A stretch of 64,000 nucleotides of DNA from Pelomyxa schiedti (taxonomy: Eukaryota > Protista > Evosea), in contig JAHLWZ010000826.1 in NCBI GenBank assembly GCA_020536535.1, forward strand, positions 1-64,000. The letters run 5' to 3'. The notes under the pieces are model-generated. The model saw only the letters and a list, made by a program, of their open reading frames with translations. It made no database searches and was not told the origin of the DNA. The position numbers and the translations under genes were made by a program. The first letter of the stretch is position 1; each line of letters starts with the position of its first letter. Below are positions 1-64,000 of this stretch, piece by piece.

Positions 1-499
1 GGGGAGAACCCCCAGAGTTTGTCTCTGTAATCACGGTAGAATCAGATGAAGATAAGAAATTGCGGCTCAGTTGTTGTATGAGCTCCCAGTGAGAACAGAG
101 TTCAACTTGAATCTTGTACTGGAAAGTTTCAGATTATAAAATGAGGCCAGCTATGTGGACTAATCTGTCAAGCATGGACGTGTGATTGGTTCTCCAAATT
201 ATGTGCTATGAATTGCATTCCGTAAGTACACATAGTATGTTCTTCGAGAAACAAGCATACGAATTTTGAACTGGCACGGAAAAAAATAGCTCGCTCATTC
301 GCCACCAGCGAAAAAAAACAAAGAACGCCAAACAACACCCACAACCGCGATCTTGAAACTCGCCATCGTCATCGTCGTCCTATCGCGGTGACTTGTGTTT
401 CACGGAAGATCGTTTTTAAGAATAACTTTCGCTGGCTCCAAACAAAAATCAACGACAACCAAATTCTTCTCAGTAACGGCGACGTGACACGGCAGGGGA

Positions 500-3400
500 A
501 TGCTGTCAGTGCAGGTTTTGGTTGTCAGTTTGAAACAACCTGTTGCGCACGTGCCCGTTGACGCACCCGCGAGATCTAGATGCGGACTGGTAACGTCACG
601 CCACCAACCCCGGAACAGCGACACCTCTTTGGCTGCATCAGCGGCAACACCGCCCACGACAGAAAAAACGCCGAGATCTACGACTACTACGTCAGGTGCT
701 AATGGCGAGTCTACGAGTGCAGATGCAGTGAACAACGCCCAGGGCGCGCAATTTGTGGTGAGATCGTATTTCGGCGGAAACAGGGAGTCGCCGCCATCAC
801 CGGCAAACAACTACAGGCCGTCTCTTCTTTCGTACTGGGAAGGTATGAGACGAAAATCGTGCAGATACGATTAGCCTTTGAATATAGAAATCACTCAGTA
901 ACACGAAATTAAGGTGTGGGCAGGATGACCTTATTGCCAAATGAAAAACCTGATAAACCACGTGAATCTCTAAAGGCAAATTATTCTGAGTTATTCTGGA
1001 GATAATGATAAAATGTTAGGAAGTGGAAGACATTCTATTTGTTTCTCCTCCAATTTCTCTGAGGTGGCCTGCAAGCGGTTTCCTGCAGGTAGGTGCCTTT
1101 CTCCTCCAGTTAATATTTTTATGACAGTGGCAAGATCTTGACTCAAAACGGAAATTTTATCACTGCAAAGCTATCCGAGGTGTATCACCAAGATATAACA
1201 ACTCTTCATATTCGTAAACTGTTTTCAAAGATCGTTGGAGCACATGCCATTTCATCAGGTTTCCTTTTCCCAAAAAAAGTTTGTAGTCCTTATTACACAA
1301 GGATTCATTTTACAGAACTATGCCACCCTTGCAACAGAAACCACTCTGTTTACAATTGTTGCAAAAAAAACACCTCTCAGTGATGTTAAGTCACAGTCTG
1401 ATGTATCGGTATCTTTGTTTTTTTTTTCCCCCTTTAGAGTATCTTACCAATAACCTTCTCCGTTTTCCTGCATAACTCCAGATTTACGAACTCCCACTTT
1501 CTGGTGCACCAGTATCAATACACGTTGCTCTAAAGACTGGGCTCATCGTTGTAATGCTTGCATACAAGTTCAGCTTTATTATATATGCCTCCTTCTATGA
1601 AGGGAAAGTGAGCTTTGACTATAAAAAACAATATGAATACCATTGCCCCCGCGCAAGTTGCATTGGCTATAGCACTGTTATTGACACCACGTCACTTCGT
1701 ATCATTGAAATTCCTACAGACGTAGACACCAGGCCTCTTGACCCCAGCACCGCATCAGTCTCTACAGGGCTTGTTGCAATCTCCAACTTTGTGATTTCAA
1801 GGGCATCCAATGTAAGACAAACTCTATTATTGATGTGCTTTCTCTTGTTGAGAGTCCTCTATCTGTCGTGTGGTTTTGCAAGGAACACCAAACAAACCCA
1901 CCCTGCAGAACGTATTGCATTTGGTCAAAGAGACTGTGGGAGAGTTCCCATCTCCTGGTTCAGCACTCACTGCTGCACTTGACTACTCAGGTCAATACTG
2001 TGTGGTTGCACACACTGACAGATCGATCACTCTTTTCAACCGCCGAATCAACGCTGTTCACACTGCCAATTCGAATGAAGGTCACCAGGTATAGGCAGCA
2101 CAACAAAACCTAGATAGGGAGCAACACTTATTGGTCTTTGAACAGGAAGACAGGTGTATTGTGAGATGGCACTCAAGCAGTGCCTTTTTTGCTGTATGTT
2201 ATGGAAGTGGCACCGTTTCATTTTTTGATACCGGGCTGTCGCCTCTGTCCATTCAGACGGAGTTTGGAATTTGCACATGCACTCTCAATCTGGTTCCACA
2301 CATAGGGTTTGTCTTTTTAACATGTTTAATTTCCGCCTAGTCACTTCTTTTCAAAGATATTATGCCCCTCTGAGCGTTGCTGAATGGGAACCACGGTCGT
2401 TGAAACCAGCTGATAAACGAGATGACAGTGATTTGTTGGTGATTTTGTATAATAGGTAATTTATCTCCATGATTTCATTCCTTAACTTTCCCAAGAGGTC
2501 CCATAATCTTACTTCGACTCGAGTTGGGGGTTGGAGCTGTTATAACTCAGCAAAGTGTGCTCTCTTACTACATTTCAAGTAGGGAATTTGCCAAGGTTTC
2601 TCTTTTCTATTTTTTCCAGGATTGTAACACAAAGTTTTTCCAGGCGGTGCAAGTTGTACGAGCTATGGCAAGCGAAGAGGAATACTGGAATGGTGTAGGT
2701 TCACGTATGTTTCTATTCCTTTTGTAATCATCTTCTTCTTATATTGGGTCCAGTGGTGAAGTACATTACCCGCCATTATTCATACAGTGAAGGATTGGGT
2801 ATTACTTTGAATTCTTGTTGCTTTCTTTTCTGATAAGTGGGAAGAGGAACTGCACCGTTTACTGTGTGAGAGTGCGATCCCAAAAACAGATGTTTTGCCT
2901 GCCCCACCCGCACTTGCAACATGCCGATCTACAATCACCATTTTCGTTCATCTTCTGTTAAGGTATCAGCCTTTTATTGAGAAGTCGCCCTAATCTGTTG
3001 TTTCAAGGCTCGGACACTACCAATTCGCGTTCCAACTTGCCGCCAAAGCACCGCACGCCGACAGTGTGTGGAGGGATATCGTTGCCTGGTGTGACCAAGT
3101 TTCTGAGCCTGATGTTGCTGGTGCCGCAAGATTATGTGGCGGTCAGCCGGAGCGCTTTATCACATCCAATGGGAATTCAGGAAATGCAACTTCGCGCACG
3201 CAGAGAGGAAACAACAGTTCGAGAGTGGCAACACCACGCTCCTCAACAACAGCGGAGTTGCGGAACTCGAGTACACCATCTGACGCGAGTAAGTCTTCCC
3301 TCACATAAATCCTGGATTAAATAAAACAAAGAAGCCAAGGACGATGCTGAAATCACGGCACTTATTGAGGCAGAGCACAGAGGTGTTGCTCTCACACAGG

Positions 3401-3570
3401 ACCAAGCTTCACGTTTAGGTAAGCAACTTGGCTTTCCTTCCCCTGGTTAACATTACCAAGGAATATACCACGAAAGTGAAGGGCAACATTCACAAGCACA
3501 TGCATTGTACCTAAAGTACGAATTGGACAGAGAGGCTAAACGGCTTCAGTCTGTTCTCCAAACTCATTGA
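500..3570 (+). CDS. WDPCP: WDPCP/Fritz-like protein (CPLANE ciliogenesis component), multi-exon; 5' end uncertain
   Basis: Exon peptides match WDPCP as I recall it, in collinear order: TLLPNEKPDKPRESLK (~925-975), VRWHSSSAFFAVCYGSGTVSFFDTGLSPLSIQ (2160-2255), DLLVILYNR|GPIILLRLELG, FVHLLLR|LGHYQFAFQLAAK...VWRDIVAW. Stop TGA at 3568-3570. Confidence 0.75.
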
Positions 3571-3782
3571 GTGTAAATAATTTGGAATAAACACAAAAAA
3601 AAGCAACCCTATGGTCAGTAGAGCTGTGAGCCGATTTCCTTTTTTTTTTGCCATCCACGCGACGCACCCCTAATCCAAAATGGAACAATTTTTCCTTAAT
3701 TGAGTCTATAACGCACCTAAGGATAGTGTCTGATTGCCTTTGTATCAGTGACAAAACCATCAATGAATAGAACTTGTTGGTG

Positions 3783-3876
3783 GTGCCCTGATGATGGTGA
3801 TGGGGATGATGACTGAACATTGGCGTTGTGGAGCCAACAGAGGAGAACAGTCCTGAGGATGCGTACCTTGAACCAC
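3783..3876 (-). pseudogene. Isolated ~95-bp fragment of the 3' end of the orphan family at 32650-35430 / 37067-40058
   Basis: Close nucleotide match to 32723-32815 and 37163-37257. Translates WFKVRILRTVLLCWLHNANVQSSSPSPSSGH; flanks are unrelated. Confidence 0.8.
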
Positions 3877-4183
3877 TCCTGATCTCTGTTTCGTGGCTAT
3901 ACATACCGTGAGTATTACAATACCCAAGCTGTTTGAGCGTCCAATGACTGAGTTCTGTACCATCCGGAACATTCAAATTCGTTGGACTTGAATGCGTATC
4001 TCCTTGCAACAACGAGATTCCAAGCAAATACCTCTTTTCGGAGCTTGAGCATCCAGCTGAAAGGTGATTCAGTGCAGATCTTTTCTGTTCGCATAACAGG
4101 CACCTAAAATAAATGTCCAGCACAACAGGGTTTTGAGGGAGAAAAAACCAGCAAGCAACACTGGGGCTTGTAACCCACGCAAA

Positions 4184-6622
4184 ATGTCAACAAGCCACAC
4201 ATCAGTGCCATCGGCAGCCCCAACTTTTGAGGTCGCTCTCACGGTCGTGGAGGCAAGAAATCTGATTGCTGCCGACTCAAACGGGTCTTCCGGTGCGTCT
4301 TGGTTTTTTTTTTTTTACTTTTTAGACTTTCTTATTGTATTTTTTAGACCCCTATGTTGAGCTGGTGTATGGCAAGAACAAGAGGTTGCGAACAAAGGTT
4401 GTTGAAAAGAACTTAAACCCTACAGTATGTATACATACCACACTTTTCTTTTTTTATCCATTAACCTGTCTAGTGGAACGAAAAATTGAGCTTTTCCTTG
4501 ACAGAAAATGAACCAATTCATCTTTTGTGTTGGGTACTTCCGCTTATGCCCCCTATGTATCAATGAACCATGAAATTGTAGGACAAAGACTTTATTGGAA
4601 GTGATAAGCTTGGTGACTTTGATCTTAATGTGTTTGTCTACCCCCCTTGTATCGATAATGATGTGTGGGTTGACCTTAAGGTCATTACTTATTTTTACCG
4701 TGATTCTTTCTCACAACAGACAGGGAGTGGCATCTGGGAAAGTGCATCTTCTTGTGCATTGGACACTCCCAGAAGGTTATATGGATGCCAAAGCCAAGCT
4801 GCTTTATTCTGCCATGAAAACGAACAATGTCTCCACAGTAAAGTCGCTTCTTCAAGAAGGAGTGTCGAAGTGGGAGCTCATGAAGAACTGGAGGGCGGGA
4901 AGTTTCATACCACCACTGGCGTATGCCTGCTTCACAGCCTGCAGTGTAGATATTGTCAAAATACTGATTGAAGCAGGCGCCGATATCTCTGGGGACCCAT
5001 CTCCTCTGTGGATGCTGTTTGATAGAGAAGATCACGAGTTCACAACTAGGGAGCAGTGGGAAAGAGATAATCAACTAACTGAATCGCGTAAACAAAACGA
5101 TGCTCTCGTAGCTGAACTACTGCTGAAGCATGGAGCTTTGCCGAACCAAGTGATGACCCGTTCTGCATCTCATAACTCAAATCTGATCTCCCGAGTTGGA
5201 ACTTCAACTCCTCTTATCGCCGCTATCTTCAGATCCAATCCCATGGCAGTGAAGGCTTTACTAGACGCAGGTGGTGATACAACCATCAAGAGCCAGTCTG
5301 GTGAAACAGCGTGGGGTTATGCCTTGGAGGCAGGTCCTGCCCTCTTCAAGGTTCTGGTTGATCACGTAGTATCAAGCAAGGCCATTGACTTGAACTCTGA
5401 TATGTTGACTTCAAAGAAAATGAGGCTATTGTCACAAGCAATTAGCACGAAAAAAGGTGCTTGCGCAATAGCTCTCTTTGAAGCTGGTGCTGATATGACG
5501 TACACAACATCAGTTACAATAAATCAATGCGAGTACCTGTTAACTCCTCTGCTGGAAGCGTGCCTGAATTGCGTTTCTGATTTTGTTCTCAGTGTTGTCA
5601 TGTCAGGTAAAATGGACCTCTCTCTGAGCGCCACAACAACAGGGCACCCAAGGTGTGGCCCAAAGGCGCCAGTTCTGGATGTATTTACTGCCTCTTGCCT
5701 TGGGCAGTGCACAGCTGTTATTCAAAAGCTGCTTGATGATGGTGCCGACCCTGTGAGGGGATTCCGTGCTCTATGTTTTGGCCAAGATGCAGAAATAAAG
5801 ACCGAAACCATTGATGTTCTCCTTCCGGGTGCAAGGGTTGCATCCCTTGTAAACACTCCAGACGCAACAGGGCATACTGCACTTTACTGGGCTGCAGGCG
5901 TCACTTACACATCCTTTCCAACTGAGAGGCTTTTAGCAGCTGGTGCTGATCCAACCATTCTCCAAGGGAAACAGAAGAAAAAAGTTATTTACCCAGCACT
6001 CAGATATGGACACCCTGACACAGCCAAGCTCCTCCTCAAGGGACTTGACATGACAACGCCGCTCATATTAGCACCAACAGGAAAGCACCTGGAACACAAT
6101 GCTTATATGAGTGCAGCTATATGCACAACAAATGGCATTAGAGACAAAGTTGAAGCCTTACTTGCAGCTGGGGCTGATGTGAACGAAGTCGGTCCAAATG
6201 GTCAAACTCTATTTGTAACTGCTGTTAACCAATGTACCTGGGATGAAGTCTGCAAATTCCTTATCAAAAAGGGTGGGGCTGTTGATTTGGACGCACTTAT
6301 TACCAGGAGGAGCAATTCTTACTTTGAGTATGAAGTGGTTGAAGTGATTGAGAAAATGGCCCAATTTCCTCCAACCTACAAAGAAGCTGCAGGCGCAGTG
6401 CTGGCCAAAGCACTGTTCACAAAACCATTGAATCATCGCACACTTGATATACTTCTGGAGAAGGGTGCCTCACCTGATGTGCCATACAGCAAGGATGGCA
6501 CAACAATACCGTCATTCAGGGATCAGATTGCGGCAGGAGCCAAAGTTTCTGAATCGTTTGCACAGAAGCTTCTTGGACGTGGTCTTATGACAAAGGAACA
6601 AGTGGACAGAATTTGTGGTTAA
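4184..6622 (+). CDS. C2 domain + ankyrin-repeat protein
   Basis: Spliced C2 motifs VVEARNLIAADSNGSS|DPYV...RTKVVEKNLNP..WNE...WDKDFIGSDKLG, followed by a long exon with ankyrin repeats (TPLIAAI, GETAWGYA, GHTALYWAA, GADVNEVGPNGQTLFVTAV). Confidence 0.9.
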
Positions 6623-6675
6623 GAAAATGGATAGTCCACACCTGTTTTTCTTTTTCGTTGAAAGCGGCGTAGTGC

Positions 6676-6825
6676 TTGTCGACTGTATCCACTTCAACAT
6701 CGACGAAAGAGGACGCGGGGTCCCAACGCTGTGGGCTGGAGCGGCGGTTCCGTAGAAAGCGGCGGCGTCGTCGTTGCGGTCCACATCGCCACCGACGAGG
6801 TTTCTTGTTCTTCGTGCTTCGGTGT
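6676..6825 (-). repeat. Degenerate ~150-bp copy of an internal segment (~7848-8010) of the adjacent gene
   Basis: Shared sequence such as gtcgactgtatccacttcaacatcgacg and ggggtcccaacgctgtgggc, with small deletions. Both copies translate to TEARRTRN..VGGDVDRNDD...APAHSVGTP...SMLKWIQST. Confidence 0.85.
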
Positions 6826-6845
6826 GTGTAAAAAAAAACGTCAGC

Positions 6846-8171
6846 TTACATTTTCTCTCTGAATTTGAAGTGGGAGGAATCGAAGGGCACAATGAAGTCA
6901 CCAACATGGAACCCTGTGGAGCAATCATGCACTGAAAACTTGATTTCAGTGGCACGGCGGTCTTTCTTTGCATGGTGAGTTGTTGATGCAATCAACTGTG
7001 ACTGAACACCGACGGAAGGGGCTGCCCATGTGCAAGGAACACAATGTGATGGTTCTGATGTGATGCTTCCAGTGTGGTACACTGCAAACTGGTCAGGAGC
7101 CCTCACGAAGAGGTGGCTGGTACCAACTGGAAACACATTAGTAGACTGTGGAAACTGCACGAGCTGCTTTCCAGTTGCATTATCCACGAAATATTTCGCA
7201 GAGGAGTCGGAGTGCAATGTGCACACAGAGCCATCAGGTCTCCAGATGATGCGGTCTGTATGTCTCTCACCCAAAGGTACCTTTCTTGTCACAACCAGTT
7301 TCCCTTCATTTACACTGGCTTGCAAGTCACAAAACGTCACACAATTTTCTTCAGCCTCACACGAGGCAAACACCAGCAAAACGTCATCACTGAGTGGTGA
7401 GAATTGAGTGGCCCTAGCATGAACGCCGTCAAAGTGCCGCTCACATCTCGCCGCATCACCCCCAAGTTCAGCGACCTTCCACACGTAAAGGGCCGCCCCG
7501 TTTGGGAGGTAACCCGCGATCCACTTGCTGCTGCAACAAATCATGCGGCACCGGGTCTCTGGCACCCACGCGACCTCCTTCGGAGCTTCCCCGTCGCCGC
7601 CGACAACTTCATAGACGCCGTGGTCAGTGACAGAGATCGCGGCGGCGTAGTGCGTCCTGACCAGGACCCTGTTGCTTCCCACGCAGCCCTCGATGACGCC
7701 GGCGCCGCGGTACCACGAGTGCCTCACGACGCCCAGGGTCGGCGACACGCTCACGAACAGGAAGTGCTCGGCGATCGGGAGGTTGAACGCGGCCTCTTCT
7801 GAGGGCCTGAGGACCCAGTCCTCGGCCCACTCCCTGAACGCGCAGGTTGTCGACTGTATCCACTTCAACATCGACGGAGGAGGAGGCGGCGGGGTCCCAA
7901 CGCTGTGGGCGGGAGCGGCGACAGTTCCGTCGGCAGCGGCGTCGTCGTCGTCGTTGCGGTCCACGTCGCCACCGACGATGGCGTTGTTTCTTGTTCTTCG
8001 CGCTTCAGTGATTGGTGCGCAGATAATGGCCATCACCTGGGATTTGGCTGTGGTTGCTGTTGTTGTTGCTGCTCCTGTTTTGGTTGTTGCTCTTGTTGTG
8101 GTTGTTGTTGCTGAGGTTTTCGCTTGTGGGACTCCTTCTTGTGGTCGCTGTGACGATTGGTTGCTTCCCAT
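6846..8171 (-). CDS. Intronless orphan-family protein (441 aa), probable N-myristoylation, beta-rich C-terminal part
   Basis: Long ORF starting MGSNQS (MGxxxS motif), T/A-rich linker, GC-rich coding-like body. No family recognised. Confidence 0.7.
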   Translation of the reverse strand: MGSNQSSQRPQEGVPQAKTSATTTTTRATTKTGAATTTATTAKSQVMAIICAPITEARRTRNNAIVGGDVDRNDDDDAAADGTVAAPAHSVGTPPPPPPSMLKWIQSTTCAFREWAEDWVLRPSEEAAFNLPIAEHFLFVSVSPTLGVVRHSWYRGAGVIEGCVGSNRVLVRTHYAAAISVTDHGVYEVVGGDGEAPKEVAWVPETRCRMICCSSKWIAGYLPNGAALYVWKVAELGGDAARCERHFDGVHARATQFSPLSDDVLLVFASCEAEENCVTFCDLQASVNEGKLVVTRKVPLGERHTDRIIWRPDGSVCTLHSDSSAKYFVDNATGKQLVQFPQSTNVFPVGTSHLFVRAPDQFAVYHTGSITSEPSHCVPCTWAAPSVGVQSQLIASTTHHAKKDRRATEIKFSVHDCSTGFHVGDFIVPFDSSHFKFREKM

Positions 8172-8674
8172 GGTTGGTTGGTTCGAATTTTTGCGTGGGT
8201 TTGGTTGATGTACTGCTTAGTGAGCCTCGATGCATCGCTGACATCACTGATATCAGAACCATTCCCCTAAGAGATGAATACAACGAAAAAGAGAATAAAT
8301 AAATTATTTTTTTGGTGTGCATACTGAGCAGCACCTGTTGTCACTCACAAAGCTGTACACAACAGGGCCAGCAGCACAATCACAAACAAGAAGAGCTTCT
8401 TGGGAGCTGAAACATGGAAGTGTCAATTTTGTTTTTTCGAAAATCAACATCAGTGACTACAAGCAGAAGAATTCTGTTGCAGCTAGAGCAGCTGACTAAC
8501 AGAAAGCCACCACACTTCAGGCACACCACCACCCCCAACTCTCCAAGTGTGGAAAGAGGAGGTGGATGTCAACACTCTGGGTGTTGACACGAAAAAATGC
8601 ATCTTTGTTCTCTTTTGGTGCAGTTTCCCACCCCAGGAGACAATTGAAAATGATTTTTTAGCTTTGCTCAGGCA

Positions 8675-10370
8675 CTAGGGCAGTGACTTGACCGAAAGTG
8701 AACCTTGGCCAGTGATGGAACCCACAAGAGTAATTCCTGAGTCCTCTGCAACGACACTCTGTACATCCAAATTGTGGAGAACAAAATTGTAGTCCACCCA
8801 GCTGTAAGACTTGTGCTTGTCTGTGAGGTGGTGCCTAAGTTTCTCAAGGTGAGGGCCAAGGTTCCAATTGAGTTTGCTGGAAATAAGTTCCTTGAGACTG
8901 TCATGGAGCAGCCAATCAGAAGCACCAACAAACATCTTTTCAATGTACTGCTTGGTTTCAGGGTGGAAGTCAACATCAGTAACAGAGAGTGTACTGCTGG
9001 CTGAGTTCCATTGTAGTTTGCCCCAGAGATAAACTGTGCCAGTGGCATTGCCAAATTGGCTGAGGGCATCAACCTCTACTGCAGCAACAAGCATTATCCC
9101 TGAAGTGTAAAGATTCAACGAGTTGACTCTCATTCTTGCTCCAATAATTGAAGCGGGTCTGATGATAGTTGGTAGCAGTCTTGATGCTTCCGGTTGAAAT
9201 ACAGTATAGGGAAGATGGAATTTCAGTGCTGCGTCAACTCCGCGGTCGGAGATCACAGTGGAGAAGCTTGGGCACTCCGTTCCAGGGGAGCTAGAGGCTG
9301 GGTTATAACCAAGCGCCATTACCGGTTGGCAGGAAAGACCAATGGACACATGCATCCAGACTCCAGAGAATGTGAGTGGTGACACCGACAATGTGTTCGG
9401 ATTTACTTGTAGCCATAAATCCTCAACTTTAGAGTGTGGCAGCTCAACATTGCGTATTTGAATAGCACTGTGGAAATGTTCCCACATCCAGTTTAACTTC
9501 TCATGTATTGGCACTTGGTATAATCTTTCGGCCATCCAAGCTTCAATCTAACATTGCAATTGAGGAAAAAGGGAGGATTGAAAAAGAAACTCACTTGTGG
9601 TATCATGGGGTCGATCAAACCCTCCAAGAATCCTCCACCAGATAATCCAAATATTGCTTTCGCTCTAGCAACTGACACCTGGACTTTGGGATTGCTAATA
9701 AGATGCCAGTCATTTGCGAGGCTGACTGCAGCAGTGCAAGATAAGGTTCCTGTAAAATGACAGGTTTTCCCCCAGATTCTTGTTATGCTCTCTACGAGTG
9801 TCACTGACCCAGCGCAAGAAAGTTCTAGTTTTACAGTGCCTGGGGTGGGAGAGGAAACGCCACTCACAGTGCACATGGCATCCCCATTGTCAAAGCTGAT
9901 AAAGGTCCGCTTGCCACTGAAGTTGATGGTCAAAGTGGTGCCGTCAGGAGACCCATCACTTTGCAGCAAATAGTGAAGGCTCCCACCATCCAAATTGACC
10001 CATTGGTCCAGAAGACGGGGTACAGCCAGTGAGAAGATATTGAGGTCTGTTTTAACTGGAATTGTAGAGTCTCTGCCTTGAACAGGCACACTTGTTGAAA
10101 ATCCAGCTGGGGCTGGTATTTCCAGCCTGAGGTTTATAATTTAGTGATGATGAAAACGAAGGGACGAAAAGCAAAAGAAACGCACTCGGTCAATCCCTGC
10201 CAGTCAGTTGAGGACCAATGGACGGCAACAACTACGGCTACAACTACGAACACGGAGAGAGCCACAACTGATACAACAACTTTTTTGGTGCCATACCTGC
10301 GACAGGCCCGGGTGTGGCACCCAGGTCGCACAGATTCGTTGAAGCGAGCAATCCGTGCTGTCTCGTCCAT
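8675..10370 (-). CDS. DUF4403-like protein with N-terminal transmembrane anchor (copy 1), 3 exons
   Basis: Hydrophobic stretch VVVSVVALSVFVVVAVVVAVHW. Motifs LWLQVNPNTLSVSPL, GTVYLWG, LSVTDVDFHPET, ASDWLLH, LGPHLEK resemble bacterial DUF4403. Paralogs at 40121 and 55291. Confidence 0.65.
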
Positions 10371-10409
10371 TTTTCGGTTTTTGATTGTGGCAAAGCAAAA
10401 CCCAAAACG

Positions 10410-11065
10410 CTACCGGAAAACCAACCCCCCAACTTGGGCACAAAAATTGTACAGTCTATGGGTCAGCAACTGGGCAGTGAAATCTGTTGGTTCCGGTGGC
10501 GATGTCAATGGAGATGTTGTGGTGCCGTGTTCAATGTCGACGACAAATTTGGCACTGGCGAGTGCACTGCAGACGTGGAACCTCTCAGACCGTTGAAGGT
10601 GTTCCCGGCGCGAGTCCCGCTTCAATTTGGATCCTGGTGGGCGTGGTGTGAGCCAGAGAACCGGAACCGGATGGCAGATGTGAATGGGGAGGGAAGTACA
10701 GGGATTGGTTGCGGCAGCATGCTGATTTGAGGGCAACAAAGGACGGCGGTGCAACAACGTTGTGCACAAGAATTCCTTGTGGTGACTGTGAGAACTTGTA
10801 TGACTGAAGAACTGCCTGCTTCTGACTTCGCAGTGCGGAACTTCACCTTTATTTCGAGTTTGCTCTCCATCAAGTATTTCAGAAGTCCTGTGTTGAGAAC
10901 ACGGGGTCCCCCAACAACAACAACTCTTTTGTTGTGGGCTTGCAAGAGAGATAGGAAGGCTCCAATCGCACCCCATTCAAGCCGCAACAATTCAGGGTGA
11001 TGGCGTTTGAGTGGAAGATCACCAAAGCCCACTTTGTGCACTCTTTCATGGAGAAGCTCTCTCAC
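10410..11065 (-). pseudogene. Internally deleted derivative of the Roco-like gene at 17324-20400
   Basis: RVVVVGGPRVLNTGLLKYLMES (matches 17460-17530) is joined within ~60 bp to DNA matching 19890-20220 (caaggaattcttgt.cacaacgttgttgcac; caggatccaaattgaa; gtgcactcgccagtg). Confidence 0.75.
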
Positions 11066-12416
11066 AGCGCTCTAATTTCCAACTTTCTCCCATGCCCGCA
11101 TTGCCTCTTCTTCACTCCCTGAAAAGTGTTAGCTTCTGTGGGCTGAGACCGCATCGATATCGCGGATGTATGTGCGGTGTTGGTGCATTTTTTTTTTTTT
11201 TTGAAGTTAATATGAGTGTAGCCGCAATAATTCCGTCATTGCTTAATAATGTCCATTGTGCTTGCTTTCGTTTCACCAGTTGTATATGCCTTGACTCCAT
11301 TGTATTTTGATTTCTTTCCTTGAGCATAGAGCTTCTTTCCTTTCATAATTTCTCATTGTCTCTCTTGCTTTGCCAACAAAGAAATTTACATAGTCTCTGG
11401 GATGTATGCCTTCTGTCTATGTGGCTCAGTGTCCCAGGAATTACTATTTTCTCTTAGCGCTGAATGGTTGGCAATGAGTGTGCTTTCCTTTGTGGGGTAT
11501 GTTCCAATTTGGTGCTCCTGTCTACTCACTGGTATTATTATTGCTGGTGACTCTCCTGATAGTCCCAATTTCGTTGACAATGGACTTGGTTTCCTCAAAT
11601 GACTCCTGTTGATTCAGAGATTTACCTTTGCCTTGATTTTTGTGGCGCTTGTCATTAACCTGTAAGCCCAAACTCCTTGATCGATCTTCCTTAATGTGTT
11701 GTAGGTGTGGGTAAATAGCTATCAGCCATGCTGAGCATGATTGCCATTGCGTTGCTCAAAGGCAAGTCCACCTCCCAGATTTCCAAAGTAATCATTCACG
11801 AAATAGATGTACTACCTGCATGTTGGTTTCATCCCAGTTGTTGGGATACAGCTGCAGAGTTCCAGGTATATCCCACGAATTTCTATTGAGAAGCTGACTC
11901 CTTTATATTGATTCGTGCCTTTGCTTGGCAGGGATCTCAATTTGGACTTGGTGGTGTATGAGGTAAGGTTTCCTTTGAATCGGCTTGTTGATTGGTGTCT
12001 AGACACTATGCCACTTTGCAAACTTGCAATGCGTTGGTCATCAGATTGTTGCATGATGCTGATGCTCGCCTCTGCTGTGTCCATTGGGCTTCAATCCAGC
12101 ATTGCGTTTCCCAACTCATCTCCCAGTTGTGCAGCAACCCTGCTGGGTTCAACCTTGCTAGCCGGTTGTTCTGTGCCCTTTCTGGTACTTGTCATGATTA
12201 CTGTTAGCTTCTGTGGGCTCGAGAATAAGTCCCACAGAGGAAGAAAACGAGTGAGAGTGAAGAGAATAAAGAGGGTTCTCTTGTTTGTTTGGTCGTTGTT
12301 GTTGTAAGGGGGTAAAAAGGGAGTGTGTAAAATCTCGCAGAGCGGTTGTGCGATTGGGTTAAAAGGCTGCGATGTTCAAATGGATTCTCGGACAAGTGTG
12401 CATGTGATCAAAACCG

Positions 12417-12604
12417 CCTGCCGCGTTCTTGTTGCTGTATTTGTGCGCCCAGCTGCGCTGTGCGCTGATCATTACCTTCGCTGTCTCATTCTGGTAATAG
12501 TCCAGATTCGGCTCAGTCCTCAGTCTCTCCAATCCCGCTAAAGTCCGCCAGACTTCAGAGCCTCGCGAGCAAGGCCGGGTTCGTGTTCTTTGTGGAAGTA
12601 CACA
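12417..12604 (+). repeat. Left arm of a 188-bp inverted repeat
   Basis: Reverse complement of 13553-13740; manual alignment gives 11 mismatches and no gaps. Confidence 0.95.
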
Positions 12605-13552
12605 TTACTATCCCTAGATAACTCATTCAATTGCAGAAAACTCGAAATGATGTGCAAAACTTTGTGGAAGTAGTGCTGATTCCTCTGCGTTGGTGTGCAA
12701 GTCTCCTTGTTGGATGCCTTTCCATGCGCCATGGATCTTGATTGGAAAACAGTGACCTTGTGCAATAGACTGCTGTGGCACCAGAATGGAGTTGCTTGCT
12801 TGACCCCAAGCTTGATGCAAAAGTCGACTAGCTGCCTTGAAAATTACTTCGGTTTGTAAACAATGAAACACAACATTCTGGCTCACTTCCTTCAGGAATG
12901 TCATCAAAGCTACTGCTGATGATGGGGTCAAGGTTTGCTCGAAATGTTGTCTCTTGCTTGCCCAAACCCTTGTGGTGTGCCTAGCTATTCCTGTGTCTGA
13001 CTTTGTCCAATAGGAATCAACTCAATTCGTTATCTTCAAATCAAAGGGTGACCTTGAATTGCAACAATGTGTGTCCAGCATTACTTGAACTCCCAATTTA
13101 GCCTGAAATAATGGGGGAGCTGCTGGGTCCTCTGCAAGGAGTGCCTTGCTCCTGTATGCACCATGATCCACCCAAGACATATTATTATGTCATCATTTCT
13201 CATGGGCAATTTACAGGGCGGCAACAAAAAGATATCTGCTTGGTAGAAAAGTGAAATTCCATAGCAATATTATTAACACAAACAGATTTACAACGAGATT
13301 TGGATGCAAACAACGCAATACAAGGTTTGAAACAATACAGTTTCAAGCATAATTCAAGTTTTAATTGTTAAATAGCTAATGGCTGCGCAGGTTTGTGACA
13401 ATTCATGAGTTATCTGAGCTCAGGGATTCATATTTTCTCCTTCTGTTGGCCTGTTCTCAAACCGGCTCTGTTGGGGCTCTCTGCTCAGCTCAAACTCGCT
13501 GGTAAGCACTTCTTTCATCACATCCACACTCTTCTGCACCCAGATACCATTC

Positions 13553-13740
13553 TGTGTACTTCCACAAAGTACACGAACTCGGCCTTGCTCGCAAGGCTCT
13601 GAAGTCTGGCGCACTTTAGTGGGATTGGGGAGACTGAGGACTGTGCCGAATCTGGACTATTACCAGAATGAGACAGCAAAGGTAATGATCAGTGCACAGT
13701 GCAGCTGGGTGCACAAATACAGCAACAAGAACGCGGCAGG
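13553..13740 (-). repeat. Right arm of the 188-bp inverted repeat
   Basis: Reverse complement of 12417-12604 (177/188 identical). Confidence 0.95.
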
Positions 13741-14500
13741 TGTGTGATTCAGTAGAATACACAAGCAAACTCTCTGCGAGCGCGAGCACGAACACCGAGA
13801 CTGAGAGACTGACCTGCTGAGTCAGCACTCGGACCTGACATCTTAGGAAATCAAGTTCGCGGAAATCTACCTCGAGTTCAAGTTTGAGTATAATAATTAT
13901 ATTAATTATTGATATAATAATATTATTGTCACAACCAGCAACAGTAATGACTTAAAACCAAGGTATTGAGTCAACGTCACACTGAGGACAAGTCACCTCC
14001 AGAGAGACACTGTGCCATCTCAGTACAGCTTGTTATGGGTGACTACAACAGCGTTGCCATGCACATTTAATGTCCTCTGTGCCTGCTGCATGTGTGTTTA
14101 TTTCACAGAAAAAAAGAATTATTTTTCCGGACCAGATTTTTTTTTTTCTGGACCAGGGCACTTTTGGGCAAAAAAAATTCCCCTGAAGGACCGCTGCAGG
14201 ACCAAGCACATTTTCTGGTCCACCCTTTGGGCCAGCTAAATCCAAAAGAGCAGATTTTTCCATCCACCCCCGACTGAGAACAACACTCTGATTCATCAAA
14301 ACAAATTTTTTAGTGTGAGTCCCAAAGTTGTTTTTGGTCCTTATAAGCCCGACACACTCCGACCTTAGAATCACGACTTAAACCTCACAAATCAAAACAA
14401 ACAGAACAAATAATAGAATCCTTTCTTGATCTCATTCTTGTTCTATGCTTTGCTGTCACACAACGAACTACATCCCACAGAAGCACACACAGGCAAAGTT

Positions 14501-14523
14501 TGTGTACTTTGTGGAAGTACACA
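14501..14523. repeat. Hairpin motif tgtgtactt-tgtgg-aagtacaca, third copy (others at the inner ends of both IR arms)
   Basis: Perfect 9-bp stem with a 5-nt loop; near-identical at 12582-12604 and, inverted, at 13553-13575. Confidence 0.8.
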
Positions 14524-15134
14524 AAAGACATGAAAAACCACTTGAACAAAACAGGAGCCATCCACTTAATGTCAATGTCAAATGATCCTTCCAAATTCCC
14601 AAGCCTGTGGGTGCATGGTGGATGTTGTTGGGTGTTGTCAAGCATTCCCCAAGGGGCACTGCTGGGGGCCCAGAACACTGTTCTCAAGAAAAATCGATTT
14701 TCCCCTAATGGTAAAACTGTGTCATCCAACTCAAAGAGATATCCTCCTTGTAATAACAAACAATCCCCTTGTTTTCTCTCATTCTTGTTCTCTGTTTGTC
14801 GTAACACCATGAACTACATCTCACATGACGAATGGCCAGGCACCGCCGCATCCGGAAACCAGGCAGTGCGGTTCGTCCAGCCGCTTGGTTCCACTTGTTT
14901 CCGACCACTCCTTGAAGAGGCGGGTGACCCCGAGCATGTGTGCTGAGACGCCAAGGTACCGAACCTGGGGCTGCGGACCATTTGTTGGCAAACAGACCCT
15001 GTTAATGATCATTAATTCAGTTTTCCCTTTTAAGGCTTTTTTTCACAAGTTTTGTTGTTGTGGGTCTTGTGGTGCTGTGGTATTGACTATCGTGTGATGT
15101 TAAAATTAAGTTCAGAGAGTCAAAGATGAACATA

Positions 15135-16760
15135 TTAAAGTGCTTGGATACGCCACTGGAATCTGTCAGCATTGTCAGCCTCAATACCGCGTGTTGTGCT
15201 CCCACCATAGGCTTGCCTGTCCCCATCTCTGTCTGGATTCCAGCCCACCTTCAGGTACATATTAAACATCCTAATTGATATATGAGTCGGTGGCGTCATT
15301 CTGTATACACACACCGGTTTTGGATTGTCACACTTCCATTACTGTTGAGTCTGAAAAGCCAGTGGAAGCGGGTTGCATTGCCTGGTTCAATTCCACGGTC
15401 CGTGCTGCCACCGAACGCCCCCCGGTCGCCATCACAATCTGTATGCCACTCCAACTTCAGGGGCATGCCAAAGCGCCTGTTCTCTAGTGTGAAGTATTTG
15501 CCATTCTCCACTGGCCGTGGCATCCACTCAAACCGGTCGTGGTTGGACTCTTCATATCGGGCGGCATAAGCCGCTCGATCGCCATCTCGATCCGTGTGCC
15601 ACTCCAGCTTGAGTGGCGCAGAAAATCGGCACTGTTGCAACCTGATGTGTGACCCACGGAGTATTAATTGAACTGCATCTGGGAAATAGCTGATAAGGGG
15701 CTGGCCTTGCAGTTCATAGCCAAGCTGGAAAGCGCGGTTCTCCGTTGCAGCAGAGATTACCTTCTGTATGGCCGTCAACTCCTGGTTGGCTTGTAGCTCA
15801 ATAAGAATCCTGCTGGCCTGTGGCCTAGGTTGGTTGTGGCGCCAAAGCACCCCCTTTGCACAGAAACATAACAGAACAAAGCAAAGCATACAATTAATAT
15901 ACCTTGGAGTAGTCATCCCTTTGGATGGCGAAGCTGGCAATATCCACCAAAGCTGAAGTGCTTATGTAGATGAGGTACCATGGGTTCACTGGGAACCAGG
16001 TTAACGAAAGTAACATTATGACACAACTTGTCTTTGTCTGTAGCAATGCAATTTCATTGAGCGGAGGATCAAGTGGTGCTGAAAAATAGCAAAAGTGCTT
16101 TTCTTTTAGAGCCTGCTCTAAGTTTTTGATGTCCACAGATCTTCTCTCAAACCCAAACGCAATAACTTTTCCTTGTGGATGTACAAGTCGTGCTATATCC
16201 TTTGGGGTACAGTATAAGAAAAAGAGCAACTTTCAAGTCCATACCTTGGCACATAACTCTGTTATTGGTGCTCCCATCACGGTTACACACCTAGTAGTCC
16301 TGTCACCCAAGTAAGGCTCAGTGGAGACATTTGTGTAGTCCTGTGTAGGAACGCGGTTTGGGATTTTTCTGCCCTTGTCTGGGCCGTTGGAAACGAGTTG
16401 GAACTGGTGGTTGACATTGTAGGCATTACGAAACCCAGTTACAATGCCATCATATATTCTGCCTTCACCCCAGTAATCCACATGATCAATGTCGCATGTG
16501 ATCCGAGTTATTAGTCTATTGCCGATCCAAGGTAAGTCAGAATACGGAAAGCTTAATTCTGAAGTGAGAAGGGTTTAAAACGGTGGGTAAAAGGCAATAA
16601 GTACTTCAGATTCGTGTTCGTGCTGTAGTTTGGAAGTGCAGCGCTGTTCCAGCCGTTTTGGTTCGATGATGCCTATGAGGTACCATGACCGGCACCAACA
16701 AAAAAAAACGTTGCTTACTTTGTCAGAGGGAGTAACGCCCCACATTAACGGATCCATCAT
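15135..16760 (-). CDS. ENF-peptide-binding-protein-like / 30K lipoprotein (Lipoprotein_11)-like protein, multi-exon; 5' end uncertain
   Basis: N-terminal DYWGEG...TGFRNAYNVNHQFQLVSNGPDKGRKIPNRVP...VMGAPI...IARLVHPQGKVIAFG. Helical part AFQLGYELQGQPLISYFPDAVQLILRGSHIRL. Three beta-trefoil-type repeats xNRxFxxPLKLxWxxDxDGDRxAxG...FxW; the third appears after splicing 15344-15301 approx. TAA at 15135-15137. Confidence 0.75.
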
Positions 16761-17323
16761 TTGTTGGTTGTACTGGAAGATGACACGAGAACCAGATTTT
16801 TAAAAAAACAAAGGCGAGCTGACGCAGATCATTGGCTCTTCGTGCAACTTGGGAACTCGCTCTACAAACCAAGTTGGTGCCCACACCTTCGATTCGAGCC
16901 CGGAACCAAGTAGGTTCGTCGACTGGGGACTCAGAGATTTCATGGTTTTTTTCCTCCGGAAGCAGACACGGCAACAGAAAAACAATTTGTGTGATTGTTC
17001 CTACACTGAACACCCAGGGGTGCTGTGCACCCAATAGAATGCGCATCAGCACAAAACGACACACTTTGGTACTGCATTAGAAACCGCCACAACGGACCCG
17101 ACATCAACTTGGTTTCGGCTTGTTGCACCTGTTACGAACCATCAATGTCAAATGTCGCGAAAGTTGTTAATGTTGATGGGGTTTCCTTGTTTGGACTCCA
17201 ACACACTGTAATGAAAAGTCGTTTTCAAACCACTGTCCTTACCGTCGCCCGTCTCGCGGTCTGGTTTTTTTTTATTCTGCCGGTTGGTTTCGTTGTTGTG
17301 GTTTGTTTACAGTAACCATAAAC

Positions 17324-20300
17324 ATGGGGGATGGAACATGGCATCTCTCGGACTTGGTTGACTTCTTCCCCCGCGGGCTTGCAAAGCGGAATCCACGACA
17401 GGGCCCTCCCCTTCGGCCAAATTTCGGTGAGATGACAATCGAGCACGCCAACGACACCAAAAGGGTCGTCATCGTTGGGGGGCCTCCTGCTCTCCGAGCG
17501 GGACTGCTGAAATGCCTGGTGGAGGAGTCCACAAACCCTTCAAACTGAAGCGGAAGGGGTATGAGGCTTCCACTTGGACAGCATGGGAATTGGGTTTGTG
17601 AATCTTCATGCTCCACTAATCTTTCTCTTCTCTCTCTAACGTTACACCAACAACAAAAGGGGGGAGCGATGAGGACTGGGACCCATTTTACCCTTGCTTC
17701 TTTTTCAGTGACTCCGTATTCATGCTTGTTTTTGATGGTTCAGGTGCAAACATTCACCTGCCACTTCCCAAATTGCACTTCTGGCTCCATCAAATTGTTG
17801 AATGCCACAACAGCAAGAGAACCAGTTTCCGTTCTGGTCCCCCCAAGGTGCTAATTGTTGGATGTTATCTTACAGGGGACTCCTTCTGTGCAGCATTGAA
17901 AGGCTTCCTCTCCCCCTTGATAAGTCACTGGGAATCGAGAATTACTTTCTGTGGGTGCCTTGCAATAGACTTGGGTAACCCTGGCTGGGGCTACACCTAC
18001 GATGACAAGCGGTATGCAGAGGGAAAAGAAGCCAGCAATATTATAAGGTGTATCAGTGATGCACTTGAAAGCAGCACCAGCCGGGCCCCATACTTTGTTC
18101 CACCAAGCTGGGTGAAACTGCAAGGCGTCCTGACCTCAATGGCAAAAACACACCCATTCATTCCAAGATGGTCTCAATTGATCAGAGTGGCAGGTGAATG
18201 TGGAGTGGGGAGAACCACTGGAAAACAAAGCCAGCACAATGAGCAAGAGGAAATGGTGATGTGCTTTGACTGGCTGTTAGCGACAGGTTCCATTTTCCAC
18301 TTTAGACACAGGTCGACTTCAGGCAAACCTTGCGGCGCAGTACCAGGTATAGACAACGAGATTGTGGTTTTGAATCCATCCTGGTTCACCGAGTCCAGAT
18401 CCGCGATGAAGGCAACTGTTCTGAGAGACTTGACTGGCTCCATGTTTTTGACATGTGAAGGGCAAATGGCAACGTGGTTGGACACCCTTGGACGACCACA
18501 CACCTCATCAGTCTTTTCCCCTTGCCCTCCAGACATCGATTCGTTCTGGAATATGAATAAGATCAGAGCAATTCATGCCTGCGTTCTTCCCTTTGGATTT
18601 CTTCCTGCCGAGGAATTTGCTTCAATCCTTTGTTCACTGTGTGTAGCCCCTAATTCCACTCCAACAATGATTTGGAAGGATGGACTGGTGATGTCCAAAT
18701 ATGAAAAAACTGAAGTGTTCCACTTGCTGATGAACCGTGTTGTGGACAAAGCGACAGGGTACACAAAAGTCGAGATTACCATGAAAACATCCTGCCCAGA
18801 GGGAACAACAAAGCAAATCAACTGGAAGAACAACCCAATGACCTCTGCCATTTATTTGCTCAGGAGAACAGCTCGCTCAATGACTGGGAATCCTTCATTG
18901 GATCCCTTGTTCGTTTGCCCAAAGTGCTGGTTTTACATCGACTTCGGTCCAGACTGGGGATCAAGGTTTGGTTCTCCTTTGGGTGAAGGTCCCCACAGTT
19001 TCACTTCTCACAAAGAGATCATCAACGCAGTGACGGAGCATAAAGCTACGACCGTGTCCTGCTGCAGGAATCATAAACATGTGGAATTCTCCGACGTTGT
19101 TCCAGAAGATTTCTTTAACCCTCCTCCACCTCCCATCAGCAGCACCACAAATGCTGATGAAAAACACTTCCCAGCTTTGTACTGCAAGTATTCCAATTTT
19201 GATGACAGTGAGCCAGATCGTGAAGCTGTGAACTACCTTTTCACACCAGAATCCACCACATTGAGACACATTCCAGACCACAACAATGTGGCCAAGTTCT
19301 TTGGTTTGGCACTGCACAATGGCACATCACTGTTGGGATATCCTGAGTCCATCCCGCCGGATTGCCAGACCACTCACTTGCTTCCCTCAACGTTGAGCAC
19401 ACACCGTGTCGTTTCTTTGGCAGAACTGCTGAAAGTGTTGTGCATCGACCATTCTTCTTCTGCCGGTAACTTCCAACAAGGAGGAGCGTTGGAGGAAGTT
19501 CTCCCAATGTACTTGAGGGAAAAGATACTGTTCGATGTTGCACATGGACTGGAGCACCTGCACAGCCAGTATCCTCCAATTGTTCATGGTGACGTTCACA
19601 TTGGTTTGTCGAGTGTCCCCCCACTCACTCTTCTTCTTCCTTGGGATTCACTTCCAACAGGAAACGTGTTGATCACTTCATTGGATCCGAATGGATCAGG
19701 CCCTTTGGCAAAGGTTTCTTCTACCCAGATCATGCAAATAACCTCAGCAACATGAAGATCACATATGGGAGACTCCCCCATTGTGAGAGTGGCACTGTAG
19801 AAACACCAGAGTCCATACTGCGAAAGAGCACCCTCTTCAGCACTCATGGTGATGTGTGGAATTTCGGTATTTTGTCCCTCCCTTTGCCTTTCTCACAGCC
19901 ACAATACAAGGAATTCTTGTTCACAACGTTGTTGCACCACAATCCTCTGTTGCGCTCAAATCGGCACCCGCCGGCAACAAAAAAAATTTTGCACTCCCGC
20001 TGAACATAGCTGCTGCAACCAATCCCGGTAATTTCCATCTCCCTTTCCCCTTTCCATTAGTCACATTCCAGTTCCGGGTATCTAACACACCACAGGATCC
20101 AAATTGAAATGGATTGATAGGCTCGACGTTTGCCGTGCACTCGCCAGTGGCGAATTTGTTCTTGACATTGCCCACTGCACCACCACATCACCGGCAGCAC
20201 CGAAAAAATCAACACCGTCATCCTTATCGTCAGTCGCCAAAAACAGAATCAGGAAGGCAGCTGCAACAGTTCCCAGTTATCCATTGCCATTTTGGGCACG

Positions 20301-20400
20301 CCAGGTGCTTTCATGGTGCCTCGTTGCTGACCCATTGGACAGGCCTTCAATGACCGGCATCAATCATGCTTGGGGATACATAAAATTCACCAACAGTTGA
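17324..20400 (+). CDS. Roco-like protein: degenerate Roc-type P-loop region, COR-like domain, C-terminal probable pseudokinase
   Basis: RVVIVGGPP..RAGLLKCL; COR-like FVPPSWVKL, IVVLNPSWF, PFGFLP. Kinase motifs after splicing two introns: EKILFDVAHGLEHLHSQYPPIVHGDVHIG|NVLI...AK|ITYG...ETPE...GDVWNFGIL, and CLVADPLDRPSM. Confidence 0.65.
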
Positions 20401-21951
20401 AATTCGTAGTGATTTGGCAAGATAATTACTAATTGTAAGGTTTTTTGAATTTGAACAACTTCAATGGCAGGGTGAAACATGAGGTTCGTGTCATGCCCCC
20501 ACGGACTGTCAGGCTCATTCTCTCAACATCATACTTTGGCAGCAGCGAAAATGACGCACTCCAAGAGATAACTCTTCCAACTTATCAAACAAGAAATTCC
20601 GGCACGAAGGTAACGCCACAGAAATTGAGTTCTCACTGCATGACGGAGTCACTGGATGTCGCATTGGGGGTGCATGCTGGGAGGTACTCATGTTCCTGTA
20701 CATTCTACTTCATTGGCTTCAGTTGTTTCTAACAACATAAGCAAAAGGTAAAAAGAAGTTGAGGACATTTACCTAACGAAGAAGTGCTTTGAAAGCTCTG
20801 CAGAATTGTGTAGTCCCAGGACTCCTCTGACTGCTGCTAGCGTGGTACATGAGTCAATTAACACACAAAAAAAAAAGGACTGATACCTGAGGAGGTGCTG
20901 CACCTCATGTATCCCTCCTTTTTTTTTTTTTTTGTGTGCTAAATGAACTCGAGAAGAATACAAGGTCTGCACCAAGCCGCTCTGCCTTGCTTGCCAGTGT
21001 AAGGGTCGTCGTCGGCACCACGGCCACCACCACATAACCTTCGGAATTGGCACACCCATCCTTCATCACTCCCCTCACAGTAAAACGCCACACACATCCA
21101 ACATCGTCAGTATCACCAGCCTCTTCATCTTACTTGAATTTGAACAAAAAGTTATTATCTTCACATATCCAATGGGTACCTGCGCAGTCTGCAAACAACC
21201 AACCTACTCTTGAGTAGTGCGCTAAGCGCTGACCCTCCAGAGATTGGAGGTTATCAGAAATCTGCTCTTTTTTTTTCCTTTTGAAACTCTTGTTGATGGC
21301 TCTTTCATATTATGCCAAAGTTGCAGCAAATTGAAAGAAGAAGATCATTAACATCCTCACAACTCGTCTGGTTTGGAATGCAATATCAGGTGGCACTGTG
21401 CTCAGAAACAGCTCCTAATTGGGATCTCTGTGCTGCCAGCAAAGAATCCTCCTCCTCCATCTCCACAAAGGCAGCAACTTACACACACATCCTCTGCAGC
21501 TGGCTCCATAGGTTCGACCAATGCACACTCTCTTTGATCCTGATCGGCGCTCCACTTTGCGTTTTTCGCAGCTGTCGCAGCTTTTTTCGCGGATTTGATC
21601 AAATCTGATCGCTGTCTTCTAACCTAACCCGCTAAACAACAAAACTTTATTTCCATTCTAAAACTTCGAATTTTTCGAAGGTGGGGGGTCTAGCCCATTG
21701 GATATTTACATGGGAATGCAAGGTTCTGTTTGGTGAGGTGGGACATGGATATAATGTCATGCACATCCGGCCTAGCAGCATCCTATAACGAGGTGTTAGA
21801 ATGATACTAATTGTTGGTGTGAAGTGGAATGACCAGTCTCCAGATCAACTGTGGTTGTTAATCCTCTGTGTGCATCATTAACCCTTTCATTTGTGAGAGA
21901 GTGGTTCATTTGGTGCAAACGTGTGTGAGAATTTGTGTGGCGACGGGACGA

Positions 21952-23540
21952 TTACTTTGTGGAAATGGTTACGGCATCACTCCCTGGACTGTTTTTCCTG
22001 TGCGTTATAGCCTCTCTGACGACAGAATCGAATATTTGTTGAACGTTGTCCCCTGTCTTGGCGGAACACTTCATGAACCTAAATTCGTGGTCGGCACACC
22101 ATTTCTTCACAACATGTTCATCAACCTAACTGTTAATGAGTGCAACGGAATTTTCAGGGACAGTACAAACCACTTCCTCAAGGTCAGATTTATTCCCGAC
22201 CACAAAGAACAGCACGGATTTTGTATCCAGCAATTCTTGTGCCATCTCAAAGTGGGCTCTCAAGCCACCAAATGATTGGCGATCCGACAAATCATACACA
22301 AGAAGCGCAGCATTGGCACCTGGGGGGAAAGATAAGCTTGGATCAGGATGAAATGATTGAAACCGTGAAAGTAAAGTCTTGACAGCTTCGCGTGTTGTTC
22401 TTGACCTTGTTGACATTTATGTCACATGGATCCAGAGTATCAGGAAAGATATACCCGCAGTATCCCACACTTCAACAATTTGATGAACGCCCTCACAGTC
22501 AAATGGTACTGTGCAAAAATCAACACCAACTGTAGGCTGTGATACACTTGCGTTATGCACAATAATTAGAGACGTGTTTAGACCACCTTGTATGGCACGT
22601 CCACGTTATTCTTCGAAAGTCTTCTTGCAATCGTGTCCTTTCCGCAACTGTGCACAAAGTTAAATTAAAAATAAACAAAGACAAGAACAACGCACCCAGA
22701 TGGTCCAATCAGTATCAATTTCAAATGTTCATTGACAGGTTTTGGGGTGACTGTGTTATGGGCTGAATATCTTATACGGATTGCATCCATAAGAATAGAG
22801 TCGAAAATCTGTTGAAGATTGTCTGCTGTTCTGGCACAGCACGTGATGTGCGTGTAGCCGTGATTGTCACACCAAGCTTCAATAACATGGTCCTGAACCT
22901 GAGTGTTCTGTTAATTATAAGAAATCTGGGATGAATAAGACATACTTGTTCAGTGTCAGAAATGAGCCCAATCACATAGAAAACCGCAGGTGTTTTGCCC
23001 AGCACTTCTTGAGCAATCTCAAAGTAAGACCTCAGCCCATCAAATGATTGGTGATCAGATGCATCATAGACAAGCATAACAGCGTCCGCACCTTGATTCA
23101 TACGTGAATACAAGCAAAGGGAAAGAAAAATGAACCGTGGAAGTACAGTCTTGAAGACATTGGGTGCTGCTCTTGACCTGAAAAATTCCAGTTACGCTGC
23201 ACAACATATAATCACATCAGGAAAAATACCACAAGTATTCCACACTTGAACCGTTTGATGAATTCCACCGTGGTCAAACGGCACCGTGCAAAAATCAGCA
23301 CAATCAACAGTGGGCTACCATATATATGAAATCACGTAGTTAGGCATAATAACAGGAAATTGGAGCACAAGTGCACCCAGATACCTCAATTGAGAGAGGT
23401 TCCCTCCCCAACAGTCTTCTGAAAATCATGTACTTTCCAGCACTGTTATTATTATGTGCAATTAGAGTGAAATTGGTTTGCCACTCTCTTCCTTTCCACA
23501 ATGAAACACACCCGCACGGTCCCATCAATATCAATTTCAA
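21952..23540 (-). CDS. Protein with two tandem Ras/Rab-like GTPase domains, multi-exon; 5' end unresolved
   Basis: Domain 1: LILMGPCG|AGKY, VQVWNTCG, VMLVYD, VIGLISD, TCCART. In-frame linker ...IFDSILMDAIRIRYSAHNTVTPKPVNEHLK. Domain 2: LILIGPSG|CGKD, PTVGVDF, VWDTAG, GNKSDL, CSAKTG. Confidence 0.75.
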
Positions 23541-23947
23541 GTCATCGTCCCGAGACGGCTACGTTGCCGTTGCCATTCAACAAGTGCCTGAGAGTACAAA
23601 ATTTGACAGGACCCGGTCCGACTGCCACCCACACCATAAAGAAAAACATTACAAAAATTAGGCAAGGGTGTTGGAAGCAATAAAACAGCTCCCCCTAATT
23701 CACAATGGGTCATGTTCTCTTCTATTAAATGAGCAGCATAAAGATGGAGTCGGATCCTGTTTGGCCTCCGACAGGACACAAACTGTGGAATTGTGATGTT
23801 TTTTATGTTGCTGGAACTGAAGATAAAGAAAGGACGAGATGCCGAGTTCAAATTGTAACGAATTAAGTTTTTATTTTCAGCTGAAGGGTAGACAATAACA
23901 ACACAAACTGACATTAACAATGAAGAAGGGATAGCCTTCTTCAAGAT

Positions 23948-26900
23948 TTAAGACTTATCTGCTGGGTTCTCCTCAAACAGATACAAAGTCGGACTGAGAG
24001 AGGGATTCCTCCGGATGGTTACGTGCACCTCAGGGCGGCCCACACAGAACACATAGTAGATATGGAAACACTCGCCCTGAGAGAGTGCAAACTCCCACTC
24101 CCGGCGGCTCAGCGGGAAGAAGTGGGATGTCTGCTCCACAGTGGATTTCACTTCCACGAATATCGGCGGTGTGCCCTCAACTTTCAGGTCGTAGCACTGG
24201 CCAGATTCCTCTCCGGCCTCGTTCAGCCACTTCACCCGGGTAACCCCATAAGTTTGTTGCAGGAGCCGGAACACCAGTTCTTCGCCCCAGTTCCCTATAC
24301 TCTTGATGCTCAAGTCCGCGCTGTTTAGCGTCCTCATGTGCCTCAGGGCCGCTCTGACATCCACAGGAACCGCCGGAGTTTCATCGGCGTTTGAAACGGA
24401 GACAAGTGCTTTTCGCGGAAGTGCCGGTTCCTTTCCCGGCTCCATTCCTCTGAAATGTTCGGCCCTCCTGGGCCCGTTGGACTCTGACGAGGCTCGTTCA
24501 ACTGAGGATGTGGTTGTGGTAGTATTGCTCTCTGTATCGTTGTTTCTGTCATCATCACCATCACCTCCGGGTCCTTCTTCAGAGGCTGCTGCTGATGCCG
24601 TGGGCTTACGATTTCGTGATGGTTTGGATGTCTTGGGGACCTCTCTTTGTTGCTCTGGTTGGGTTCTTTCTGCTGACTTTGCAGCAGGTTGTTCTCCCTC
24701 ATGTGTGCAGGATGTATGCTGTGATGTATGCTCCATGTTGGGTTCGGGGTCGGTTGAAGAGCTTTTGACGGGAGCAGGGCTTTCTTGCAGAATGCTAGGT
24801 TCTATTAAGGATACTGTCTGTGTACTCGAGGATGTTTTTGGCGTCCTCAGCTTCGTGGGATCGGTATTTATGAGGTCCTTGCACGAGGGAGCGTTTGGTG
24901 GGAATGATGGCACCGGTGGTCTCTTGGGTTTCTTCACTTCGTCCTCCTCTTCGGGTTGAAGTGCTTTGCTCAAGACAAACGCCCAGGGTTTATCTGGTAC
25001 TTCTGGTTGCTCGGTTATGTGTTTGAAGAGACGACGCAGATTGTGGGGAGACTCGGCAACGGTGCACAACCGACCCGCCAGGTCATCTGAAGTTGCGGAA
25101 TTCAGACCAAAGGTTCGCAACAATTCGACAAGTACATCTTGTAGCTCTGCCTGCTCTGTGACAAATAAGAACTTAGATTTATCCAAGGCACAACGAGCAC
25201 TTCTGGTGACTGTCACTGTGGTTGACTGTATGTGAAACTTAACGTCAAGAACATGTGTGGTGCTGAATTGCACTTGGGAGAGTGTCTCTGCAAAGTGAGT
25301 CTTCAGAGATTGGTAGAGTTCAGGGAACTGGTAGCACAGAACCTTCTGCACTAAGGGGAGTAGAGAGAGTACTTGTTCTTCATGACGCGAGCCTGGAATG
25401 CAGATAACGCCTTTTTCAACTGTCCTTTCAGCAACTTCTGACAAACACCTGATCCCAAGGGAACGAAGTAATGGAGAAAAGCTGGTAATTTGTTCGAGTG
25501 TCCAGAACAAGAAATGAGCACTTGAATGAAGGAAATTATCCACTAAATCTTGATCATCTCCAATATACAAATTCTCTGTGGAAACCCATTTGAGATCTTT
25601 TGTGGGCCATATTTCACTTGAACCCAGTGATTCAATACCTATTTTTTGCTCGTGCCACCAAGACAACAGCTTTCCGACAAGTGATGCAAGGCTTTCAAAC
25701 TTTGTACGGTTTTGTGTGCACATTGCAGCTATGGCAGAAAGGTATTGCTGTGGAGTTGGGAAAGCAGGGACACCGAGTATGTCTGTGAAAAAAGGATTCA
25801 AGATGTCGGGATATCCGCAGGCTTTCAATATGTACACAGGTAAGGATGAGTATTGAACCATGCCTAGGTTGTCACTAAGGCAAGCCTCTGATGCTGGAAC
25901 AAATTTATGTTGATCAGCAATAAATACAGTTTTTGGGATCAACTCCTTCAGTGGGGACTGTGCCAGGGAACTATACGCAATCTCGTAGACACGAATCATT
26001 TGCTGCAAAGAAATCTTTCTGAGATCGTCAACGGAGGCAGAATCTGACCACCTGCTCCAATGCTCAAGAAGAATAGTCGGATCAAAGTCACGGCTATGGA
26101 CAATTTGAAGCTTTGTTGCCAGAACTTCGTTTGGTTGAATCGAGTGAACCCCGAAGTTTATGTACTCCACCAGATTACCAAATACACTTTCCAAGAATGC
26201 AGAGTGCATCATGATCCGATCAGGTGCCGCCAACCTACCAAAAGAGGTAGGAAGCCAATTTCGTCTCCGGAGTGACAGTAATACAGAAGAAGGTATCTCA
26301 CTTATCAATAACCCAGAGGTATCAACAACTTTGGCGGCACATCGATCGCGGATGAATTCGTTCGATTGAGTAAAAAGCCAGCAGGTGAATTGTTGCATTA
26401 ACGTAAATTTAATAAGACCCTCTTCCGCTTTTGATAATATTGCATCCAAGTCTGGGGAAGTCCAGTCTGCAATTGAAACGCTTTGGTGGTTTTCTCGTAA
26501 GTCACGGGTAAAAGTATTCCAGGGGCAATCGGGTTGTGCCAACTCTTGACATGTGCTGAGCACTTGAGATGATTTGAACTTGACTTGTGAGTCAACACCA
26601 ATTTGCCGGAAAAATTCTGGATAGAACTGCTGAGCAAAAGTCCTTGCTTGTTGAAGGTAAATTGGGTGAAGCAATGTGAGATCCGCAATTGTGAGGATTT
26701 CTGTGGGGAAAGTAGACTGGTCATTGACCTGGTATTCCCGTCCAAAGTATACACTATCTCCGGCATGCACATATCCCTTATTGGTCAAAAGTACAATGAA
26801 AGGCTTCACTTTATTTATCAGTTTTCCTCCAGACCTACATTCCATGCAAGATCCCCAGTGTTGCTGAAGAAAAACAAGTTGACTTGAAAGTACCTCAGTG

Positions 26901-29900
26901 TTTGGTGAAATATCCTGGTGGAACTTGTACTGTTTGAAGATTTCAGTAATGAAAGGAATCACGTGGTACGAGATGACAGAATGTTCATCAAAGTCACTTA
27001 GGCCGAGATGGCGGAGTAATGGAATGGAGAGAGGCGTGAGCAAACCCTTGGCAATGAAGTGTATATTACGCACAAAGGGCAATTTTTTCCAACCGGTATG
27101 AACGCTATTGCTAGGGAAAAAAACAGTTTCGTGAAGAGATTTTGGAGATGCATTCACCGCTCCAGTTTCTTTTCTCCCATCTTGCGTGAGCGACACAATT
27201 CTCAAAACTGGTGAGTGTTTGAGTTCTTCTGTTACCACTTCCTGATTATATCGGGAGCTCGTTCTAAACTGAACCGCCAGCCACTCTATCCAAGAGAGAA
27301 GTTCACCATCTGAGATAGATGAAATATCCGGCATCTCATGTGAATGCTCTCGCTCTTCATTCAGGGATTTGTTACTCAGACAATTAATGACACTGATCAT
27401 GTGATGGGGGGAAAAGAAGTCAATTCCCATACTCAGTGCCAAGGTCTCAGGCAGCTTAATGTCAGGGTGCATAAAATATTTACCAAGTGTTTGGAGGAGA
27501 AGCATTTCAGAAATAGGTGCTGGATCTCCTATTGGTGGCATTAAAACCCTTCCTGGGCAGACTGGGTCATTGCTGCTGCTACATAGCCAGCTTTTCTGCT
27601 GCATCTCTTTTGCAATACTGGTAACTACAGGCCGGAAGAAATCAAGTACAGGTGGTATAGTAGGAAGAAGGGAAGCAAGTTGAGAAGCAGTACTTGAAGG
27701 CTGGATTCCAATGGAGAGTTGATGGCAGGTGAAAGCACACGCACAGGCCATAAATACATCACATACTTTGGTGCGCAACCACAGATTCCATTTATTATCA
27801 GCCACGATATCTTCACGTGAAGACGGTACCACCCAGTCTGCTTGACAGATGAAACGCATCCCGTAATGTTTAAGGGGGAGAAAGGCAAAGACTTGTTGTT
27901 CTTCAGGTGACTCAGTTTGTTTAAGAGGCATTGCCACACATACTTCAGCATCCCCTGCCATATTATTTTGACTACATGTAACACCAACTTCAGATTTGAA
28001 GATGCGTCTTGCCACAACCCACTGCTCTACTATTGCATCTGTGGAGCACTCTTGGGAAAATTCGTGGTTACACAGTTCTACTAAGGCACAGTGGTGCTCT
28101 GTGTTGCAAGCGAGTTCCTTGACGATTCTTCGTTGCATTATATGAGTCTTGCCACTGACGTGATCCTTCACAGTGATTTTGGACAGTTTCTTCAAAAACA
28201 TGAGAAGAGTGGCAGTGATTTCTTCGAATTTAGCACAGAGAATTCCAGCCAAGTCGGGCTGCAGTTTGAGAGGAAGCTGAATCTCTGTTATGCTGGGATC
28301 AGGGTAAGGTTTTTCTGGCAATTCCTCAACCCACTCTGGTGTAATCATCCCTAGAAGAGAGGAAGCATTGAAGCGAAAGTGATAGCCCCCACTGTGAATC
28401 TCGGGATAGTCGGTCACACGGAACACACTCTTGAATCCAATGCCTTTATGCCCAATATATCCAGGTTGGTTTGCTTTGGAACTTTTAACTCCACACAAAG
28501 CTACAAGATCTTTTTCAGTGAACCCAATTTCATTGTTTTGGATGACAATGCGATCCTTAAAAATGTTGAAATCAAGGTATGGCAATGCACTGGTTGTATA
28601 CTTGTTGTCTTCAGCATTTTGTACGATTTCAAGAACAAAATGAGAGGCTTGAGAATATAACTCTGTGCTTAGATTTTTTAAGCAATTCTCCAGAGAGGTG
28701 CACATTGCATTTGAGTGATTGCTTGGTGAATATTCTGCCCTGATCTTATCGACCTTCTCTTGGCATGCCTGTAAGTGATCTTGAGAAGTATGAAGAGTTG
28801 CTTGAGTGGCAGTCTCGTGACCAGGGCAGGGCCCGGGAATTGGTACTTCCACTTGGAGGGGAAGACTTGGAGTTGAAGCAGAAGTTGTAGTGGAGGGTTC
28901 GGTTTTAGGAGTGGGAGATGGGGTACCGAGTTGGGCGATTGGAATTTTGGTACTTGTTGCATCATGCCCGGCTAACATCGGGACAAATGAGTCTGGAGAG
29001 GGTACACACATTTTGATGTGTTTGACGAAAAGATCTAAAAGCGGTTGAACCATATGTCTGGCACCAATCTGGCTTAGGACACAGAAATCATTGCGAGACT
29101 CGGAGGCCTGCACAATACTATCCTTGTACTTAGGATTCAGTTTGAAAAATTCTCCAATAAAAAGAGTGTAAGTTGCAGGATAGTTCTGCTGGAGGATCGT
29201 GGGTAGTGCATTAATTGTATCCAAGATGAATCGGGCAAGACTCCTTGGAGTTTCCTATTTAACAGTCAAAATGGAGGATAAAATAACGCAACTAACCTCC
29301 TGAAGTCTCAAGCAAAGAGCTTGCTTGTAGAGAGAAGAAAGCAGCGCTACGGGAAGTTGAGCACCATCCCGCCAGAGGAGAGATACAAATTGTATGGCAA
29401 GGCTACTTGCTGGACCAGTAATAGCCGCGTCTTTGAACTTTTCCTCACTGGGATACCCATCAATGGCCAAGTACTGTCCCGGGGAATACTCCAGAATTGG
29501 GTGTTCACAGCCCCACTGAATGTAATGGCTCTCCAAGAATTCCCCCAAGTCACCAAATTTGCCTTTAAATTGGGCATCCCAGTGGCACCATACACTGATG
29601 TCAGTCAATAATGGAGTGGTTTTCAAAAATGTAATTACTTCTGTAGGGTTCAACTTTTCAACTCCCAAGGGGGAAGATATACATTGCTCCGCACCACACA
29701 CCAGTGTTGCAGCAGACCGTATTTTATTTGTGATTGAATGAGATCCAGGTGAACTTTCCGAGAGGAGAGCTTGTATTGTACCCTTGCCAAGGTCTGTTAT
29801 GTGATTGACGCCATAGAAAGAGCAGAGTGCAGTACTTGCTAATTCTGTATTGCCATTGCATGCTTCAGTACATTGTACAACATGTCCAATCATTTGTGAT

Positions 29901-32096
29901 GTTCTAACTCGAGAGGTGGAGGCTGACCGCTTTTCTAGAGATTTCCGCAGCAGTGTAGACTGTGATAGATACTTGACAAAGGACTGTCCCTCGGGAGAAA
30001 TCTCACGAAAGTCCTCTGCTGATACCTGTTTCAATACGGCTTCTTCCACCAGTGAAAGAAACTCAGGATCACCAGAAGTGCCAGGTGTTGCATCTATTGC
30101 CTGTTGTATGAGTTCTTCAAGATTCTGGGCAGATGGTTTGAGGGAGTTTCGTAAATCGGCACCAAATCTGCCTCCTAGAGTAGTCAAGGAACCCAATCCA
30201 AGGTCTTGGGCGTTGTCGGCCACAAATTTCACAAATTCAAGGCCTCCAGTTAAGACGGAAAATGGCTTTTTCAAAGCTTTCTCACATTTTTCCTGAAGAA
30301 GGGCTAGATCCTCCAGCGATTTGGGTGGTGTGGTTGCGGCAAAGACTTTGCATAATGTAGTTAGTGTTTTGCGCCTTAGCTGCTTAGGGGTTCCTTTTTG
30401 CTCCATAAAGAGTGCGAAATCATCTTCAGGACGACGATACATTGTGATGTACTCAAGTGCAATTTGTGCAAGAGTGTCGTTGTTCGCCAAATGAAGACCA
30501 AAAAATTCCAAAGCATTTCTGAGATCCTCAAGTCTGAAAGTTTTCAGTAAGGAACAATGGATATTGTACTTAAAGGAAAGCATACGGTAAGTGAGTAGCC
30601 GTTTCCCAATCAGAACAAAAAATTCTGACTTTTGGATCAAATATGTTTGTGAAGTTCCCCCTCTTCAATAATAGAGCAGCCACCCAACAAAAAACAGCTT
30701 TGAGAGAAACTCCATCAACCAGTACACGGGAGGATAGAAGTCCACGAAGATTTCTACCCAGCCAATTCACAGGAACTCGCCAGTGCTGCAACCATTTGAT
30801 TGTGCACAAAACTTCTTTGTTCACATAGCACAAGTAGGACTTACTTGGGGTCTCTGGTAGGACTTCACTTGCTTTTGATACCATCTCTTGAATTGCCAAA
30901 GCTTGTTGCTTCCGGAAATTTTCAAAAGCTGATTTTGCCTCCTCCTCGTATCTTTTTATTTGCACCTCTTGCTCTTGGCGGAGAGTGTCAAAAACAGTAG
31001 AAAATGCACGGTGGTGGGACTCATCCATTGACTTTCTATTGTGAGAGTACAGTGTATAAAACAGACCCAACGATCTGACTACAGCAACTTTCGCAAGAAC
31101 CTCTACGCTAATATTGCTCCGCGCCGAGTATTCCGCTATCAGAGTGGAAGGATCTGGGCGCATGTAGCGGCGCAGCATTTCAGAAAAAATTGACACAAGG
31201 CTCTCTGAGGTGACCCTATCAACTACCTCTCTGGCGTCTGCCTCGTTGCAGTGCGGGAATTGTTTTCTCACGAGCGGATGCTCTGTGATTGGCCCCATCT
31301 TGGCGTCGGCGTAGGAGAACAGCTTCTCACTTGCCGCGAACAGATTCGCCAGATCAGAGACGGTAATAATCGGGTTTGTTGTTACTACTAGTTTCACGAG
31401 GGAATTCATCCTCTCCTCTTTCCTGCGAAAGTCTTCAAGTACTTGCGATGCCAAGACATCCTTTATAGACCCATTGTATCTCAGCATAGCCTCGTTTTTT
31501 ACTGTTTCGTAATTGACACACGCTCCGCTCCGAGCTTGGTCATCAATGATTTTTTCGCACAGGGCGTCGACAGCGTTTCTGGAAGCAGAGTGTTTTGCCA
31601 GCGGTCTGTCCGCCGAAGGCGTAGATAAATATTCACGTACTGGTGGAGGATTTGATTGAGGGAGTGGCCTGGCAGCCTCGTAGACAGAGAGCGGAATGTA
31701 CTGCTGCTTCTTGGCCTTCCGACTCGCTCCTCCGTCCCCGCGCTGTTCCTTCTGCTTGTTGTTGTTGTTGCTACCACCATGTGCCTTGTCCCCGCCCTTG
31801 GAGCCACCACGCGACTTCCCTTCAGGAGCGCACGCGGGTGCAGTTGCCAAGCTGCTACTGCTACTACTATTGGAACTTGTACTACTCGTGGTGGTGGTGG
31901 TAGTCGTAGTCGTGCTGGTGGTGGCGCCGCCGTGCTGGGGGGTCCTGGTCACAACGATGGTGATGCCGCCTGTGCTGGGCCTGCTGGGCGAGGCGGCGGT
32001 TGCTGGGACCGACGTGGCCGGCGCCTGTGGTGTTGCTGGCTGCGACGGCGGCGGGGCCGGGGACGCGGCGGCGGAGCACATGGCCGAGAGGGGCAT
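23948..32096 (-). CDS. NOV: NO VEIN-like protein (sacsin-type GHKL/HATPase region + C-terminal DUF3883/NOV-C PD-(D/E)XK-like domain), 3 large exons
   Basis: LSTELYSQASHFVLEIVQNAEDN, NNEIGFTEKD, IGHKGIGFKSVFRVTD; C-terminal IGNWGEELVF...WLNEAGEESGQCYDL...FVEVKST...SRREWEFA; N-terminal DISVWCHWDAQF. ORFs 30570-32096, 29255-30640 and 23948-29224 can be joined by GT-AG introns. Confidence 0.85.
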
Positions 32097-32649
32097 CAGG
32101 CCGAGAGGGTTCGGGTTAGGGGCGCGGCTGTTGTTGGTGTGCGACGGCGGCGTCCTCCTCTTTGGGGCGTTGGAACGACATTAGTTTGTTTTAGGTTTTT
32201 TTTTTTGGTTTTCGCAAAGGGAAAGGGAAAGGGAAAACCATTTGGGTGCTGGAGCTAGCTGGTTGTACGGTCTCGAATACACCGTGTTTTTTTGTTTGGT
32301 TTGTACTTTTTTTTTCTTTTATCCTTTTTCGCTTTTGGTATCTCTGACTCCAGACTAGATGTAACTCTTGGGAACTTGCCCAAAGTCTTTTCCAAGAGAC
32401 TTCAAGTTAGTTCCTGAGAAGAGACTGAATGTTGTGATCAGGGCAATAGCTCTCCTCTCAGAGACTGTACGACGAGTGGAGACACGTTCAGACACTGCGT
32501 GACTGGAAGCCAAGTTTGCAGGATTTGAGAAATCAAATCTTTTCTTTGGCTTTGAGTTTTCGGAAGCTTCCTTTGGGAACAAAACTGCATAGCGATGTTT
32601 TGTAGGGCGCACCACTACGAGCGGGAAAAAGCTTAAAGTTGGTTGTTTT

Positions 32650-35430
32650 TTAGAACCAACTCACAGGGGAAAGGAAAGAAAGGATGTGGTGGACAGTGGC
32701 CTGTGACAGCCTCCCAATAAAATGCCCTGATGATGGTGATGGGGATGATGATTGAACATTGGCGTTGCGCAGCCAACAGAGGAGAACAGTCCTGAGGATA
32801 TGGACCTTGAACCACCACGGGAACAGTCGGTGCCACTGTGGGTCCCACGTTGGTGTGTTGTTGAAGAACCGCCGCACACTCGGGTGATGTGGATCAACTG
32901 GTTCCCCTTCTATTGCCAATGTGTTACCATCATTCACGGTGGATTCTGGTATTGAAACACCATGGCACCACAGCAACTCGGCGATGTCACGTAATCCAGA
33001 TTCAATAGCCATAGAAAGAAGTCGAGAGGGAATGTGTTCTGGTTCACACAGTTGGAGGAACCCAGGAAACAATGCGAGATTCTTTCTCATGAGTAGCCAC
33101 TCTAAAACGGCAAGCTGCTGGTGGAAGAGTTCGAATGACACATTGTTGGTACTCACTGGCCACTTTGAAAGGAGTCTCATCGCTTCTTCATTTTTTGTTT
33201 CATCCACAGACATCAGGTAGTTCACGACGGTACCAAAGCAATCAGTGATTGTGGGACATTCCAGCAGTTTTTGGATTTTCTCCTTACACCCACTGTCACA
33301 CTGAGAAGAAAGTGTATGAGGCAACTTCCTTGGCTCAGCTATCACAAGTGGCTGGGTTTCACTGATCAACATTGCTCGCAGCAGTGCTGCCCACTTTTCC
33401 CGTTTGGCGATCTTACACTTTTGAAGGATTTCTTGCATGAGTTCCATTCTATCTGGTACGTTCTTCAAAAGAGATGCTATGCACTCTTCATTCTCCTCAA
33501 TCATCTCCGGTGATAAGTAACAGCACTCCTTCATGATACTGGGAAAGCGTGAGGAAACGCAAGAGTAAGCACCAAATCCAGATGTGCAGATCAAGTGTGC
33601 TGATGCCACCAACATAAAACAGGCATTGATGCAGTCTGAATCCAAAGCCAATGAGCAAGCTGATATCTCCCACCATGTCCTCTTATCGGGAATGGATTTC
33701 AACCGGTAGAAATCTGAAACCAGTACGCTGAGATGACATTTTATCCTTTCCTCTAGTGGTCGTTTCCGTGATGCTTCCGTGTCTCCCTGCAGAAAGGGAA
33801 TTTTTTGAGTGATCACGAATGCAACAGCTGCAGTGGCAAAATTGGGAAGGCCTTTGATTCGAAGGGCACAGAATTTCAACATCTGAAACAGCAACCCGCC
33901 TCTCCCTTTGCTGTGCCTCTCCAGTGCCTTCTCAAACAAAAGTTCGATTGACTTTGTGGAGCTCAGCATGTGAAACGCTTTCTTCAATGAGAACAGAACC
34001 TCGAGAATTGGTGGCGAACCTTCGGAGCATGCAAGCAGGAGGGCCTTCATCACAAGGTTCTCACTGACGGTTCCTCCTGTGAAAATGACTGGGATGATCA
34101 ACAGTGCCGAGACGGACTTGAGAAGCAAGTTGTTTCTTTCAATGTTGTCCTCCACGAATTGGAGAACAACTTGTTGCGCATGCACTTGATCAACACAGCA
34201 CAATGCATTCAACTTTGAAAGAACTTTCAAAATGATCCAATCAAGAACATCAAAGCTCACCTCATGCAGTGCAAATCTTTCACAGAACTTGAGGAGGCTG
34301 CTGATGATTCGACTTGTGATGTTGCATTGCTTGAGATACTCAACAACGTCCCGTGACGCGTGAGTAAGTAACATGTCCCACCCATAAACCCAGAAAAGAA
34401 GAGGGTCTAAAGCCGTGGATTGTGTGGCCCCATCAAGCTTTGAAACAAAAGAGTCACAGAGACAATGAACAAACTGAGGCAGCACTGGTGCCAGATTCAT
34501 GCAGCAAGTCAGCATTTCTTTATGTGCACTGGTTGGTGCCCTGTCAACAATAAGCTGCAGTTGGTCTGCATACTGAACAAAGAAGCGCCTGCATTTCGGA
34601 ACCCACATCAGTCTCTTCAGCATGAACACTGACTCATAGAATGCAGTGAAGTCCGGCGAACCCTTACAACACCCCCTTGAAGCCATTTCAAACAACCTGC
34701 CCATGAACGGCCCAATGCAATCAGTCACCAAATCGTGCGTCACCTCGAAATTTGAAGACAGCAAGTCCGTGATAAGCTCCGCGCAGTAACAAGCCATCAA
34801 GTCGAAGTACCGCCTGCTGCCCGCGTCCATGCCGCCGGTCGCGCCCACTCCCACAATCTCGGGCACCATGTGCACCGGCGCCCACATTTCGCGTTGCCGG
34901 TGCCCGGTCCGGCTCATGTCGCAGTGGAATCTCCTCACCGTGTGGAACGCAGCGTGGGGCGACGGGCCGCGATGGCACAACAAGGGAGGACGCAGCATCG
35001 CCAGCGCGCCCGACTCGATGTCGGCCATCAGCTTGCCCAAGCGCGCCGCTTTACTGTTGTTGTTGTTGTTGTTGTTGTTCTTGTTCTTGTTTGCGTCGTC
35101 GTCGTGGTCATCGTCGTTGTCATCAGGTGGTGCAGGCGCAGGTACGGGAATGCCAAGCCCCGCGTCTTGTAGCGCAGTGTCCCAGTGTGAGATGCGCGTG
35201 TCCACTGCGTCGTGTCGCTGGCTGATCTCTGGGACGTCCCAGGCGTCGCATCTGTAGTCGTCGGGGTCTTCGTCGGGGCTGACATCGTAGCCGCTACCGT
35301 CGTCTTCCGCGTTTTCGTCTTCGTCTTGCTCATCCTCCTCTCCTTCCCCGATCACTTCGTCGTCGTGACCTCCCGCATCTTCATCTTCATCATCTTGGTC
35401 CGCGCTTGCATCGCTGGCTTCGTCTGTCAT
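32650..35430 (-). CDS. Intronless 926-aa orphan-family protein: acidic N-terminus, alpha-helical body, ankyrin-like and F-box-like C-terminal motifs
   Basis: Long ORF; paralog at 37067-40058; C-terminal LLSMAIESGLRDIAELLWCHG and IGRLSQATVHHILSFL. Confidence 0.8.
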   Translation of the reverse strand: MTDEASDASADQDDEDEDAGGHDDEVIGEGEEDEQDEDENAEDDGSGYDVSPDEDPDDYRCDAWDVPEISQRHDAVDTRISHWDTALQDAGLGIPVPAPAPPDDNDDDHDDDANKNKNNNNNNNNSKAARLGKLMADIESGALAMLRPPLLCHRGPSPHAAFHTVRRFHCDMSRTGHRQREMWAPVHMVPEIVGVGATGGMDAGSRRYFDLMACYCAELITDLLSSNFEVTHDLVTDCIGPFMGRLFEMASRGCCKGSPDFTAFYESVFMLKRLMWVPKCRRFFVQYADQLQLIVDRAPTSAHKEMLTCCMNLAPVLPQFVHCLCDSFVSKLDGATQSTALDPLLFWVYGWDMLLTHASRDVVEYLKQCNITSRIISSLLKFCERFALHEVSFDVLDWIILKVLSKLNALCCVDQVHAQQVVLQFVEDNIERNNLLLKSVSALLIIPVIFTGGTVSENLVMKALLLACSEGSPPILEVLFSLKKAFHMLSSTKSIELLFEKALERHSKGRGGLLFQMLKFCALRIKGLPNFATAAVAFVITQKIPFLQGDTEASRKRPLEERIKCHLSVLVSDFYRLKSIPDKRTWWEISACSLALDSDCINACFMLVASAHLICTSGFGAYSCVSSRFPSIMKECCYLSPEMIEENEECIASLLKNVPDRMELMQEILQKCKIAKREKWAALLRAMLISETQPLVIAEPRKLPHTLSSQCDSGCKEKIQKLLECPTITDCFGTVVNYLMSVDETKNEEAMRLLSKWPVSTNNVSFELFHQQLAVLEWLLMRKNLALFPGFLQLCEPEHIPSRLLSMAIESGLRDIAELLWCHGVSIPESTVNDGNTLAIEGEPVDPHHPSVRRFFNNTPTWDPQWHRLFPWWFKVHILRTVLLCWLRNANVQSSSPSPSSGHFIGRLSQATVHHILSFLSPVSWF

Positions 35431-35696
35431 CTCTCAAGATGACGCCGTACTACGGTTATGCAACAGGGCGCGAAACTTTTCTTTGTTGTCCTGCATTAAT
35501 TTTCTGTTTCGGGTGAGCGAAATGAAGGGGTTTGTTGATGGTGGGCCAGACAACAACGGTACACAGCAACCAGTTGTGAATATAACGCTTAGTGGCTCGT
35601 CAGTTTCAGGTGGCTGAGTTTTTGAGTTTTTCCCTTTCTTCACTGACACTTCCAAAACACCAACAGGAGCATTGGCTATTCAGAGTCAATATATAC

Positions 35697-36406
35697 ATGG
35701 AAGAGTGGGGTCTCGCCATGCAGGTGGGCTCACTGGTATAGGTTAGTGTGTACTTCCTGTAAAGGAGCCTCATTTCCCCAAGGGCTGGACTTTGTGTCCA
35801 AAATGGTCGAAGTTCATGGAGAATCTATCAAGGTTAACTTATGGCTTACAAATGGTTTATTTCTTTAAACTTCTTAACTTAAAGACAAAACGAAAACAAA
35901 CCTTTTTGCTACTTAAAATCCGCTTCACACTCCCAGGCCAAGAACGGTTTGGTGTGAGACCTTTTTTCCGGAATACCAAGGGTACATTTATCATTTTCAG
36001 TGTCTTTGATCGCTGCTCATTTGAACTGGCTATGCAAGCCCTTACTCTTGTATGAGTCTCTTGTCACATTTATTCCTTCTGGATTGATTCCAGCTAGATG
36101 AGAGATTCTCCCCCTCCTCAGCCAATTGTAACTATTCTGATTGGACACAGGTTCACACCATGCACGGCCAGCACCCAGCCAATTAGGGCAGTCACAGAGG
36201 AGGAACCAGTTGTTTTGGCCAAAACTTATTGCATTGACTACATGGAGGTGGATGCTCTCACAGGAACCGGGATTGATGAAATGTTCACAAAAATGTTGTC
36301 TATGATTATGGTCGACTGGAAAGAGCTCATTGTGCAACTCAAGTTGGCATTACTCTGTGGAATCCACAAAAGAGCAGGTTCAGAGTTGGATTGGCTTTTT
36401 GACTGA
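35697..36406 (+). CDS. Degenerate Rab-like small GTPase (probable pseudo-GTPase)
   Basis: GLDFVSKMVEVHGESIKVNLW, LPGQERF, FRNTKGTFIIFSV, ILIGHR (G4 position), YMEVDALTGTGIDEMF. No P-loop found. Confidence 0.6.
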
Positions 36407-37066
36407 ATGAGTGATAACTAGGGAAACAAAGCCCAGTGAAAGTTGTCCCACAGCCAGTGATGAGGGAACTCATATCTGCAATGCCATGGAAACTACTCAT
36501 CACTGATCACAGACTGCACGAGTGGATACAAAATTCCAAAGGAAGGCCACTACAACCACAAGCACAACAAGGTGGCTGTGTACTGTGCTGAAGAATTATT
36601 TCCAAAATGCTGATGGGGAGTGGAAGTTTTCCGGGCCGACACCGTGATTCCCTTTTTCGGGAAGTACTCACTTTCACAGAGAAGGAGCGCGATGTGTGAG
36701 TTCCTTCCTTGCAGCACAAGAAAGAACCAACTTGGAGTGATGAACTTCACCGAAATTGATTTCCGAAATCACAACAGAGGTAGAACCACACCGGATAAGC
36801 TGTACTCTGTTTTTAATAACGGTTTTTTCACTCAGGTGGTGGAATGAACGTCCCCCTCCTGGCAGAGATGCCTTGTTTCAATGGGATTGACTGTGGTAAG
36901 AACAAGCCTACCACATGTGACAGCTGACAGGACCTGTACTGGGTCTACCTCTTCGCGCACTATGATAGGAGCGGCGGTGGCAACAAATGACCGAGAGGAA
37001 TACTGCTGACTCCAATTTAAATCCACCCCACGTACTCAGTATCCACAAAACAACAAGTTGTTGCTA

Positions 37067-40058
37067 CTAGTCGAACCAATTCACAGGGGAAAGGAAAGAA
37101 AGGATGAGGCGGACAGTGGACAGTGGCAGCCTCCCAATAAAATGTGGTTGTTGGTGTCCAATGTGCCCTGACGATGGTGATGGTGATGACGATTGAACAT
37201 TGGCGTTGCGCAGCCAACAGAGGAGAACAGTCCTGAGGATGTGTACCTTGAACCACCATGGGAACATTCTGTGCAGTTGTGGGTCCCACGTTGGTGTGTT
37301 GTTGAAGAACCGCCGCACACTCGGGTGATGTGAATCAACTGGTTCCCCACGTACCTTCAGTGTGTTGCCATCGCCGAGGGTCGATTTGGGAATGGAAACG
37401 CCATGGCACCACAGCAACTCGGCAATGTCACGGAAGCCACGTTCCATAGCAACTAAAAGGAGTTGAGAGGGAATGTGTTCTGGTTCACACAACGGCAGAA
37501 GGTTACAAACAGCCCCATAAGCACCATCGTTCACTACCGAGGCCAAGACCTCGGTTTTAAACACCCCTGGCCACATCGCCATGAGTCGGCATACTTTGCT
37601 GTAGTCAGCGTGTCCATCAACTTGGTGCTGCAATAACCTCAATACTGTGACATAGCACTTTGTTACTGTTGGGCACTGCAGAACCTCTTGGATTTTCTCC
37701 TGATTGCAGGCACCGGCATGCTGATTGGAGCACAGTGACCGAGGCAACTTCCTTGGCTCAGATGGGGCAATTGGTTGAATTTCACTGATCAACATTGCTT
37801 TCAGCAGTGGAACCCACTTCATTGGGTCGTTACGTGATTTCCCAAGGATTTCCTGCATGCATTTCCTTCTGTCAGGGGCATGACTCCAAAGAGATGCCAC
37901 AGAACATTCATTCTCCTCAATCATAGACGGAGGTGACAGACAGCACAACTGCGTTAAAGAGGAGAAGCAACTAGAACTGAGGGTTTGTGCAGTTGTTACA
38001 GGGGGCTCTGATCCCAGCAGCATAAAACTGGAAGCGAAGCATGATGATAAATCTATTGTGATGGTCTTCACTCTCATCCCAAAGTGCGAACGGTACCGGT
38101 AATTCACGGATTGGAGGTGGGTGGATAAAATGTCAAGGGAGTATACAAAGGAGAGAGGCCTTCCTTCCCGCAATTTCTCTCCTGCTGCTCTGACTTGTTG
38201 TTCTTGATTGTATTGGGTGATGTATCGCCTGGCTGCAACTGAATAAAGAGGATGGTCTTTCACTCTATCAGAACAAAACTTCAACATCTGAAACAGCAAT
38301 CCATCGTACCAGTAGTGGAGGCACTTGGTTTCCAATGACTTCTCAAACAAAAGTTCGACTGACCGGGAGCTCAACTGTTCAAACAGTTTCTTGATACTGA
38401 AAAGAATCCCGAGAATTACTGTTGAACAACCATTTGGAAGTGTGAGGGCCTGCATTGCCAGACTCTCACTGACATTTCCTCCTGTGACAATTACCGGGAT
38501 CATCAACAACGCTGAGACGACCTTGAGAAGCTGCTTGTCACTTCCAAGGTGATCCTCCACAAATTGGAGAATAACCTTGTGTCCGCTCACTGTGTCAACA
38601 GAGCACAACGTGGTGACTCTGGAAATAACATTCGGCACGAGCCAGTGGAGCCTGGTGCTGAAAACTTCCTGCAATCCAAAGCGTTCACAAAATTTGAGAA
38701 AGCCTGTGATGAGACGAGCTGTGATATTTCTCTGTCTGAGAAATTCAACGACGTCGTTCGAAGCGTGCAGAGGCAAAACATCCCACCCATTCATCCAACG
38801 AAATGGGGGATTCAAGCCTCGAGCTTCCGAAAGCTTTGATACAAAGGTGTCACAGAGCTCATTGACAACCTGTGGCAGCAGTGGCCCCAGGTTCACACAA
38901 CACGTGAACAGTTCTTGCTGAGTATTATGCGACTCCTTGTTGAAAATAACCTGCAATTTGTGTCCAAATGGAACGAAAAAGTGCCTGCAGTTTGGAAGCC
39001 ACATCAACTTCTTCAGAACACTCATAACCAGCTCATCAAGTTCCTCATTACCATTCCTGCAGGCAATCTCAAACAATCTGCCAAAGAATGGCCCTGCACC
39101 AACAGGCACCAAGGCGTTGAAGTCATCAAACTCTGAGATGAACAACTCGGTAATGAGATTCACACACTCACAAGCCACCATGTCGTAGTGGTGCCTGCTA
39201 CAGCCACTCCCACAATCTCCTCGGTCTCTGCCTACCAGCGAACCATGAGTGGGCCTCACTCATGGTTCCTGCTACAGCCACTCCCACAATCTCCTCGTTT
39301 CGGTGCCACACAGTGAATATTTCCTCGGAACTGTGGCCAAGTGCCCTCATGTACTTCCAGAAACGATGGACGAGGTCGTAAAAGCCATGGTCGTAGTAGT
39401 CATCATCAGTATCTGCATCAAGCATGGACAGCACTTTGGCTTCCGCTATGGCATCAATGTTTTCCAGGTTACGCAGCATTTCATCAGTGCACCGCTGGTA
39501 GGCAGAGACCGCTCCGTTTATTCTGCTCCATTCATTATCCTTCTCCCCAGAAAAACTTTGGTGCTCACCTTGTGTTGCTGTTGCTGTTGTGGTTGCCACT
39601 GTGGTTTCCCCTGGTGCTTCTTTCAGGACTTCTTCTGGATTTTTCATCTTTCCTCCTCCCCCCACTGGCACAAGTGCCTCGTCTTCCAGTGCCTGGTTGA
39701 TAACGCCCTCTATCTCCGACAGCATAGCTGCCCTTTCCACCTCGGCCGCGGAATTCATTGTTTTCCTCAGATTGGCCAGCTCGCGGCGCAGGGTCTCGCA
39801 CAGCAGCTTCTTCTCTCGCCGGATCACGATGTCCTGCCACCACACCGGGTCCTCGTCTTCCTCCATCTCCTCGCCCTCCAATCCGCTGTTGTAGTCGTCG
39901 TCGTCGTCGTCTCCATCGTCGCCGCGAAGTTCCTCGTCGATGAACTCACCCACGTCGCCGTAGTCCTCGTCGTCGTCGTGGCCATTCTTGTCCTTGTCTT
40001 CTTCTTGGCTGCTGTTGTCATCGTCGTCATCCTTGCCATTCTTGTTGCTTTTTTCCAC
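37067..40058 (-). pseudogene. Paralog of 32650-35430, split by a 52-nt frameshifting insertion; no in-frame ATG before the acidic tract
   Basis: ORFs 39198-40058 and 37067-39259 both align to the intact paralog. The upstream ORF opens at GTG just after an in-frame TGA. It could still be expressed if a cryptic intron is used (see findings). Confidence 0.7.
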
Positions 40059-40120
40059 CCCTCAGTGATCAAATCTTTTTTGTCTGGAGAACCGCTTTAC
40101 GCACACCCCACGAACGGGCA

Positions 40121-41869
40121 ATGTTCCAACAGCGAACACCGACGGTTGAGCAGGCGGGAGCCAAACCGCCAGACGAGAAAACTCTGCTTTTGCAAAAACG
40201 TCACCGCCAAGCGACACACCATGGTGGCCTCTGTGAAAAGTATGGTACAAAAAAAGTTGTCTTTGTCTCCACTGTGGTTTTCTTTGTGGTAGCGATTGGG
40301 GCCTCAGTTTTTGCCGCGTGCTGGTTTTTAATTGACTGGCAGGGATTGACCAAGTGTGTTTTCTCTTCTCTTTTTCTTGTATTTTCACAAAATTTTAAAA
40401 TTTTACCACCCAGGTTGAAGATACCAGCCCCATCTGGGTTTTCAAATCCAAGTGTGGTTGTTCAAGGGAGAGACTCTACAATTTCCGTTCATACAGATAT
40501 CAATCTCTTCTCACTTGTTGTACCCCACCGTCTCGACAAACTGGTCAGTTTGGATGACGGGAGTCTACACTATGTTATGCAAAGTGATGGGTCTCCTGAG
40601 GGCACAACTGTGACCATCGACATCGATGGCGACTCTGCAACGGGGCATGCCACGTGCACTGTGAGTAGTGTTTCCTCTCTCACTCAGGGTTCTGTAAAAC
40701 TGGACATTTCTTGCTCCGGGAAAGCGGCAGTGAGAAAAGACGGCTTTGAGACAGTGAGAAGAGGCCACACTCAGATCGCAGGTGACTTTGCGGCAACTTT
40801 ATTCTGCACCGTTGCAGTCAGCCTCACAAATGACTGGCGTCTTATTGGCAATCCCTCAGTGGATGTGGCCTTAGGAAGAATGATATCTCATGATATATTT
40901 GGGGACTCTTTTCCAGGTATTTTTGGAGGTTGGATGAAATCAAAGACCCCACAGGTGAGATTCTCTTTCAATCTCACATTTTACTCAGTCACATGATAGA
41001 TTGAAGCTTGGATGGCTGAAAGATTCTCCCAGTCTCCAATGCGTGAGAGGTTAAACCGGATGTGGCAACGTCTCAATGATGCTATTCAGATAAACACTGT
41101 TGAGCTGCCAGACCACAAAGCTGAAGGTGTGTGGCTGCAACTAAATCCGAACGCATTGTCAGTGTCACCACTCACATTCTCTGGAGTGTGGATGCATGTT
41201 TCCATGGACCTTTCCTGCAAACCGGTCATTGCCCTTGGTTATAAACCAGCCTCTAGCTCTCCTGTTGCGGGGTGCCCAAGCTTCTCTTCCGTGATCTCTG
41301 ACCGCGGAATTGATGCAGCACTGGCATTTCACCTTCCTTACACTGCATTACACATGGAAGCATCGAGACTGCTGCCGTTTGTGATCACACCCGATTCAAT
41401 TTATCGAGCAAAAATAACAGTGAAATCTGTGCAACTTTACCCTTCAGGGAGAATGATTGTTGTCACAGTTGATGTTGATGCCCTCAGCCGAGTTGGCAAT
41501 GCCACTGGAGTACTTTATCTCTGGGGCGAACTACAATGGAACTCAGCCAGCAGTACACTCTCTGTTACTGATGTTGACTTCCACCCTGAAACCAAGCAGT
41601 ACATCAACAAGGTGTTTTTATGCACTGGCTGGTTGCTCCATGACAGTCTCAAGGAATTTATTTCAAACCAACTCAGTTGGAACCTGGGCCCTCACCTTGA
41701 GAAACTCAGGCAGCACCTGTCTGAAAACCACAGATCCTACAGCTGGGTGGACAACAACTTTGATCTCCACAATTTGGATCTCCAGAGTGTTGTTGCTGAT
41801 GACTCTGGAATCACTCTCATGGGTTCCATCACAGGCCAAGGTTCCCTTTCTCTCAAGCCGCTGCGCTGA
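40121..41869 (+). CDS. DUF4403-like type II membrane protein (copy 2), 3 exons
   Basis: Collinear with copy 1 (QGRDSTI, SDGSPEG, WLQLNPNALSVSPL, LSVTDVDFHPET), with the same two intron positions and a TM segment VVFVSTVVFFVVAIGASVFAACWFLI. Confidence 0.7.
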
Positions 41870-42585
41870 GACCCTGAGACCTATGGGTCGGTTCAGGGCA
41901 ACGGTCCCGCCGCTGCACAGCACCAACACATTGTTACAAAAAAATAACCCAAACAAGATCTCTGATCTGTTAGCGGAACGAATGGTTTTTTCTCCTAGTG
42001 ATGGCACAGTTATGGTCGCGAACCACAGTGTAGAGTTCGACCCAGCAGGGCACGTAAAATGCATGCGATGGCGTGTTGGTAATCCTGAATATTGTTTTTT
42101 TGGCTGTTTGTGAGGCCAGCGCGGGTGGACTGTTTTCACTTGTGGCAAGGAGTGCCAGGCACTGAAACATCAACCAAGGAATGCAACCTTTTCCGATGAA
42201 TCTGAGTGTTTTTCTCCTCCACCGACCATTTAGCTGGCGCCACCAAGACTCCCCTCCCGGTATGTCCTTCTTCCGGTTCCACCAAGCTCTGGGGGCCTCT
42301 CCCCACATCGCACCAAGAAACTGCCTCACGGCAATTGGGCTCCTTTCCTTTTTCCCGGTCTCCTCTGGGTGTGCCCTCAACTATCTCCTCCAGCTAACCA
42401 ATGCACAGATTTTGTGACGGGCTGCTGTTATGTTCATGACTTCAGTGAGTCGGCAGCAAACCTGGTTTGTCCCATTTATCGTCTTTCTGCTTCTAACATC
42501 CACCAGGTTCACATGACAATTATTTTATGTATGCACCTTGGTCCCTTTCCGAATAAATTTTTTTAAAAAAATAAAGCACACTTTA

Positions 42586-45453
42586 CTAGTCATTAACATC
42601 TGTGTAATGGTACTTCTCTGTTTGAAGGTTTACATCCACAACCGGTTTCTCAGCTTGGATTTTGTCTAGTGCTTGTATTTTATTGTTGTAAACCAACACT
42701 TCCCTGTTGATGTCATCTCTCTTGATCTGAATTTCTGTTGTCAAGGCTGTTATTCGTGTCTGAGTTTGCTCCAAAGTTGCCTTGTGGCAATCCAGTTGCT
42801 GCCTTGTACTGTTGATGGAAGAGTCAAGCTTATCCATATCCTTTGTCAGTGCATGAATATTTTTCTGTATTCTCTTTTCCTGCAACTCCAAATGAGATTT
42901 GTCCTGCTGAAGCTTGTCAAGCTGTGAGTTAAGCTTTGAAATATTTGCATTCACTTGGGTGATATTTTGGGTAACTGTGGTTATGGCCTTGTTTATAGAT
43001 GATATACTGTGTTTTACATCAGTCAACTGTGACTCCACCTGAGCCTTCTCGTGACGAAGTTCATTGCACTGATGTTGTAAGTCCCTAATATTCCGTGTCA
43101 CTCCCTGGATATCCTTCTGAATTCTTTGAACCACACTCTCAGTCCGTTCCACCTTTTCTTGTGCTCGCTCCAGCTCTGCCTTTTTTGTTGTGACCTCACC
43201 TCTGCATCTCAACTCTTGCTCAGCGCATTTGTTCTTCACCACCTCTGCAGCAGCTTTATCCTCCATTACTTTGTGCAGATTGCGCTCTGCAGTGGTCAGT
43301 TGTTGCTGTACATTTCTCTTCTCTTCCAGCAGCTGTTCCCGTGTCATCTGAGCATATTTGTATTTCTCCTCTGCAGCACTTAAACCCTGCTTTGCCGCCT
43401 GTAGCTCTCTTTTTGCTGCTGAATCCCTGGCAGAGGACCTTGATTCTGCTTCTTTTCTATTCTGCACTTTTTCTCTACACACGTTCACCTTCTTGTTTAT
43501 TGCTTCTGTTTCTTTTCTCTGTGCAGTTTCATTACGCTCTGCATTTCTTGCTTCCTTTTTCTTCCTTTCTTCGTCACCCTGGTTTTCTGATAACTCCTTC
43601 TTGCTAGCTTCCAATTGCTGCTGTGATGTTTGAAGGGCTTTCGATTGTGCTTCCCACTTAGATTTTGCTTCTTCCACGTCCTTCTCACATCTCTGTTGCC
43701 TCTCTTGTGCTTGCTGGTGCTGTTCAGTTGCTGCCCTGTGTTTGTCTTGTGCACTCTTAACATCTCGTTGCGCTTGTTTTTCTGCATTCACAGCTTGCTT
43801 GCTTTTGACATCGACGTCACGTAGAGCAGTCTGTGCTTGGGTGTTTCTCTGAGTGCATGCTGTCAGTTGGTTGTTTGCATTTACTGTGGCCGTTCTTGCA
43901 GCATTGACCTTTTGGTCACAAGCTAATTTCTGTTGTTGCGCCGAATGTAAGGCTGTTGTGGCTTGGGCAAGCTTTGCTTGAGCAGCCATAAGGTTCGCTT
44001 GGGCAGCTGTGTGAGCAGCCGCTGTGGCCGGCAAACCAGCAGCAGATGCTGCAACTGATGCCTGGGCAGCAGCAACTTCGGCAACAGCAGCTTGCTGCTC
44101 TACCGTAGCTGTGGCAAGAATTGTGGTTGCTTGGGCCAGTGCTGCCTCGGCTGCCCTCTGCTGTTGAACGCAGTTCTGGTACTGTTGCCTGGCGTTCTCC
44201 ATTGCTTGTTTGGCTTCAGATGCCCTCTGAGTAGCCTCACGGAGGCGCTGTTCTGCTTCCAGCTTCTCCTGAGTCTTGGTCTGCAGGTTGGCTCTGGCAG
44301 ATTCTTCAGCTCTCTTTGCTTGTTCAAGCGCTTGATTTTTTTGGGTCACTTCTTGTTGAACCTGTCTCAAAGCTGCTTCTTTATTTTGGTGAGCGGCCTT
44401 GGCTTGGTTTGTTGCTTCAGCAGCTTGTTTTGTTGCTTCTTGCCGCTGACTCAATACTCTCTTCGCAATTGCCACGGCATCCTTTGCCATTTTCCATGTT
44501 TGAGAAAGCCTCTGTGCAAGTTGCATTGCCTGTTGCAGCAGATTTTGCGCTTTATGTAGCTCTTGCGAGAGAGAAGTGAACTTCCCCATTGCTTTCCTGA
44601 GAGCCTGTTCGGCTTTATGGTGTTCTTTTCTGCATCGATCGGCCTGAATGTCGGCATGCTTTTGCTGCTCCCGGAAAACTGCAACAGTTTTCATTGCTTT
44701 TTCTCTCACGTCCTCTGCCCTGGCTTCGTTAGCGCTGACCAGCTCAAGGTGGTGTTGTACAGTTTCCATCAAGTCCTGCACTTCTTCCACCCTCTTGGCC
44801 GCCAATTCCACACGATCCACTGTTTCTCTATATTGCTTCTCTGCTTCCCTCAAGGCAAGTTCCGCGACGTTCAGCTCAGCTTCGACCCGAATCACTTCTT
44901 GCACTGCCTTGTCTCTTTGTCTCAGTGCTTCTTCCAGCTCAGCTTGCATGCGCTCAAGTTCTCTTGTAAGTTGTTGGAGTTCGGCTTGTTTCTCCTGTAT
45001 TTGCCTCTTAAGTTCCTCCTCGTGCTGCTTGAGCTGCTCCAGATGCTTTTCCAGTTCCTCCTTTTTCTCTTCCAACTGTTGCTTTTGCTCCTCCATATTC
45101 TGTTTCTCCTCTTCCAGCTTTCTAAGCTCCTCCTGTTGTTTGCGGAGGTCTTCTTCAACTCGTTTGATCTCTTGGGCTTTGTGTTCCAGTTCCAATTGAT
45201 TGTCTTGAAGCTCCATCTCAAGTTCGTCAAGTTGTTTTTGCAGTTCCCTTTGCTTCTCCTCCAGCTGTTGTATTACTTCATTCAGCTTGCCAATCTGAAG
45301 CTGCAGAGCGGCTTCCCTCGTTTTTTCTTGTTGAAGCTGCCTTTCCAGTTTCGCGACATCGGTCTGAAGACTGTCGAGATGTTGTTGCATTTTCTGTACA
45401 TCCTCTTTGAGTTGCTGTTGCCTTTGCTGTTGAAAGTTAAGGTGAGCCGCCAT
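42586..45453 (-). CDS. Long coiled-coil protein (~955 aa) with a central Ala-rich apolar segment
   Basis: Uninterrupted ORF, Q/E/K/A-rich heptad-like sequence; central AAVAEVAAAQASVAASAAGLPATAAAH. Confidence 0.8.
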   Translation of the reverse strand: MAAHLNFQQQRQQQLKEDVQKMQQHLDSLQTDVAKLERQLQQEKTREAALQLQIGKLNEVIQQLEEKQRELQKQLDELEMELQDNQLELEHKAQEIKRVEEDLRKQQEELRKLEEEKQNMEEQKQQLEEKKEELEKHLEQLKQHEEELKRQIQEKQAELQQLTRELERMQAELEEALRQRDKAVQEVIRVEAELNVAELALREAEKQYRETVDRVELAAKRVEEVQDLMETVQHHLELVSANEARAEDVREKAMKTVAVFREQQKHADIQADRCRKEHHKAEQALRKAMGKFTSLSQELHKAQNLLQQAMQLAQRLSQTWKMAKDAVAIAKRVLSQRQEATKQAAEATNQAKAAHQNKEAALRQVQQEVTQKNQALEQAKRAEESARANLQTKTQEKLEAEQRLREATQRASEAKQAMENARQQYQNCVQQQRAAEAALAQATTILATATVEQQAAVAEVAAAQASVAASAAGLPATAAAHTAAQANLMAAQAKLAQATTALHSAQQQKLACDQKVNAARTATVNANNQLTACTQRNTQAQTALRDVDVKSKQAVNAEKQAQRDVKSAQDKHRAATEQHQQAQERQQRCEKDVEEAKSKWEAQSKALQTSQQQLEASKKELSENQGDEERKKKEARNAERNETAQRKETEAINKKVNVCREKVQNRKEAESRSSARDSAAKRELQAAKQGLSAAEEKYKYAQMTREQLLEEKRNVQQQLTTAERNLHKVMEDKAAAEVVKNKCAEQELRCRGEVTTKKAELERAQEKVERTESVVQRIQKDIQGVTRNIRDLQHQCNELRHEKAQVESQLTDVKHSISSINKAITTVTQNITQVNANISKLNSQLDKLQQDKSHLELQEKRIQKNIHALTKDMDKLDSSINSTRQQLDCHKATLEQTQTRITALTTEIQIKRDDINREVLVYNNKIQALDKIQAEKPVVDVNLQTEKYHYTDVND

Positions 45454-45610
45454 TATTGCCAAAAAATTAATAACTCAATAGAGAAAATCGGTTGTGCTTG
45501 CATGTACCTCGAAAACGAAAAGTTGGTACCAGTACCAAGTAGCAACTTTCACCAACAACTTCGTGGATAAGAAAATCTAACGACAATCAAAAACAGTAAG
45601 CAACACGCGA

Positions 45611-48600
45611 ATGTCGGAATTGTCTGCCGTGTGGGATTTGGTGTCACTCAACCGGGAGTTGGACCCAGGCTCACATTTGGACGTGGACTCGCTGTACGGG
45701 CTCTTCGCAAAAAATTGCACCAGTTTCCAGTGCACCAAGGAGCAAATGAAAGTATGCATTGAATCTAAAACGCTGGAGGAGGCCGAATCCAAGTGGAGAG
45801 AAGAACACCCAGAAATTCCACAGCCACCCGCACCTCCGTGCTCCAGAACCTCCACCTCTGCAACAACCTCCAGCCCAACTGCATTCACGCCTACGTTGTC
45901 GGCCGTCGTTCCACTACACACCGTAGCAAACCACACGGTGGCGATTGAAGTGTTCCACCACTCGAGAGTGTCCCACACTTATTTCTCCGCCAACCCCGCC
46001 GAGGACACATACCTCCGCCGCGCAGTTACTACCCTTATTTCAAGCGGCGATCAGTACACCCCCCGCGAAGTCGACAGGTATGCCCCGGTGCAGGTAGTAC
46101 GCGGCGCCGACCTGCGCGGCGCGTTCTCCTTTGATCCACTGGAAGGACTCATGGAGATATTTGTGCGGCGCAGTGATGGCGGCTCATTCTCTGGATTTTG
46201 GAGGGGCCGAGTGGCTGACGGGAGGGTCACGCACACTCTGAAAGTTGTTGAGAGTGATGACCCCGATATCGTGCCGCTACACCAGCCGGTTATTGCCGAA
46301 GTCCCCCCTTCTGAGCAGTCGGAACCAACAATGCTGCATCCACGGGAGCCATCCAAAAAAAAACCACGTGTACAACCACAATTACCTCCAAGACAGAAAC
46401 AGTCATCAGATCAGACACTGACAGAATGGGTTGATAACTGTTATGCCCTGCACCGCCGACCCAACGCCGAGAGCGCTGTTAGAGCTCTTGAAGCTGCGGC
46501 AATTTTCACCATTGAACAACTCTTGGCCATTCCAACCACATTGCTTCAGAGCGTTCCGAACCTGTCAAGGGGCGACTGCGCATTCTTGCTTGAACAACGT
46601 GTTATGCACCAGAAGATGATTACGCGGGACTCGCCCTATAAAGATGACGACCAGTGCAAGGAAATCGTGGTCCAAGCCAAGCTACACAGAGTGAGACGCT
46701 ATCTCCACTACTACAGTGGCGGAAAGGCCATCGACAACTTACGCCTCCTGGATCCGGATTGCGTTCGGCGGGGTATTGAGCAACTGGAGCACACATTCAA
46801 GAACCCACCTGTTATTGCGGCAGTACGTGAGTTCATGGATACGTTCACCTGCACTTCAGCCCCCCCGATCAGAGGGATGTTATTATATGGGCCCCCCGGT
46901 ACCGGTAAGACATTAATCATTGAAGCTCTGTCAGAGATGTGTGGATTGGTGATGGTGGAGCCAATAATGATGGCTGCGGAGCTGAACCGGGGGATTGTTG
47001 GTGAGACAGAGAAACTCATCCACGACATCTTCTGCCGTGCTTTGAAGCTCCCGTACCTTCCCTGCCTTGTATGCATTGATGAAATTGACTCTGCTGTTCC
47101 AAAGCGAGACGAGAGTGGTTCCGGTGGCGGCAACCAACATGCTGCTGATAAGGTGGCTGCGATTTTAGGCTTGATTGGAGGTGGCACAGATGTTGCCAAC
47201 TTGTACATTATTGGAGGCACGAATCGGAGGGAGGCCATCGACACCGCAATTCAGCGCCGCCTTCCAAAACAAATATACGTTGGGTATCCCGATAGGTTGA
47301 GCAGGTTCCAACTTCTCGACAAGTGGTTGATCACCTCCAAGTTTAGCGAACTGCTTCGAACAGAAGCCCTGTCTGATCGACTGGAAGCAAGACCGAAATT
47401 CTTCTCCATCACCCTTCTAGAGTTGATTGCTGACCTCACACTCAACTTCTCAGGTGCGGCTCTGAGAGAATTGTGCAATGCCCTGATGCGCAACTTTGAG
47501 GGGTGGGCCCTAAACACCAGTCCATCGTTTGGCAGAGTATCCTATGACGTCTCTGGTGATAAGCACACTATTCGTCAGTCTGGGCAATTTGTTGCCTTCA
47601 TGCACCACGCTCGTGATGTCTCCACCACCTTCAACCTCAAGGTTGGGTCAGTGTGTTTGGTGGACTTGCTTTCTACAACCACTGAGTTGACCACTGAGAC
47701 AATCCGACGCCAGGTGTGGATAGCACCCCAATTCGTGTCCAAAAGGGTGTCACCTGAAAGGAGAACCCCACCACCTACAACAACCGCCCCAACACTTACA
47801 ACAACAACACAGTGTGGTACATCTCTTGTAGTGAAAAGAACATCTACACCATCCCTAACCGAGAGAAGATCATGGGTGGAAATGACAACAGGGCTGATTG
47901 TCGTCAGACCAAATGAAGGTCTCCTATTCCAGTGTGAGGTGCTGAAGCTTGAGGGGGCAGGCACGTTGCTGCACAAGTTTATTCCATTGAGACCTCTGTG
48001 CCCAGACTGTAAGAAATATGCTGTGGACTGGTGTGTGGTCGAAGGACGCAGGTGGATCCGCGAGCATGTCCTGCGAATTGGGTTGGAGGTATTTCCAGCA
48101 GTGAACGAGGAGGATGACCACATGCTGGAGGCCACATATAAAAAACGAAAAAAGCTGGCTGAGAGGCAAGACCAAACAATTATCACGAGCAAAGTTGACA
48201 CGATATCAACGGAGGATATCCTGAGGGAAGTCACAGCACTTGCCACACTCCGTGGGTTGTGCCGCGTGATCTACGTGGAGCTTTCCAGCTTCATCCTTCA
48301 CAGCGGCGCCAACACTGAGTCCAAATACCTTGAGGAATTCACCATCCTCGTCAAGCAAGCCATCGCACCTGGAAGCCGGTGCGTTCTCGTTCTAGACATG
48401 GACTCGCTTGCAGGTGCTCAGTGGAGTTCCAGCGAAGGCAGCTTCGGCTCCCGCACCTTCAGCATAGGAAACAGGCAGCTTTTTGACCTTGCCGTGAGCA
48501 CATTCCTCAACTGCCGCCGGCGAATTTCCGCAGAGAGCAACGTGGTGATACCTTTGGCCCCTGACCTCCAGAAAGGGGAGTGCTGGTGCGTTGCCGTGGT

Positions 48601-49012
48601 GAGAAGCCCAGCGCTAATGGAGATGTTCAGGGAGAAAACCACCTGGGCACTCGGGGTTGAGGAGGACGCCAAGCGCCGGCAGGAGATATTGGACAACAAA
48701 CCCCACCAGTGCGCCCGCTGCGGAGTTACATACTGCGAGAAGGACAACAAGCAGCTCCCTGGCTCCTGCAGTTACCACCCCTGCGGAGTGTACGAGATAG
48801 TGCAAGGGCAGGATTCCCCCCGCTTGTGGCTCCGCGACCTTGTCGCCATCAGGAAAAGGCAGAACGAAATCGCACAGGACCCAGAGCTGTCCAAGAAGGT
48901 GCGGATGGAGTGGGGGTGCTGCCTGCAGGCTCCAGGGCAGAACGTTGGCTGTCGGGCCACACTTCACACAACCGCGCCATCTTGTGCTGTGGAGAAGTCA
49001 CCTTACTATTGA
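45611..49012 (+). CDS. Intronless AAA+ ATPase (intact D1, degenerate second AAA-like module) with C-terminal Cys/His zinc-binding motif
   Basis: Walker A GPPGTGKT, Walker B CIDEID, SRH IIGGTNRREAIDTAIQRRL; later VLVLDMDSL; C-terminal CARCG...CSYHP...WGCC...GC. Confidence 0.85.
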   Translation: MSELSAVWDLVSLNRELDPGSHLDVDSLYGLFAKNCTSFQCTKEQMKVCIESKTLEEAESKWREEHPEIPQPPAPPCSRTSTSATTSSPTAFTPTLSAVVPLHTVANHTVAIEVFHHSRVSHTYFSANPAEDTYLRRAVTTLISSGDQYTPREVDRYAPVQVVRGADLRGAFSFDPLEGLMEIFVRRSDGGSFSGFWRGRVADGRVTHTLKVVESDDPDIVPLHQPVIAEVPPSEQSEPTMLHPREPSKKKPRVQPQLPPRQKQSSDQTLTEWVDNCYALHRRPNAESAVRALEAAAIFTIEQLLAIPTTLLQSVPNLSRGDCAFLLEQRVMHQKMITRDSPYKDDDQCKEIVVQAKLHRVRRYLHYYSGGKAIDNLRLLDPDCVRRGIEQLEHTFKNPPVIAAVREFMDTFTCTSAPPIRGMLLYGPPGTGKTLIIEALSEMCGLVMVEPIMMAAELNRGIVGETEKLIHDIFCRALKLPYLPCLVCIDEIDSAVPKRDESGSGGGNQHAADKVAAILGLIGGGTDVANLYIIGGTNRREAIDTAIQRRLPKQIYVGYPDRLSRFQLLDKWLITSKFSELLRTEALSDRLEARPKFFSITLLELIADLTLNFSGAALRELCNALMRNFEGWALNTSPSFGRVSYDVSGDKHTIRQSGQFVAFMHHARDVSTTFNLKVGSVCLVDLLSTTTELTTETIRRQVWIAPQFVSKRVSPERRTPPPTTTAPTLTTTTQCGTSLVVKRTSTPSLTERRSWVEMTTGLIVVRPNEGLLFQCEVLKLEGAGTLLHKFIPLRPLCPDCKKYAVDWCVVEGRRWIREHVLRIGLEVFPAVNEEDDHMLEATYKKRKKLAERQDQTIITSKVDTISTEDILREVTALATLRGLCRVIYVELSSFILHSGANTESKYLEEFTILVKQAIAPGSRCVLVLDMDSLAGAQWSSSEGSFGSRTFSIGNRQLFDLAVSTFLNCRRRISAESNVVIPLAPDLQKGECWCVAVVRSPALMEMFREKTTWALGVEEDAKRRQEILDNKPHQCARCGVTYCEKDNKQLPGSCSYHPCGVYEIVQGQDSPRLWLRDLVAIRKRQNEIAQDPELSKKVRMEWGCCLQAPGQNVGCRATLHTTAPSCAVEKSPYY

Positions 49013-49169
49013 TACCTCAGATGCTCTCACAAGCGCCACTAAAGGAAAAACCCATCTCTCTTTCAGATAGGGGGAAAAAACCATGAAACAAAGATTTTTT
49101 CCCTTCACATAGTAACTCGTTTTGAGTTTCAAGAACAACAAAGCAATAACATTGTGCATAAAGAGATTG

Positions 49170-50849
49170 TTAAATGCTAGAAAGTACAAGCCTCTTAATG
49201 GATTGGGCCAAGGTATCTGCAATTTCCTGGAGGTGAGTGTATACCATGATCATAACTTGTAAGGAACCCGCGATGGTACCACACCACATGATCGGGTCGC
49301 GTGGTGTGAAGTTCTTCCCACCGGCAGTGAGTAAACTGGAGACACGGAAGAGGCTCCTTGGATTGTCTCCAGCTTCGTCGATCCCGAACTTGGTGCCGGC
49401 ATCTCCCATGCTGGAAATCTGTGAACATAAGTTTTGTGAGAAGCTTTTGATTTGTGTTGTTGATTGTGGGTGTGGGCGATTACCATCACGTTCAGAGATT
49501 TGGGGTTGAAGTCAACCATTGGGGTGTAGTCAGGCCCCAAAAATAGCTCACTTGAGTGCTGATGGATTGGGCCACCTGGAACGGATTGTGCTTGATGTGC
49601 CTGTGTCATCGCTGTGTGCCACTGGCGTGAGACTTCCCATAAACATGCGGTTTGCGCCTCTGTGGTGGATGAGGTTGGAACAGCGGGTTGGAATGGTGGT
49701 ATAATGATATGTGACACAGTAAATGAAAGCCCCATATCATCAGGTGGATGAAGGTTGACTGGGATACATCCAGTCACTGTGGGTGGGCATCCCAGTGCGA
49801 GGGTTTCCGCTGCCATCAAAAGGCATGTTACGGTGGTGGAATTCAGCTTGCAGGCCTGGATAAAAGGATTACAAAATACCATACGGGTCAGCCAACACAC
49901 CTTCAAAATTGCTGTCGTTTCAGCAACCGATAATTTGAATGCTGATTTAGTGTTTTTAACGATGGTACGATTGCGCTCAATAATCGGCAGATATTTCGCG
50001 TCAAAGGCATCCCAACTTTCAGGCTCCAAAAATGAGGAACCTCAAGTGGAAGGAAGTCAGTGTCCAATATGAATATTAACTTCTCTCTGCCGAGTCTCAC
50101 CAACGTGTCTGCATTCGTGAGGTTGTGGAATGGGGAGTGGTGCAAGTGTTTCACCATTCAGTGCTTGTAAAAGGTCTCTGCACAAATTTGCAAGTGAAAC
50201 TCCATCCTTGATCAAAAAAATCAAAAAGGGAATCAAAAAAGACAAAAGAAAACGCACGATGATGCTGTGAGAGAAGAGGAAATTCAAGAAAATGGCCTTG
50301 GAATCCCTGCAGGTGCTGACCACACACTTCCAAGTTCGTTGAAAGACCCAATCCTCACTTGAGTTTTTTTTAGTACGTAAATCTACTGGCACGAAACTAC
50401 TTTGCGTGAGCCATCAGTATTTGTTGGGCTTCAGAGGAAGACTCTAAATCACGGAAAGACAGAGGCAGCTCTTCATTTGAAATCGAAGGTGAAATCTTCA
50501 GGTATCTTGTTCCGCGTAAAATAATCTCGAGCACCACCAAGCAAATGGCCACAACAACAAAAAAAGAAGAAAAAGAACCTGTCAGAAGGAGGCCCAAACC
50601 GAGCCCGCAAAAACGGGTGCCGAACACAGAGACCCGAAAAAGCAGCGATTGCACGTTGTCGAATTTCAGATGTCGGTAACGCGGGGTCGCTCTTGCACTC
50701 CACCTCGATGAGGCACGACACCGTCCACAGTCCAAGACGATGTGGTATGAACTACAAAGTGCACGTGTAAGATCTCTACTAACGCATTAAAAGATTGTGA
50801 GGACCTCGGGTATCGACAGGCGGAACTCGACCACCTCGTGACTCGCCAT
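49170..50849 (-). CDS. CoA-dependent acyltransferase (condensation / alcohol acetyltransferase / PapA5-like fold), tandem copy A, multi-exon
   Basis: RHPFLRARF; catalytic-type FSHSII|DGVSLANLCRDLLQAL (HxxxDG split by an intron); ACKLNSTTVTCLLMAA; ATG GCG AGT CAC at 50849. Confidence 0.7.
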
Positions 50850-51053
50850 TTCCGAAACGTCAAAAAGAAAAACCTTGTTTCTTTGAAAGAGCAAAAAAAG
50901 AAAAGAAAAGAAAAAGGCCAACAGATCGGTTCTATTTATTGTGGGTGTGCTGGCTTTTGTTTGCTGCCGGCATGTGCCGTAGGATTCTGTTGGTTATGGG
51001 ATGCTAAAGAGACGAGGGTGTTTGCTAGTCACACGTGAGTGTGAGTCCCAAAT

Positions 51054-52741
51054 TTAGATGCTAGAAAGTACAAGCCTTTTAATGGATTGGGCCAAGGTAT
51101 CTGCAATTTCCTGGAGGTGAGTGTATACCAGGATAACAAACTGCAAAGAGCCCGCCAGCGTTCCACACCACATGATCGGGTCATGCGGTGTGAAGTCATT
51201 CCCACCAGCAGTGAGTAAACTGGAGACACGGAAGAGGCTCCTTGGATTGTCTCCAGCTTCGTCGATCCCGAACTTGGTGCCGGCATCTCCCATGCTGGAA
51301 ATCTGTGAACATAAGTTTTGTGTTCGGTGAGAAGGATTTGATTTGTGTTGTTTGTTGATTGTGGTTTGGGCAATTACCATCACATTCAGAGATTTGGGGT
51401 TGAAGTCAACCATCGGCGTGTAGTCGGGACCCAAAAATATCTCACTTGAGTGCTGATGGATTGGGCCACCTGGAACGGATTGCGCTTGATGTGCCTGTGT
51501 CATCGCTGTGTGCCACTGGCGTGAGAGTTCCCATAAACATGCGGTTTGCGCCTCTGTGGTGGATGAGGTTGGAACAGCGGGTTGGAATGGTGGTATAATG
51601 ATATATGACACAGTAAATGAAAGCCCCATGTCATCAGGTGGATGAAGGTTGAGTGGGATACATCCAGTCACTGTGGGTGGGCATCCCAGTGCGAGGGTTT
51701 CAGCTGCCATAAAAAGGCACGGTACGGTGGTGGAATTCAGCTTGCAGGCCTGAATGAAAGATTACAAAATGCGCGAGTCAGACAAAGCACCTTCAAAATT
51801 GCTATCGTTTCAGCAACAGAGAACCTGAAGGTTGATCTGGTGGCTTTAACGATGGTACGATTGCGCTCAATAATCGGCAGATATTTCGCGTCAAAGGCAT
51901 CCCAACTTTCAGGCTCCAAAAATGAGGAACCTCAAAATGGAAATCAGTGTCCAATTTCAATGTTTATCTTCTCTCTGCTGAGTCTCACCAACGTGTCTGC
52001 ATTCATGAGGTTGTGGAATGGGGAGTGGTGCAAGTGTTTCACCATTCAGTGCTTGTAAAAGGTCTCTGCACAAATTTGCAAGTGAAACGCCATCCTTGAT
52101 CAAAAAAATGAAAAAGGGAATCAAAAAAGACAAAAGAAAACGCACGATGATGCTGTGAGAGAAGAGGAAATTCAAGAAAATGGCCTTGGAATCCCTGCAG
52201 GTGCTGACCACACACTTCCAAGTTCGTTGAAAGACCCCACCCTCACTTGATTTTTTTTGTAAGTGCGTAATATCACAGGCAACACAAGGCTACTTTGCGT
52301 GAGCCATCAGTATTTGTTGGGCTTCAGAGGAAGACTCTAAATCACGGAAAGACAAGGGGAGCTCTTCATTTGAAATTGAAGGTGGAATCTTCAGGTATCT
52401 TGGTACCCGGGAATAAGCTCAAACACATATCACAAATGGTAAACAACAACAACAAAGAAGAACCTGTCAGAGGGAGGCCCAAACCGAGCCCGCAAAAACG
52501 GATGTCGAACACAGAGACCCGAAAAAGCAGCGATTACACGTCGCTGAATTTCGGATTTTGGTAACGCGGGGTCGCTCTTGCACTCCACCTCGATGAGGCA
52601 CGACACCGTCCACAGTCCAAGACGATGTGGTATGAACTACGAGAGAAAAAAAGAAGAAAAATCCAAGGTAAACGTAAGATAGTAATGAGTGCTGACCTCG
52701 GGTATCGACAGGCGGAACTCGACCACCTCGTGACTCGCCAT
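51054..52741 (-). CDS. CoA-dependent acyltransferase, tandem copy B
   Basis: Highly similar duplicate of 49170-50849 with the same exon motifs; introns are more diverged than exons. Confidence 0.7.
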
Positions 52742-53017
52742 TTCCGAAACGACAATTGGAAAAAAAAATGCAATTACGGCGTTTGATCTCCCGGAGATCA
52801 AGCAGAGACAATTCTGCAGAGGAGTGCACTTCAAAGTTGTGTCAGGAAGACCAGTGCTTCAAGACAAGTATCTTTAGAAAGAGCTTGAGACAGGGCGTGA
52901 TGACACACCGTTCTCTTAGATTAATCCGAATCCCTCACCCTGGCGCACTGGTGGAGTTGTATTTGATCGTATTCACCTAAGTAACCTTACTCAGACGTTA
53001 CGAGAGTTTAGTTTGAA

Positions 53018-55215
53018 ATGACTACGATACCCACCAAGGAAGGGAGGGTTGTGTTGTTTGGGCCTGGTGGCGTTGGAAAATCCACACTCATGGAATCGTG
53101 CGTTGTTGCGTGTTTGTCACAGTCTTCGTGTTTATTGCTCTCCGGGACTAGCTTTTGTTCTTATCTCTTTTCTTTTTTTGCAGGTACTGCAGTGGGCGAT
53201 GGTGTGAGTATCTTTACGAGGGTTCGCTGGAAGTTTCTGTGGGTCTCCCAGCCATTCGTGACGTTTCTTTTAATTCGTTTAATCACGATGGAGTAGTATA
53301 GAAAAGTGTTGGCTGTTGATACCGTTCAAGTGATCTTGGACTTTTGGGATAGGTAGGAGGTTACTTGTTATCAACATTGTGGGGAAAAAAAAAAGTGCAG
53401 GGCAAGAAGAATACTCTGCGATACGGCAGCTCTAGTAAGTAAATCAAAAGTGAGATCTTTATAATGCTCTTGGCAAACTCTCTTCAATCAGTCTCGATAG
53501 AGCAAATGTGATCCTTTTATGCTTTGCTCTAAATGATCGAAGTACCTTTGATGAAGCTTTGACACAATATTTACCTGAAATTAGGAAAGTAGCACAGGTA
53601 CTCAATAAGACTGGTTTCCCCATTCGTCTTCTAAGTTTCTTTTAGGTGGTAGTCATACTGGTTGGCCTCAAACTGGACCTTATAGACCCGGCAGCAACCA
53701 CCAGTGGCGTATGTACTTTACTTTGCATGGAACCTCTTACTCATTGAGATCTGCAGTCACCTCTAGGGACCTATGTATCATTTCAAGAGGGCACTTCTGC
53801 AGTCATAAAAAATGCGCTGTATGGCTATTTTCAATGCAGGTAGGTGTGTGGGTCTATCTTTTTCCGTAACATTATTACCAATCAAAATTTTAAGTTCAAA
53901 GCAGTATGTTGGTTTGGACAACCTCTTTGAGGAAGTATGCAGAGCTGGGATGTTTTCTGATGCAAAGTCTGTATCCAAGTCTACCATGGTAGCCAAGAAA
54001 TCTGGATTCTTCAGCTTTTTTTCCAAAAAATCGCATAACAAGCCAACACACTCTACAAAACCGTAAGTGTGCCGCCTCACAAGGGTCTTTTCCTCATTTT
54101 ATTCAGTGCTCACCATATCACGGTGGATATAGCAGCGGCAACTGCTGTGCAAAGCTCACTGAGTGTCATCCCGAACTGCATTTGGCTTCGTATGCAAAAC
54201 GCAGGCCAAAATGATTCTACCTCACCACTCAATAGTTGTAATGGAATACCTTGACTTTGTTGCACTAATCCGGGTCTCTCGAACATGCAAGCTATTATAC
54301 CACCTGGCCAAGACAGAGCCAATATGGACAAATGCATTCCGTGGAGTTTGGATTTACCCTGGTTGTGTTAAAGGATTGAGTTGGAAAAACACCACATTCA
54401 CGTGGGATCTAGCAAAGTGTTTCCAGAACTATGTTCCCCCTCCACCGAGACGCCGGCGTGTAAGTTTTAGCAAGATTGTCCAATTCTCAGATTGCGCAGT
54501 CCAGTTCAGATGACATTGTATGCTTTGGGCCAAATACGAGTATCTTGCTGTTCAACAACAAGTATTGTCCAATGAAAGACCTGACTGTTGGTGACCAAGT
54601 TCTTGCTTTCTATCCCACTGACGGAGATAATGGTGGCTTCTTATCTTCTACTATCGTTCATTGCATTTGGAAGTGTGCACTTTACAATACTATAAAATCT
54701 CACTCCGACTTAGATGTCCGGTGCGTAAACCAACTCCGATGATTGTTATTAGCAGCAAATCGGCGACACCGCCAACCACTGAGCCAATTCTTGAAATCAC
54801 ACCGGACCACCCTATCCTACTTCTGAACGGCCGCTTTTCGCGGCACTCTGTTGTATCACAAGCAACCAATAATCCCTACAAGTGGTGCCTGCCAACATCT
54901 GTTGGTGAACCGCAGATGGTTGATGTGGAGTATGTCTACAACCTGGCCCTGCAGCCACTCCCACTCCCACAGCAACAACAACACAAAACACCTTCACCAT
55001 GCATCAACAGCAGCCAGTCCAACTCACACCGGAACGGTGATGACACACAGAGCCGTGGGGGTGTGATAGTTGGTGGATGGTGTTGCTGCACACTTGGGAT
55101 GAGTGTTCCTGGATACCCTGACGACTGGTGGGGCACGGACCGGGTCATCCAGTGGCTAGAGTCCAGGCCCGACTTCCCAAATGTGCAATCACAGCCCCCG
55201 CACAACAAGAGCTAA
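53018..55215 (+). CDS. Spliced Rho-family GTPase + F-box + Hint (Vint-type) fusion protein
   Basis: G1 GPGGVGKS, G3 WDS|AGQEEY, G4 VGLKLD, G5 CS|SK. Introns 54063-54106 and 54190-54235 give SLSVIPNCIWL|LVMEYLDFVALIRVSRTCK...IW (F-box). Intron 54460-54490 leads to DDIV-CFGPNTSILL...DLTVGDQVL. Intron 54673-54713 leads to ITPDHPI, VYNLAL, GVIVGGWCCCTLG, DWWGTDRVIQWL. Confidence 0.75.
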
Positions 55216-55290
55216 AAAATAAAATAAAAATTGGTTGTTAAAGTAGCCAAGTTGGTAACGGTTTTGGTTTTTTTCTCTCAAAACAGACAC

Positions 55291-56930
55291 ATGGAAGAAC
55301 AGAGAAGGCGTGCGTCCCACGGCGGCACCAAACAAACACAAGAAACACGCGACGAGAAGGTTTTCCGCTCAGAGGGACGTTGCACACGGAAATGTTTTTG
55401 TTTTTTGAAGTACTTTCTTCTCTTTTGTGGCGCTCTGATCTTTTTTCTGGCGACTTTGCTTGTTACTTTGGAAGCATGCGTATATTTCCACCGAGGGTTT
55501 TCCAGGTAGGTTTCTCTTTTTCGTCACCAATTCAAATTTTAAGGTTGGAGATTCCTGCCCCTGTTAAATTTTCAGATGCCAGTGTGGTGCAAGGGAGAGA
55601 CTCCTCAATTTCAGTTCATACAGATTTCAATCTCCTCTCACTGCTTGTACCCAGCTCTGAGTACCACTGGACCTACGAAGATGAAGATTAATCGATTTTA
55701 TATATTATTCGCTGAAAAGTGATGGGTCTCCCGCGGGCACAACTGCGACCATCGAGTACGACAGTTGGTTCGGCACTGTGCAGGTCAGGTGCCATATGAC
55801 TGATGTTTCCTTCTCTCAGGGTTATGTAACACTGGTCCTTTCTTGTGCAGGGTCAGCGACAACTTACCAACGCAAAACTCACACAACCGGCGATGTTGAA
55901 GCAACCTTAGTTTGCACTACTGCCGTCAGCCTCACAAATGACTGGCGTATTGTTTGCAATCCCTCAGTGCAGGTGAGATGGACCCACCTGGAATATGGAG
56001 GTTATTTTCAAGAGCAGTTGGAAGCTTGGAAAAACTGGATCATAGAGCCCTGGCGAGTGAGCTTCTCTTTCAATCTCACATTTTACTCAGTCACACTGTT
56101 AGATCGAATCTTGGATTTCTGAGAAATTGTCCCAAGTTCCAATACGTGAGACGTTAAACCGGATGTGGCAACATCTCAATGATGCTATTCAGATAAGCAC
56201 TGTTGAGCTGTCAAACTTCAAAGCTGAAGATGTATGGCTGCAACTAAATCCGAACGCATTGTCGGTGTCACCACTCACATTCTCTGGAGTGTGGATGCAT
56301 GTTTCCATTGACCTTTCCTGCAAACCGGTCATTGCCCTTGGTTATAAGCCAGCCTCTAGCTCTCCTGTTACGGGGTGCCCAAGCTTCTCTTCCGTGATCT
56401 CTGACCGCGGAATTGATGCAGCACTGGCATTTCACCTTCCTTACACTGCATTACACATGGAAGCATCGAGGCTGCTGCCGTTTGTGATCGGACCCACTGG
56501 ATTTTATAGAGCAAAAATAACAGTGAAATCTGTGCAACTTTACTCTTCAGGGAGAATGATTGTTGCCGCAGTTGATGTTGATGCCAACAAAGTGAGCAAT
56601 GCCACTGGAGTACTTGATCTCTGGGGAGAACTACAATGGGACTCAGCCAACAGAAGGCTTTCTGTTACTGATGTTGACTTCCACCCAGAAACCAAGAAGT
56701 ACATCGAAGGAATGTTTGCATGCACTGACTGGTTGCTCCATGACAGCCGTCTCAAGGAATTTATTTCACGTGAACTCAATTGGAACCTCGGACTTCAACT
56801 TGAAAAACTGAGGGAGCATGTGTCAGAAAACCACAGATCCTCCAGCAATGCGGACTACAGTTTTGGTCTGCACAGTTTTGACGTACAGAGTGTTGTTGCA
56901 GATGACTCGGGGATGATCAAGTCACTCTGA
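55291..56930 (+). pseudogene. DUF4403-like copy 3, disrupted
   Basis: In-frame TAA at 55689-55691 plus a frame change before YYSLKSDGSP, with no GT donor to rescue it. C-terminus truncated (DSGMIKSL* versus DSGITLMGSITGQGSLSLKPLR*). Confidence 0.65.
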
Positions 56931-57240
56931 GACATAACTGGATAGGCTGTGATTTCGTCCAAAGTTGTTGAAATTAAAGAACATTTTCAAGCGGGCCGAA
57001 TCAAGATCAGTGAGTGTAGCGTTGGGTAGAATCGTTCATCTTAATCGCCTCGACATTGGCCTGAAAGGCTGAGAGTTTGTACCCCATCCTTGAACCATCA
57101 CTTCCGACACATTCAACATTGTGAAAACGAGGCGAACGCGGCCCAGTGGAAGAAAAAATTAATTATATTTGCCTCAAGTGCCATTCCATGTGAAAGCACA
57201 ACAAAATAAGTACACTTAGCACGGTGATCTTCAGTTGGAC

Positions 57241-58109
57241 TCAGAGCATCAAAGCAGCAGCAATTACGCTCCAAGACAACAGTGCAGAGACAAGGTGCAC
57301 GCCCAAAGGTGAAGCACCAGAGGTTTGCCCAGAGTTCCCTGGAATTGTGAAAGAGAACCCCGCTGGCTCCGTATACTTTGTCACAGAACCCTGGTACAAG
57401 CGGCTGCGAGGGGTTTCTACCTCGACCTCAATCACCGCGAGGAGCACATCTGCTGTAGAGTATGTTGTTTTGCTGACATCAATGGAGTATGTCACCATGA
57501 TGTTCATTTCGAAGTCAGAGGCAGTGGAAGCTTCTGAGGAGACCGAGGAGGATGACCCAGAGTAGGCAATGAGAACCTCTGCGGCAAGAATGACAATTGA
57601 AGACTGAGGGACACCAAACGCAGTGCTAATGTCAACAGTGAACACGGAAAAGAAGTTCCCATTTGTCCAGGTTGAATAAGCTGTAGATTATTATGTAAGT
57701 CATGATTCCCAGTTCAACAAGGGAGAAACTTACGCATATTTGACAAGGTGTGATTGAAGTACACAAGGTTGGTGGCAGAATTGTGCGTAGTTGAATCTCC
57801 AGTTGGGGTGTTGTAGTAGTAATAGTAGTAGTAGTAATAGTTGTTGTTATTGTTGTTATTGTTGTTGTTGTCATTGTTGTTGTTGTTATTGTTGTCATTG
57901 TTGTTGTTGTTATTGTTGTCGTTGTTGTTGTTGTTATTATTGTTGTTGTTATTGTTGTTCCCAGTGCAGGATGTTGTTGGCATCGAAGCCGTACTGGTGG
58001 AAGTTGTTGTGTTGGTTGTATTGGTGGTGTTGGTTGCAGAAACAAGGATTATCTCGGTGCTCAACACTGCACATAGAATGCATACGATACTGAAGGTTGT
58101 GGAGTTCAT
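57241..58109 (-). CDS. Putative GPI-anchored surface glycoprotein with poly-Asn and poly-Tyr tracts, 2 exons
   Basis: Signal-like MNSTTFSIVCILCAVLSTEIILVSA; NTT sequon repeats; N/D run then Y9. Splicing gtaagt...ctacag keeps the frame into ORF 57241-57645, which ends SGASPLGVHLVSALLSWSVIAAALML*. Confidence 0.7.
57812..57959 (-). repeat. Coding trinucleotide microsatellite (AAC/AAT/GAC)n grading into (TAC/TAT)n
   Basis: Read directly: ttg/tta/gtc repeats followed by gta/ata repeats on the + strand. Confidence 0.95.
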
Positions 58110-59164
58110 GTTGGTTGTGTTGGTTGCTTGTGGTTTTTTCTGTTTGTGAGCTTTTGGTTATTCAGGCCTGAATAAAAAGCCTCGTTCCCCAAAATTGGGT
58201 TTTCTCTGGTTCTGCGTTTTTCATAACAGAAATACATCGTGAGAGAAAACCAAAAAAATCTTTCGGTGGCAGAAACGACGGTGTTTCTTCGATGACATGA
58301 TCACCCACAAGAAAATCGATTCCTTGTTGTTGACAGCAGTTTGATTTCTCACATCAATCACCGTGTTCATAAGAATGTGCGCGGTGCACCACGATGGCTG
58401 TGTTTTGGAAACAGCCACTCACTGAGCTACAAGTCCATCAAAGTGCTACCACAGACGGTCGCAAAAATTAATCGGAGAGAAAGTGACTGAAAGACAATCC
58501 AAGAAACGACTTTACCACACGCACGCCATCAGCTTTCTCTCCTTGAGGATTTGTTTTCAAACCCTAACCTCTAGGTTCACCCTTAGCTGACCGAATGTGG
58601 GACGGGGTTGTAGAGACAAACCGCGGCGTAGGAATCTTCGGGTACGATTTAGCAAGTAGTTTGGCACTCGGGGATCACCAGCATTTCAATGCGCCTTTCT
58701 TCTATTGAAGCCTAGTAACTATAACTCCGTTGTACCAGGATGCCAAACTGCTCATGCTTTGCAAACGAGTAAAAGATGATTGCGGACCAGACAAGGTCCC
58801 AATCAGTGACATATAGGCAGGAAATATCATTGATGAATAACTGAATTTACTTTCGTCATCACACCTTGATACCTGTGAAATGACTTGGATGTTTTACATA
58901 CATTCTTCCACTTGAAGCACTTCCAAAACAGCACCAATAATATCAGACAAGATTTACCTCTATAACTGTAGCTCATTGGTGGCTTAACTCAGAGAATCAA
59001 TCAGGTCGGCTCTTCCAAATTGGAAAAAATCTGTTTTCTCATCAGATTTCATTTCCCTGGAAAAATTTGGAGGAAATTAATTCTGGTGGTATACCCTCTC
59101 TTTTTTTCGGAATGCGTTGTCACTCTTGCAATACAAGGCCATTCAGAGCTACTTCTCATCTGCC

Positions 59165-60195
59165 AAGGCTATGGAAATCTTCCCAGTGCTTCAAAATAAA
59201 ATACAGTTACAAAGTCATGTGTGAGTTTGTCAAACTCTTATTTGAAGTCTTGTCCAAATTTTATTGCTGTTCATACTATCAACTCCTTTGCTAAAAAGTA
59301 TCAGGCTCCTATTATTATTACTATCTCATAGGGTTTAACATATAAATTTAAGCAGATTTTAATTAGGCAACCTTAGCAACATCAGCTATTTTAAAGATAA
59401 CTCCAAAGCGGATTATTTTTTGGAAAAAACCACAAAAGCTTTTCCATTTGGAAGAAACATGACTCCACATTCTATTAGACACCCCCAATCAACAAATATG
59501 GAGAATAATCACACTACCTCTTCCCGTGACTCTGCTGGATAAACCATCTGTTACGATTACTCCGACTTGCGATCAAAGAGCTTTGGCAATACAAAGAAAG
59601 TCCAGAATATAGTGCAATGTGCATTGGATTCAATATCTCTTTCGGTGGCATAAGTGTGGATGATGAGCAACAAGAAAATTGGATTTCTCACATCTTTCAT
59701 CACCGTGAACAGAAGTATGGGGGAGTACAAGTACAGAAGGTCAATGTTTTTCTATTTTTCGGCTAAATACCGAATTGCTGATTTACATCTGCTCTAAGTG
59801 CTGTATTGCTATAGTTCCTTTCGGTATGATCTTCAAGACTATGAAGATCTTCCCAATGCTTCAAAATAAAATACAGCTACAAAGTCAAGTCGGCTCTTGT
59901 ATTTGTTAAAATCTTATTTGAGTTCTTGTCCAGATTTTATTGCTGTTCATATTTTCAACTTCTTTGCTACAAAGTATCAGGCTCCTACTAGTATTATTAT
60001 TACTATAGGGTTTAACATATACATTCAAGCAGCATTTTTATTAGGCGACTGATAACCTTTTCAGCTATTCTGAAGCTAACTCCAAAGCAGATTATTTTTG
60101 GATGTAATCCACAAAATCTTCTCCATGTGGAAGAGAAAGTCCAGAATATAGCATAATGCGCATTCTGTGCCACCATTTGGATTCAATATCTCTTT
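59165..60195. repeat. Two diverged direct copies of an AT-rich unit (~59165-59640 and ~59835-60195)
   Basis: Shared blocks gcttcaaaataaaatacag, ttttattgctgttcata, aagtatcaggctccta, atagggtttaacatata, aactccaaagc.gattatttt, agaaagtccagaatatag, tggattcaatatctcttt. Confidence 0.8.
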
Positions 60196-60871
60196 AAATA
60201 TTCTTTCACAAATAAGAAGAACAGGAGCGGTACACTACCAAAGGCCGCATTACGCAAGACTGATTGAAACAATAAAATTTGCCCCACGTATGTCAGGAAG
60301 CTCAGGTGGCAAGGTTACTAGTGATCAGATATACATTGGGAGGATACAAGTACCCAGCGTTTTTATGGACTACGTCAAACGCATTTTACTGGACTCTGCA
60401 TGAGGCCACATGGGAGAATAAAAAAAAACGAGACAGCGTTCCGGTCTGTTGATTATTTACATTTCTTTCTCCTTTGCTGTGTCCGTGTGTTCTTATCGGG
60501 ATACCTATGCAGAGCGAACGAAACATCTGCTGTTGGAAAGAGCCAAGGCGACCATTCCAGCCGTACGGCTGTCCGTTGTGCACCAACCATTACAAGTGCG
60601 GCAGGTTCGAGACGTCATGCCGTCTGTAACTGGTACTATCACCAACAGTTCCCAAAAGAAATGTCAATGGGATCCAAGCGAGTTCAGAACGGCTCCACGA
60701 CCTCACGTTGGTCAGGTCTGAAGCTCCTGCAAATAAAAATAAAAACGAATGTAATGTACATAGAGAGTGACAAATGTTTTAAAAACTGGTTTTCCACACA
60801 CGGTTCTTACTTGATGTTAGGTTCCGCAATTCAAAAAAGGTTTGTGTATGTCTTAACAAGCAGTGGTGGAT

Positions 60872-63330
60872 TTACGGGGTACCCTTGACCACACTAGCAG
60901 GCAGGAAGGCGCAGGACGTCGCCCAGGGTGTTTCATCCCCGGGCCAGTCTGCTGATGCTGTGCACTCCATCATACACAAAAGGTCTTCCCCTTTCGGCAC
61001 TTCCTTGAGATGCACACGGTCCAGTTTCCCTTTGTGTGTCACATTTACAACCTGAAGAACCGTGTTGGGTGTGAGGAGGGTCTCTTCCTCGGAATGTATC
61101 ACAGACAGAGCACTGATATCAACACCGGAGACTTGGTCAATTTCAAAAAGAGTTTTGGGACTCTTTGTGGCCTTGTTAGTGAACATACTTGCTGTGGAGA
61201 GTTTTCTACTGCAGCTCGTGAAGGACACCCAGATGACATACTTTCCTTTCACATACTGTGTGGTGGGATCAGATGCCGCTTGAAAGTTTTCCAAGCCCCG
61301 GTACACCTTTCCTGGTTTTAGAGGGCATTTCTTGAGTGCTTGCAGGAGATACCCCGTGATATCAATGTCTATTGCGGTGGGTTTCCTATGGTGAAGTGTG
61401 TAGTTCAGGCTCTGGAAAAACAAGTCTGTGGTGTACAGTGAAACGATGCGGATTTCATCATCACTGAGCCCATACAGCCCTCTGGACCTGTTCACAACGC
61501 TCTCTACTGCAGTATTTCTGAAGTTTGGGCTGGTCTCGAGCAGTGCTCTCAGGGGAATTGTGGGACCTTGTTCAGGGAGAGGGAAAGAGAACTTTCCTCT
61601 CACTGTGTCACGAACCTTGACCACACATGTATCACTGTGGTTCCATCTTCTCAGAGTTATCAGTGCCCTGAAAGCTTCCGCAATGCGGGGATCGACAGCA
61701 ACTTGAACTTCAGGCGTTTCTCGGCTGTTGAGGTGCTGCTGAAGGTTTTCGTCGATAGGTGAGTCCTGTACGTCAACCCTTTTCTCAAAGCGTTCCCATT
61801 TGGTTGTCCATTCTTCTGGGACAGGCACAGGAGCCATGTTTTTCCATGCAATGGTTCTTCCACAGGGTTTGGTGAGCTCTGGGTGGCGCCCTTCTGTTGT
61901 TCGTTCGTAGTAGCACGCCAGTTGGTATTCAAAGCACAGTTTAAGCTCTTCAATCCTGAACAGTTGATCCTCTGATGGTGACCACCAGCTTGTTTCATTT
62001 CGCCGATTGTAGTGGTCCTGGCACAAGCCTTTCAATTCTGCCTTTCTTGTATTGTCCAGCTTGGCAATCTCTTGGTTCACTGCTTCTTGGTTTGGTTGCG
62101 GTATCAGGGTGCGCAGTATTCTCATTGCCCTGCCAGTTTTTGCTGGCGTTTTGGGGTCTGATAGGTACTTTTCCACTTGTATGTCGGTGAACCGGCACGT
62201 CCGAGATGTTGTGGAGCTTGCGGACCAGTCGAAAACAGTGCTACTTGGTCCAGAGATCTTGTTAATATCCCATTCAAACACGTTGAAAGAGCTCCAAGTT
62301 TCCGCAAATAGTGGCCTCTTTCCACACACAGTGTTTCCTTCGCAACCTTCAACAAGAACCCACACATTCTGACAGTGAGGGCAGCGCCTGAATGGAGAAT
62401 TGTGGTTGAGATACAGCTCGCCCTTACAGTGGTTCCTTATCTCCAGCAGTTGCCTCTTGAACTCTTTCTTCATTTCGCCACTGAAGAGGAGGCTTCCTTC
62501 ACTGCCTCCCAATTCTTCTGAGAACTGGGCCTGATACTTGGGAATGAGATCGTACATTGTAGCTTTGAAGGAAAATGCAAAATCCCTCTTCGTAGCTCCC
62601 TCCATTGTATTCATTCGTTGGGTTCCTGACTCGGTCAATTTCTGAAAGTGGCTGACGTACTTGTTGTAGATAGCTCTCATTTTCAAGTCATTTGGGGCCA
62701 AGTTGAAGTACGAAACGAGCTGAGCCGGCGCGATTCTTACGTCGATTGGTTGGATTACATCAAGTGATTCCAGGAAAGTCATCAATTCAGCCTTTGAAGT
62801 GTCTCTGGCAGTTACCAGAATATGGTTCAGACCCAGATCACCCGCTACGCCCATGATTTCCGCAGCAGTGATCGAAGGTATCAAGTCGCTCTTTGTGACA
62901 ATCATGGCGATGTTGTGTTCAAACTCCTCAATGAATGGGGTTACGAGATCGCTGATGGCTTTCTCTACACCATCGAGGCGGTCTTTGAGGGAGCAAACCA
63001 TTAAAAGGCAAGTAACTGGCTTGAATCTCAAAGCTCCTAACAGATCCAGAGCATGATCAACACGTCCTTTTCTGGAATTGAGCCCTGGTGTATCTGCGAG
63101 CCAGTATCTATTCTCAACAGGGAATACCTGTAATTTCTGGTGTTAAAAAAATAATGTGTCAACCACCTAACCTTCGATTTTAGGGTGAATGATTCTGGAG
63201 CGTTTGAGCTGAGCCCAGTCCGTCCCGTTAGCTTTTCACACAGAGTGGACTTCCCTGAACCAACATCTCCCATCAACACAAAAAACGGAGTTGTGCCCTT
63301 GCCTCGTCCAGAAACCACAGCCGCACTCAT
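60872..63330 (-). CDS. P-loop GTPase (TRAFAC, AIG1/Era/IRG-like) + Cys cluster + R-S-E ADP-ribosyltransferase fusion, one 5' intron
   Basis: G1 GDVGSGKS, G3 DTPG (after splicing), G4 TKSD; RRCPHCQNVWVLVEGCEGNTVCG; ART motifs YTT..F..LN..L, VYRG, FTSCS, SEEETLL. Confidence 0.8.
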
Positions 63331-64000
63331 CTTTTTTCAAAGTAGTAAAATTCTGTCTTGGTCTGTTTAAAAAGTATCACTCGAGTACCAAGTTGGAAGA
63401 CTAAGTAGGTCAACTTGTGAAAACTACCTTTTTGCAGATTTAGTGTGCGAAGGTGATGATTACTAAATTGTGGGTCCTTTTAAGGCCACAGACCGAACAT
63501 AATAAAAGAGAATTCTCCGCACGCCTCTTCACGACCTCCGCATATTTAGCGATGTATTTTGCCAAACATACAGGCCTGGCCTGGGTGTGCTTGATTTAAT
63601 GTGTTCGCTGCAGAAGAAAATGTTATGAAGTTTGGTGTTAATTGAGAGTAAGTACACAAGTCTGTGTAGTTCAGTAATTTGCTTGTGGATAGGGCACTTC
63701 ATCCTACCTTCATTCACAGGGCATCCACGCATCTGTACACACGTCCTCTGCCTCTACGTCGGTGTCAGTGATTCCCAGCATTTTCTTCGATGCTTTGACA
63801 TGTAAGTCCGATGCAACAACGAACTTCATCATGTGCTCCTTGGCAAACGAGGCCGTCATTTCAGGGAACAGTCGCATGAGCATCTTCCACGTGCCAACTT
63901 GTGATCGTATTGTCTGTGGGTATATCGGGTCGGTCATTATGCCAATCTTTATGGTGGGTTAAGTATATTATGTATGAGAAGAAAACCATCATAATACCTG

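Follow-up and report, generated by a model that had tools for sequence, protein, structure and literature searches.

Does the gene at this locus of Pelomyxa schiedti end where its small GTPase reading frame appears to, or does it run on to encode an F-box and a Hint domain in the same protein; and, if it runs on, what might a Hint domain do at the end of such a chain? An earlier note on the window (by which we mean the whole 64,000-nucleotide stretch of DNA analysed) had proposed a fusion of Rho GTPase, F-box and Vint-like Hint domain, assembled by the removal of four short introns. Here we set that proposal against transcripts, paralogs, profiles and predicted folds.

Exon structure and transcripts

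The gene occupies the interval that the earlier note had assigned to it and is divided into 12 coding exons (Table 1). Contigs from three single-cell P. schiedti transcriptomes contain six GT..AG joints at the locus, and tile positions 53685–55213 with 0 mismatches across the 3 runs. All four proposed introns are crossed by an RNA joint: three had been placed exactly (54063–54106, 54190–54235 and 54673–54713), as seen from joints 54062|54107 (run X1, record 1), 54189|54236 (3 runs) and 54672|54714 (2 runs), whilst the fourth starts at 54460 as proposed but ends at 54499 rather than 54490 (joint 54459|54500); this 40-nt intron is in frame, the corrected acceptor simply removing three residues (IAQ) from the predicted protein. 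The first of the joints takes out the apparent stop at 54064–54066, which does therefore lie inside an intron. Two more (53708|53757 and 53839|53895) fall within the GTPase part.

The span from GTPase to Vint is pieced together from several contigs, no single one of which covers the whole. Coverage is zero over 53018–53684, which comprises exons 1–5 (53018–53597) and most of exon 6; exons 1–5 and the uncovered part of exon 6 are accordingly taken from paralog homology and the public gene model, and the joints from exon 6 onwards from the RNA contigs. Compared with an HMM built from paralogs only, the 543-aa model scores 732 bits in a match that runs end to end (HMM positions 3–497 of 500); a tblastn search with the same model found no second copy within the 64-kb window. 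The public gene model, KAH3756351.1, mis-splices its 3′ end into the next gene—an error whose practical result is to conceal the Vint domain—and the public model P0002 equals ours up to residue 448, bar the 3-aa choice of acceptor. The gene is real and expressed, and its single spliced mRNA encodes a three-domain protein of 60 kDa.

Table 1. Positions within the window of the gene, its exons and the sequence features discussed in the text.
Feature	Position	Strand	Remarks
Whole gene	53018–55215	+	12 coding exons, 543-aa protein; stop 55213–55215
Exons 1–6	53018–53097, 53184–53238, 53297–53352, 53396–53434, 53492–53597, 53646–53708	+	
Exons 7–12	53757–53839, 53895–54062, 54107–54189, 54236–54459, 54500–54672, 54714–55215	+	
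Ras-superfamily (Rho/Rac-derived) GTPase, ~aa 1–176	53018–53940	+	Pfam Ras 93.4 bits, E 1.4e-26
G1, GPGGVGKS	53060–53083	+	
G3, DSAGQ	53348–53405	+	split by an intron
G4, LKLD	53667–53678	+	
G5, CSSK	53835–53901	+	
Basic-aromatic patch KKSGFFSFFSKK	53995–54030	+	follows the GTPase domain; from alignments, kept in all GTPase-bearing paralogs
Intron 8	54063–54106	+	44 nt, GTAAGT..CAG; holds TAA 54064–54066; spliced out in run X1
F-box, ~aa 236–279	54162–54339	+	Pfam; split by intron 9 (54190–54235)
Linker before predicted cleavage site	54436–54520	+	PPPPRRRR 54436–54459, intron 10 (54460–54499), then SSSDDIV
Vint-type Hint domain, aa 327–543	54521–55212	+	broken by intron 11 (54673–54713)
Cys1 (Cys327), TGC	54521–54523	+	predicted scissile bond Val326|Cys327
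Thr406	54799–54801	+	within ITPDHP
His409	54808–54810	+	within ITPDHP
VYNL	54934–54945	+	
CCCTLG	55081–55098	+	
WWGTDRV	55126–55146	+	
QWLESRPDFPNV	55150–55185	+	Vint tail

The three domains

Working from the N-terminus, the GTPase had been described as a Rho domain with G1, G3, G4 and G5 intact. This description holds for G1, G3 (DSAGQ) and G5; G4, reading LKLD, carries Leu where Asn or Thr is expected. Because of this Leu, and because switch I has Ser in place of its Thr, handling of GTP may be altered. The best PDB matches are to Rho1 (76.6 bits) and an Entamoeba Rho-like GTPase (~76 bits), with R-Ras near at 71.7 bits; the domain would thus be closest to Rho, marginally ahead of Ras. At the position of the Rho insert it has 14 aa, versus only 3–8 aa in most paralogs, whilst the sister proteins P0043 and P0025 retain a Rac-like DTAGQEDYDRLRPLSYP signature, which suggests Rac ancestry. 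A C-terminal CaaX box is absent, as had been stated: the linker and F-box follow the GTPase domain and the protein ends ...PPHNKS. A membrane-binding role for the KKSGFFSFFSKK patch is only a guess. Since the G3 motif is degenerate in most paralogs, regulation by GTP appears doubtful as a family-wide property.

The F-box, which had been called clean, scores above the Pfam gathering thresholds (with P0002:1–450 as query, 29.0 bits against a cut-off of 24.3 for F-box-like, PF12937, and 27.7 against 20.5 for F-box, PF00646), and the family profile matches the F-boxes of Skp2, FBXO3 and Fbxw7 in the PDB. The linker that precedes the predicted cleavage site is basic, then acidic, then Val; a pattern found also in the closest paralogs. 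We observe in passing that throughout the Pelomyxa family the F-box sits C-terminal to the presumed target-binding module, an arrangement unusual among F-box proteins.

In the remaining, C-terminal part of the chain, Cys1 is encoded by the very codon that had been singled out, and the TPDH, VYNL, CCTLG and WWGTDRV..WL motifs are all present, in family-conserved alignment columns. Scored in Pfam as two separate pieces, rather than as one spliced chain, the window's own domain is weak (Hint 19.8 bits; Vint 15.6 and 14.6 bits versus a Vint cut-off of 27), and single-sequence phmmer with these pieces gave no significant match in the PDB. Its relatives are more readily recognised: eight paralogs lie above the Vint cut-off (27.6–54.1 bits), as does P0025 (53 bits), and the family profile retrieves the crystal structure of a Tetrahymena Vint domain (PDB: 8R2C) with an E-value of 1.2e-17, the tail included in the alignment, in line with the Hint/Vint assignment originally made. 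The fold was modelled on the closest paralog, P0001:150–488, whose identity to the two pieces from the window is 73% and 66%; in this AF2 model, the Vint core of which has a pLDDT of mostly 82–96, the top Foldseek match is again 8R2C (E 1.4e-6, TM by target 0.70), with BIL2, Hedgehog (1AT0) and inteins ranking next. An identity as an intein is rejected, there being neither a C-extein nor a terminal Asn; the lack of the latter had also been pointed out before.

Paralogs and predicted self-cleavage

The fusion is not a one-off: it belongs to a multi-copy family that numbers 12 paralogous genes or more. The F-box+Vint pair was found in no genus but Pelomyxa, where these 12 or more paralogs carry it behind an N-terminal module that varies (GTPase, GTPase plus Kelch, Kelch, or none)—in effect a natural experiment, in which one F-box+Vint cassette is combined with several target-binding modules or with none. 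RNA joints, Pfam, paralogs, a profile match to a Vint structure and a predicted fold all support the presence of a Rho/Ras-like GTPase, an F-box and a Vint-type Hint domain in one spliced mRNA. Word-indexed searches, using the full-length family alignment (dominated by Ras among its capped 8000 candidates) or the F-box+Vint region of P0007, gave only Pelomyxa proteins and two plain Ras among the matches listed, and a search of the language-model atlas with P0006 gave sub-threshold Vint/Hint leads only (best score 0.71). Fold searches of AlphaFold DB and the Atlas found Vint in VWA, U-box and giant-virus proteins and no F-box+Vint; an N-terminal comparison of P0015 with P0018 from Rhodomonas gave no significant homology (E 0.028).

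The literature searched (for Vint with F-box, the Vint domain and 8R2C) yielded only Burglin 2008 (PMC2362128), and contained no paper on an architecture of Rho/Ras-like GTPase, F-box and Vint, no biochemical study of Vint autoprocessing and no published function for Vint domains, which have so far been tied to VWA proteins. The suggestion that the architecture lacks a description holds to this extent; public protein databases do, however, already contain paralogs to which Pfam labels for Ras, F-box and Vint have been assigned automatically.

What, then, is the Vint domain likely to do? Cys1 is found in 34/34 of the family proteins that cover the site and T-x-D-H-P in 41/41, an invariance extending to distant members (30–35% identity) from cryptophytes and metagenomes and consistent with self-cleavage chemistry. 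Retention of the Hint catalytic residues whilst G3 decays is the pattern expected if selection acts on autoprocessing. We favour, as reasonably probable, a reading in which the Vint domain cleaves the fusion at Val326|Cys327 and the GTPase/F-box fragment docks on SCF. The acyl shift from N to S by which Hint domains typically act would take place at this bond through Cys327, Thr406 and His409; resolution of the thioester by water or another nucleophile would then free a 36-kDa fragment containing GTPase and F-box from the 24-kDa Vint. The freed fragment would dock on Skp1/Cul1 via its F-box, with the N-terminal GTPase serving as target-binding module, as Kelch would in the sister genes; an arrangement resembling RhoBTB, but on a cullin-1 ligase.

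Such cleavage, if it occurs, would make this the first F-box protein to be matured by Hedgehog-like autoprocessing, would connect Vint with ubiquitin ligases for a second time, independently of the U-box Vint proteins, and would offer a testable handle on the role of the Vint domain. A more ambitious proposal, which we regard as distinctly unlikely, is that the F-box+Vint proteins are ubiquitin-ligase adaptors of a new, self-processing class, in which the thioester also transfers the GTPase and F-box fragment onto a lipid or protein nucleophile: either a Hedgehog-style C-terminal anchor, placed after the polybasic RRRR and replacing the lost CaaX prenylation, or a covalent attachment of adaptor to target. 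Were this so, these adaptors and the U-box-VWA-Vint proteins would jointly suggest an ancestral association in function of Vint with E3 ligases.

Alternatively the fusion could be real and the Vint domain non-cleaving: a folded C-terminal module for binding or regulation, for example a substrate receptor, to which the GTPase or Kelch would be accessory. Most F-box proteins do have their substrate-binding domain C-terminal to the F-box, the place taken here by Vint; the conserved tail (PG..D.FWGT..V..WL..RPDFP.V) could be an interaction surface; and our literature searches met with no published Vint cleavage. We nevertheless think this rather unlikely, as the invariance of Cys1 and T-x-D-H-P even in distant members is hard to explain without acyl-shift chemistry, and the fold matches autoprocessing Hint domains.

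A second alternative, that the locus makes mainly separate products (a stand-alone GTPase that ends at the 54064–66 stop because intron 8 is retained, alongside an F-box+Vint protein started internally, the full fusion being minor), is decidedly improbable. One contig of run X2 (record 4) does keep intron 54063–54106, remaining unspliced over 53962–54189, but it then splices to 54236 and so runs on into the F-box exon with no end at the stop, and in record 1 of run X1 three GTPase exons are spliced to the linker exon that lies beyond it. cDNA 5′ ends tagged with the template-switch oligo occur at 53962, 54168 and 54750, and RNA depth climbs towards the 3′ end from zero upstream of 53685; three scattered tagged ends are, however, what would be expected of 3′-biased, fragmented single-cell cDNA, not of one promoter. 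Stand-alone F-box+Vint genes are present in the same genome (P0006/P0033), yet at least eight paralogs keep GTPase, F-box and Vint in one reading frame. As for the idea that the gene is a decaying pseudogene, or an artefact of annotation or assembly, we reject this as having next to no probability: the public gene model is wrong at its 3′ end and the assembly was made from single-cell DNA (PMC8887013), but the frame stays open through all 12 exons, the introns are canonical (GT..AG), and the idea is largely refuted by the mismatch-free spliced RNA contigs and the end-to-end paralog match.

Comparison with known systems

RhoBTB and RacA of Dictyostelium are Rho GTPase domains fused to an adaptor module of cullin-RING ligases. 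The Pelomyxa protein shares with RhoBTB a Rho-like GTPase that has no CaaX box and lies in one chain with a putative cullin-docking module; it differs in having an F-box (Skp1/Cul1) where RhoBTB has a BTB domain (Cul3), in its extra Hint domain, and in belonging to a family specific to the Pelomyxa lineage.

Two other systems are similar in outline. The BIL domains of ciliate BUBL loci (PDB: 6Y75, 6TMM) likewise tie the Hint superfamily to the ubiquitin system, and are the second-best Foldseek match (E 9.5e-5), with negligible similarity in sequence (E 0.8); unlike the Pelomyxa domain they flank ubiquitin-like domains, not an E3 adaptor, and have a C-terminal Asn (the entry titles give the crystallised mutants as C1A-N143A). 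In Mucoromycota, an ESM Atlas cluster likewise pairs a eukaryotic GTPase with a C-terminal Hint domain, but here the GTPase, instead of being Ras-like, is of AIG1/GIMAP type, the Hint domain belongs to the Hog type (PF01079) rather than to Vint, and there is no F-box.

Hedgehog/Hog (Pfam PF01079; PDB: 1AT0, 6TYY) has in common with the Pelomyxa family a C-terminal Hint fold, a Cys1-Phe start and T-P-x-H, the match being a weak one (Pfam Hint 15–23 bits, below cut-off; Foldseek E 2e-4). In the absence of a C-terminal Asn, one would expect cleavage at the N-terminal side alone, the N-fragment being passed to a nucleophile, as in Hedgehog; in contrast to Hedgehog, the Pelomyxa protein is not expected to be secreted and has a Vint tail in place of a recognisable sterol-recognition region.

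The VWA-Vwaint-Vint proteins (PMC2362128; Pfam PF14623; PDB: 8R2C) resemble the Pelomyxa protein in their C-terminal Vint domain with Cys1, a T-P-x-H-P block B, V-Y-x-(L/V), C-x-x-L-G and tail. They differ in that the Pelomyxa partner is a small GTPase with an F-box, and in that the Pelomyxa Vint contains two inserted low-complexity loops and has Val before Cys1. Pfam finds neither VWA nor Vwaint in the window protein or any Pelomyxa paralog, so that the protein has a Vint domain but falls outside the VWA-Vwaint-Vint gene family. No signal peptide is expected in either case, and processing would therefore be intracellular; Vint proteins are indeed predicted to be intracellular, and four of them carry a U-box (Burglin 2008, PMC2362128), so that an E3 ligase domain in some members of the VWA-Vwaint-Vint family provides a second link of Vint to E3 ligases.

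Domains of the predicted protein

One gene (53018-55215), spliced as modelled, encodes a GTPase, an F-box and a Vint-type Hint domain; the architecture is real and expressed, with 12 exons yielding an open frame of 543 aa. Whilst the GTPase had been described in the earlier note as a Rho domain with G1, G3, G4 and G5 intact, this holds for G1 (GPGGVGKS), G3 (DSAGQ) and G5 (CSSK) but not for G4, which reads LKLD with Leu at the expected N/T; in addition, Ser replaces the switch-I Thr. The correctly modelled part of the gene's own protein scores 93.4 bits for Pfam Ras, the closest solved structures being yeast Rho1 and a Rho-like GTPase of Entamoeba (~76 bits), with R-Ras near at 72 bits. Sister proteins with an extra Kelch domain retain a Rac-type signature, and the G3 motif is degenerate in most GTPase-bearing paralogs. 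From sequence comparison, ‘Rho/Rac-derived’ is a reasonable description, with Rho proper a tentative assignment. Directly after the GTPase, at 53995-54030, lies a basic-aromatic patch (KKSGFFSFFSKK, FSWFSK)—kept in all GTPase-bearing family members, the Rac + Kelch ones included—that perhaps serves in membrane binding or docking.

The F-box proposed for the spliced protein is borne out by Pfam (F-box-like, 29.0 bits; F-box, 27.7 bits; both above cut-off). Matches of the gene's own pieces to Hint/Vint are weak (15-20 bits), and the identity of the Vint domain is settled by family evidence: eight paralogs pass the Pfam Vint cut-off, with up to 54 bits; a family alignment of 25 rows, including the gene's own two Vint pieces, matches the Tetrahymena Vint crystal structure 8R2C (E 1.2e-17), aligning the TP-HP block, the V-Y-N-L and C-C-T-L-G strands and the WGT..V..WL tail; and the predicted fold agrees. 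An AlphaFold2 model for the F-box+Vint region of the closest paralog (P0001; mean pLDDT 73, Vint core mostly 82-96) has 8R2C as its top PDB match (E 1.4e-6; TM by target 0.70); BIL2, Hedgehog (1AT0/6TYY) and inteins rank next. The family profile also matches the F-boxes of Skp2, FBXO3 and Fbxw7 and, less strongly, Hedgehog. The Hint domain with a Vint-like tail read from the sequence thus stands, and every motif then listed—Cys1 (54521-54523), TPDH, VYNL and CTLG...WWGTDRV..WL—falls on family-conserved columns.

T-x-D-H-P is universal (41/41 family proteins), and Cys1 is present in all 34 of the 34 that cover the site. That Cys1, Thr and His are so strictly conserved, taken with established Hint chemistry, points to a predicted N-to-S acyl shift at Val326/Cys327. 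That the Vint domain instead acts as a binding module without cleavage is unlikely, though worth keeping in mind, when set beside these invariant residues.

Transcripts and gene structure

The stretch has the layout of a eukaryotic gene whose GT..AG introns are numerous and short, its GTPase, F-box-like and Hint-like pieces falling in different frames of a three-frame translation; the TAA that seems to end the last GTPase ORF (54064-54066) does lie inside a GTAAGT donor, as had been noticed. Four public runs contain the gene's DNA: three single-cell RNA libraries (X1, X2 and X3; labelled ‘protist metagenome’) and one run holding every sampled word. RNA contigs aligned to 52600-55700 give six GT..AG joints with 0 mismatches (see table). 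Three of the four introns originally proposed are exact; the fourth has the right donor but ends at 54499 rather than 54490, which preserves the frame and removes three residues.

RNA-supported joints of the gene, and Pelomyxa variants of the Vint family
Feature	Position or architecture	Strand	Support or proteins
RNA joint	53708/53757	+	RNA contigs
RNA joint	53837/53893 (= intron 53840-53894)	+	RNA contigs
RNA joint	54062/54107	+	RNA contigs
RNA joint	54189/54236	+	RNA contigs, three runs
RNA joint	54459/54500	+	RNA contigs
RNA joint	54672/54714	+	RNA contigs, two runs
Pelomyxa variant	GTPase + Kelch + F-box + Vint		P0025, P0043
Pelomyxa variant	Kelch + F-box + Vint		P0014/P0034
Pelomyxa variant	F-box + Vint alone		P0006/P0033
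Pelomyxa variant	ankyrin + Vint		P0005
Pelomyxa variant	unknown-N + Vint		P0015, P0016

In X1, one contig (record 1) bridges the apparent stop, with three GTPase exons spliced onto the linker exon, and another (record 2; 54168 to 55199) covers the F-box and the entire Hint domain; in contigs of X2 and X3 the linker exon is spliced to that of the F-box. No one RNA contig covers the whole GTPase-to-Vint span, and 53018-53684 has no cover in contigs of the three single-cell runs. Depth increases toward the 3' end, a common pattern in oligo-dT single-cell libraries, and cDNA ends bearing template-switch-oligo tags lie at 53962, 54168 and 54750. One contig (X2 record 4; 53962-54314) keeps the 44-nt intron 54063-54106, in-frame TAA included, but has the next intron spliced out. 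RNA that reads as GTPase only, up to 54066, is therefore present at least in partly processed form, and could represent a 216-aa isoform or simply unfinished pre-mRNA. Set against the contig spliced across that stop, mainly separate GTPase and F-box+Vint products seem quite improbable.

Exons 1-5 of our model were inferred, and match the public model save for one acceptor (ESYCSGRW in ours, ESGRW in the public one), where the paralog sequences favour ours. An HMM built from eight paralogs only matches our model over positions 3 to 497 of 500 with 732 bits, validating it at both ends, in the 5' exons that were inferred and in the C-terminus that RNA supports; with the RNA joints and the 543-aa frame, this upholds the proposed fusion of GTPase, F-box and Hint, and an artefact or pseudogene is scarcely credible.

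The gene's public product, KAH3756351.1 (P0002; ‘Ras family’, 844 aa), tracks our model as far as ...EPQMVDVE, then takes an internal GTATGT at ~54932 as donor, skips ~760 nt and enters the next gene near 55690 (ORFs 55778-56122 and 56127-56930; PF14356 in precomputed Pfam). Contigs of all three runs read unspliced through 54932 to 55183-55213, which contradicts this jump and indicates that the public model joins two separate genes over 54932-56930. The mis-splice leaves the public protein without the second half of its Vint domain; Vint is absent from its precomputed Pfam list.

Other contigs match only the CCTLG-coding stretch (55084-55115; paralog-derived RNA/DNA) or two short conserved Vint stretches (54790-54818 / 55161-55185). 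Identity there is 90-95% and the flanks are unrelated, the source being Vint paralogs that the same cells express.

Distribution of the family

Pelomyxa has at least eight further GTPase + F-box + Vint paralogs, alongside the variants tabulated. An exhaustive HMMER search of 1.84 billion proteins with the C-terminal 166 residues returned only 32 at E <= 0.001, most of them Pelomyxa schiedti proteins by exact look-up. Carriers of this Vint subtype found outside Pelomyxa (Rhodomonas transcriptomes and metagenomes) have uncharacterised N-termini only; no F-box was found in those scanned, and neither two word-indexed nor two fold-library searches found F-box+Vint outside Pelomyxa.

An uncharacterised N-terminal region of ~300 aa precedes this Vint subtype in proteins from Pelomyxa, transcriptomes of the cryptophyte Rhodomonas, and metagenomes (P0015-P0020, P0024, P0032, P0037, P0040), in which Pfam detects only Vint; a single pairwise comparison of their N-terminal regions gave no significant homology (E 0.028). 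Many ESM Atlas Vint-domain clusters are labelled Nucleocytoviricota (giant viruses), U-box + VWA + Vwaint + Vint among them, and in one cluster from Mucoromycota a Hog-type Hint domain is fused to an AIG1-type GTPase.

Proposed mechanism and known Vint proteins

Cleavage at Val326/Cys327 would free a 36.4-kDa GTPase + F-box fragment (calculated pI 8.7) from a 24-kDa Vint fragment; the F-box would dock on Skp1/Cul1, leaving target choice to the interchangeable N-terminal module, be it GTPase or Kelch. Judged from sequence, this mechanism is plausible overall. This copy could plausibly be gated by GTP, though such gating cannot hold throughout the family. A basic run (RRRR), common to the closest paralogs, sits a few residues ahead of the predicted cut; together with the KKSGFFSFFSKK patch it is compatible, circumstantially, with a putative membrane-directing adduct in place of prenylation.

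The earlier note knew of no description of this architecture. None of F-box+Vint was found in the literature searched for the Vint domain, alone or paired with an F-box, and for structure 8R2C, but public databases already label paralogs automatically with the Pfam domains Ras, F-box and Vint. RhoBTB offers a similar adaptor arrangement, albeit for cullin-3. Vint was defined from VWA-Vwaint-Vint proteins, in which it is the C-terminal domain; these are predicted to be intracellular and in four cases carry a U-box (Burglin 2008, PMC2362128). Our protein shares the Vint domain with them but has neither VWA nor Vwaint, and thus sets a known domain in a new architecture.
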